From the NCBI GenBank assembly GCA_951406725.2, contig OX597842.1, positions 2,666,001-2,730,000 on the forward strand: a stretch of 64,000 bases of DNA. Reading direction: 5' to 3'. How positions within the stretch are numbered: the stretch's first letter is position 1; every line of letters begins with the position of its first letter. Positions 1-64,000 of this stretch are shown here, piece after piece. Both the position numbers and the translations under genes were made by a program. The notes beneath the pieces were generated by a model. That model did no database searches. It saw only the letters and a program-made list of their open reading frames with translations, and was not told where the DNA came from. This DNA comes from Octopus vulgaris. Taxonomy: Eukaryota.

Positions 1-226
1 GTGTGTGTGTGTGTGTGCATGTTTGGCACTATCACTTGACAACCGATGTTGGTGTGTTTATATCCCCATAACCTAGTGGTTCAGCAAAAGAGACTGATAG
101 AATAAGTACTAGGCTTACAAAGAATAAGTCCTGCAGTCGATTTGCTTGACTAAAGGCAGTGCTCCAGCATGGCCACAGTCAAACGACTGAAAGAAGCAAA
201 AGAATAAAAGAATATATATATATATA

Positions 227-402
227 TTCGTCTCAAATGCTAGCTGAAGCATAAAAACTTTCACTCACAAAAACTTATTCACACCACCGCAAAGCATTTC
301 ATCTCAATCCTGTCTTCTTTCTGCCGCCTAAAACCTCATCTCCCAATTCTCTCTCTTGCTATGTGGTGTCGGTTCTCCCTCTGTTTTCACTGTCTCTCTC
401 TC

Positions 403-434
<32 letters not shown>

Positions 435-694
435 GGTATATATCTCACCTTCACTCGCTACCGCAGGATGAAAAAAGAAAACATCAGCTAAGTTCCCGAC
501 CTGTTTCCTCTTTTCATTGTTTTTGCAAGCCTTATTATTATTGTGTCCCCATCTAGTAGCGTTGTCGTTGTCTTTCGTCTCAAATGCTAGCTGAAGCATA
601 AAAACTTTCACTCACAAAAACTTATTCACACCACCGCAAATCATTTCATCTCAATCCTGTCTTCTTTCTGCCGCCTAAAACCTCATCTCCCAAT
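227..694 (+). repeat. 121-bp near-perfect direct repeat (227-347 / 574-694)
   Basis: TTCGTCTCAAATGCTAGCTGAAGC...CCTCATCTCCCAAT occurs twice at 347-bp offset, with one mismatch seen (AAAGCATTT vs AAATCATTT). Confidence 0.9.
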
Positions 695-944
695 GCGCGG
701 TGCGCCCGCCCTCCCACCCCCACCACCAATACCGGATATCTCTATATTTTGCTCCATCTATACCGGATGTCGCTTCTCCCACCACCATTATAGGTGTCTA
801 CTCTTCGAACCCCCTCTTCAATACGCTATTTCACCATGCATTACCCCTCTCTCGATATCCTACGTTCTACTTGCCTAGAACCTGTCATCATTTCTCTGAA
901 CCACCCCTCCCCACTGGTGCTCCCCTATATTTCTGCACCCCCCC

Positions 945-1183
945 ACATAAAAAGCACCATCCGAACGTGGCCGATGCCAGACCCCTCTGGCATCTGTGCA
1001 GGTGGCACGTAAAAAGCACCCACTACACTCGCGGAGTGGTTGGCGTTAGGAAGGGCATCCAGCTGTAGAAACACTGCCAGACTAGACTGGAGCCTGGGGC
1101 AGTCCCGAGCTCCCCAGACCCCGGTCGAAACCGTCCAACCCGTGCTAGCGCGGAAAACGGACGTTAAACGATGATGATGATGA

Positions 1184-1187
<4 letters not shown>
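945..1187 (+). mobile_element. SINE/LINE-tail repeat with Meta-domain-like core and (GAT)n RTE-like 3' tail
   Basis: TTGGCGTTAGGAAGGGCATCCAGCTGTAGAAAC core; 3' CCAACCCGTGCTAGC..GGACGTTAAACGATGATGAT. Copies at ~1930-2040, 6665-7020, 22670-23060, 49380-49735, 51715-52055, 57810-58170. Confidence 0.8.
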
Positions 1188-1227
<40 letters not shown>

Positions 1228-1228
1228 T

Positions 1229-1359
1229 TATACAAGAATGTTTTTACAGTGGCTTTGAAGTTTTGGCCAGCTGAGACATCATCAGACTGCCTAGCCATCA
1301 TCTGATGATGGCTTAGATGGCTAAAACTTCGAAGTTACTGACAAATACATCCTTGTATA
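1229..1359. mobile_element. Inverted repeat (~58-bp arms), each arm with a degenerate hammerhead motif
   Basis: Left TATACAAGAATG...CATCATCAGA is the reverse complement of right TCTGATGATGG...CATCCTTGTATA; the right arm reads CTGATGA TGGC TTAGAT GGCT AAAAC TTCGAA GTT ACTG. Confidence 0.7.
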
Positions 1360-2288
1360 TGAAAAATGACTAAGTGCTCTACAAATGCACAGAGAAACTC
1401 CTAAGATTAATGTAAAATTGTTCTTATTATAACTGACCACAAAAACAAACCTTAATATGTCTGTGAATGTGTGTGTGTGTGTACATGTCTTTGTGTCTAC
1501 TTGTTCCTAAGCAATGATCAGGGTTGGTTTGTTTATGTCCCTGTAACTTATGAATTTGTTAAAAAGATGCTGATAGATCAAGTATCAGACTTTAAGAATA
1601 CATAAGTACTGTGGTCGATTCACTTGACAAAAAAAACCTTTGAAGGTAGTGCCCCAGCATGGTCGTATTCCAATGACTGAAGCAAATAAACTGGGGAAAA
1701 GAATTACATTACAAAAGCTGAGCTGGTTTCCATGCAGCTAAGTATGGAGCAGATATTTTCTTTATAATAACAAACTGCACCCAAATGGTTTCATCTTTGA
1801 AATGAATCACCATCAGAAGGCATTAAATAAATACGTGTAGAAGACGAAAGAATTCATTATAGGAAGTTCTTCATTTTTAGAAAAAATTCCAAGAATATGC
1901 AATTCAAAGAAGATCCAGTTTCATGAATGTACGAGACTGGAGTCTGGTGCAGCCCCTCAGCTTGCCAGCCCAGGTCAAACTGTCCAGCCCATGCCAGCCA
2001 GCATGAACAACGGATGTTAAATGATTATGATGATGATGATACTGGAGGTAAGGCCACAGGTCTGGCTGTGTGGTTAAGGAGATTGCTTTACAACCAAGTG
2101 ATTTCAGGTTCAGTCTCAATGCCTGGCATCTTGGGCAGGTTGTCTGCTACTCTAGATTAGGGCCAACCAATGCATTCTGAATGAATTGGCACATGAAAAC
2201 TGCATGGAAGCCCATCACATACACATGTATACATACATACATATATATATATATATACACATGCCTATATATATATAGACATGCCTGT

Positions 2289-2324
<36 letters not shown>

Positions 2325-3000
2325 GCCTATATATATATGCATGTATATATATATATGTACATGCCTATACATACATATTTAATTCAGTGCTCTGGCAGCT
2401 GTCAATTGACTGAAACAAGTAGAATTAAAGGGCTTTTAGTTGAAGAAATAGACCCAGGACTTATTTTTTGTAAGCCTAGTATTTATTCTATATAGATAGA
2501 TACACACACACACGCGTGGTAGAGTATCTGAGCCGTCAATAATGATGGACTTTTTGGCTGAAAAAATTACTGGATTAAAGTTGATAATTAGAGAATGAGG
2601 AAGTAAATAGAAATACCAAAATAACAGAAAAATAAGAAAATTCTAAGTATCACTCCCAAAATATTTTACAGGTATGATTCACTGCAGAAATTCATTAAGA
2701 ACATGTGAAGACATAAGGAGGTACTAACGTACCTTTGGCCTTCCGGATTTTCAATTTGTAATTCCAAAGAATTCCTACCCCTAATCCTCACCCAGATCAG
2801 GTCCTTTCACAGTAAGTCACATGCTACAATAAAATCCAAATTTCTGATGACCACAGTCAATTGACTGAACAAGTAAAAGATAAAAGATATGAGTGTGTGT
2901 GTGTGTGTGTGTGTCTTTGTTTCTTCCCTACCTCTGTTTGACAACTGGTGTGTGTGTGTTTATGTCCCCATAACTTAGTGGTTCAGCAAAAGATACTGAT

Positions 3001-3420
3001 AGGCACAAGAGTGGCTGTGTGGTAAGTAGCTTGCTTACCAGACACATGATCCGGGTTCAGTCCCACTGTGTGGAACCTTGGGTATGTGTCTTCAGCTATA
3101 GCCTCAGGCCGACCAAAGCCTTGGGAGTGGATTTGCTAGACGGAAACTGAAAGAAGCCTGTCGTATATATGTATATATATATATATATATGTGTGTGTAT
3201 ATGTGTGTATATGTTTGTGTGTCTGTGTTTGTCCCCCCAGCATCGCTTGACAACCGATGCTGGTGTGTTTACGTCCCCGTAACATTAGCAGTTCGGCAAA
3301 ATAAACCAATACAATAAGTGCTGGGCTTCCAAAGAATAAGTCCTGGGGTTGATTTGCTCGACTAAAGGCAGTGCTCCAGCATGGCTGCAGTCAAATGACT
3401 GAAACAAGTAAAAGAGTAAA
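3001..3420 (+). mobile_element. tRNA-derived SINE family A (dominant family), full length
   Basis: A-box-like TGGCTGTGTGG, B-box-like GGTTCAGTCCC, CORE-like CCTTGGGCAAGTG region, internal (TA)/(TG) microsatellite, tail CCAGCATGGC..CAGTCAAATGACTGAAACAAGTAAAAGAG. Confidence 0.9.
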
Positions 3421-3624
3421 ACAGAGAGAATAAGTAGGTAGCAGGCTTTACAACCAGTGTTGGTGCATTTATATCCCTGCAACTTAGGGAGTTTAGCAAA
3501 AGAGATAAACAGAGTATCAAGCGTAAATGGAAAATAAGTGCTGAGATCAATCAGTTCAACTGAAATTCTTCAAGGCGATGTCCCAGCATGGCCACAGGCT
3601 AATGACCAAAACACAGAAATACAT

Positions 3625-3845
3625 AGATTCTTTTCTACACTAGCCACAAGGCCTAAAATTTTTTGGGAGGGGGCAAGTAGATTAGATTGACCCTAGTACA
3701 CAACTGGTACTTAGTTAATCGACCCTGAAAGGAGGAAAGGCAAAGTCGACCTCGGCAGAATTTGAACTCAGAGCATAACAACGGATGAAATAATTCTAAG
3801 CATTTTACTTGGCGTGCTAACGTTTCTGCCAGCTAGCCGTCTTAA
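3625..3845 (-). mobile_element. SINE family D with Deu/Nin-like domain
   Basis: Minus strand reads GAGTTCAAATTCTGCCGAGGTCGACTTTGCCTTTCCTCCTTTCAGGGTCGA..AAGTACCAG, resembling the Deu/Nin SINE domain. Confidence 0.75.
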
Positions 3846-3866
3846 TAATAAAAGATATATTATGTT

Positions 3867-4278
3867 CTCTTTTACTCTTTTACTTGTTTCAGTCATGTGA
3901 CTGTGGCCATGCTGGAGCACCACCTTTAGTCGAGCAAATTGACCCCAGTACTTATTCTTTGTAAGCCCAGTACTTATTCTATCGGTCTCTTTTGCCGAAC
4001 TGCTAAGTTACGGGAACATAAACACACCAGCATCAGTTGTCAAGCAATGCTAGGGGGACAAACACAGACACACAAACATATACACACACATACATATATA
4101 TATATGCATATATACAACGGGCTTCTTTCAGTTTCCGTCTACCAAATCCACTCACAAGGCTTTGGTTGGCCTAAGGCTATAGTAGAAGATACTTGCCCAT
4201 GGCACCATGCAGTGGGACTGAACCCAGAACTATGTGGTTTGTAAGCAAGCTACTTACCACACAGCCACTCCTGTGCCT
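3867..4278 (-). mobile_element. SINE family A, full length
   Basis: Reverse complement of the 3001-3420 element. Confidence 0.9.
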
Positions 4279-4385
4279 ATATGATAATGAAGATAGCAGA
4301 ATGAAATTCTGAATACAAAAGTTAAACAGAACAATTCCAGTAAGTTAATGGACACCTTGTTTGAAGATTGAGAGAGATTGTTATC

Positions 4386-4793
4386 AGGCACAGGAGTGGC
4401 TGTGTGGTAAGTAGCTTGCTTACCAACCACATGGTTTCGGGTTCAGTCCTACTGTGTGGCACCTTGGGCAAGTGTCTTCTACTATAGCCTCGGGCCGACC
4501 AATGCCTTGTGAGTGGATTTGGTAGACGGAAACTGAAAGAAGCCTGTCGTATATATGTATACATATGTTTGTGTGTATATGTGTTTGTGTGTCTGTGTTT
4601 GTCCCCCTAGCATTGCTTGACAACCGATGCTGGTGTGTTTATGTCCCCTTTACTTAGCGGTTCGGCAAAAGAGACCGATAGAATAAGTACTGGGCTTACA
4701 AAGAATAATTCCCAGGGTCGAGTTGCTCGACTAAAGGTGGTACTCCAGCATGGCCACAGTCAAATGACTGAAACAAGTAAAAGAGTAAAAGAG
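4386..4793 (+). mobile_element. SINE family A, full length
   Basis: Same head, microsatellite and tail layout. Confidence 0.9.
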
Positions 4794-5367
4794 TCTTTTG
4801 GAGAAAGAAACCAAATCAGACTTAAGCACCATTGTTCTCTGGTATGGCAGCAACTTAACTTACCTCAAAAGAACTGTTTAGGCTATAATACTGATGAAGG
4901 AATCTCTTGTAAATATTGTGATGCATGGTAAATATCAAAACATTTGTTAGACATTAAGAAAGCAGGAATGAACTTTCGAATATAAGATGCAGACAGAACA
5001 ACTTAATAGAGATGCTGTTTGCTGTGAAATAGTAGAAATGCTGTGGGTTAATTGAGAAAACTTGAAACTGCCTCATGAAGAATTATGAGACAAATACCAA
5101 AAAAATAAGCAGAACAACTCCAGGTCATATCGAATGATTTAGATGGTAAATCATGCAAAACGGAACTAATTCAACAGATTCAAATGTTAAAGAGTTACTT
5201 ACAAAAAAATGAATAAAATACACAAAGTGTATTTATATAAAATATCTGTCTGTCTCTCTAAATGTGTGTATGTGTGTGTATAAAATAAATGATGGATAGG
5301 TGTCAATTCATTACAGATGTTTACAAAGAAATTTTAATAGATTAATGGATATATTATATCATTATAT

Positions 5368-5733
5368 GCACAGGAGTGGCTGTGTGGAAAGTAGCTTGCT
5401 TACGAATCACATGGTTCCGGGTTCAGTCCCACTGCATGGCACCTTGGGCAAGTGTCTTCTACTATAGCCTCGGGCCGACCAAAGCCTTAAGAGTGGATTT
5501 GGTAAATGGAAACTGAAAGAAGTCTGCCATACATATGTATATATATATATATATATAAAGGGAAAGTTTACGAAAATAAACAAAAGACAAAGACAGGTGG
5601 TGTACAAAACAAACAGATGTATTAGTATAATGCTCAGGAAGAGAAAAAGTCTTTTACGTTTCGAGCCTACGCTCTTCGACAGAAAGATACACGGAAGAAA
5701 ACAAGGAAAGAAAAAAATGCATGTAGGAGCTAA

Positions 5734-5819
<86 letters not shown>

Positions 5820-6039
5820 GTGTATATGTCTGTGTGTCTGTGTCTGTCCCCCCCAACATCGCTTGACAACCGATGCTGGTGTATTTATGTCCTCGTAACC
5901 TAGTGGTTCGGCTAAAGTGACCAATAGAATAAGTACTAGGTTTACAAAGAATAAGTCCTGAGGTCGATTTGCTCAACTAAAAGCGGTGTTCCAGCATGGC
6001 CACAGTCAAATGACTGAAACAAGTAAAAGTGTAAAAGAG
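5368..6039 (+). mobile_element. SINE family A interrupted by a hammerhead-bearing element
   Basis: Head 5368-5530 and tail ~5830-6039, with a foreign ~180-bp insert inside its (TA)n tract. Confidence 0.85.
5557..5737 (-). mobile_element. Short non-coding element (family H1) with minimal hammerhead-like motif
   Basis: Minus strand 5650-5687 reads TCTTT CTGTCGA AGAGC GTAG GCTC GAAAC GTA AAAGA; flanked by (TA)n on both sides. Confidence 0.8.
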
Positions 6040-6664
6040 TTATAAAAAACCCGTTTTCTTCAGATGAATACATGAACCACAATATGAGGAACATTTAAAA
6101 ACATTAAAAGTCCACAGCATGTGCATAGTTTGTAATTCCTCAATCTTCACTGCTCACAGGATACATACATACATACATATATAGACCATATATAGACTTT
6201 GCTTCTTACTCGTATTCTCAGAAATTTCGCACGATTGTATCCAAAATTTCTTCACATAACTTGATTAACAATTCACTATGAACTATATATGGACATGCAC
6301 AAATTCTGTAAGTTCAAGACCTTTCATCGGATCTCCAGGAATCGAACTTTCTTCAATGCAGTTAAACTCACACCCTCATTTGTATCTACCCCTTTTGATG
6401 TTTGGGAATCTCTGATGTTTTTTCGGCTGACGAGTACGAGCCATCTATATTTACTGCATTTTTTGTAGCTTATTAAAGATGTCCTCGTACGAAAGAATTG
6501 TACCAATAATTTAATCCATTCTTGTTGCTTTTTTCCTATACATACATATATACGTGCATACATACATACATACATACATACATACATACATACATACATA
6601 CATACATACATACATACATACATGCATGCATGCATTCATTCATACATACATACATACATATATA

Positions 6665-7020
6665 TATATCAATGGAAATTGTAGCTGTGATACCAGTGCC
6701 GGTGGCACGTAAGTGAACCATCCGAATGTGGCCGTTGCCAGTACCGTCCCAACGGGCCTCTATGCCGGTGGCATGTAAAAAGCACCATCCGATCGTGGCC
6801 GTTGCCAGCCTCATCTGGCCCCCGTGCTAGTGGCACGTAAAAAGCACCATCTGACCATGGCCGTTAGGAGTGATTGGTGTTAGGAAGGGCATCCAGCCAT
6901 AGAAACATTGCCAGATCAGACTGGGCCTGGTGCAGCCTTCTGGCTTCCCAGACCCCAGTTAAACCGTCCAACCTATGCTAGCATGGAAAGCAGACGCTAA
7001 ATGATGATGATGATGATGTA
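6665..7020 (+). mobile_element. Meta-domain/(GAT)n-tail repeat with internal tandem subrepeats
   Basis: Three GGTGGCACGTAAAAAGCACCATCCGA-like units, then the AGGAAGGGCATCCAG core and (GAT)n tail. Confidence 0.8.
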
Positions 7021-7299
7021 TATATAATACCTGTTGAAATCTGTGTGTTTTTGTCTGTAATCTCCACCACTTGATAACCACTGATGGTTTGTTTGCATCC
7101 CCATAACTTAGCAGTTTGGCGAAAAGACTTATAAGATAAGCACCAGACTTTGAAAACTAGGGTCAATGTGTATAATGAAAACCTGTCAAGGCAGTACACC
7201 TGTAGGACCCAAACAAGAGAGGGGGTAAAAGATATAAGTGTGTGTAGTATTCTCATTACTGAAGCACTAATAAGATATTTGTTATCTCCTATAATCCTA

Positions 7300-7640
7300 G
7301 TAAAGACCTCTTTTCATCATGAATGACCATGGGATTGCACCTGGAAAGTTCCCTGCCAAGGTACACAAGTCCAGGCAATGTTGTCTATGGAAGACCAGCA
7401 TTCACCCATGCATGCCAGCCTCCCCTCTCCATGCCACCAGTGTTATCCAAGGGAAAGGCAAAGGGACCGATACAGCTTGGCACCTGTGACACCACAACTC
7501 ATTTTTACAGCTGAGTGAACTGGAGCAACGTGAAATAGAGTGTCTTGCTCAAGAACACAGTACACAGCCTGGTCCAGGAATCAAATTCATAACCTCATGA
7601 CTGTAAATCAAACACTCTACCCACTGAGCCATGTGCCTTT
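7300..7640 (-). mobile_element. tRNA-derived SINE family C
   Basis: Homologous to 26290-26622; minus strand has a tRNA-like head followed by GTGTTCTTGAGCAAGACACT. Confidence 0.75.
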
Positions 7641-8477
7641 GCTAAGGTGCAAGTGGCTGAGTACTCCACAGACATGTGTACCCTTTTCTGTTCACAAATC
7701 CACTTAGAAGGCTTTGATATGCCCAAGGCTACAACAGAAGACATTTACCCATGGTACAACGCAGTAGGACTGAACCTGGAACCATGTGGTTGGGAAGCAA
7801 GCTTCCTACCACACAGCCGCGCCTTTGTGACTTACCATATATCTTCAGTCAATCTGGCCTTCTATCAGAACCTGTGTAAGGTTCTGCATGGAAACTGTGT
7901 ATAAGTCAGCACATATAGATATACATACATATATGTATATATATATATTTGTGTGTATATATATATATATATTTGTATGAGTGACGGTGATGACAGTGAT
8001 GGTGATGATGATGATGATGATGATGATGACGTGTGTGTGTATGGAGGGAGAGTATATGGATGTTGATTATCGTTATCAAAAATAACGCAGAAAAAAATAT
8101 GCCTTAGAGGTGTGTTCTGCTTGCTAAACACACACACACACATGTGCATATACATACACACACACACACACACACACATGTACAAGCATTCCTACCTCTT
8201 TCTCTCTCCATGATATATGTTAATTTGTGATTATTTTACAGGAAACTAGTCACAAAGAAATTTATAAACACTCATATATATACATATATATACACACACA
8301 GACACATATGTGCATATACACACATTTACATAACATGTACATACATACACTTAAGCATACACACACAAACACACATACATACATATATATTAATGTACGC
8401 ATTCATATATATATATATACATATAAATTCACACACATAAATATACATATACAAATTCACATATATATGCACATATC

Positions 8478-8513
<36 letters not shown>

Positions 8514-9159
8514 TGATATATATGTACACATACACACACATCTCTCTCCCTTTCTCTCTCTCTCTCTATCTCTATCAATCTCTCTCTATATATAGATATA
8601 TACATATATATATGAATGTATGTATGTATGTACGTATGTATGTATGCTGTTTCAATTAATGCTAATTATTTAAAAAGATAATATTTTAAGATAAGTGTCT
8701 GATGAAAGGCAATTCAATATGGCCGTTCTTTTACAGTCCCTGGTGGCCATATATATTTTAACTGCCATTGGTTTTTTTTTTTACACAAACACACATCCAT
8801 GCTATAAATTTGATGGATATTTTATATGATATGAAATTCTCTTTGTGTACTTCAGTGTTTGTATGTGTGTGTGAGTATATGTGGCAAGTATCTGTGATTA
8901 GGTGCCTGTGTATACATGTGTGTGTGTATTTTATACGATGTTTGTGTATCATACTAAAATATATAATATATATATTCATGTAATAAACGTTATGCATTTG
9001 TGTTATTGAATATATATATATATATATTAACATCAACACCAGCAATGTTGGTGGAACATTTCCATCAAAATTTCAACCGAGTGCAAGGACAACAGGCCAG
9101 ATATTGTTCTTTGGGATGGACAAGAAAAAAGTAAGACATACAACACATGCATATACATA

Positions 9160-9593
9160 CATTCATGCATACATACATACATACATACAGAGAGACAGAT
9201 ATACATACATACATACATACATACATACATACATACATACATACAGAGAGACATACATACATACATACATACATACATACATACAGAGAGACAGACAGAC
9301 ATACATACATACATACATACATACATACATACATACAGAGAGACATACATACATACATACATACATACATACATACATACATACATACAGAGAGACATAC
9401 ATACATACATACATACATACATACATACAGACATACATACAGAGAGACATACATACATACATACATACATACATACATACAGAGAGACATACATACATAC
9501 ATACATACATACATACATACATACATACATACATACAGAGAGACATACATACATACATACATACATACATACATACATACATACATACATACA

Positions 9594-9627
<34 letters not shown>

Positions 9628-9693
9628 CAGAGAGACAGACAGACATACATACATACATACATACATACATACATACATACATACATACATACA
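9160..9693. repeat. (CATA)n microsatellite with periodic CAGAGAGA interruptions
   Basis: Direct inspection; it is the source of the 224-289 aa pseudo-ORFs. Confidence 0.95.
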
Positions 9694-9912
9694 GCTTCTG
9701 CACGCATTTTTTTTCTCTCCTTGTTTCTCTCCTTGTTTCTCTCCTTGTTTCTCTCCGTGTTTCTTTTCTGTGTATCTTTCTGTTGAAGAGCTTAGGCTTG
9801 AAACGTAAAAGACTTGTTTTATTTCTATTCCTGAGCACCATACTAATACAATTGTTTGTTTGTACTCCACCTGCCTTCGTCTTTTGTTTATTTTCATAAA
9901 GCTTCCCGTTAC
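9694..9912 (+). mobile_element. Family H1 hammerhead-bearing element
   Basis: 9775-9812 TCTTT CTGTTGA AGAGC TTAG GCTT GAAAC GTA AAAGA; homologous to 5557-5737. Confidence 0.8.
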
Positions 9913-9934
9913 ATATATACATACGTACATACAT

Positions 9935-10380
9935 GTGAAAAAAAGAATACCTATGCTGAACTATTGAGAAATTTGCAGTTACTCTATCCAGATTACAAGT
10001 TCAGGTTTATACTTGTAATTAATGGGGCCCTGGGATATGTAACGCACTCCCTAAATACCAATCTTGAGAAATTAGGATTCTGATAACCAGAAAGGAGAAA
10101 GATTATCTGAAGGCTACAGGTCCAATCCATCACTGGAACAGTAAAAATCTGTGAAACTTTCCACAAGTTTATCATTTGAGTATATATGCACATGTCTAGA
10201 TATGCAACTCTATGCATGAGAATACATACATAAAGCAAAACATACAAATCTGCACATATACACACATACAAAAATACATTGTGGTTGATGTTGAAATTCC
10301 AATGAAGGAACCTGAGATGTAGGTTAGAAACCACCTCTGTCTCTGTTGACAAGAAATTTTGAAATAGAATTGAACAATGT
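9935..10380 (+). pseudogene. 3' end of an R4/Dong-like (RLE-type) non-LTR retrotransposon
   Basis: EKKNTYAELLRNLQLLYPDYKFRFILVINGALGYVTHSLNTNLEKLGF resembles the RLE C-terminus (VIGALG motif); in-frame stops; 3' UTR ends in (CATA)n; homologous to 41988-42678. Confidence 0.7.
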
Positions 10381-11088
10381 CATACATACATATTTACATA
10401 GATACATACATACATGCATGCATGCATACAACCATACATACATACGTACGTACATACATACATACATACATACATACGTGCATACATACATACATACATA
10501 CATACATGCACACATACATACATACATACATACATACATACACACATACACACATACATACATACATACATACATACATACATACATACATACGTGCATA
10601 CATACAACCATTGTCCAGGGTCCTTTTGATACCACCTTGTATTTATTCCTTGCTGGACAGGACACTGGTCCATGACAAGATTTCTGTCTTCTGTTTCAAT
10701 TATTAGACGGGGGAACCACATTGAAGGACCTTAGTTGGACAAACAGACCCCAGTAAGTTTTTTTTTAAAGCTTGGTACCTTATTCTATTGGGCTCTTTTG
10801 TCAAACTGCTAAGTTACGGGTGTAAAAACACAACACTTGTTGTCAAGTGGCAATGGGGGACATACACAAACAGAAAGTCACGCACATGCATGCACGCACA
10901 CATGCACCCCCACATATATATATATTAAATGGGCTTCTTTCAGTTTCCATCTACCAAATTCATTGACAAGGTTTTGGTTGACCTGCAGCTATAGTAGAAG
11001 ACACTTGCCTGAGGTTCCACGCAGTGGAATAGAACCTAGGTCCCTGTGGTTCAGAAGCAAGCTTCTTACCACACAGTCATGCCTGAAC

Positions 11089-11140
<52 letters not shown>

Positions 11141-11248
11141 TTTAAAATTTAAATAACGAGGGAGATAAATTGAATATTAATTTAATTAATATCAATTTAA
11201 AACCAGTAGCCTAGAATATAAAAAATCTGAAATATCAGAAAATTCCAA

Positions 11249-11403
11249 TACATGTGTATATTTTGGGATAAACCACTAGGTGGATAACCAATACACTAGA
11301 AGAAGATCACATACGATTTTTTTTTCTTTGTAGTTAGATTATATGTGATCTTCTAGCGTATTGGTTATCCACCTTGTGGTTTTTCCCTAAATATACAAAT
11401 GTA
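11249..11403. repeat. Inverted repeat, ~62-bp arms with ~28-bp spacer
   Basis: TACATGTGTATATTTTGGGATAAACCACTAGGTGGATAACCAATAC..GATCACATA versus TATGTGATC..GTATTGGTTATCCACCTTGTGGTTTTTCCCTAAATATACAAATGTA. Confidence 0.85.
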
Positions 11404-11421
11404 TAATATACATATATATAT

Positions 11422-11585
11422 AGGCGTAGGAGTGGCTGTGTGGTAAGTAACTTGCGTACAGACCACATGGTTCAGGGTTCTCTCCCACTACGTGGCAGCT
11501 TGGGCAAGTGTCTTCTACTATAACCTTGGGCCGACCAAAGCCTTGTGAGTGGATTTGGTAGACGGAAACTGAAAGAAGCCCGTCG

Positions 11586-11621
<36 letters not shown>

Positions 11622-11842
11622 TGTGTGTATATGTGTTTATGTGCCTGTGTTTGTCCTCCCAACATCGCTTGACAACCGATGCTGGTGTGTTTACGTCCCC
11701 ATAACTTAGCAGTTCGGCAAAAGACCGATAGAATAAGTACTAGGCTTACAAAGAATAAGTCGTGGGGTTGATTTGCTTGACTAAAGGTGGTGCTCCTGCA
11801 TGGCCACAGTCAAATGACTGAAACAAGTAAAAGAGAAAAGAG
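11422..11842 (+). mobile_element. SINE family A, full length
   Basis: Same diagnostic head and tail. Confidence 0.9.
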
Positions 11843-11934
11843 TATATACATATATATATATATATATACCGGAGTAAACACATAAATGTGAAACAAAGTG
11901 GAGAAAAGAGTACTCAAATACCAGTGGTAGAGTA

Positions 11935-12104
11935 ATATGCTTTATTTAAAGCAGCAGAAAATTCTACAAAACCTGTTACTCTGAGTTTCGTGTTGCCGTT
12001 CGTCAGACAGTTTTTGCTAGAATTCTAGCAAAAACTGTCCGACGAATGGCAATGGGAAACTCTGAGTAACAGGTTTTGTAGAATTTTCTGCTGCTTTAAA
12101 TAAA

Positions 12105-12110
<6 letters not shown>
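11935..12110. mobile_element. Spacerless palindrome (~88-bp arms) with two outward-facing hammerhead motifs
   Basis: Centred on GAATTC (12020-12025). Minus 11973-12010: CTGT CTGACGA ACGGCAACAC GAAAC TCAGA GTA ACAG. Plus 12035-12072: CTGT CCGACGA ATGGCAATGG GAAAC TCTGA GTA ACAG. Confidence 0.85.
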
Positions 12111-12145
<35 letters not shown>

Positions 12146-13104
12146 GAGAGAGAGAGAGAGAGAGATACACATATGTATGTGTGCAGGAGCTGTATGGGTA
12201 ATTCATTCTGTTGATAACGGAGTAAAGCCCATGTGTACATAGGTGTGTGAATGTGTGTAGGTGGGAGTTGATGTTTAATGAACCACACCGTAGGGAAGTG
12301 ATTTTACATGAACGAAAATCTATGGACACTCTGAAAAGAATAATTCTCAAGCAAATTCATAGACGATAAGGACATATATCGCCAAACGATATATAACCAA
12401 ACGATAATAAATTGAAGCTAACATGACAGCAATTGGAAAGAAACATTAATTTTCTAGCGATGTTGTATATGAAATTATAACGATAACATGAGAGATTAAT
12501 AAAACACTAACACAGTAAGCGTATATATATATATGATATATAAATGTGTGCATGTATGTATATATATGAAAGCAACAGAGAGATAAACCATAATAAACGG
12601 GTATTATATTATAGAATAATTATGTAGAGCGCGGAATCATTAACATTTGTAAACATGGGTGAATGTAAGATTTTAAACTATATGAGGTGATGTAATTATA
12701 TTCTTGGAACGTTGAATAGAACTGAAAGCAATAAGAAATATGGTTACTCAAGGCGAGCGGCCTTTGTTTCTGCTGGTCTTTCCCAGTGAAAAGGAAAATG
12801 CAGTAAAGGGTATGTATGTATGTCTCTATCTATCTATCTATCTATCATCTATCTATCTATCGATATATATACACAAAGGCAGAGGCATGGCTGTGTAGTA
12901 AGAAGCTTGCTTCCCAACCACATGATTCCAGGGTTCAGTCCCACAGTATGGCACCTTGGGTAAGTATCTCGTATCATAGCCTTGGGCCAATCAAAGCCTT
13001 GTGAGTGGATTTGGTGGACAGAAAGCAAAGAAGCTTGTCGTATATATACATGTGTGTATGTGTATGAAAATATATATATAGACACAAGCATGATTGTGCA
13101 GTAA

Positions 13105-13292
13105 CGAATACACCATACAGCGTTAAATGGACACACCTGGAACAACCTGGGCCATACCTTAATGGAAGAAGATGATGCAAATTTTGCTTGACTGAGAGGT
13201 AAAAGTTTTCTAGGTCCAGGTGCCTTCTTATATTCAAAAAAGTGAGATGTTTAGTCAGTGTCCGCATAATTGAAAATTCATGTTGGAAAACA
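13105..13292 (+). pseudogene. Penelope-like element (Naiad-type) GIY-YIG endonuclease C-terminal relic
   Basis: Manual translation PYSVKWTHLEQPGPYLNGRR*CKFCLTER*...CLLIFKK/SEMFSQCPHN*KFMLEN fits the W..L...PY..G...CxLCxxEK...LLNKRSE..S.CRH..KF.L pattern; contains stops and a frameshift. Confidence 0.6.
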
Positions 13293-14904
13293 TGGTCTTC
13301 ACTTGCTAACTAGTGAATGGAAAATGTACATAAACAAACCCTTTTCAGCCACAACTGACTGAAACCAATCAAACAGAGATAGCTCTTCAGAGCCACCCAA
13401 TCTTTGTTACTCTTCTTACCCTTCCTCTCTCATCAACCCATGTACTCCACTGCCAGCTGTTGTTACTTATGTAAGCTATTTGTGCTACTCATTGGAACAG
13501 GATTTGGTGTGGTTAAAAAGCTTGATTCCAAAACACATGGTCTTGAGTTCAGTCCCTCTGTGCAGCAGTTTGGGTAAGTGTCTTCTACTGTAGCCCCAGG
13601 AGGACCAATGCCTTGTGAGTGGATTTGGCAAGAAGAAACTGTGTGGAAGCCCACCAAATGTGTGTGTGTATATATACATATAAACATACATATATATACA
13701 CACACACATTTGGTGGGCTTTCACCACATACACACACACACACACATATATATATTCTTTTACACTTTTACTTGTTTCAGTCATTTGACTGTGACCATTC
13801 TGGAGCACTACTGTTAGTCGAGCAAGACAACCCCAGGACTTATATATATATATATACATACATATATATATGTATATATAAATGTATGTGTGTGTGTGTG
13901 CATATATTTGTGTGTGCGCGTCTGTGTTTCTGTTGAGATTGTCCCCACCACAGATTGATAACTTGTGTTGGTTTGTTTACGTCCTTGTGACTTAGCAGTT
14001 TGTCAAAAGCGACTGCCATAAAAACACCAGGCTTTAAAAATAAAAGATAAAGGTACTGGGATCGATTTGTTTGAGTAAACCCTTCAAGGCCCAGCAGTGC
14101 CCCAGCATGGCCACAGTCCAACGACCTAAGCAAGAGACGAAATATTCTGTTCCTCCTCATCAGCAGCCATTCTCCCAAAACCAGCTGTTGTAGTTGTTAC
14201 AGCTGCTGTCGCAGTTACGGTTGTTGTTGTTGTTGTTGTTGTTGTTATTGTTGTTGTTATTGTTGTTGTTGTCACTATTACAGCTGTTTGTGCTACTTAT
14301 CCTCCGTCCCCATCAACAGCTGCTGTCGTTGTGGTGGCCATCATCATCATTGTTGTTGCTGATGTTGCTGTCGAAGCTAATACTCTATACATCTCCCACT
14401 ACTCCCTCCGTCCACCCATCACCCTGACACCCCCACTTCCCGTCGACAACCACCCTCCCCCACCCCACCCCCATTAACCATTGTTCTTGTCATTACTGTT
14501 GCCGTCGTCGTCGTCGTCGTCATCATCATGGCTGTCATAGTTATAGTGGTGGAAGCTAATAGTCCATCATATACCTCCCTCCCCACCACCACCACCACAC
14601 ACACCTCACCGCTTCTCCGCTTCCTCTCCCCCCCCCCACCGATCCGCACCCCCACCGCTTCCCGCCATCAATAACCATACTCCGACTATCAGCTCAATGA
14701 CTCGGAACACTCAAAATGTCATGTCTACCTGTTGTTCGGTTGATTTACGAGGTGAGCAACAAACGAATACAACAACAACAACAGCCACAACAACAGCAGC
14801 AGCAGCAGCAGCAGCAGTAGCAGCAGCAGTAGGGCAATTGCTGCAATGGTTGGGAAACACGTTATCGATTGGTAAACGGTACAAGAGTAATAACAAGAAC
14901 GACA

Positions 14905-15360
14905 ATGGCGATGATGATGACGATGATGATGATGATGGTGGTGATGATGATGGTGGTGGTGGTGATGATGATGATGATAATGATGATGGTGATGATGGTG
15001 ATGATGATGGTGGTGGTGGTGATGATGATGATGATGATGATGATGGTGATGATGGTGATGATGATGGTGGTGATGATGGTGATGGTGGTGATGATGATGA
15101 TGGTGGTGATAGTGGTGATGGTGATGATGATGATGGTGGTGATGGTGATGATGGTGATGGTGATGAGGATGGTGATGGTGGTGATGATGATGATGATGGT
15201 GATGGTGGTGGTGGTGATGGCGATGATGATGATGATGGTGATGATGATGGTGATGGTGATGGTGATGAGGATGGTGGTGATGGTGATGATGGTGATGATG
15301 ATGATGGTGGTGGTGATGATGATGATGATGGTGATAATGATGGTGATGATGATGATGGTT
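14905..15360. repeat. (GAT/GGT)n compound trinucleotide microsatellite
   Basis: Direct inspection. Confidence 0.95.
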
Positions 15361-15544
15361 AACAGCAACAGTTACACCAGCGACAGCGTACGATGGACAA
15401 TGGTTACAACAGGAAGAACGATGATAACAAATACAAGAAGAATGAGAAGAGGAAACGGGGGGGGGGGGGGAAGAAGAGGAGGTAGAAGATAAAACAATAA
15501 ACAATAACAAAAATAATTCTTCCTCAAATTCTTCTTATTCCTAT

Positions 15545-15926
15545 TCACCAAATTCTGTTTCTTCTTCTTCTTCTTCTTTTTCTTCTTCTTTTTCTTCCTC
15601 TTCTTCTCCTCCTCCTATTTCTTCTTTTTCTTCTTCTTTTTCTTCCTCTTTTTCTCCTCCTCCTAATTCTTCTTTTTCTTCTACTTCTTTTTCTTCTTCT
15701 TCTTCTTCTTCTTCTTTTCCTTTTCCTTTTCCTCCTTCTCCTCCTTCTCCTCCTCCTTCATCTTTTTCTCTTCCATCTTCTTCTTCTTTTCCTCCTCCTC
15801 CTCCTAACTCTTCTTCCATTCTTGCTGTTGCTGTTGTTGTTCTTTTACTTCTTCTTGTCCTCCTCCTCCTAATTCTTGTTCCTCCAATTCTTCTTCTTCC
15901 TCCTCATTCTTCCTATTTTCTCTCTA

Positions 15927-15962
<36 letters not shown>

Positions 15963-15980
15963 AGCAGTAGTAGTAGTAGT
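15545..15980. repeat. (CTT/CCT)n polypyrimidine tract followed by (CTA)n/(TAG)n
   Basis: Direct inspection. Confidence 0.9.
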
Positions 15981-17099
15981 AATGGTCCCAACGTTAACTA
16001 AAAGTAACCACAACTAATGCATTAGTAACACCACCACCAACACCACCACCAACACCACCACCACCACCAAGAACAACAGCACCACTAAACTGCAACAATG
16101 ACAGCTTTCAATTTTCACTTTATGGATTGGAAACCAAGTTATCATTGAAGTACTCCGTGGGGGAGGGGAAGAGGAGAGAGGAAGGCGGTGGTGGTGGTGG
16201 ATACAATAGGATGGTGGTGGAGGTTGATTGGGTGGAGGTGAATTGTAGACAATTATTGTACTCCGGAGGTTGGTGTGGAAGTGATGTTACATGGAGCGGT
16301 TGTGTGTGTGATTGTGTGTCTGGATATGCGCGTGTGTGAACATGCGTGTGTGTACGTGTCTGCGTATGTGTGTGTGTGTTTTTGTACATGTCTGCGCATG
16401 TGTGTTTTAGAACGTGTGTGTGTGAGCATGTGTGTGTGTGTGAGCATGTGTGTGTGTGAGCATGTGTGCGCGTGTGTGAGCATGTGTGTGTATGTCTGCA
16501 TATATGTGTGTGAACGTGTGTAAGTGTATCTGTGTGTGTGTACAGGTGTGTGTATATGTGTCTGTGTGTGTGTATATGTGCCTGTGTGTGTGTGTATATG
16601 TGTCTGTGTGTTGATAGGTATATGTATAATTGTCTGTGTGTGTGAAGGTATGCATATATTTAGGTACAGGCATGGCTGTGTGGTAGGTAGTCTTCTTCCC
16701 AACCACAAGGTTCTAGGTTCAGTCCCACTGCATGACACCTTGGGCAAGTGTTTTCTACTGTAACTTCAGGCTAAACAAGATGCCTTGGTCATTCACTGCA
16801 TCCATCTCCATCCCCAGTCATTCTGACCTGGTCTTGCCACTGGATTGAAGATTGTCATGAACAGTGAAACTGATGGTGCAATCAGCAAATTGCCAAGTAA
16901 ACATCACAGCTTAGTAACATTTAATTCCTGTGATCAGCCAATTAATTGACCAATCACATCAAGCCAACATGTAAGGCAACCTTGTTGTTCTCTGCTTGGC
17001 AACCGGTGTTGGTGTGTTTATGTTCCTGTAACTTATCAGTTTGGCAAAAGAGACCAATAGAATAAGCATTAGGCTTTAAAATAGTCCTGGGGTCAGCCT

Positions 17100-17231
17100 T
17101 ATCTTTTCATTATTTACATTATTTACATTTGATGGATATTTGTCCCTCACCTTGTTTGTTGTTAACACAACATTTCAGCTTCTTCAGGTGAAATTTCGAA
17201 CCTGGGTTCTCATTCCTAAAGTATTCTTCAA

Positions 17232-17274
<43 letters not shown>

Positions 17275-17350
17275 CTATTGTTCAGGTCACTGCTTGGAAT
17301 CGAACTCAGAATCTTGGGGTTAGTAGCCTGCACTCTTAAACTACGCCATT
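17100..17350 (-). mobile_element. tRNA-headed SINE with a collapsed hammerhead-like motif in its tail
   Basis: Minus-strand head ATGGCGTAGTTTAAGAGTGC..GAGTTCGATTCC; 17165-17190 minus reads CAC CTGAAGA AGCT GAAAT GTT GTG. Confidence 0.5.
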
Positions 17351-17574
17351 GCTTGTTTCAGTCATTTGACTGAAGCCATGCTGGGGTACTGCCTTGAAGG
17401 GCTTTAGTCAAATAAATTGATCCCAGGAATATTTTTAAGCCTAATGCTTATTCCATTGATCTCTTTTGCCAAATTGATAAGTTACAGGAACATAAACACA
17501 CCAACACCGGTTGCCAAGCAGAGAACCACAAACACTCACACACACACACACATGATGGGCTTCATTCAGTTTCT

Positions 17575-17995
17575 TATTTCTTTATTACCCACAAGGGGCT
17601 AAACATAGAAGGGACAAACAAGGACAGACAAAGGGATTAAGTTGATTACATCGACCCCAGTGTGTAACTGGTACTTAATTTATCGACCCTGAAAGGATGA
17701 AAGGCAAAGTCGACCTCAGCGGAATTTGAACTCAGAATGTAATGTCAGATGAAATACCTATTTCTTTTACTACCTACAATGTGCTGAACACAGAGGGGAC
17801 AAATAAGGACAGACAAACAGATTAAGTCGATTACATCAACCCCAGTGCATAACTGGTCCTTAATTTATCGGCCCTGAAAGGATGAAAGGCAAAGTCAACC
17901 TCGGCAGAATTTGAACCCAGAATGTAACGGCAGACAAAATGCCGCCAAGCATTTTGCCTGGCGTGCTAATGATTCTGCCAGCTCGCCGCCTTCAA
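17575..17995 (-). mobile_element. Tandem dimer of Deu/Nin-domain SINE D nested in a SINE A
   Basis: Two consecutive GACCCCAGTG..AACTGGTACTTAATTTATCGACCCTGAAAGGATGAAAGGCAAAGTC-type units; the SINE A sequence TTCAGTTTC is split around them. Confidence 0.8.
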
Positions 17996-18815
17996 TTCAG
18001 TTTCCATCTACCAAATCCACTCACAAGGTTTTGGTCAACCCAAGGTGATTGTAGAAGCAGTGAACCATGTGGTTGCAAAGTTTTTTCCTACACAGGCATG
18101 CCTGACTGGATAAGATGTGCCTCCATTCTTACCGTTTCATTTCACAGATCTCACCTCTTGCCTGAGAATGCTGGAAATCAGCATCATTAAAAGAAACCAC
18201 ATTCTCATTTTTCAGCATTTAACAGTTGTTTTAACAACTTCTTATCCAACCGAACAGACAACAGCAACAGAACTGCAGCCATGAATCTGGTTTGATTTAT
18301 CAACATCATTTATCTTGACAGCTTAGTCACAGAACCTATTTAACCAACCAGTCTGTCATAACGACAGAATTGTCTTTTCCAGAGTCTCTGTTTTGTTGTT
18401 TGTATTATTAATTCAAAGACCAAAATGGAAAAAATGCTTTGTGCAGAGAATAAAGTGCCTGTTAATTGCTCACGAGTGTTATGCATCATTTATACACAAC
18501 CAGAACCCAGCTTGACCATCAGCATCTCTATACCATTCCTTCCATGACCTATGTGATGAGTTGTAACAATCTCATGACAATTGGTGACACTCACTGGATT
18601 TGAACACACAACCTTCTGGTTGCAATTACTGTGAGTAAATGATGAACAACAAAGGCACAGGCATGGCTGTGTGGTAAAAGGCTTGGTTTCTGACCATATG
18701 GTTCCAGGTTCAGTCCCACTGCATGGCATCTTAGGCAAGTGTCTTCTACTATAGCCTCAGGCTGACCAAAGCCTTGTGAGTGGATTTGGCAGATGGAAAC
18801 AGAAAGAAGCCTGTC

Positions 18816-18920
<105 letters not shown>

Positions 18921-19151
18921 TGTAGGTTATACTCTATTACTCTTTTACTTGTTTCAGTCATTTGACTGTGGCTATGCTGGAGCACCACCTTTAGTCGAGC
19001 AAATTGACCCAAGGACTTATTCTTTGAAAGCCTAGTACTTATTCTATTGGTCTCTTTTGCCAAACCACCAAGTTACAGGGATGTAAACACACCACCATCA
19101 GTCGTCAAGTGATGTTGGGGGGACAAGCACAGACACACAAACATATACACG

Positions 19152-19303
19152 CATTTCCTTCTCCTATGTTTCCGACGAAGAGCTCCGCTCGAAACGTTAA
19201 ACCCTCCTTCTTTCCTTCTTTCCTGAGCATCCAATAATACTATATTTGTTCCACGTCCTCGCGTTGTTGTTTTTTTGTGCTTTCTTGTTTGGATTAACTT
19301 TTT
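19152..19303 (+). mobile_element. H1-related element (distinct subfamily) with hammerhead motif
   Basis: 19168-19202 GTTT CCGACGA AGAGC TCC GCTC GAAAC GTT AAAC, followed by CCTGAGC..TAATAC as in H1; ends in (TA)n. Confidence 0.7.
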
Positions 19304-20247
19304 ATATATATATATATATATATTATATATATGTATATTTACATCTTTATATGTGTCTTTGTGTCTGTTTCTCCCCCCTCACCGCTTGATGAGTATTAGC
19401 ATATTTATGTCCCCATAACTTAGTGGTTTAGTATAGAGACCAATAGAATAAGTACTAGGCTTGAAAAACATTAAAAATAAAAAATCAGTTCATTTAAATA
19501 AAAGTTTTCCAAGGTGGTACTCCAGCATGGCTGCAGTCTAATGATTGAAACAAGTAAAAACAGGTAGTCCTCCATCCAGCATACTGAGATTTTACAATGT
19601 TTTTAGTAATGCAACAATACTTTAAGAAAAAACTGTGGGCACTGTCTGCATATCTCATACATGAAGTTCAAGCATGCTATCAGGTCCAAGAGACAGGGAT
19701 GACCCGCAGAGCAGTTTTAAAGTACCCTTGATACTATTCTTATCGAATCTTGGCAATAAAAGGCACATTTCTTAAAGCAATATCCTGTTAAAGGATTTTG
19801 GCCGGAGGACTTTTGGTTTGTCATATACTTTACAGCTATTATTATATGGAACCATTATCATTCTCATGTTGCTTTGGTGTATATGTGTAAATCTACTAAT
19901 TTATGTATATATATATATATATATATAAGCATGGATGTATATACACACACGTAATGCATTTGAGCATGTATCTATGTTTGTGTGCATGTGTGTGTAAAAT
20001 GTTTGTGTATGTGTGCATACAGCTGTACATATGTGTCTTTGTAGACAAACCTATCTATTTTCCCTGGAACCTCATAAGCATTGAAGTACATCTTTCTCTT
20101 TTCTCTCTCTCTCTCTCATTATATATATGATACAGGCATGTCTGTGTGTGTGTGCATGTGTGTCCATGCATATGTATATATACTAACATATATGTATGTG
20201 TGTGCATGCATAGATATATACATACATATACAAACATACACATGCAC

Positions 20248-20285
<38 letters not shown>

Positions 20286-21236
20286 GCATATATATATACA
20301 TATATACCTACATACACATATATACATACATATACATAGATATACATGTATATATATACATAAATATACATACATATATACATACATATACATCTATATA
20401 CATATACATACATATATTCAAATATGCATATACATACATACATTATACATATATATATATATGTGGGTGTGTATATATATATATATATATACATATATAT
20501 TATTCGTACAATAATGGCAGGAAACTAATACATATATTTATATGTGTGTGTGTGTATATATATATACCCCATACATATATAGAGGTTCAGTAATAGCTTC
20601 CACACCGTCTCCACCGCTTATTGGTGGACAGTGTCCGAATGTCCGGTTAGGAAATTAATAGTCCTGTCTACGTACATTCTCAGGCAGCCATATTGAATTT
20701 CATAAGTGTCTACCGATCACATACTAGCTGATGACTCATTTCTAATAAGGGTGGCCGAACGGGGTGGGTGGGTGGGTAGGTGGGCAGGTGTGTGTGTGTG
20801 TTGTGCTAGTATGTAAGGTGGTGATGGTCGTGGTGGGGTTAGTGTGGAAGAAGAGAGGAAACCGAAACCATTGTTAAAGTGTTACGTTAGATTTTCGTGT
20901 GTCTGTGTGTCACATCAATATGTGGATGTATATAAACGTTTCTGTGTATGTGCAAGTGTGTGTGTATATATGTATATATATATATACATATCTAGCTATA
21001 TTCGCATGTGTGTGTATGTGTACATCTATTGTAAAAATGATTTATGAATACATTCAGCACGCACATATAGATATATATACACATACATACATATACATAT
21101 GTGCGCACAAATATATGTGTGTATATATATGTATATATGCATACATATATATATACATACATATATATATATATATTTATATAAATCCATATAAACATAT
21201 ATACATACATATTGCATGTACATGTGTATGTATGTA

Positions 21237-21288
<52 letters not shown>

Positions 21289-21950
21289 TAGATACATACA
21301 TACACATGTACATGCAATATGTATGTATATATGTTTATATAAATCCATATAAAGATATATACATACATATTGCATGTACACGTGTATGTATGTATCTATA
21401 TATATATGTATGTATGTATGTGTGTGTATATATATATATATGATATATATGGACATATAAAGACATATAAGTCTGCATGTATGTGTATACACACACACAC
21501 ACACAGACACACACACATACACATGCATACATGTTCACACCGATTTAAATGAGTGTGTATGGCTATAGTGTGATCTGTTTTCCCTCTCTTGCATACAAAT
21601 AGTGTTTTGTCCCTTTAATTTGTTTATATGAATCTGTATTTAATAGACACAGATTTCATTGAAAATTGGTCTTTGTTTAACCCAAGGTAAGTCCTGATCC
21701 AGCAGGCATTTGATCAAAGTTTTTACTGCTCTCACTATCCCCTCATTACTTCAGACACAGTCTATCTTGGACTACATTATCTAATGTACAGTACTTTGTA
21801 TTAGAAGCTGTAGTTGTTCTGGTTTAAGCTAAAGTCAATCCTAATCCAGCAGACCTCTGATCAATGACGTTCTTATTGTGACCATCCCAACTTTTATTCA
21901 GATATAGAATATCTGGGCTACATTACTAACAATTGCAATTGTAACACACC

Positions 21951-22406
21951 TCTTTACTCTTTTACTTGTTTCAGTCATTTGACTGTGGCCATGCTGGAGC
22001 ACCACCTTTAGTCGAGCAAATCGCCCCCAGGACCTATTCTTTGTAAGCCTAGTACTTATTGTATCGGTCTCTTTTGCCGACCCGCTAAGTTACAGGGATG
22101 TAAACACACCAGCATCGGTTGTCAAGCAATGTTGGAGGGACAAACACAGACACACAAACATACACACACACACACACACATATACATACATATGTATATA
22201 AAGGGAAAGTTTACGAAAATAAACAAAAGACGAAAGCAGGTGGAGTACAAACAAACAAATGTATTAGTATAGTGCTCAGGAATAGAAAAAGTCTTTTACG
22301 TTTCGAGCCTACGCTCTTCTACAGAAAGATACACAGAAAAAAACAAGGAGAGAAACAAAGAGAGAAAAAAAATGTGTGTAGTAGCTAATGATCTATCATG
22401 GCATCT

Positions 22407-22449
<43 letters not shown>

Positions 22450-22530
22450 CCCGAGGTTATAGAAGAAGACACTTGCCCAAGGTGCCACGCAGTGGGACTG
22501 AACCCGGAACCATGTGGTTTGTAAGCTATA
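21951..22530 (-). mobile_element. SINE family A containing a nested H1 element (22200-22410)
   Basis: Minus 22292-22329 TCTTT CTGTAGA AGAGC GTAG GCTC GAAAC GTA AAAGA inside the SINE microsatellite. Confidence 0.85.
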
Positions 22531-22669
22531 GCTGTTGTTGTTTAACCCTAGGTCAGTCTTCATCCAGTAGACTTATGATCAAAGACATTCCAGCTGAAAC
22601 CATCTCATCTTTTATTCTAACACATTTTAAATTCACACACATTTATATATATATATATGTATATATTAT

Positions 22670-23060
22670 CATCATCATCATCATCGTTTAATGTCTGATT
22701 TCCATGCTAGCATGGGTTGGATGATTTGACTGAGGGCTGGCGAACCAGATGGCTGCACCAGGCTCCAAACTTGATCTGGCAAAGTTTCTACAGCTGGATG
22801 CCCTTCCTAACGCTAACCACTCAGAGAGTGTAGTGGGTGCTTTTACATGCCACCGGCACAAGGGCCAGTCAGTGGCACATAAAAAGCAGCCACTACACTC
22901 TCGGATTGGTTGGCATTAGGAAGGGCATCCAGCTATAGAAACTTTGCCAGGTCAGATTGGAGCCTGGCGCAGCCTACTGGCTTGCCAGCCCTCAGTCAAA
23001 ATCGTCCGACCCATGCCAGCATGGAAAGTGGACATTAAACAACAATGACGATAATGACAA
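22670..23060. mobile_element. Head-to-head inverted pair of Meta-domain/(GAT)n-tail repeats
   Basis: Minus copy 22670-22870 abuts plus copy 22871-23060. Confidence 0.85.
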
Positions 23061-23906
23061 TGGATTATCTTGTAGCTTTGAGAGTTCAATCATATGAGTG
23101 TATATTTATAGAATGACATTGTAGGGTAGGTGTGAAAGACTGGATCTAGCTGGTTTGGACCGGATATGGCTGGTTTAAATATTAAAGGTTTAGACAATAG
23201 GTAAGGGTGTCACAATTTCTTGCTGAAAACCCTGCACAGAATATTTGTTTATATGGGTCAAATGTTTGTATTGCACATAAGCTCTCTCTCTCTCCATCAG
23301 ATTGACATTACCTGAACAGTTGCAAACGAGTGCCACATATATGCGTGTATTTGTGTCTGTGTTTGTCCTCCACTGTTGCTACACAACCGGTGTTGGTTTG
23401 TTAATATTTCTATAATATGTGTAGGAGTGGCTGTGTGGTAAGTAGCTTGCTTACCAACCACATGGTTCTGGGTTCAGTCCCACTGTATGGAACCTTGGGC
23501 AAGTGTCTTCTACTATAGCCTCAGGCCGACCAAATCCTTGTGAGTGGATTTGGTAGACAGAAACTGAAAGAAGCCCATCATATGTATATGTGTGTGTGTG
23601 TGTAAGAGGAGCTTCTTTACAGTTTCCGTCTACCGAATCCACTCACAAGGCTTTGGCCAGCCTGAGGCTATAGTAGAAGAAGACACTTGTCCAAGGTGCC
23701 AAACTGGGATTGAACCCAGAACTGGTTGGGAAGCAAGCTTCTTACCACAAAGCCATGCCTGCACCACCTATATCTCTATCGATATATTTGTCAAAAGTAT
23801 TTCTTGAAGAATCAATGATAAAATTCAAATGACTGGAGTTGCAACAAACTGTATCAAAGAATCATTTTACATCAAAATTCAGCTTCTCAGAAATTTTATA
23901 AGTACA

Positions 23907-23947
<41 letters not shown>

Positions 23948-24009
23948 ATGTATGTATGTATATACATATGTATATATACATATATATACATATACACACA
24001 CACACACAT

Positions 24010-24040
<31 letters not shown>

Positions 24041-24139
24041 CACATATATATATACATATACACACACACATATGCAATACAAATACATGCATGCATGTAC
24101 ACATACACACAGATATATATGTGTGCGTGTGTGTAAATG

Positions 24140-24170
<31 letters not shown>

Positions 24171-24939
24171 GCATATGTTTTTATATATATATATACATAT
24201 ACACACACATATATATGTATATATGTATGCATATGTATGTATAAATATATATATATATACACACACACATTCGTGCAAAAATAAGTTACTTATATATACA
24301 TAAATATATATACATTATATATGTTTATAAGATAGACATAAATATATATATATATATATGACATATATAACATCCATATATTCAATACATATAACACATA
24401 TCTATACACAGTTGTGTGTATCAGTGTGTGTGTGTGTATGGATACACACACACACACACCATAATATACTAAAGGTGGGGAACTTGTGCTGGTGAAGCAT
24501 AGACTCGATTTGATGTGATACCTACACTATGCCACAAACTGAGATCTTTTTTTTCTGTCAGCTTGTTTCAATGCGCATTATTTCATTCACCCATTCATTA
24601 TATTATACGTATATAAATATATACACAATTGTCTTCCTTAGCTTTTCTATTGTTCTATGGTTTAGAAAGCTAGAATGCCATGGCATAAAGCCTGTATTTA
24701 TATACACACCATTCACAGAGAATTCCTATAAATTTAGAAACACCACATGGAAGATATTAGAATAGAAATCTTTTCTTAGTTGTCATAACAATTGATATTT
24801 GTGTTAATAGTTTTGTGAAATGGCGGTGCCCCAGCATGGCCACAGCTTGTGAGCTGAAACTAGATAAAATATAAAAAAAAAAATAAAAGTGATGGAAGAG
24901 GATTTCTTCCATGTTTTAAGATCTGAAGGTATTTAACTT

Positions 24940-25172
24940 TCATCTTTTATTCGTTTCAGTAATTAGACTGTGGCCATGCTTGGGCAATGCCTTGAAGAGT
25001 TTTGTTTGAACTAATTGACTCCAGTTTTTTCTTTTCTCTTTTTTTTTTAAGCCTGGTATTTATTCTATCGGCCCCTTTTGCAAAACTGCTATGTTACAAG
25101 GACATAATTACACCAACACTGGTTGTCAAGATGTAGTTGGGGGGCAAAAACACACACACATTTATATATACT

Positions 25173-25204
<32 letters not shown>

Positions 25205-25790
25205 GAGAGAGAGAGAGCGAGGGTTTACGAAAAAAACAAAAGACCAAAAAACAAAAGACAACAAACAGATGTATTAGTATAACGCTCAGGAATAGAAAAA
25301 GTCTCTTATGTTTCAAGCCTACGCTCTTCAACAGAAAGGGACACAGAAAAAAACAAGGAGGGAAAAAAATGTGTGTAGTGGCTACTGATCTATCATGGAA
25401 ACATATATACATATATATATATATATATATATGGTTCCAATGTATTAAATCCAAAAGACAGAGACAGGTGAGAGAATAACAAAGTGTATTAGTTAGACAC
25501 TCAGGAAAAATGGAAGAGTTTTGATGTTTCAAACCTATGCTCTTTGAAAGAAAGATTTAAAGAAAGAAAAGAGAGAGAAAAAAGAAATGGAGAGAAGAGA
25601 AAAACATGCTTGGATCAATAATTTCACATGCCAGACAGGCTTCTTTCAGTTTCCCTCAACCAAATCCACTAGTAGGATTTTGGTCAGCCCGAGACTTAAA
25701 GATACTTGCCCAAGGTGACATGCAGTAGGACTGAACCTGAAACCATGTGGTTGGGAAGCAAGCTACTTACCAGACAACCACACTTCTACC
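24940..25790 (-). mobile_element. Old SINE A with two nested H1-type elements (25221-25402, 25435-25636)
   Basis: TGTATTAGT..CTCAGGAA..TGTTTCAAGCCTACGCTCTT motif occurs twice between the SINE tail and head. Confidence 0.75.
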
Positions 25791-25835
25791 TATTGTTTTT
25801 CATATATTGTTGATAATATCTTAATAATATTTAAA

Positions 25836-26253
25836 AGGTATAAGTGGTTGTGTGGTAAGTAGCTTGCTTATGAACCACATGGTTCCAGGTTCACTCCCAC
25901 TGAGTGGCACCTTGGGCAAGTGTCTTCTACTATAGCCCCGGGCCGACAAAAGCCTTGTGAGTGGATTTGGTAGACAGAAACTGAAAGAAGCCCATCATAT
26001 ATATGTATATATATGTATGTGGGTGTGTATGTGTGTGCATATGTTTCTATGTCTGTGTTTGTCCCACCAGCATCGCTTGACAACCGATGCTGGTGTGTTT
26101 GCGTCCCCGTAACTTAGCGGTTCGGCAAAAGAAACTGATAGAATAAGTACTAGGCTTACAAAGAATAAGTCCTGAGGTTGATTAGCTTGACTAAAGGCGG
26201 TGCTCCAGCATGGCCGCAGTCAAATGATTGAAACAAGTAAAAGAGTAAGAGAA
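25836..26253 (+). mobile_element. SINE family A, full length
   Basis: Diagnostic head and tail. Confidence 0.9.
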
Positions 26254-26289
26254 TAATATTAGTTGTTGCTAGTATCATTATTATTAATA

Positions 26290-26622
26290 TTAAAAGACCC
26301 CCTTCGGTCATGAATGACCATGGGATTGCACCTAGAAAGTTACCCTCCTAGACACAAGTCTGGGCAATGTTGTTTTTTATGGAAGACCAGCAGTCGCCCA
26401 TGCATACCAGCCTCCCCTCTCCACACCACCAGTGTTATCCAAGGGAAAGACAAAGGTCGATACAGCTTGGCACCAGTGATGTCGCAACTCATTTCTACAG
26501 CTGAGTGAACTGAAGCAACATGAAATAAAGTGCCTTGCTCAAGAACACAACATGCTGCCCGGTCCGGGATTCGAGCTCACAACCTCACGATCGTAAGCTC
26601 GACGCTCTAACCATTGAGCTGG
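26290..26622 (-). mobile_element. tRNA-derived SINE family C
   Basis: Minus-strand head AGCTCAATGGTTAGAGCGTCGAGCTTACGATCGTGAGGTTGTGAGCTCGAATCCCGG (A and B boxes). Confidence 0.85.
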
Positions 26623-26875
26623 GCTCTCTACCCCGCTTTTGACCAGGCTCCCGTGGCTTTTATGGGTTTTTCCATGTGAGACCATTTCTTTTTCGAAGCG
26701 TCTCCTCTATTGGGAGTTATTCGTTGTTATATTTTCGTTGTTAAACTGCTTTTTACTCGTTTTTTTTCACAAACGGACAAAACCTTTTGTAACCTTCCGT
26801 CCTGTTTTGTCCCTTTATGTGTGTCAGCCCTTGTGTCCAATAAAAAGAATTAATTATTATTATTATTATTATTAT
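26623..26875 (+). mobile_element. Probable LINE 3' UTR with AATAAA and (ATT)n tail
   Basis: T-rich segment ending CAGCCCTTGTGTCCAATAAAAAGAATTAATTATTATT; truncates the adjacent SINE head. Confidence 0.45.
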
Positions 26876-27399
26876 CATCATTATCATTTGGATGTTCATT
26901 TTTTCATGCTTTCATGGGTCAGGCAAGTTTCTTGAGGCAGATTGTTTATAGCTGGATGCCTTTCCTGTCTCCTATCCTTACTCCTTTCCATGCAAGATAT
27001 TTACTTCGTGGCCAGACATGTTTTTGCACAACATTGAAAATGAATAACACCACTTATATGACAGTGACACTCATTTACAGCTAACATGCAATGTCAAGAC
27101 AAGGGGACACAAACACACACACACACACAAATACATATATATATATACCTTTTGCCTTTCACTTGTTTCAGTTATGGCCATGCTCGGGCATCACCCTGGA
27201 GAATTTTAGTCAAATGAATCAATCCCATCACTTAATTTTTTTTAAGCTTTCTTTTACTTTCTTTTACTTGTTTCAGTCATTTGACTGTGGCCATGCTGGA
27301 GCACTGCCTTTAGTCAAATAAACTGGCCCCAGGACTTATTCTTTGTAAGCCTAGTACTTATTCTATCAGTCTGTTGGAAATGGTGCAATATGCCCCCCA

Positions 27400-28162
27400 G
27401 CGAAATTCTATTTGTCTTATTATGAAACTTTATTTGTCTTTGTATGAAATTTTATTTTCTTATGAAATTTTACTTGTCTTTCTACAAAATGTTATTTGTC
27501 TTTGTATGAAATTATATTTTCTTAGTATGAAAGTTTATTTGTCTTAGCATGAAATTATATTTGTCTTAGTATGAAATTATATTTGTCTTAGTATGAAATT
27601 TTATTTCCTTATTATGAAATTTTATTTGTCTTTGTATGAAATTTTATTTGTCTGTATGAAATTATATTTTCTTATTATGAAATGTTATTTGTCTTATTAT
27701 GAAATGTTATTTGTCCTAGTATGAAATTTTATTTTCTTAGCATGAAATTTTATTTGTCTTAGTAAAAATGTTATTTGTCTTTGTATGAAATGTTATTTAT
27801 CTTATGAAATTATATTTCTCTTAGTATGAAATTTTATTTGTCTTTGTATGAAATTATATTTCTCTTAGTATGAAATTTTATTTGTCTTTGTATGAAATTA
27901 TATTTCTCTTAGTATGAAATTTTATTTGTCTTTGTATGAAATTATATTTCTCTTAGTATGAAATTTTATTTGTCTTTGTATGAAATTATATTTCTCTTAG
28001 TATGAAATTTTATTTGTCCTTGTATGAAATTTTATTTGTCTTTGTATGAAATTATATTTGTCTGTGTATGAAATTTTATTTGTCTTTGAATAAATTATAT
28101 TTGTCTTTGTATGAAATTATATTTCTCTGTGTATGAAATTTTATTTGTCTTAGTATGAAATG
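27400..28162. repeat. ~22-bp AT-rich minisatellite with 44-bp dimeric higher-order unit
   Basis: Unit TATGAAATT(T/A)TATTT(G/C)TCTT(AG/TG), about 35 copies; alternating A/B units at ~27800-28020. Confidence 0.95.
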
Positions 28163-28180
28163 AGTAACGTAGAAACTCGG

Positions 28181-28246
28181 CAAGGGCTGCACAACTGCAT
28201 GTCAAGGGCCACCTGTGGCCCTCGGGCTGCAGGTTGCCCATGCATG
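28181..28246. mobile_element. hAT/Charlie-like MITE remnant
   Basis: CAAGGGCTGCACAACTG..GGGCCACCTGTGGCCCTCGGGCTGCAGGTTGCCCATGCATG resembles hAT-Charlie termini with GGCCC subterminal motifs. Confidence 0.5.
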
Positions 28247-30095
28247 CACTTAACCATGTGCCTTCAAGCAATAAAAGAATAAATATAATTATCAACGTTT
28301 TAACCTGGAAATAGGTTCCATGTCATTTTGCTAGGGTATGGCTGAGGGCGGTAGGGCCCAAGGGCAACTGGCATCTTAACAAAATATTGATTGATACATC
28401 CCACTCTTTCCACACTGAAATCCTGAAGTTCAAGTCCTGCTCCTTTTCTGGGGTGGGTGGATCCTTAATGAAACAATTACACTGTGGTTGAATAAGTATC
28501 TGACACCCCTGAGGGGTGGATCCACCCAGCATATGTTCCATTTAATGATGGAGTAATTAAGAAAATATATAATGTATGTTAATTGATTGGTGGTGGGAAT
28601 ATTGTTTTGTTTCGAAGTCTGTCAGGCATAAGTAACTTTATGGTGTGTTTGACCTGATTAATAGAAATAGCAGCTGAAACTCCCTCACTCAACACCACAC
28701 TACAACACCACCAACACCGTCAACACAACCACATACTGCCATCAGCAGCACACTGTAACAAAACTTCCACGCTGCCACCATCTTTATCACCATGACAACC
28801 ACCACCATCACCACCACCACCACCGTCACCACCACTACTTTCACTACCACCACTTCCATCACCTTCATTGCCGCCATCACCACCACCATCATCATTACCA
28901 TTACTACAACCACCGCCAACCATTATCACGACGACCACCACCACCACCATCATCACTACCACCACCACCACCAACACAACCACCACCACCAACACAACCA
29001 CCATCACCACCACCAACACAACCACCATCACCACCACCAACACAACCACCACCACCACCACCACCACCACCACCAACACAACCATCTCCACCATCATCAC
29101 CACTATTACTACACAACTACCACTACCATAACCAACATAACATACTACAACCTGACTACTACATATTTCCACTTGACACCATCTCTCTCTCTTTCTCTCA
29201 CACACAGAGTTACCAATACTGTAACAACTATACAATATACCACCACTTAAACCGCCACCACCTGAACACAACACCACACTATGCTACAACAATCCCCTAC
29301 CCCTTCATCAGATATTTCCACCCAGGAATGACACCTACCCTTAACAACTTCAACCACAACAATAACAACAACAAGCAATTTGATATTATCACGGATGTCA
29401 TTGCAAGCAACTTGACACCTCAACCACCACCACCACCACCACCACCACCACATCACCACCACCACCGGTGACATTAGATAAGGTAGGTACCTCTATGTGG
29501 TCTCTCAACCTGTGAAAAATTTACCCCACAAAACCTCCCATCTAAGACACCCTCCTGCTGCTGTTGTATTTAAGAGCTTGAAACCCATCTCTTGCCTGTG
29601 GCTAATTAAAGTATTTTTGGTATACTAGCTCTTGTATATACACCATATTTGTATATGCAGTTAGGTATATAAGCACGTGTATGTATGCAACCATGTGTGT
29701 GTGTTAATATATATGATGTATAGTACTATAGTTAGTATTGGTGGTTATAGCTTTTGTTGTTTAGCCCCAGGTCAGTTTGATCCAGTGGACCTACACTGGC
29801 GAAAATAAATTTAAGACCGATGATAAAAGTTCTATTTCTTACAAAATATTTTGTTACTAACACCATACAAATTATTTCTATCTTTCACACCTTATGCAGA
29901 ATTTATTTCTCTTTCGAATGATGCAGACAATAACTATTTTTATACAACTTGAAGAATTCTAATGCTAAATTAATATAAACGTTTCAAATTTACCAGCAAA
30001 ATTAGTTTAAGACCAAATCATTATAATTTCATTATAAGAAATATTAAATTTCTAAATCTTAATTATTTAGAAATTTCATATTTCTTATTTTGATA

Positions 30096-30569
30096 ATCAG
30101 TGAATAAACTTCACTGAAATTAGATATATACATTTGCGAGTCGAGGCAGATATCAACAGCTGATCGGTGTCTGCTAGTCTAGACCGACAAAGGACAATGA
30201 TCCTGAAACACGCATGTCTCAGCATCAGTACTTTGGAGTAAAGATTGTTTGCCAACATAACATGGCAGTCATGGTTTAGGACGAATGTTGCTGTAATTTA
30301 GCCCCAGGAGGCATCACCTCCAGCTGGGTATATGACATGATCTGTGTCTGAACAGTTATTCTGTGCTGATGAAGAGAAATAACCCAGAAATCGCGATACA
30401 CAGATATTGTTTTGAAATAAGTGGGGGCACTAGATTCCCTTGTTTGAAAATATAAGGACACAGATCATGTGTCATATAGCCAGTTGGAGACAATGTCTCC
30501 TGGGGCTAAACTACAGCAACATTCGTCCTGTAGAAGGACTGCCATGTTTATGTTACCAAGCAATCTTTA
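30096..30569 (+). mobile_element. Family H2 element: ~110-bp inverted repeats plus two hammerhead motifs
   Basis: Arms 30240-30348 / 30457-30569. Motifs at 30178-30222 (AGA CCGACAA AGGA..TCCT GAAAC ACGCAT GTC TC) and 30360-30404 (TCTGTG CTGATGA AGAGAAATAACCCA GAAA TCGCGA TA CACAGA). 30096-30184 is homologous to the reverse of 41161-41245. Confidence 0.75.
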
Positions 30570-30660
30570 TGGCTTAGTTTGTTGTCCACCTAAGGTACAT
30601 GTATGTATATGTGTTTATGTGTGTTCATAATGCATATAACTCCATTGCAGTTGATATATC

Positions 30661-31035
30661 TCTTATTATAATATATATATAAAGCTGAAGTTGTCTGTGT
30701 GGCAGGTTTGGTAGCCTTCAACTAACACTATGTCCTCCGAGACCCTGCGGCGCAAGTTGACCAAAATCGAGAGTATGATAGAAGGCTTGCTCTTCATTCT
30801 GTAGAAGATAAAATTCAAATTGGACCATGTTAACACCAAAAATTATTTACATAAAAAAAGGTGCTTTTTTTAATAATTTTTTTACTGCTGTGTTGCCATT
30901 TTTTGGTGTATTTCAATCAGAAAAATGTTCACTTAAAGAGAATAACAAGCTACATAATGCAAAATTTTTACTTTTCAAAAATTCCAATTCTAAAGGGTCG
31001 AAACAAACCCGATCAACGCCAGGTGATACAGCTAG
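30661..31035 (+). mobile_element. Non-autonomous Helitron
   Basis: 5' ..TATATATAAAGCTGAAGTTG; 3' subterminal hairpin CCCGATCAACGCCAGG followed by CTAG|T. Confidence 0.7.
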
Positions 31036-31450
31036 TATAAATATAAAACTTCCCACACCAGTGTCATGTAAAGCACCTGCACTGGTGCCACATAGAAGTG
31101 CCCTGTACAGATGTCACATAAATGTGCCAGTGTCACGTAAAAGCACTTGTGCCAGCATCACGTAGAAGAGCTCATGAACTCCAGGATGGAAGCCATGGGG
31201 AGTTGTCCACATTTTCGGAAATTTTTACTTCAAAATTGGAAAACTCTAGCTATCAAGCAAAGGAAAACAACTTGCCTGGCCATAATTTTTTTAAGAGGAA
31301 TATTTCTTGACCTATCACCGACGTTTTGTGTTTTAAAAGAAACCTTCATTGCAGAGAATAGTTACCATTTAGTAAAACTGAAGATATGCCTAGTTCACCA
31401 ATGGTTTTTTCTAAACTGTTACTTTACACATACAAATTATATATATACAA

Positions 31451-31967
31451 CTAGCAGTATCGCCCGGCGTTGCTCGGGTTTGTAAGGGAAATAACTATAT
31501 AAGCATTTTTAGAGAGTTACTTCCCTTATAGATGCCAATTCGGGCTTTCTTAGCCATTTCTGTTTTGGTATCTTCAAGCCATGAAGTCGTTGTTCTAAAA
31601 GAACGCTGGTCTCCTTGACTATGCTTTACGACGTTGATTTCCTTACACTCCCTTCCTTCCCCACAGCTTCACGAGGAAGGGAAGAAGGGGGAGAAGCAAA
31701 CAGGTGCAGGTGTGACCATGGACGCCAACTCCGCCGCCATCGACACACGAAAAATTATGCATTAAAATGGAATAAAAAATGATGTTAAATTATTTTTAAA
31801 ATCGTAAACTCATCGTAGACGCGCACTAATACTCAGACGGGCTCGATATGAATCACAACTATAAGATACCCGAATTTGGTTAAACTGCACCGCAAAATGT
31901 GGGAGTAGTTAGGAATCTAAATCGAAGGGGACAGACACTCACACAACTACAGTTTTATATATATAGA
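31451..31967 (-). mobile_element. Non-autonomous Helitron
   Basis: Minus strand A|TCTATATATATAAAACTGTAGTTG ... CCCGAGCAACGCCGGG CGATACTG CTAG|T: TC start, hairpin, CTAG end, AT target. Confidence 0.85.
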
Positions 31968-32284
31968 TATATATATATTTATATGTATAAATTTAAAGTA
32001 AAAGAAAATGGAGAAATATTGATGAACAACAATTGACTAACATCAATTATTACTTTTTAATTAAATACAAATAGACTGTATCTTGTCTAACAGCTGTTTC
32101 TGCTTCCAATGTTATACGGCATTGTTACTAAAAATTCTGAAAATAACATTCATTATATCTGATTACACATCTGATCTGGAACATGGAGCTTCATGAATGT
32201 GAAGAAAAATACATAAAAGAAAAGAAGAGAAAAGAAGAAGAGCCTCAAAAAGAAGATGAATATTTAATATATTTAAATTATACT

Positions 32285-32604
32285 CTTTTATTTTTCACTT
32301 GTTTCAGTCATCAGACTAGGGCACTACCTTGAAGAGTATTTTTAGTTGAATGATTCCACCTTAGTACTTATTCTATTAGACTCTTCCACTAAACTGATAA
32401 GTTACAGGGATGTAAATACAGCAACACTAATTGCCAAGTGGTGGTGGTGGTGGGGGGGAGAAAAACAGATACAAAGACACACTCACACAGAGATACAAAC
32501 ACACAGATACATACATACATATACATATATATATAGAGAGAGATAGATAGATAGATATATGGGTATGTGTATGTATATATATCTGTATTATATGTCTGTA
32601 TATG

Positions 32605-32645
<41 letters not shown>

Positions 32646-32810
32646 GATAAGCTTTTCTCGGGTTACATCTACCAAATACACTCACAAGGCTTTGGTCAGT
32701 CTGAGGCTATAGTAGAAGACACTTGCCCAAGGTGCCATGCAGTGGGACTGAACCTGGAACCATGTGGTTGGGAAGCAAATTTCTTACCACACAGCCACTC
32801 CTGTGCCTAT
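32285..32810 (-). mobile_element. SINE family A (diverged)
   Basis: Tail ~32285-32480, head 32650-32810. Confidence 0.8.
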
Positions 32811-33130
32811 ATATACACACATACATGCAATATTTATACCACAATCAATATATCGCAGCAAAAATGTACACACATATTTGTGAAATATGACTAACAGAAT
32901 ATAAACTATATGCAGAATATAATATATAATATATACACACAAAACGTATGTGTATATACAGCACTTTTATATTATATAAATATTTACACTCCCCAATACA
33001 CACACACATAAATGATCTTATATAAATATTAGATGCATAGTTATAGGTAAACACATGGCATATATACCTGTATATGCATGTATATATAAAGATACATATA
33101 CATGTACATATAAAGACAGAGAGAAAAAGT

Positions 33131-33164
<34 letters not shown>

Positions 33165-33665
33165 TATATATGTATGCATGTGTTCATATATATGTATATA
33201 TTTGTTGTTTATGCAAGTTTATGGTAGTGTATATAGTGATAATCGTGCATATAATGTTACATAAATGTTTATATTATATTGTGTTTTATATATATATATA
33301 TATACACAGAGTGAACTGTATTCAAATATATATTTCTGTGACATCAATATTAAACAAATATTTAGACAAACGTGTATAATATTTGTGCGAGTATTAAATA
33401 TCCATAATGTGTATGCTCTTATATAATATATATATACATACATACACGCACATACATACATACACAAACGTTTTACTGTCAGTTCTGTATAGAATGTTGT
33501 ATGTCGTATGCAAGTTTACCAGCAATTGTATACACATTCAGGATATGTTTGCATAACTGCACACACATGAGTGTGTGTGTATACACATATATATATTTTT
33601 ATATATACATACATATATGTATATATACACATATATATATATATATTTAAATAATATACATGTGT

Positions 33666-33709
<44 letters not shown>

Positions 33710-33743
33710 GTGTATATATATATATGTAGATATATATATATAT

Positions 33744-33844
<101 letters not shown>

Positions 33845-34920
33845 TATATATATGTGTGTGTGTGTTCAATCATACACACATGCATAAATATATGTATATA
33901 TATATTTATATGTATTATAATAATAACATGAACATAATATAAATTTATATATATATACATATATATATATGTATGTATGTATATATGTATGTGTGTGTGT
34001 CTGAATGTATATAGTGTATATGCACATAAAATATTTAATATACATGCCAGTGTATACATGTTGGTTTCTGTCTTCTGAGTCATGCAATATGGAATGGTAG
34101 AGACTTTGGAACCAACAGAGCTTATTGCCAATATACTGGATACCATCGTTGACTCACCATCATCATCATCATCACTATCATTATCATCATCATCATCACT
34201 ATCATTATCATTGTCATCATCATCATCATTCCAGCTGTTGACATGATCATCAGCATTGTTGCCGGCACCGTTATCATTGCCATCCCCACCATCACCCTTC
34301 ATGTCATCTCATCACCACCGCCATCACTGTCATCATCGTGATTGTCATCATCATTGTCATCATTTGCATTATTCCAATTTATGTCATCATCACTATCATC
34401 ATCATTAATATCATCATCATCATCATTTACATCTTCCTCTTCATCATCATTGTGAAGGCATGTGGTTTAGTGGTGAGGGAATTCAGTTCGCAATCCTAAG
34501 GTCATGTGTTCAATTCGTGGCAGTGCCTTGTATCCTTAATCAAGACACTTTACTTCACATTGCTCCAGTCCACTCAACTGGCAAAAATTGATTTGTACCT
34601 GAAATTCAAAGGGGTCAGTCGTCACATTCTGTGTCATGCTGAATCTTGGTCTGAAGAATAGCCTGCTGTATACACCTCACTTGGAAATTTACCACTTGCT
34701 ATGAAAGATGTGTAGCTCAGGTTTTATTTACTTCATTTAGATCATTATTCACAAACTTGGCAACCTTGGCTGCCAACCATCAAATATGAAATAATTTTAA
34801 AAACTTTTCATACTTCTATACGAAAAAATCCACAACCTTCCACCCTAATAAACCACTATTGTTCCTAAAAATTGGTTTTTTGATATTTTCTACAGATTAC
34901 TTGAAGCTCACTTTCTTCCC

Positions 34921-35117
34921 GCACCTTCATTAGCCACTAAATTTTTTGTTTGTTTTCTCTCCCTGTTTATTTCTGTGTTCCTTTCTGATGAAGAGCATAG
35001 GCTCAAAACATAAAAGACTTTCTCACTTCCTGAACATTAAACTAATACATCTGTTTGTTGTTTACACACCCGTCTTCGTCTTTTGTTTTGATTGTTTTTT
35101 TTTTGTAAATTCCAACT
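34921..35117 (+). mobile_element. Family H1 element with canonical CTGATGA core
   Basis: 34981-35016 CTTT CTGATGA AGAGC ATAG GCTC AAAAC ATA AAAG. Confidence 0.75.
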
Positions 35118-35148
35118 ATATATATATAGAGAGAGAGGGGAGGGAGAG

Positions 35149-36399
35149 AGGGGTTGGACAAAATAATGGAAACAAATTTTCAAACAAATTTACTTTTATT
35201 ATGGAGTAGGACCACCTTGACAGTGATTACAGCTTGAATTCTATGAGGTATGGACTCATACAAAGTTTCAAGTGTTTCAAAAAGAATTTTTGTCCATTCT
35301 TCAGCTAAAACAGTCTCCAGTTCTTGTAGTGATGATGGTAGAGGATATCGACTCCCTGCTTGTTTTTCTATAATGCACCATAAATGTTCAATAATATTGA
35401 GATCTGGGGAATGTGGTGGCCAGATAAGATGTTCAACTTCACTAGAATGTTCCTCGTGCCATTCAGTAACAACTTTAGCTGTGTGAATTGGGGCATTATC
35501 ATCCTGAAAGATTGCATTTCCCTCCAGAAACAGTTCTGCAAACATAGGATGAATTTGATCAGATAAAATGCTCAAATAGTCTTGACTATTAATTCTGCTA
35601 TGAAATGAAACCAGTGGGCTAGCGGATTTCCAAGATATAGCACCCTGATCATCCTCCATGTTTAATAGTTGGAAGAAGGCAGTCTGGGTCAAATGCTTCC
35701 TTTGGCTGTCTCCACATGTATTCCTAGCCAGTGGTCAGAAATAAGGTAAAGGATGACTTGTCTAAGAAAATAACATTCTTCCACTGCTCTAGGGACCAAT
35801 TCTGTAGGGTTTTTATTCCACTCTAAATGCTTTGCAACGTTTGTTTTGAAAGGAGTGATTTTCTGATTGCAGCCCTCCCATGAAATCCAGCTTTGTGCAG
35901 CTGCCAGTGAACAGTTTTTGTGGAAACTGGATTCTCCAGGTGGTCATTAAGCTCTGCAGTAATTTTCAGAGCTGTACTTTTGTGATCCTTCCAAACAATT
36001 TGTGTAAGAGTCCAATGGTCCTTATCTGAATGTTTTGGATTTCTTCCAGAGTTTTCTTTCAATGAGGAGGTGTTTCCCTCTTTCTCAAAGGCTGTCATTA
36101 CTTTTGAGACAATACTTCTTGATACACCGAATATTTCGGCTGTTTTCATTATGCTAGTGCCTGCCATACAAGCACCAACAATTTGACCTCTTTGAAAGTC
36201 CAATAGATCTGTCATTTTAATGAATTTTAATTACCTTTTTCTGATGATATCTGAAAAACAAACTGCAATTTTAACAAAACATATTAAGCAACACTAGTAA
36301 TAAATCAGAAAGCATAAACAAGCTTTTGACGGTTTTATAGATATTTCAAAATGATGATGCTATGATGCTAGGTATTCCTTTTATTTTGTCCAACCCCTG
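35149..36399 (-). mobile_element. Tc1/mariner DNA transposon, near full length (~1.25 kb)
   Basis: TIRs AGGGGTTGGACAAAATAATGGAA / TTCCTTTTATTTTGTCCAACCCCTG|TA enclosing a transposase relic. Confidence 0.9.
35200..36215 (-). pseudogene. Disrupted Tc1-type transposase (DD36E)
   Basis: N-terminal HTH MTDLLDFQRGQIVGACMAG..GVSRSIVSKVM (35823-36215); NVIFLDKSSF near 35760; FQDDNAPIH...WPPHSPDLNIIEHLW (35180-35692); frameshifted. Confidence 0.9.
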
Positions 36400-36402
36400 T
36401 AT

Positions 36403-36449
<47 letters not shown>

Positions 36450-36982
36450 CATACATATGGAAATGTAAATCTGGTAATTGAAGCATGTAACATCACCTGA
36501 TATGGCTTGATGCACTGTTCGTTGCACCTGATGTCATTACATCATTCCATGCCCACTAGAGAGCAGTGCAGAATGAAGTTGAAATAATTGTTGTGCTAAT
36601 GAAGCTTCTAGTACCAATCCATCTTCCGTATCAATCATTTAAGATATATATATATATATATCTTTTACTCTTTTACTTGTTTCAGTCATGTGACTGTGGC
36701 CATGCTGGAGCACCACCTTTAGTCGAGCAAATCGACCCCAGGACTTATTCTTTGTAAGTGATGTTGAGGGGACAAACACAGACACACAAAACATATTCAC
36801 ACACATACACATATATATACATATATACGATGGGCTTCTTTCAGTTTCCATCTACCAAATCCACTCACAAGGCATTAGTCGGTCTGAGGCTATAGTAGAA
36901 GACACTTTCCCAAGGTGTCACAGAGTGGGACTGAACCCGGAACCATGTTGTTTGTACGCAAGCTACTTACCACACAGCCACT

Positions 36983-37038
<56 letters not shown>

Positions 37039-37048
37039 TATATATATA

Positions 37049-38068
37049 TTGGGTCATCCCATAAATAACGAGATTTTTGAAATTGCATGAACTAAAAGTC
37101 AGAGAGGGATGGGATAAACTACCTGCATCAAGATGCTATAAAATCAGGTAGTAATTTTACCTTGTACTTATTCTTAGTGCAAGTTTTGAAGAGTGCAGTT
37201 CGATTTTAACAGTTGTTTTTTAATGGAAGTGACAAAGGCATATTTTGCTTTATGAGTTCAATAAAGGCAACAATGCAACAGAAAGTGCAAGGAATATTAA
37301 TGCAGTATATGGGGATCGGACAAGTGTAAACTAGTGTCAACAGTGGTTCCAGAAATTTCAAGCCAGAAACTACAGCTCAGAAGATGACCCTCATCCTGGA
37401 AGATCTGTAGAGCTCAACAAGGATGTCCTGCAAACCCTGGTAGAACAAAATCTCATCGTAAGTGTTGAAGAACTAGCAGAGAAGCTTGGATTTGGTCATT
37501 CAACCATTTATTGACACCTGCATGCCATTGGAAAAGTCAGCAAATTGGGTCAGTGGGTTCCTCACAAACTTTCTTAGTCTAATTGAGTGAAGAGTATGAA
37601 TGTGTGTTCTTCTTTGCTGTCAAGTCTCATGGATGAACCTTTTTTTTGACTGAATAGTGACTGGTGACAAGAAATGATTTCTCTGTAAAAATGTCAAGCA
37701 CCAAAGACAATGGGTAGGGAAAGGAGAAACACCAGCACCCCAGGCTAAAGAATGTCTTCACCTACGTAAGGTGTTGTTACCTGTTTGGTGAGTTATGAAA
37801 GGTTCAGTCCACTTTCAACTTTTAAACCCAAACCAAATGATAACAAAGGAGATCTGCTGTGACCAGCTTGAGTGGACTAGAAGAAAAATGACCATCTTTG
37901 GTTTCAAGATGAAATGTGTTCTTCCATCAGGATAATGCACGGTTAAATACAGTGAGGATGACATTCCAAAGGCTGGAGCAGTTTGAATGGGAAACGATGC
38001 CCCACCCACCATATTCGCTGGACATTGCCCCATCTGATTATCATTTACCCTGCAGTCTTCAAAATCAT
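37049..38068 (+). pseudogene. Mariner (DD34D) transposon relic, truncated at the 3' end by a SINE
   Basis: Left end TA|TTGGGTCATCCCATAA; ATG ~37223 then HILLYEFNKGNNATESARNINAVYG, WVPH (~37553), IVTGDKK, HQDNAR...PHPPYSLDIAPSDYHL with 34 aa between the D residues; many stops. Confidence 0.9.
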
Positions 38069-39231
38069 GCTAGGGGGACAAAACACACACACACATACAC
38101 ATATATATACGTATATACGACAGGCTTCTTTCAGTTTCCGTCTACCAAATCCACTCACAAGGCTTTGGTCGGCCCGGGATTATAGCAGAAGACACTTGCC
38201 CAAGATGCCACACAGTGGGACTGAACCCAGAACCATGTGGTTGGTTAGCAAGCTACTTACCACACAGCCACTCCTATATTTTTCTCTTGTTTCCATCATT
38301 AGACTGCAGCCATACTGGAGCAATTCTTTGAGAGATTTTAGTCAAACGAATCAACCTCAGTTCTTTACTTTTGTTAAAGTCTTTTATTATTCTATCAGTC
38401 TCTTTTGCTGAACCACTATGTTACAGCGATATAAATCCACCACTACTAGCTGTGATGGGGGACAAACACAGACGCAGAAACACACACCCATAGATAATAA
38501 TCTACCTGTCTATCAATCTATATACATATATAAATTCTGCTGTGATGATTCTAAAATACTACACATAAAAATCTAATGGCATATCTTTTTCTACATCTCT
38601 GAAGAGATTTTGCCTAACATAATGATTTTATTAATTGTGATTTAATCTTTTAGGCTTAATTGAAACAGCTGTAAGGAACTATGTTTGATTTTTGCAGATA
38701 ATAAATTTTCATTAAATGCTATATCTCCATTTTCTTACTTTTGTTTATATATATATAATTAATGCAGACAGCTGTGTGCAATGTTTTACCAAAAACAAAA
38801 ACTAGAATTGTTTTACCACTCAGCTGGTAAAAAGGAGTAATTGCTGTGATGGACTAGCATCCTATCCCGGGTGGAATATATACCTCAGAGAAGCTGGGAA
38901 ACTAGCTCAATGCTCCTTATGCGGATTAACCATATATGAAACTGAATATATGAAACATGTTACAACACACACGCACATACATACACACAAGCACACATAC
39001 TAATACACACACACACACACACACACATGTATGTGTTTAATGAGGTCTCAGGACAGCGCATGTTTGAACATACATAATGTACATGTAATTATTAACACCC
39101 CTGTATATACTCAGTAAGCAATTATCTATGTGTGTGTGTATATATATATATATACACACACACACACATTCATGATTGAGGAAAGCCATAAATTTAATAG
39201 ATGCCTGTTTATAATAACAGCAACAACAACA

Positions 39232-39234
39232 GTG

Positions 39235-39313
<79 letters not shown>

Positions 39314-39314
39314 G

Positions 39315-39362
<48 letters not shown>

Positions 39363-39483
39363 GAAGAAGAAGAAGAAGAAGAAGAAGAAGAAGAAGAAGA
39401 AGAAGAAGAAGAAGAAGAAGAAGAAGAAGAAGAATTAGAAGAAGAAGGAGAAAGAAGAAGAAGAAGAAAGAAGAAGAAGAAGA
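39232..39483. repeat. (AAT)n abutting (GAA)n microsatellite
   Basis: Direct inspection. Confidence 0.95.
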
Positions 39484-39638
39484 AAAACACAAACACAAAT
39501 CACACCCTACTACTACTTCCTCCAACAACAACTATCAACACCAGCACCACCACAACTACTACTAATAATAATAATAATGATAATGATAACAGTAAAAATA
39601 ACAATAATTATTATGTACTTTGATATATATGTATGTAG

Positions 39639-39687
<49 letters not shown>

Positions 39688-39872
39688 TATGTATATACTT
39701 AGACATTCCTAGTAATTATAAATACCATTGAACAAAGGAAGAGATTTGTACTGAGCAACCGAGCCCAAATTGGTTAATATATATAATATGTCTAACCACA
39801 CACTGTGAATGAGATTATTTGTATTTTGTGAGCGCAAGTATGATGTATATGGTGTGTGTCTTGCATACATAC

Positions 39873-39906
<34 letters not shown>

Positions 39907-40103
39907 ATACACACACACATATATGTATTAAGTGTATATATATATAGAGAGAGAGAGAGGAGAGAGAGAGAGAGCGAGAGAGAGAGCGAGAGCGAGAGAG
40001 AGAGCGCGATATGTATGTGTATATATATACATACATACAAACACACATATACACACATTAAGTATATATATATATATATATGCACACATATATGTATTAA
40101 GTG

Positions 40104-40153
<50 letters not shown>

Positions 40154-40217
40154 GAGAGAGAGAGAGAGATGAGAGAAAGAGAGCGAGAGAGAGTGCAAGA
40201 TGTATGTGTATATATAT

Positions 40218-40248
<31 letters not shown>

Positions 40249-40302
40249 CACATACACACATATACATGCCTTAACACATACATAAAAAAATATTTACCTA
40301 TA

Positions 40303-40347
<45 letters not shown>

Positions 40348-40900
40348 GTATATATATATGCACACTGACATATATGTATATGCATGACAGTTATTATAGG
40401 TGACTGGTATTTCCTGTAACACTGTACTGGCTTTTACTTGAAACTCATTTCTTGAGGCATTATTATTTTCAAATAAAGATTTTAAAAATATCCTAAATTT
40501 CCTTATTGTTGAAATTTGAATTGAAATTAAATTTAAATTCATGTAGCCTGCTGTTTGAAAATCTCAAGCAGAAAAAGAAAAACGTTTAAAAACGTAAGCA
40601 TAAATTTTCTTCTGTACAAAATGTGTAGATCCGTCTCCTACATTGAATATCATAGCAGATACAGTACTTCAACCACAGAAAATGTGCATCTCTTCCTTCC
40701 ATTATATGGCTCCATTTTATATCCACTTCTTGCTTCTATTATGTGGTTCCACTTTATATCAACACCATTTTGAGGTTCCGCATGTGTTGGGATGGTGAAT
40801 CATAGTTACTTCTGTCAGTATTTTTAAATGAATGTGTGTGTGTTATGCATCATATTTTGATGGTATTTTCTGTTAATATTATATAAGCTTTTTTTTTTCA

Positions 40901-41303
40901 AAAATAGAAATAATGCATGTCTAAATCTCTCAGAGAGATTTATACAGAAGTAACACTATAAAATGGTGGTATGTTGCCAACTTAATGTGACAGTCCCATG
41001 AAAGGGAATAATATTACTGCTATTTAGCCCTAGGAAGCACTGCTTCCTGTTGGCCTTGACGCACTTCCTGTGTCCTTATGTTTACAAAGGGGGAGATTAG
41101 TAATTCCACCCAGCAAAGCCAACATCCAGAGACTAGTTTCTGAGTTATTGCTCATCATCAGTCTGGAGTTGCATGGCTTGCTAGCTGTCGATGCCTATCT
41201 GCCTCTGTAAACATATAATAATTCAAGTGAAATACATTCACTGATAATAATCACTACTGTATAAATCTCTCTGAGAGATTTAGAAATGTATTATTTCTAT
41301 TTT
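40901..41303 (-). mobile_element. Family H2 element bounded by ~47-bp inverted repeats
   Basis: AAAATAGAAATAATGCATGTCTAAATCTCTCAGAGAGATTTATACAG / CTGTATAAATCTCTCTGAGAGATTTAGAAATGTATTATTTCTATTTT; interior homologous to 57590-57770. Confidence 0.8.
41125..41167 (-). ncRNA. Intact minimal type I hammerhead ribozyme motif
   Basis: UCCAGA CUGAUGA UGAG CAAUAA CUCA GAAAC UA GUC UCUGGA: 6-bp stem I, 4-bp stem II, all core bases, palindromic ACUAGU stem III, GUC cleavage triplet. Confidence 0.85.
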
Positions 41304-41339
41304 CGAAATCAGGGAAAATAGGTATGAGGCTGAAAGTTT

Positions 41340-41970
41340 ATCTTTGTTACTGGATTTGCAAACTCATTACCAATGGTCCATAGATGTCCTCTTTTCTCTT
41401 GTATTTTCCTAACCACATTTGTGTCCAGAGGGCAACTGATTTCCACAACAGAGCATATCTTTTCTTTTGTGGTCTCACATAACAATATCTGGCCAGTTGT
41501 CTTTTAACATGGTGGCTGATTTAATTTTCAAGTTCCACCAATATTCTTTTGACCCATTGGTCTCAATATGAACAACTTCATTTGTAAGAGGTATTCTCTT
41601 TTTTTTTGTGTTATCCTTTTCCAGACTGTTCTGGCCACTACATCCTCCCTCTTGAGAAGATAATATCAGGAAGACATTCTCTTGCAAATGGTAATAATAC
41701 CGTTGATGTCTTTAGTCTTGGTCTTACACAGCCTACATTTGTTGCCTGTCAACGTTTTCTGCCTCTTATGTTGTAGGTACTTGGTGGGGGGGGTCTCTTG
41801 TTCTTGGATTGCATGGATCTAGCCTTCAAAGAAGGATGTCACAAACTTGTCGGTACTCCATACCAAGCTGTTGACAGACTTGATTCCTTCTTTGGTTTTT
41901 GTTGTACATGCCAAGTCCCCATGTATTATCTTCTCAGTGAAGTGGTTAATTTTTTCCTCTGTTGTTCTGA
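41340..41970 (-). pseudogene. R4/Dong-like LINE fragment (CCHC knuckle + RLE)
   Basis: Minus translation EG*IHAIQEQE..TKYL; KCRLCKTKTKDINGIITIC; EYWWNLKIKSATMLKDNWPDIVM. Confidence 0.7.
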
Positions 41971-41987
41971 TATGTATGTATGTATGT

Positions 41988-42678
41988 CATTATTTAGTTT
42001 TATTTCAAGATTTCTTGCTAATAGAGAAAGAACTGGGTTCTAACCTAAATTCAAGGCTCCTTCATTGGAATTTCAACATCAACGAAAGGATATTTTTGTT
42101 TGTTTGTATGTATGTGCAGATTTATATGTATGTATTTTCATGCATGTAGTTGCATATCTAGACATGCTCATATAAATTTAAACAATAAACTTCTGGAAAG
42201 TTTTACAGAGTTTTACAGTTCCAATGATCTCTTGAATTTTCTATGCCATTATTCAGTTTTATTACAAGATTTTCTTTTCCCATTAGAGAAACAACTGGTT
42301 TCTAACCTTGATCCAAGTTTCCTTCATTGAAATTTCAACAATATAAACAGGGTATTTTTGTATGTATATATGTATATGTGCAGATTTGTATGTTTTACTT
42401 TACATATGTATTCTCAAGCATATCTAAACATGCACATATATCTAAACATCTATACATGCTCATATATACTCAAATGAGAAACTCCTGGAAAGTTTCACAG
42501 ATTTTTACAGTTCCAGTGATGGATTGGATATGTAGCTTTTGAATCAGCTTACTTCTTTCTGGTTTTGAGAAACCTAATTTCTCAAGATTGGTATTTAGGA
42601 CAGTGTGTTACATATCTCAGTGTCCCAATAATTACAGGTATAATCCTGAACTTGTAATCTAGATAGAGTTGCTGTAGA
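41988..42678 (-). mobile_element. Two tandem 3' ends of the LINE seen at 9935-10380
   Basis: Repeated TTCTAACCT..CCTTCATTGGAATTTCAACA..GGAAAGTTTCACAGATTTTTACAGTTCC; the 3' end abuts (TATG)n. Confidence 0.75.
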
Positions 42679-43155
42679 CGTATGTACGCACAGTTTGTTC
42701 TATGCACTTTAATTTGTTATTAGTTTGGATTTAGCATAGAAATGCTTTATTTAATCTTGACATATTTCTCTCAAACTTCCCCACTACATTCTCTTCCTAT
42801 TTTAGACTTACCCTTTCACTCCTTTTCTCTCTCTCTCTCTCTGTCCAGACTCTCTCTCTCTCTTTCTAGACACACACATTCTCTCTCATTCTCTCCCTCT
42901 ATCTTCCTTTCTTTCCCCGTTTGTCTCTCTTCCCTCCCACATACTGTTAATCTCCACCATCACCACCACCAGCACTGCCGCCACCACTGCCACCACAAGC
43001 ACCACCACCACCACCACCACATCTTTCATAATCACTGTAGTAAACTCATACCCTCACTTTCTCACTGAATATATTAAGCTCACTCTTTAAATAACTTTCT
43101 CTCTTTCCAATTATATTAACTCCAGCTTTTATATATATATCTCTCTCTATCTCTC

Positions 43156-43850
<695 letters not shown>

Positions 43851-44339
43851 CCTCCCCCTCCATGCCATATCCCTCCCACTCCCCCAATTCTCACCCTTCC
43901 CACTTCACCAACTATATTAACTAACCACTTCCTCCCACGACCACCACCGCAATTGCATTAAGCCCTATTACCACCAACTAGCCATATTTAGAGGAAGGGG
44001 AACACTAGTGTCAGTCGGTGGCAGAGGGAGTGCATCCTTGTTTAAATGTCTCCCCCAGTTCCATATAATTTAATTATCGACTATGTCAACCGGAACATTT
44101 TATACTCTCACCGCTACCACAGTCATTTGTTGGTTAGGGTGGTGGCTGGGAAGGAGATGGTCGTTGTGGTGGTAGTGGGTGGTGGTGAGGGTGGTGGAGG
44201 GGTTGTGGTTGTGACAGTGGAAGTGGTGATGGTTGCGGTGGTGGTGGTTATGGTGGTTATCGCGGTGGTGACAAATTTTTTCATAGTGGTGGTATTAGTA
44301 ATACTTAGGCTAGTGACTGTTGTAGTACTAGTAGAGGTT

Positions 44340-44870
44340 GTAGTGGTATAATTGTAGTAGTAATAGTAGTGGTGGTTGTATTAGTAGTAGTAGTAGTAAT
44401 AGTAGTGGTGGTGATGGCAATAGTAGTTGAGGTGGTGGTAGTAGTATTAGTAGTTGTAGTAGTAGTGGTGGTAGTGGTGGTAGTTGTTTTAGTAGTTGTA
44501 GTAGTAGTGGTGGTAGTGGTGGTAGTAGTATTAGTAGTTGTAGTAGTAGTGGTGGTGGATGTGGTATTAGTAGTTGTAGTAGTAGTGGTGGTGGTGGTGG
44601 ATGTGGTATTAGTAGTTGTATTATTAGTGGTGGTAGTCGTATTAGTAGTTGTAGTAGTAGTGGTGGTGGTGGTAGTAGTATTAGTAGTTGTAGTAGTAGT
44701 GGTGTCGGTGGTGGTAGTAGTATTAGTAGTTGTAGTAGTAGTGGTGGTGTTGGTGGATGTGGTATTAGTAGTTGTATTATTAGTGGTGGTGGTAGTAGTA
44801 GTAGCAGTAGTAGTAGTAATGTTGGTAGTGGTAGTGATGGACCGTGTGGTGATAGTGGTGGTAGTTGTAG
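44340..44870. repeat. (GTA/GTG)-derived minisatellite
   Basis: Recurrent GTATTAGTAGTTGTAGTAGTAGTGGTG units. Confidence 0.9.
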
Positions 44871-45298
44871 AGACTGTGTTCTGTGTCCCTTGGAGGGAAA
44901 TAACACTCAAAAGCTTGAATTGGGATTGAAACCCTGCATCTGGAAGGTCACCAGATGCTCAAAACACTCCACCAGTTCAGCGATGCACATGGAGGCATGG
45001 CCCTGTGTTTAAGACACTTGTTTAGTAACCACATGGTTTCAGGTTCAGTCCCACTGCGTGACACCTTCAGCAAGTGTATTCTACTCTGGCCCTTGATAAA
45101 CTAAAACCTTGTGAATGGATTTTGTAGGTGGAAATTAAAGAAACCCGTTTGTGTGCTAATGTGTGTGTGTGTGTGTGCATGTAATTAATTATTTGGACTT
45201 TGGTTATAGGTTTAGTAGTATACCAGTTAAAGCACTTCCACTGTTTCGGCTATCTGATGTCATCTGCAGTTTTGATATAAATTCATTATGTATATATT

Positions 45299-45714
45299 AG
45301 GCACAGGAGTGGCTGTGTGGTAAGTAGCTTGTTTACCAACCACATGGTTCCGGGTTCAGTCCCACTGCGTGGCATCTTGGGCAAGTATCTTCTACTATAG
45401 CCTCGGGCCGACCAAATCCTTGTGAGTGGATTTGGTAGACAGAAACTGAAAAAAGCCTGTCGTATATATGTATATATATGTATATGTGTGTGTGTGTGTG
45501 TGTGTTTGTGTGTCTGTATTTGTCCCCCTAGCATTGCTTGACAACTGATGCTGGTGTGTTTATATCCCTGTTTCTTAGCGGCTCGGTAAAAGAGACCAAT
45601 AAAATAAGTACTGGGCTTACAAAATAATAAGTCCCGGGGTTGAGTTGCTCGATTAAAGGCGGTGCTCCAGCATGGCCGCTGTCAAATGACTGAAACAAGT
45701 AAAAGAGTAAAGAG
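45299..45714 (+). mobile_element. SINE family A, full length
   Basis: Diagnostic head and tail. Confidence 0.9.
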
Positions 45715-45787
45715 TATACAAATATATAGGCATAGGAGTGGCTGTGTGGTAAGTAGAAAGGATTTTTATTGTTATTATTAATATTAT

Positions 45788-46347
45788 TGAGTGAGAGAGC
45801 AGTTCATGCCATCAAAGTGACACTGGGGTAAAATATACAAAGCCCAGTATACCCATCATGACTACCCGTTTGGTAAGGGTACACCAGGCACATGCATCAC
45901 AACCATATGTGCGTGACATGGTGATCTCATATCAAGATAAACAGCACATGACCTTGCAGGTGGGGCCCAGTTAGAAATTTTCTTCAGTTTGAGTAGCCCA
46001 TTCTGCTCAAAAGGTCCCTGAATAAGGATTGATTAAGGATGTTGAACAAACCACCCATGTTTCCAGAGGTGAATTATTCAAACCCCAAAGAATCCCTCTC
46101 AACACATGGCTAAGATGATTCCCCAACTACTTCTGCTCGTGATCAGAGATGTACATATCGTCAGCCACTAAGGGACATGCTCAACTGGTTAAGGTCAAAC
46201 AACTGACAAGCAAATCTGTGGTATTGAGCAGAATATTTGCTGTAGCCCATCTTTTTATACCAAGACAAAACAATGTACATGATAACACTTTCAATCAGTT
46301 AAGATAAGAAGCCATGAGAGCCGCTGTCTGGTACTGCATCAAGGCAT
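45788..46347. mobile_element. Unclassified ~560-bp interspersed repeat embedded in (ATT)n
   Basis: Flanked by (ATT)n on both sides; a reverse-complement partial copy at 48672-49032 also abuts (ATT)n. Confidence 0.75.
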
Positions 46348-46357
46348 TTATTATTAC

Positions 46358-46405
<48 letters not shown>

Positions 46406-46453
46406 TATTATTAGTATTATTTTTATTATTATTATCATTATTATTATTATTAC

Positions 46454-46507
<54 letters not shown>

Positions 46508-46752
46508 CATCATCTTTATTTCTTTTATTAATAATCCTTTCTACTATAGGCACAAGGCCTGAAATTTCAGGAGAAGGGACAAGTGAATTGCATTGACCCC
46601 AGTGCTTGGCTGGTACTTATTTTATTGATCCCAAAGGGATAACAGTCAAAGTCAACCCTGTCTGAATTTGAACTCAGAATGTGAAGACAGATGAAATACT
46701 GCTAAGCATTTTGCTTAACATGATAATGATTCTGCCAGCTCACCATCTTAAC

Positions 46753-46812
<60 letters not shown>

Positions 46813-47071
46813 GATGATGATAATAATAGCAGTAATAAAAATGGAAATTTTGTTCATTTGCCGCAGGGGCATTGGATGATCGAGACATTCACAAAGACAA
46901 ATTATATTTGTGCAGCAGAGGCGGGTTACATACGAATCCATGATGGAAATAATAATGATGATGATGATGAGGAGGAGGAGGAGGAGGAGGATGAGGATGA
47001 CGATAATGGTGATAACAGTCATCTTCATTTTCAGCATCTACTGTCACACACAAAAACAACTACAAAACAAC

Positions 47072-47150
<79 letters not shown>

Positions 47151-47161
47151 TAATAATAATG

Positions 47162-47193
<32 letters not shown>

Positions 47194-47260
47194 AATAATA
47201 ATAATGATAATAATAATAATAATAATAATGACGATAATAATAATAATAATAATAATGATG

Positions 47261-47294
<34 letters not shown>

Positions 47295-47359
47295 TAATAA
47301 TAATAATAATAATAATGATAATAATAATAATAATAACAATGATAATGATAATAATAATG

Positions 47360-47408
<49 letters not shown>

Positions 47409-47418
47409 CAATAATAAT
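47072..47418. repeat. (AAT/GAT)n microsatellite
   Basis: Direct inspection. Confidence 0.95.
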
Positions 47419-47843
47419 ATGTTTTTTTTTATATTCACCAAGAGGGTGATGGATGAAGAGAGATTAGAAAAACTATCCCCATTCCCTGCCCACCACCAAA
47501 AAAAAAAAGAAAAACTGGCAAAAAAATGATAATCGTTGGAGTAAATTTACATAAAATTGTGCGAAAGGACATGTTCGGAAAGAAAAATTAAGAAGAAAAA
47601 TAGAAACAAGGATGAAAAGCTAAATCAAATAAAACGTCCCGAAAATGAAGGGGGCAGGAAAGCTACCTGGGGGCCAATCAAGGAAATCTACCTTCCCTGC
47701 CCCCCGCCTCTACAGATCCCTGGATCACCCTTACTGCCAAGGGCAAATGTCCTCTTCATCTTGCAGCCGAGTTCCACGTAATTGTCGTCTTTGTGATGAG
47801 ATTCATAACAGAGACAGTAATAATAATAATAATAATAATAATG

Positions 47844-47877
<34 letters not shown>

Positions 47878-48290
47878 TACAGGCATGGCTGTGTGGTAAG
47901 AAGCTTGCTTCCCAACCGCATGGTTCCAGGTTCAGTACCACTGTGTGGAAACTTGGGCACATCTCTTCTACTATAGCCTTGGGCCGACCAAAGCTTTGGG
48001 AGTGGATCTGGTAGATGGAAACTGAAAGAAGCCTGTCATATATATTTATATGTGTGTGTGTGTCTTTGTGTCTGTGTTTGTGTTTGTCCCCATCACTACT
48101 TGACGACCTGTGTTGGTGTGTTTATGTCCCTGTAACTTAGCGGTTTGGCAAAAAAGACTGATAGAATAAGTACCAGGCTTTAAAAAGAAATAAATACTGG
48201 AGTTGATTCATTTGGCTAAAAACCCTCCAAGGTGATGCTCCAGCATGGCCATAGTCTAATGACTGAAACAAGTGAAGGAATAAAAGAATG
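47878..48290 (+). mobile_element. SINE family A variant
   Basis: Head GGCATGGCTGTGTGGTAAGAAG; tail ATAGTCTAATGACTGAAAC. Confidence 0.85.
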
Positions 48291-48335
48291 ATGATGATGA
48301 TGATTATGATGATGATGATGATTATGATGATGATG

Positions 48336-48371
<36 letters not shown>

Positions 48372-49031
48372 GCAATCATACAGAGTATGGTGCAGTCTTC
48401 TGATTTGCCGGCTCTTGTGAAACCATCCAACCCATACCAGCATGGAAAACGGATGTTAAATGAATAATAATAATGATAATGATGTTGATGATAATAATGG
48501 CTTCAAATTTTGGCTCATGGCCAGAAAATCAGAGGAAGAGGTAAATCGATTACATTGACCCCAGTATGCAACCAGTACTTATTTTCTTGATACTGAAAGG
48601 ATGCAAGGCAAAATCAACCTTGATGGAATTTGAGCCCAGAACATAAACACAGATGACATGCCACTAAGAATTAGTGGCTGACGATATATGTATCTCTGAT
48701 CACGAGCAGAAGCAGTGGGGAACCATCATAGCCATGTGTTGAGAGGGATTCTTAGAGGTTTGGATAATTCATCTTTGGAAACATAGGTGGTTTGTTCATC
48801 ATCCTTAATCAATCCTTATTCAGGGGCCTTTTGAGCAGGATGGGTTACTCAACCAGAAGAAAATTCTAACTAGGCCCCACCTGCAAGGTCATGTGCTGTT
48901 TATCTTGATATGAGATCACCATGTCGTGCACATATGGTTACCCTTATCAAACGGGTAGTCATGATGGGTATACTGGACTTCGTATAATTTACCCTAGTGT
49001 CTCTTTGATGGCATCCCTGCTCTCTCACTCA

Positions 49032-49066
<35 letters not shown>

Positions 49067-49785
49067 GGGGGTGAGGTGGCAGAATGGTTAGAATGCCAGG
49101 TGAAATGCTAAGCGGTATTTTGTCTGTCTTTACATCCTGAGTTCAAATTCTGTCAAGGCTGACTTTGCCTTTCATCCATTTGGGGCCAATAAAATATCAG
49201 TTGGACACTGGGAGCAATACACTTGACTTACCCATTTCCCAAAAATTGCTGGCCTTGTGCCAAAATTTGAAGCCATTATGACTAAAACATCAATATTATT
49301 ATTATTTTTAGAATTATCATTATCATCAACATCTGTGTAATTATCAACATCATTATTATTATTATTATATTTGTTTCTTTCAAGTGTTGGGCCCCGTGGA
49401 GGCAAAGTGGTTGAGTTCCTTTCGAGTGTTGGGGCTCACAGAAGCAATGGCCAAGACCTTTGGCTTTATGTCGTGCTTGTGAAGAAGACCATCAAGCTGA
49501 GCAAAATCACAGCCATGGCAGATACCAGTGTCACACAAATGGCACCTGTGCTGGTGGCACATAAAAGCTCCCATTAGACTCTCAGAGTCTAATGGGAGTG
49601 CATTAGGAAGGGCATCCAACCATAGAAAACCATGCCAAATCAGACTGGATCCTGGTGCAGCCTTCCAACAAGCCAGCCCAGTCAAACCGTCCAACCCATG
49701 ACAGCATGGACAATGGACGTTAAATGATGATGTTGCTGATTGTACAATCATCATTGCCACTGTTATTATTATTATTATTATTATT

Positions 49786-50495
49786 TAAGACATCACACAA
49801 CATCCAATACTGTGATGTCGATTAAAAATATTGCGTCTAGCGGGCGTTTGTACTGCTTGTCAAGTCACAACAAGGACCTCAGATAGACAGTACTTTACGC
49901 AATATGCATGCAGTTCCAAGTAATGCCGACTTTTTTGCAATACATCTAGATTATAAGGTACTTCTAAAGTTTCCAGATGTTTCTTCATGTTCGATGGTAT
50001 TGAACCCAATATTCTAATGACAAATTTTATTTTTTGATTCTCATTGCTGCCACATCTTGGCAATCTCAATTCTCAGGTCTCCATATTTATCATTGTCTTA
50101 GAGTAACTTCTCAAAAGCATGTTTACTGACAAAGAGAAGTACAAAAAGTTTTAGGAAAAACATACCCTCCTTATTACTCCATCCCCCTCTGGACTGATTT
50201 TGACCAATTTGTTTTGGCACTATGCACCTAAAAAACGATGGGAGAACCCTGTTCAGTAAAAAAACAAAAAAGTTTGAAAAAGTCAAACATACAATAATAA
50301 TAATAATAATAGTTGATTTCCTGGCACTTCCATGTCAATTATTAAGCACTCTTGTTGGTCTCTCCTAAAGGTTACTGTATCCATCCTTTGGTGCTCTAAC
50401 ACCTTGTCTGCCTGGAAACCAAAGTCCCAAATGATCTTCACCTTCCCATTTTCATCCATTCCCTTTTTTGGTGCATGTTTGTACCAAGCACCCGT
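49786..50495 (-). pseudogene. Dong/R4-like LINE 3' fragments with (AAT)n tail
   Basis: ENGKVKIIWDFGFQADKVLEHQRMDTV...CLIIDMEVPG; ..VIRILGSIPSNMKKHLETLEVPYNLDVLQKS/ALLGTACILRKVL; interrupted at ~50100-50310. Confidence 0.75.
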
Positions 50496-50526
50496 TACCT
50501 CATATATATATATATATATATATATA

Positions 50527-50735
50527 TCTTTTACTCTTTTACTTGTTTCAGTCATTTGACTGCAGCCATGCTGGAGCACCGCTTTTAGTCGAGCAAATCG
50601 ACCCCCAGGACATATTCTTTGTAAGCCCAGTACTTATTCTATCGGTCTCTTTTGCTGAACCGCTAAGTGACGGGGACGTAAACACACCAGCATCGGTTGT
50701 CAAGCAATGCTAGGGGGACAAACACAGACACACAA

Positions 50736-50773
<38 letters not shown>

Positions 50774-50949
50774 ATATATACACAAATTGGGCTTCTTTCA
50801 GTTTCCGTCTAACAAATCCACTCACAAGGTATTGGTCGGCCCAGGGCTATAGTAGAAGACACTTGCCCAAGATGCCCTGCAGTGGGACTGAACCCAGAAC
50901 CATGTGGTTGGTTAGCAAGCTACTTACCACACAGCCACTCCTGCGCCTA
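50527..50949 (-). mobile_element. SINE family A, full length
   Basis: Diagnostic head and tail. Confidence 0.9.
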
Positions 50950-51013
50950 TTATTACTATCATTATTATAATTATTATTATTATTAATATTATTATTATTA
51001 TTATTACTATTAT

Positions 51014-51298
51014 TGTATGCTTGACTTTTGCTTTGTATTTGTATAAGTTGGCTCCAAGTCTCCCCCAGGGACCTCAGGAGACAACATGCTAGAAGTTCAT
51101 ATTGGTGTTATGCTTAGGGTGTCATATATTTGGTTTTGCACAAAGAATTGTTCTAGAGAATGTTTAAGAAAACATCAGAAAATAATGAGTTTGTTTAAAA
51201 ATTTGTGATTACATAGGCAATATTTTACGTAGGATATGGGCAGTTCCCATGAGTACTATCTTTTGAATTTCTGCCATTTTTGGATTTCCTGGTATCAG
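51014..51298 (-). pseudogene. Dong/R4-like LINE extreme 3' end (another family)
   Basis: Minus IPGNP..MAEIQKIVLMGTAHILRKILPM* followed by a UTR and (AAT)n. Confidence 0.7.
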
Positions 51299-52109
51299 AG
51301 CTAGGTAGCAATCAGCCCCTTTTGTCTGGCTCTGTAACAATTCTGCCAGCTTCAGCTCCAGCTCCTCCTCCTCATCGTTGTCGTCGCCGTCGCCGCCGTC
51401 ATCTTCTTCTTCTTCTTCTTCTAAGGCAGCTAGCTGGCAGAATGATTAGTGCTTTAGGCAAAATGCATAGCAACATTCAGTCCATCTTTACATTCTGAGT
51501 TCAAATTCTGCCCGAGTCGGCTTTGACTTTCATCCTTTCAGGGTCAATAAAAAAACACCTCACCCCTCCTCCATCTTTCGGGGGTGATTAAATTAAGTAC
51601 CAGTTGCATACTAGGATCAGTGTAATTAACTATCCCCCTCCCCACATTTCAGGCCTTGTGCCCATGATAGAAAGGATTATTATAATTATTTTTATTATTT
51701 GAAATTGCTCAACATCAATGGAAATTGCAGCTGTGATACCAGTGTGGTAGCACGTAAGAGAAGCATCCAAACGTGGCCATTGCCAGCATCGCCCCGACTG
51801 GCCTCGTGCCGGTGGCACGTAAAAAGCACCATCCATTCATGGCCATTTGCCAGCCTCATCTGGCACCTGTGCAAGTGGCACGTAAAAAGCACCCACTACA
51901 CTCACGGAGTGGTTGGCGTTAGGAAGGGCATCCAGCCATAGAAACACTGCCAGATCAGGCTGGGCCTGGTGCAGCCTCCTGGCTTCCCAGACCCCAGTTG
52001 AACCATCCAACCCATGCCAGCATGGAAAGCAGACGCTAAATGATGATGATGATGTTTATTATCATTATTATTATTATTATTATCATCATCACTATTAATA
52101 ATAATAATC

Positions 52110-52505
52110 TTTTTTTTTACTTGTTTCAGTCATTTGACTGCGGCCATGCTGGAGCACTGCCTTTAGTCGAGCAACTCGACCCCAGGACTTATTCTTTTGT
52201 AAGCCCAGTACTTATTCTATCGGTCTCTTTTGCCGAACCGCTAGATAACGGGGACATAAACACGCCAGCATCGGTTGTCAAGCAATGCTAGGGGGACAAA
52301 CACAGACACACAAACACATACATATATATATACATATATACGATGGGCTTCTTTCAGTTTCCGTCTACCAAATCCACTCACAAGGCTTTGGTCAGCCCGA
52401 GGCTATAGCAGAAGACACTTGCCCAAGGTGCCACGCAGTAGGACTGAACCCGGAACCATGTGGTTGGTTAGCAAGCTACTTATCACACAGCCACTCCTGC
52501 GCCTA
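52110..52505 (-). mobile_element. SINE family A, full length
   Basis: Diagnostic head and tail. Confidence 0.9.
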
Positions 52506-52825
52506 TACTATTAATAATAATATCACTATTAATAATAATAATAATAAAAAATCGTTATTATTATTAATGTTATGACATTACGATGGAACATTGCAACTAC
52601 AGAACTAGCGCCACCGCCAAAACCAAAATATAGAAATAAACAGCATTAATGAATATAGATTAAATTTCTTGGCAATAATCTAGATTCAACTCCCTAAAAA
52701 TATTTCTCCTTTTTCAGTGTTCCCTTTTTATTTATTATTTATATTATATTTGTACACTTATTTTGTTATTTTCTTATTTCTTGTGTGTTATTGTATAAAT
52801 GTTAATATATGCGTTTGTATATGTG

Positions 52826-53600
52826 TATATATGTGTGTGTATATATACATATGTGCGTATTTGTGTACATGTGTGTGTATGTATACATGTGTGTATTTGT
52901 GTGCATGTATACATGTCATGTGTGTGTGTGTGTACTTATGTGCATATGTATATGTATGTGTGTGTATATTTATGTGTATGTGTGTGTATATATACATATG
53001 TGCGTATTTGTGTACATGTGTGTGTATGTATACATGTGTGTATTTGTGTGTATGTATACATGTCGTGTGTGTGTGTGTGTACTTATATGCATATGTATAT
53101 GTATGTGTGTGTATATTTATGTGTATGTGTGTGTATATATACATATGTGCGTATTGGTGTACATGTGTGTGTATGTATACATGTGTGTATTTGTGTGTAT
53201 GTATACATGTCGTGTGTGTGTGTGTACTTATATGCATATGTATATGTATGTGTGTGTATATTTATGTGTATGTGTGTGTATATATACATATGTGCATATT
53301 CGTGTATATGTGTGTGTATGTATACATGTGTGTATTTGTGTGTATGTATACATGTCATGTATGTGTGTGTGTGTGTGTGCGTGTGTGTGTGTACTTATGT
53401 GCATATGTATATGTATGTGTGTGTGTATATGTGTATATTTATGTGTATGTGTGTGTATATATACATATGTGCGTATTGGTGTGTATGTGTGTGTATGTAT
53501 ACACGTGTGTATTTGTGTGCATGTATACATGTCATGTGTGTGTACTTATGTGCATATGTATATGCATGTGTGTATATGTTTATATTTATGTGTATGTGTG
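52826..53600. repeat. ~147-bp tandem repeat built from degenerate TG/TA microsatellite (~5 units)
   Basis: Landmark CATATGTGCGTATT recurs at ~52855, 53002, 53149, 53294 (variant), 53471. Confidence 0.85.
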
Positions 53601-53961
53601 TGTTTATATGTATGTATTTTTGTGTATGCATGGGCATATATATATATGTGTGTATACATTTGTGTGCACATGTGTGTATATACATGCGTATTTTTATGTG
53701 TGTGTGTGCATATGTGCATATATGCTATTGTATATATGTGTGTATATACACGTGCCTTTGTATATTTTTGTATATGTTTGTCTTTTTTGTCTTTTGTTTT
53801 ATATTTTTTGTGCGTGTTTTGTTTTTCATCGTTTCAATTATTTCATTAACTTTCATATATTCCACCATTTTGTCATCGTTGTTGTTGTTGCTGTTGTTGT
53901 TGTTGATAAATGATAATTCCAGATTTCCCATGCAGTCAGACATGACGACGCAGGGAACTCA

Positions 53962-54035
<74 letters not shown>

Positions 54036-54555
54036 CATATTCATATATATGAAAATTTATGTGTGTGCCTCCTTCTTTGTGCATCAATGTTTCACCATGA
54101 ATATAAGATTGTATGTATATATATATATATATGCGGTGCCCCAGCATGGCCACAGCTCATGAGCTGAAACTAGATAAAATTAAAAAAAAAAAATTATATA
54201 TATATATATATATACATACATATAAGTGTGTATGTGTATGCATGTGTATCTGTGTAGATACACATTTAAGCAGGCTTGCATATATGTATGTAGGTATGTG
54301 TGTATATATATATATATGTGAATGCAAAAGTGTGTGTATATATTTACATACACACACACACACATATATATATATACATACATACACATTTATATATTAC
54401 TGCATGCATACATATGGATTCAAATGTGTATATAAACACATACATACACAAACTTTAGTTAACACACATACACACATACACACATATATATACACTTAAA
54501 TATACTATTAAATGCATACATATATATAGTTTTAAAATTGCTATTATATTCATAC

Positions 54556-54596
<41 letters not shown>

Positions 54597-55148
54597 GTTT
54601 GTTTTCTAAAATATATGAACATACAGAAAACTTGCATACATATATATATTCCATGTGTAAACACACAATCACACACACATACACACACTATTTAGATCAT
54701 ACACAAATACACACACATGTATGTGCATGCCCAAATAAACACACATACATGTACACACGCAAAAATACATGCATATACAAACATACATACGTACAAACAC
54801 ATATTTAAACAAGCACAAATACATATGCACACATACACACAAATACACACACATATATACATACACACAAATACACACACATATATACATACACACAAAT
54901 AGAGACATAGATACATAGATACAAGAATGCATACATACATACATGAATGCATACACATACAAGAATGCATACATAAATACATACATACATACACAAATGC
55001 ATAAATATATACATACATGAATGCATACATAATTACATATATACATACATGCATACACACATACATAAATACATGCATACACACATACATAAATACATGC
55101 ATACACACATACATAAATACATGTATACACATTTACATACATACATAT

Positions 55149-55179
<31 letters not shown>

Positions 55180-56179
55180 CATACATACATACATACATAC
55201 ATAAATACATACATAAATACATACATACACACATACATAAATACATGCATATACACATACATACATACATACATACATACATACATACACAAGTGCATAA
55301 ATACACACATACATAAATGCATATATAATTACATATATACATACATGAATGCATACATACATATATACATACATACATGTATGTATACATACATATATAC
55401 ATACATACATAAATGCATATATAATTACATATATACATACATGAATGCATACATACATATATACATACATACATAAATGCATATATAATTACATATATAC
55501 ATACATGAATGCATACATACATATATACATACATACATAAATGCATATATAATTACATATATACATACATGAATACATACATACAGCACCCATAGTTAGT
55601 TACATGGTGGAAAACCATGTGTGCAGACCCCTTCGCCTAATCACGTCCAAACTGCGTTAACATGCCAAGCGTGAATTTCCGAAAATTTCACCTCGCTGTA
55701 AATCGCCATGTTCATATCTATTAAGCGAAAAGAGATTAAGGCGCTTAAGGAAGGACAAAGACATCGTGGGGCAGGGGCGGAAAAGAGACAGTGGAGGGTT
55801 TAGGGATTGGTTGGCAGGGTGGGGGCAACGGAGAAATAGGGGTTAGTGGGTTGGAGATGCTGGGTAGGGGATAGAATGCTGGCGATAAAGACGGTTATGG
55901 TGATGGGTGATAGGGAGTTAGAATTAGGGTTAGGGTTAGGGGCAGTGGTGCTGGATATAATTCCGTCAAATTTTTTTAATGATTTTATACACATACGCAT
56001 AGATCTACACACATACACACACACTTATGTTTTGGTTATTATTTTTATTATGTGTGTGAGAGTGTGTCAGTTTGTGAGAGTGTGTGTATGTGTGTGCGTG
56101 TAAGTTTGTTGATGGGTGTATGTTAAATATAGTTTCAGTAACTGTGTGTTTATGAGCTGCTTTATTATAGCCTCTGATT

Positions 56180-56232
<53 letters not shown>

Positions 56233-56577
56233 TTTTTGTGTGTGCATATATATATATATATATACACACATATATATATATGTATGTATGAGAGCGAGAA
56301 ATATATGTGCTTACTTTATTAGTTTTATTATAGAGAATTATTATTGCTATATATATATATATATATATAAATAGATAAATATATATATAGAGAGAGAGAG
56401 ACGCATATATATATCTACCTATATATACACATATATACATATGTGTATATATATATATATGTGTGTATATATATATATATGTACATATATATATATATAC
56501 GCATATATATATACATATATATATACACATATATATATATGTGTATATATATATATATATGTGTGTATATATATATA

Positions 56578-56617
<40 letters not shown>

Positions 56618-57334
56618 TATTATCAGCATACATATATGTATATACCTACATGCAGCCTTAGGGATGTGTATTATTATATACATTTTCGTCTGAGTGAGCA
56701 TATGTATGTGTGTGCGTGTATGCCATACAAGTCTATATGTGTTTATGTGTGTGTGTGTGTGTGTGTGTAGTTGCATATATATTTATGGGTTTTTCCTCTT
56801 CCTCCATTTCTCCATCTTCCTGTTTTTTATATATATATATATTTATATATATATATAAATATATATATATAATTTCATACATTCATACAAACACACACAA
56901 ATATATATGTACATTCATATATAGACATATATATATATATATAGACATATATATATATACACACATTTGCTTTGGGATTTTTTATACCAAATATTTCTCT
57001 TTATTTTTACATTTGTAAATATATATATAACACTTATATATGCTTTGACATGTGTATGTGTGTATATATTGTTATATGTATGTGTGTATATATTTTTATA
57101 TGTATGAGTGTGTGTATGCATTGGCAGTCACAGCTGAAAAGATGCATGCTTTCACGTATTGGCCATCTTTTAATTATCGTATTATTGAGTTGGAGAGAGG
57201 GAGAGAGAGGGCGAGAGGTGGGAGGGGTAGCAGGAAGAAGGGACAGGAATAGATATGTAGTGATAAGGGTCAACAACCCTTACGTGTGGACATCCAATAT
57301 GAGCCCCTAAATTGCAGTCTCTATTTAATACAAT

Positions 57335-57402
<68 letters not shown>

Positions 57403-57717
57403 CAGGTCTATGTGCATGTATTCAAATATGTGCAGGTATATACACATAAATATATACATACATATATATATACTTACACACATATATGTAATGTATACAC
57501 ACATGTATAAATAAATATATACATATGAATATATACATATATGCATATATACATACACACACACATGTATATAAAGTAGTTGTATACTCTCAACTTAATG
57601 TGACAGTCATACTACTGCTATTTAGCCCTAGGAAGCAGCAATGCTTCCTGTTGGTCTTGACACATTTCCTTATGTTTACAAGGGGGAGACAAGCACCTCC
57701 ACCCCGCTAATCTTACA

Positions 57718-57760
57718 TCCGGAGACTAGTTTCTGAGTATTTGATCGTCATCAGTCTGGA
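57718..57760 (-). ncRNA. Second H2 hammerhead motif (partly decayed)
   Basis: UCCAGA CUGAUGA CGAUCAAAUACUCA GAAAC UA GUC UCCGGA; core intact, stems I and II mismatched. Confidence 0.7.
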
Positions 57761-58559
57761 GCAGCATGGCAAACATATGATGATGGCACCTATGATGATG
57801 GCCCATAAAAGTCACCTTTCAGGTTTTGGGGCTCATGGAGGCAAAGTGGCTAAGTTCATTTCAAGTGTTGGGCTTCATAGAGACAATGAACAAGACCTTT
57901 GGCATTTTGTCGTGTTTGAGAAGAAGACCCATCAAGCTGAGCAAAATCACAGTTGTGGCAGATACCAGTGCCATGCAAATGGCACCTGTGCAGGTGGAAC
58001 ATAAAAACACCCATTTTACTCTCAGAGTCATTGGCGTTAGGAAGGGCATCCAGCCATAGAAAACCATGTCAAATCAGACTGGAGTCTGGTGCAGCCTTCC
58101 ATCTTACCAGCCCTGATCAAACCGTCCAACTCATGCCAGCATGGACAATGGACGTTAAATGATGATGATGTTATATACATATATGTATGCATATATACAT
58201 ATATATGATTTGATTTCATCTAGTTTCAGCTCATGATCTATGGCCATGCTGGGGCACTGCCATTTGGTGTTGCTACATAAAATTATTTATATATATATAC
58301 ACATATATATATATACACATATCTATGTGTATATATGTATGTATATATATGTGTGTATAAATATATATGAGTGTGTGTGTGTGTATATATATGTGTGTGT
58401 GTGTATATATATATTTGTGTGTGTGTGTGTATATATATATATGTGTGTGTGAGTATAATATGTACTTATATATGTGTATATATATATATGTATATGTGTA
58501 AGTATGGACGTACATGTATATATACATATATGTAAATGTATGTACATACATGTGTATAA

Positions 58560-60001
58560 AACACCCCCTGAGTGAGGTACAGTTCTCAAAAATAACCTCC
58601 AATTATTTTACCCCAAAATTCTTATGCTCTCTGAATCTACATAGTCTGAGGTATATTTGTAGATAATTTTATTAAAAAATATCAATTTTCCTGAAACTTA
58701 AGCAAATTGAAGTGGACTCTGGTGAATTTTTCGAAAATCTTTTTCCACCCCTCCTAAAAACACTTTCTCCAAAAACTTTTGTATATTTGGAATCTACATG
58801 ATATAACACATATTCATAGAAAATTTCATTAAAAAAAATATACATTTTTCCGAAAGTTATGATCATCCAAAGTCGGTGGGGGGAAGAAACTTGTAGTTAT
58901 GCCTTGTTGACAATTGATCAATTAAATGAAATCTCTATATGAAATTCTTGTTCCTCACACAGGTATATATCTTACACAAATAGAAAGCCAGAGAAAAATA
59001 GAAAAGAAATGAAAGTAACTTTAGAAATTCTTTCTTTTCTGAAATCGTCACAACTCTAATAATGTATACATACATGTGTCTGTGTGTATATAGCTGGTTA
59101 CTTATCGACTGTGTTAACATTGACAAAACAATTAAGTGAAAATGTTAATAAGTCGATTTGCACCAAGAATAATCACATGGGAATTAAATGTGAAATATCA
59201 AGTCTTAATAAGGCGACTTGTTCCAAAAATGTCCGAAACATATATTGGAAAATCAATGTACAATATACATCACCTCATTTAATTAATTGAGAAAAAGGTG
59301 TTTATCACCATATGAAATTTTTATACTGACATGAAAGTACCTTTAGAAATTCCGGAAAGACTTTCACCCATCCCCAACCACCATTTTCTCTCAAATTTGT
59401 TTATTTAAAAAATGTTTTTGCCAAAAATCCCTCTTTTCGGATATGGAGGTTCCAAAGAATTGGCAAAATTTGGCATTGTGAAAATTTTTGCCACCTTTCC
59501 CCACCAACTTCTTCAATTTTGACTTTTTTCAACACTAACCCTAAAACCGCAACTGTAAGTACAGAAATGTTTTGAAATTTTTGTCCAAATCATGATGTCC
59601 GTATTTTTCCGCATATTTAGAAAAGAAAAAAATTCTTAAAAGAAAATTTTACAAAGATTTTTGGAAATTTATTTCAGAATCATTATCTCCGTATTTTTCT
59701 GCATATTTTGAGAAAAGAAATTCTGAAAAAAAGTTTAAAATGAAGGAAATAGGGGTGGGGGTGGGTAATTTAGAAATGTCGATTTTTGCCAATTTTTTTG
59801 CAGATTCATATTCCCTGTAGCCAAAAATTGGGGTTTGTGTTGAAAAATAAGATTTTTAAAAAGGGTGTTGGGGGGGGGGGGGGAAAGAAATCTGTAATGA
59901 TGTATACATACATGTGTGTGTGTGTGTGTAAATTTCTGATTAGGACACCAAACACAAGAAGTTGAGGAAACGATTTGAAGAAGTAAATCTTTATATATAG
60001 A
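58560..60001 (-). mobile_element. Possible Helitron-like non-autonomous element
   Basis: Right end TTTATATATAGA (minus TCTATATATAAAG, like the Helitron 5' ends above); internal subrepeats; no clear 3' CTAG hairpin found. Confidence 0.35.
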
Positions 60002-60260
60002 GCAACATTATTTATTTTTAATAACAGAAAATAAATCAAGACCATATTTATTCTTTCCAAGGTCAAATTATTCATGTACCCCAAGTATCGTACAGATTGA
60101 TCCAGAGGTTTGAGCATGCATAGAGGACACACACACACACAGACAGGGTATTTTATATATATATTAAGATTAAACTGTAATGTGTCATATAAATATATCA
60201 AATTGTAAGATCTTGTTAGTGATCCTGCAATGGCTAAGGAGAAACATAATTAGTGTGTGG

Positions 60261-60305
<45 letters not shown>

Positions 60306-60432
60306 TTTGGTATATGTCTATTAATATGTTGATTAAAGCACTTTCACCGTTTAGGCTACCTAATGTCATCCACCCATAAAGGACAGATGCAGGATGGGTT
60401 CACACAACAATCACATCGCTCACTCTGCTTTG

Positions 60433-60946
<514 letters not shown>

Positions 60947-60965
60947 GTATATATACACATACACA

Positions 60966-61534
60966 CAGGCATGCAGGAAGTAAATGGACACCTTTAATTT
61001 TCAAAATTTCTGATCTAAGTGTCCTAATATGTTTTCAGCGGTATAGAATTTACAATGTAATTATTCTTTTTCATTCCAGGTGCCATTATATTAAACATTT
61101 GCGAAGAGTAACCATGCCACACACAAAAAATTCAGCAGAATTCTCAGATTTTCAAAGAGGTCGTATTGTTGGGGAATCTAAGGCTGGTCTTAGACAGCGA
61201 AAAATTGCTGAAAATCTTCAAATTCTTGTTGCTACTGTTAATAGAATTATAATGCAATTTAAAAACCAAAGAAAAGAATCAACAGATTCTCATCCTGGCT
61301 CACCTGGGCCCTTGGAAAGGAAGCTTTGCTGTTTGAAGAGAATTGTGGAAAGCGAACCTGTTCAAAGGCTTCTGACATTGCAAAACAGCCAGAAGTTAGT
61401 CCAAGAACGTGTGTTACATATCTGCATAAGCTGGGGTATTATGGATGAGCAGCTAGAAGAAAACCTCTCCTTCAACCAATTAATATCAAATAAAAGATTT
61501 TGAAAATTAAAAGTGTCTATTTACTTCCTGCATG

Positions 61535-61538
<4 letters not shown>
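60966..61538 (+). mobile_element. Internally deleted Tc1-like transposon
   Basis: ~41-bp TIRs CAGGCATGCAGGAAGTAAATGGACACCTTTAATTTTCAAAA / TTTTGAAAATTAAAAGTGTCTATTTACTTCCTGCATGTCTG|TA; ORF EFSDFQRGRIVG..GLRQRKIAENL..TVNRII (HTH); DDE domain missing. Confidence 0.85.
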
Positions 61539-61572
<34 letters not shown>

Positions 61573-62514
61573 GAAATATATCTGTAGTAAATAGAAATAA
61601 GCAGTTTTTGGCTGCTATTTCTAAATTTTTGGTATGTGGCTAAGCAACTTGTTGCTTAACTCTAATTATATATAAATATATAAAGAACTTTTTCTAAAAG
61701 TTCCTACCGATAATGGTTCCCTTTCCATACCGAAACTACTTGGTAATAATTATTAATTTTTAAAATTAATAATTATTTACCCGTATATATATATATATAT
61801 ATATATATACGTAGGTGCAGGCATGATTATGTGGTAAGTGTCTTCTACGATAGCCTTGGGCTGACCAAAGCCTTGTGAGTGGATTTGGTTGATGGAAACT
61901 GAAAGAAGCTTGTCATAAATATATATATGTATTTGTGTATGTGTATCTGTGTGTGTGTATGTCTGTGTTTGTCCTCCACCTTCGTCTGATAGCCAGGGTT
62001 GGTTTGTTTACATCCCTATAACTTGGCAGTTCAGCAAACAGGGCTCAACAGAATAAGTACCAGGCTTAAAAGAAAATTAAGTACCAGGGTCGATTCATTT
62101 GACTAAAATTCTTTGAAGTGGTGCTCCAGCATGGTCACAGCAAGTAAAATTTAAAAAACAAATATTCTGTGTATCTTCTTTGTTGCTCTGCAATTTAAAA
62201 TTGAAGCTTCTAATCCTGTTATGGTTAATCTTGAAATGATTATCTCATTATAATTGCTGCCAGAGCATACCACACATTCTGACATCAAAGAAGATTTGTT
62301 TGTAAGACCTACGGGCTATGAGGAAGTATAAAGACTTCGAAAGTGAGAGCCACATGTGTCTTCCGAATTGGAGACTAACAAAAATTCTTCAAACACCTTC
62401 AGAGCCATCTGTGGCTCTCAGGCTCTCATTATGGCTCTGTGATTCCACTAACGATATAATGTAACGAATAGAAAGAAATCCTTGCTTTAATCAGAACTTT
62501 AAACCTTTTAATAC

Positions 62515-62934
62515 TATTTACTCTTTTACTGGTTTCAGTCATTTGACTGTGGCCATGCTGGAGCACTGCCATTAGTTGAGCAAATCGGGCCCAGGATTTA
62601 TTCTTTGTAAGCCTAGTTACTAATTCCATCAGTCTCTTTTGCTGAACCGCTAAGTTACAGGGACATAAACACACCAGCATCGGTTGTCAAGCGATGTTGG
62701 GGGGACAAACACAGACACACAAACATACACACACACACACACACAAATATATATATATACACATATATACGATGGGCTTCTTTCAGTTTCCGTCTACCAA
62801 ATCCACTCATAAGGCTTTGGTCGGCCCGAGGCTATAGCAGAAGACACTTGCCCAAGTTGCCACACAGTGGGACTGAACCCAGAACCATGTGGTTGGTAAG
62901 CAAGCTACTTACCACACAGCCGCTCCTATGCCTA
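62515..62934 (-). mobile_element. SINE family A, full length
   Basis: Diagnostic head and tail. Confidence 0.9.
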
Positions 62935-63299
62935 TAGAATGATATGATCATTCTTGTGACAGATCTTCATTTTATGATACAAACCATACATTTTAAAGTC
63001 ATCTAAATTAGAAATTTGCATCAGAATTATATATTCGTTTATGTTTCAAACAGCAGCTAAATAATGGTTATTTCAGTAAATTCTTCATTAATTTCTAAAT
63101 TAATTGAAACAAACTCAGTGTATTTTAACGGAATATGTTAACAAAGGGTTTAAAGTGATCTAAATTAAAACCTTCCAAATTAAATTTCATCTTAATTTAT
63201 GGTTTAAACTCCAGCTTAATAACAACAAAATTATTTCAACTAAATTCTTCATAATTTCCAAATTAATTGAAACAAAAATAGGGTATTTTAAAGAATTGG

Positions 63300-63658
63300 A
63301 TTCTTCACAACAATATACCTTGTCACTGAACTCTCTTCATTCATGAGTTTCTCGCCAAAAACAACATGGTATCACTTCTGCAGTCACCCTTTTCACCCTT
63401 TTCATCTGCAGACTTCCATCTCTTCCCTAAAATGAACATACAGCTTAAAACTGGATCTCAGAGTGAATCATAGAAGGCCCTTAACTTGCTTACAGAAAAC
63501 GACTTCCAGGCCAAATTCCAAAAGTGGCAGGAATCCTGGGACTGGTGTATTGCTGTGCAAGGTGACTATTTTCAAAGGAGATGATGTTGAAACACAGGTA
63601 AATAAGGTATTTTTTTTATTAAACATGACAAATCCAGGAAGCTTTTGATAACACCTCA
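63300..63658 (+). pseudogene. Mariner transposase C-terminal relic plus probable right end
   Basis: LHNNIPCH..EFLAKNNMVSLLQSPFSP, ADFHLFPKM, FQKWQESWDWCIAVQGDYF. Confidence 0.7.
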
Positions 63659-63916
63659 CATTCTGAGTTCAAATTTCACAGAAGTTGACTTTGCCTTTCA
63701 TCCCTTCAAGGTCAATAAAATAAAGTACCAGTCAAATACTGGGGTCGATGTAATCAACTTGTTCCCTCCCTTCAAAGATGCTGGCCTTGAAAATATATAT
63801 CTATATATATATATATATATCACTTGTTTTATTTCTATTCCTGAGCGCCATACTAATACATTATTTGTTTGTACTCCACCTACCTTCATCTTTTGTATAT
63901 TTTTGAAAACCTTCCG

Positions 63917-63968
<52 letters not shown>

Positions 63969-64000
63969 ATATAACAGGCTTCTTTCAGTTTCCGTCTTCA

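Follow-up and report, generated by a model that had tools for sequence, protein, structure and literature searches.

A retrozyme-type hammerhead repeat in Octopus vulgaris with insertion scars that point to a Penelope-type enzyme

Layout of the locus

The window (that is, the whole 64,000-nt stretch of Octopus vulgaris DNA that was analysed) contains one aged copy of an abundant non-coding mobile repeat with a predicted self-cutting RNA (Table 1). This copy comprises one complete 349-nt unit (91% identity to the family majority; unit positions are given as s1 to s349) whose 3′ end lies at the outer ('B') of two family end sites, beside a T run, and an inverted second arm that meets the unit head to head. 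An initial annotation had described a MITE-looking element enclosed by inverted repeats of approximately 47 bp; the arms are indeed there, although they are longer than that, with 40896–40951 and 41253–41308 matching over 56 nt at 93% complementarity. As the copy is a full unit plus an inverted arm, the apparent terminal inverted repeat is the last 55 nt of the unit in both orientations, and the two ends are unequal, as the right arm extends to 41316, 8 nt past the inverted match. We found no open reading frame of at least 120 aa in 40896–41316, and thus not the reverse transcriptase (RT) and GIY-YIG domains of an autonomous Penelope-like element. The left junction was confirmed by a contig from another sequencing run, which covers 40430–40943 with 3 differences; among the matches listed, no contig bridged the right junction, and an empty site was absent from four further sequencing runs. 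The hairpin in the tail of the unit is likely to be a signal for protein binding or initiation.

Table 1 Features of the hammerhead repeat, its neighbours and its relatives (positions in the window unless a locus is named)
Feature	Position	Strand	Remark
Complete 349-nt hammerhead-repeat unit	40896..41245	-	s1 at 41245 to s349 at 40896
Tail between inner end site A and outer site B	40896..40957	-	Site A (s287) at 40958; left arm of the inverted repeat
Hairpin in tail	40918..40946		Between both end sites; 14-nt arms, 93%
Type I hammerhead	41125..41167	-	Predicted cut after 41131, the C of GUC
Empty 13-nt site s58–s70	41175..41187	-	Target of presumed Tx1-like LINEs in other copies
Head-to-head arm junction	41246..41253		8 nt, poor fit to either arm
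Inverted second arm	41254..41316	+	s295 via s349 to s9, 63 nt; 95% identity to majority
Old LINE interior	41317..41972	-	Broken off at 41317; at least 1,311 candidates
Older single-arm copy, s68–s287	57571..57770	-	Ends exactly at site A beside a TA-rich run
Distant relative with decayed hammerhead	30065..30570		~65%; own inverted arms at 30220–30348 (minus) and 30366–30559 (plus)
LINE-bearing loci elsewhere	L127 (rc 7332–9782), L154 (1–3208), L147 (7963–9476), L148, L150, L146, L152		

Two related copies in the window had been thought to share the interior but to lack the inverted termini. This is so for the older single-arm copy, in which the core letters of the hammerhead are intact and helices I and II are damaged (8.1 kcal/mol; 77% identity). 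The distant relative does have inverted arms of its own (331 nt at 70% identity) and, at 30065–30104, part of the arm sequence in common with the window copy; no complete core is present in its hammerhead motif at 30366, and another decayed motif, near 30175–30215, starts with CCGA in place of CUGA. Open frames elsewhere in the window (35180–36230 and 60940–61503) look to us like fragments of Tc1/mariner transposases.

The repeat family

A genome search (2.8 Gb in 227 contigs, rich in microsatellites) gave at least 2,643 candidates, of which 40 were scored. The sample was drawn from 121 loci (30 from this search, 2 from exact matches to the hammerhead core, 30 from matches to the degenerate 31-nt core pattern and 59 further loci), reduced to 114 by dropping 7 overlaps. 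Across these 114 loci, the family unit is 349 nt long, non-coding and circularly permuted (that is, arms pass from s349 into s1), with a GC content below 50% and a median identity to the family majority of 91%. The unit thus combines the non-coding length of 150–400 nt and the single type I hammerhead that characterize non-LTR retrozymes. Partial tandems, in which an arm exceeds one unit, account for 38 of 188 arms, and the longest of them (612 nt, or 1.75 units) falls below what would be expected of a retrozyme. The 114 loci contain no array of at least two full units, nor is a coding body attached to the unit in any sampled locus. Contigs with family sequence, mostly at 90–95% identity, are also present in three runs that we guess to be RNA, and are uninformative on the window copy, strand, cleavage and circles.

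The hammerhead ribozyme

All elements of the minus-strand hammerhead that the initial annotation had placed here, including the predicted cut after GUC, were found. Helix I (6 bp, 41167–41162 with 41130–41125, and more pairs beyond a bulge) is followed by CUGAUGA, helix II (4 bp with a 6-nt loop) and GAAA, and helix III consists of 2 bp around a palindromic UA (AC-UA-GU), so that CUGANGA, GAAA and UH are present in order together with helices I and II, as in a type I hammerhead. The 81-nt hammerhead region folds better than shuffled sequences (z −2.88). The description of the motif as perfect and fully intact holds for the core letters only, because Rfam is silent, a monomer cannot form helix III in the normal way and the active fold is disfavoured. 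An Rfam search at the region returned 6 hits up to an E value of 10 without a hammerhead among them; for the whole window, no hammerhead appeared among the 150 hits listed out of 421, which are microsatellite noise. In the predicted monomer fold, the hammerhead-compatible structure lies 3.3 kcal/mol above the ensemble, with inactive pairing favoured, and the helix III palindrome pairs with itself at −4.8 kcal/mol. The base of helix II is U-A in the window copy, with a G-C pair one step inward, in place of the G10.1-C11.1 pair that PMC4209133 terms highly conserved; in 22 intact cores of the family, this position is U.U in 10, C.A in 7, U-A in 3 and another combination in 2.

The hammerhead core is constrained within the family. 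In the 28 top-scoring loci, which are not independent, core letters differ at 2.7% of positions (11/408), compared with 8.8% (1041/11872) elsewhere (site permutation, p 0.0025). The 33-nt core is found unchanged at two places in the genome, and a degenerate 31-nt core pattern matches 157 times, 100 of these places being listed, whereas the reversed controls each gave 0 matches.

A short helix III marks the dimer type of hammerhead, according to PMC4209133, and the folds suggest that the window hammerhead would cut weakly alone and better as a dimer. In related systems, a monomer of an axolotl motif with U.U at the helix II base cuts 22% in an hour and its dimer far more, a coral hammerhead monomer cuts fast (both as reported in PMC7229834) and, among Xenopus dimers, 1 of 9 cut at all (bioRxiv 10.64898/2026.07.22.740005). 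We thus predict modest odds of activity for the window copy, which carries one hammerhead only, and regard its activity as a lone monomer as doubtful. Its ranking as the best ribozyme candidate in the window is upheld among the three copies compared (on the basis of 8 pattern hits and predicted folds). No pile-up of arm 5′ ends was seen at the cleavage site (s114/115) in the 114 loci.

Ends, arm pairing and target duplications

The outer 3′ ends of the arms (n = 182) concentrate at two sites approximately 55 nt apart, 63 at s281–288 (site A) and 71 at s334–349 (site B), and the hairpin is positioned between them. Inner 5′ ends, by comparison, are spread evenly across all ten 35-nt bins. The initial annotation had asked whether the endpoints are fixed or variable; in the 114 loci they are both, with outer ends nearly fixed at two sites, and inner 5′ ends and arm lengths variable.

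These loci contain 120 insertions, of which 63 are two-armed and head to head, 56 have a single orientation and 1 is complex. Two-armed insertions pair one end of each kind: 44 are AB, 1 is AA, 1 is BB (the window copy) and 17 have an unclassified end (3 of these end at the point of a later LINE insertion), so that AB pairing accounts for 44 of the 46 that can be classified with end classes that were set wide (A, s260–299; B, s325–s10) after the data had been inspected. For loci picked by the hammerhead pattern only, the proportion is 35 of 36 (binomial p 5e-10 against 0.5). The inverted repeat formed by the two arms varies in length from 15 to 347 nt. Junctions between arms are variable and spread over the unit, and 38 of 58 have an overlap of at least 1 nt. 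A 14-nt inverted repeat within the unit (s30–43/s155–168; 41202–41215 and 41077–41090 in the window) coincides with the arm junction in approximately 4 of the 63 (L055, L063, L064 and L066).

Target duplications with a score of at least 9 flank 31 of the 63 two-armed insertions (24 of them not of low complexity), compared with 4 of 247 shuffled flank pairs. They are present in 30 of the 44 AB insertions, where they span approximately 9–15 bp, the remaining 14 having none at this score; overall they measure 9–17 nt with a mode of 12, probably a slight overestimate owing to chance extension. Single-orientation copies have a duplication in 13 of 55 cases, against 17 of 213 controls, and a dinucleotide run lies within 20 nt of 44 of 238 ends. 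The family therefore has what is expected of sequences mobilized by Penelope-like elements (that is, a head-to-head inverted 5′-truncated copy, a tail on one arm and a short target duplication), of which the window copy lacks the latter two.

LINE insertions in the unit

Several diverged LINE families, which we take to be Tx1-like, have inserted exactly at s58–s70, immediately before the hammerhead on its upstream side (14 junctions by pattern; Table 1). A 13-nt duplication accompanies these insertions, some of which are in tandem. They encode a zinc-knuckle ORF1 (Pfam E 9.7e-6) and, in one locus (L146), an RT (E 1.4e-7). The sequence shared upstream of s58 was considered as a coding body of the unit and rejected, as it consists of these LINEs inserted with their 13-nt duplication. 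At three loci (L143, L144 and L145, near 9200–9300), the 13-nt site and a LINE 3′ end precede an unrelated RT-coding repeat; because the site also precedes this non-retrozyme repeat, the target may be read by sequence alone. At three others (L126, L149 and L151), a LINE piece and the repeat unit were apparently mobilized jointly, in a single two-armed insertion.

Origin of the right end

The old LINE interior to the right of the window copy (a 'restriction-like endonuclease LINE', as we presume from translation motifs) continues leftward past the 41317 breakpoint in 8 of the 9 relatives compared, and the missing continuation is absent from the left flank and from the rest of the window. No target duplication was found at the window copy, its end at s9 is 1 of 182 ends, and the right junction has 3 nt in common with the LINE interior. 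Given that there is no target duplication and that the arm halts at a broken LINE, we read the right end as a likely deletion scar; this 'terminus' is probably a later breakpoint and not an end made by reverse transcription. The proposal of the initial annotation that the inverted ends arose by Penelope-type insertion and do not mark a MITE is thus borne out by the family, and does not extend to the right end of the window copy. As the window copy is the sole BB case and has no target duplication, its origin has to be argued from the family. Its main arm may have started at site B and copied one whole unit, and its second arm likely reached site A until a deletion cut the arm at 41316; the same event would have removed both the target duplication and a piece of the adjoining LINE, and the 56 nt that remain would look like a terminal inverted repeat. 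In itself, the window copy is unremarkable and damaged, and its 'terminal inverted repeat' partly accidental.

Alternatively, both ends could be original, the window copy being a rare true double start at the outer site accompanied by a target-site deletion at insertion. The B cluster lies within approximately 20 nt of both its ends (s349 and s9), ends at s1–s2 are found in a few other copies, and a loss of target DNA would also account for the missing duplication and the broken LINE. We nevertheless consider a double start unlikely, given that no other BB case occurs in 45 classifiable insertions, that the end at s9 is unique and that the 3 nt common to the junction and the LINE interior resemble those of a microhomology deletion; moreover, one insertion (L002) has a second arm that starts at s289 and extends as far as site A, and would resemble the window copy if cut at s9.

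Search for the mobilizing element

A young coding Penelope-like family (loci L227–L246), with many identical copies, combines a 557-aa upstream frame and a 775-aa RT–GIY-YIG frame (Pfam E 5.8e-5 for the domain, in a relative), is inserted in (TA)n and has a 39-nt tail. Its two-armed copies follow the one-end-each pairing in 6 of 6 cases among 20 copies fetched. This one coding family, when compared with the unit, had no sequence in common with it (best E 0.65), and the hammerhead pattern was not found in its 3′ region. A second family, represented in the window at 11866–12110, is an inverted element of approximately 245 bp in (TA)n with a minimal hammerhead-like motif and a fixed palindromic centre, and has at least 1,759 candidates that are 95–97% alike. 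It is far more MITE-like than the hammerhead-repeat copy, yet bears a Penelope footprint; its second arm is approximately 70 nt short in 30 of 33 copies (the query selected long arms), so that a tail of this length is present on one arm, and it shares no sequence with the unit. Among the elements compared (that is, these two families), none was identified as the mobilizing element of the unit. One of the LINE-bearing loci (L152, 1–2334) contains a 778-aa open frame without a Pfam match, which to us resembles a Penelope RT of the Naiad type.

Proposed mechanism of insertion

On the basis of these observations, we consider it highly probable that the feature is an aged copy of a retrozyme-type 349-nt repeat (one whose copies have head-to-head arms, 3′ ends fixed at two sites and 5′ ends that vary) and that it was inserted by a Penelope-type RT/endonuclease. 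Such an enzyme is envisioned to make a staggered cut, approximately 9–13 nt apart, in AT-rich DNA, after which both 3′ overhangs may prime cDNA synthesis, one at site A (s287) and one at site B (approximately s341) with the hairpin between them, on a template that may have been a multimer or a circle. The two cDNAs would each terminate at a random point and be joined by short stretches of complementarity; the product would be an inverted repeat in which only one arm carries a tail, flanked by a target duplication. The hammerhead would likely serve to cleave multimeric RNAs, transcribed from tandem source copies, to unit length, a task that the window copy, with its single hammerhead, presumably could not perform by itself.

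The one-end-each pattern recurs in the retrozyme family (44/46), the coding element (6/6) and the short TA-targeting family (30/33). We tentatively suggest, with somewhat less than even confidence, that Penelope insertion might be an obligately asymmetric form of twin-priming, in which an enzyme dimer bound to the hairpin uses two fixed starts and one RNA, probably circular, is copied twice by strand displacement. If true, one rule would cover the tail on one arm, the inversion, arms longer than one unit and the duplication of approximately 12 bp.

The inverted arm may instead have arisen in a Penelope-type insertion by fold-back self-priming of one strand, without use of both cut strands, and fold-back self-priming on an antisense template has been proposed (PMC3846280). 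We judge this improbable for the family. The junction of the window copy does adjoin the hairpin (s295–s325), and in 18 of 42 two-piece AB insertions the A arm is contained in the B arm, but in the other 24 the A arm has more than 25 nt that are absent from the B arm, and all but 2 of these 24 A arms fall short of one unit in length and could not supply the tail of the B arm in one run. Fold-back copying fails to account for at least 22 of the 42, where neither arm includes all of the sequence found in the other. The four junctions at or near the 14-nt inverted repeat are usable by either model; junctions are otherwise scattered along the unit, and the sharp end at site A, flanked by a target duplication, is as expected if priming takes place a second time. 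The family thus provides a counted footprint, with one arm per start site and, in more than half of the cases, neither arm able to be the fold-back copy of the other, for second-strand synthesis in Penelope transposition, a step left open by the in vitro work of PMC11167929.

The possibility that the unit is no self-standing retrozyme and represents the orphaned pseudo-LTR of a coding Penelope element, left in 5′-truncated copies, appears slighter still. The footprint would match Penelope ends, and retrozymes and pseudo-LTRs are described as related (bioRxiv 10.64898/2026.07.22.740005). Against this, arms that run past s1 enter s349 of their own unit and never a shared coding body, the sole shared upstream sequences are the presumed Tx1-like LINEs inserted at s58, and the helix sizes of the hammerhead are canonical, not those of the minimal form (PMC4209133).

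Target duplications of Mutator-like DNA transposons measure 9–11 bp. That the feature is a MITE (for example, a Mutator-like one) that captured a hammerhead between terminal inverted repeats is barely tenable despite its 56-nt inverted arms, its size of 400 nt, its lack of an open reading frame, its thousands of copies and family duplications of approximately 9–13 bp that overlap the Mutator range, given that the arm is an internal part of the unit that usually continues head to tail, 56 of 120 insertions have no inverted arm and the arrangement of the window copy was seen once in 63. A terminal inverted repeat shared by both ends in most copies was not found, nor was a constant target duplication, the duplication being absent from the window copy and 9–17 nt long in the family; we exclude a DNA transposon because the sequences at the two ends of an insertion differ (44 AB), the length of the inverted repeats is variable (15–347 nt) and there are head-to-tail repeats. 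Fixed ends with constant duplications, which the initial annotation would have taken as the mark of such a transposon, were a mis-set test, as the ends here are nearly fixed and duplications exist, yet the ends are unequal. A retrozyme insertion with 56-nt inverted ends, whose relatives have 9–13-bp duplications, could be filed as a MITE by repeat pipelines.

Comparison with known systems

The likeness to MITEs extends to the short non-coding sequence, the many copies and, in the window copy, the inverted ends; the unequal ends, variable arm length, tandem permutation and 5′ truncation of the family set it apart. In L1 twin-priming, the second cut strand primes an inverted cDNA and a target duplication flanks the insertion; the two pieces are copied from neighbouring stretches of one RNA that do not overlap, and the second site has no fixed position. 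The octopus family resembles this in its flanking duplication and in the probable priming of an inverted cDNA from the second cut strand, and differs in that both arms copy the same stretch and that the second site is fixed.

Among metazoan non-LTR retrozymes, units measure 350–390 bp in mussel and 330 or 350 bp in axolotl (PMC7229834). The octopus family shares with those described there a short non-coding unit (here 349 nt), a GC content below 50%, one type I hammerhead per unit, head-to-tail permutation and larger target duplications; moreover, 10 of 22 intact cores have U.U as the helix II base, as does the axolotl HHR_Amex2 (PMC7229834). The family differs in that its copies mostly span 0.5–1.75 units without long arrays and that the helix III loop is 2 nt. 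With one hammerhead, the window copy does not count as 'active' by the two-unit rule given in bioRxiv 10.64898/2026.07.22.740005. Retrozymes may rely on Penelope elements, as has been suggested (PMC8969392), and the insertion scars reported here support the proposal that animal retrozymes travel with Penelope enzymes.

The two-armed Penelope-type footprint itself has already been described in print for Penelope elements, with an inverted 5′-truncated copy beside the element and a 30–40-bp tail often at one end only (PMC8557442), and with inverted pseudo-LTRs accompanied by 8–10-bp duplications (PMC3846280). In vitro, the Penelope-like element PAc cleaves and extends both strands, two internal start sites bound the tail and a dimer is predicted; its ribozyme sequence requires the protein for activity, and cutting is unnecessary for insertion (PMC11167929). 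No difference in start site between the two strands is reported there, which counts against a model with one site each. Endonuclease-bearing (EN+) Penelope-like elements and the octopus family have in common, as far as these sources describe the former, head-to-head arms, a tail between two 3′ end sites, variable 5′ ends, short duplications, AT- or TA-rich targets and a hammerhead upstream of the end sites; the family differs in having no open reading frame and a tail of approximately 55 nt. Our literature search met no paper on this family, on octopus retrozymes or on counts of arm pairing; subscription papers and supplements may contain such a model. Where the Penelope literature consulted has a tail 'often at one end', the one-end-each arrangement is here a counted property of the family (44/46).
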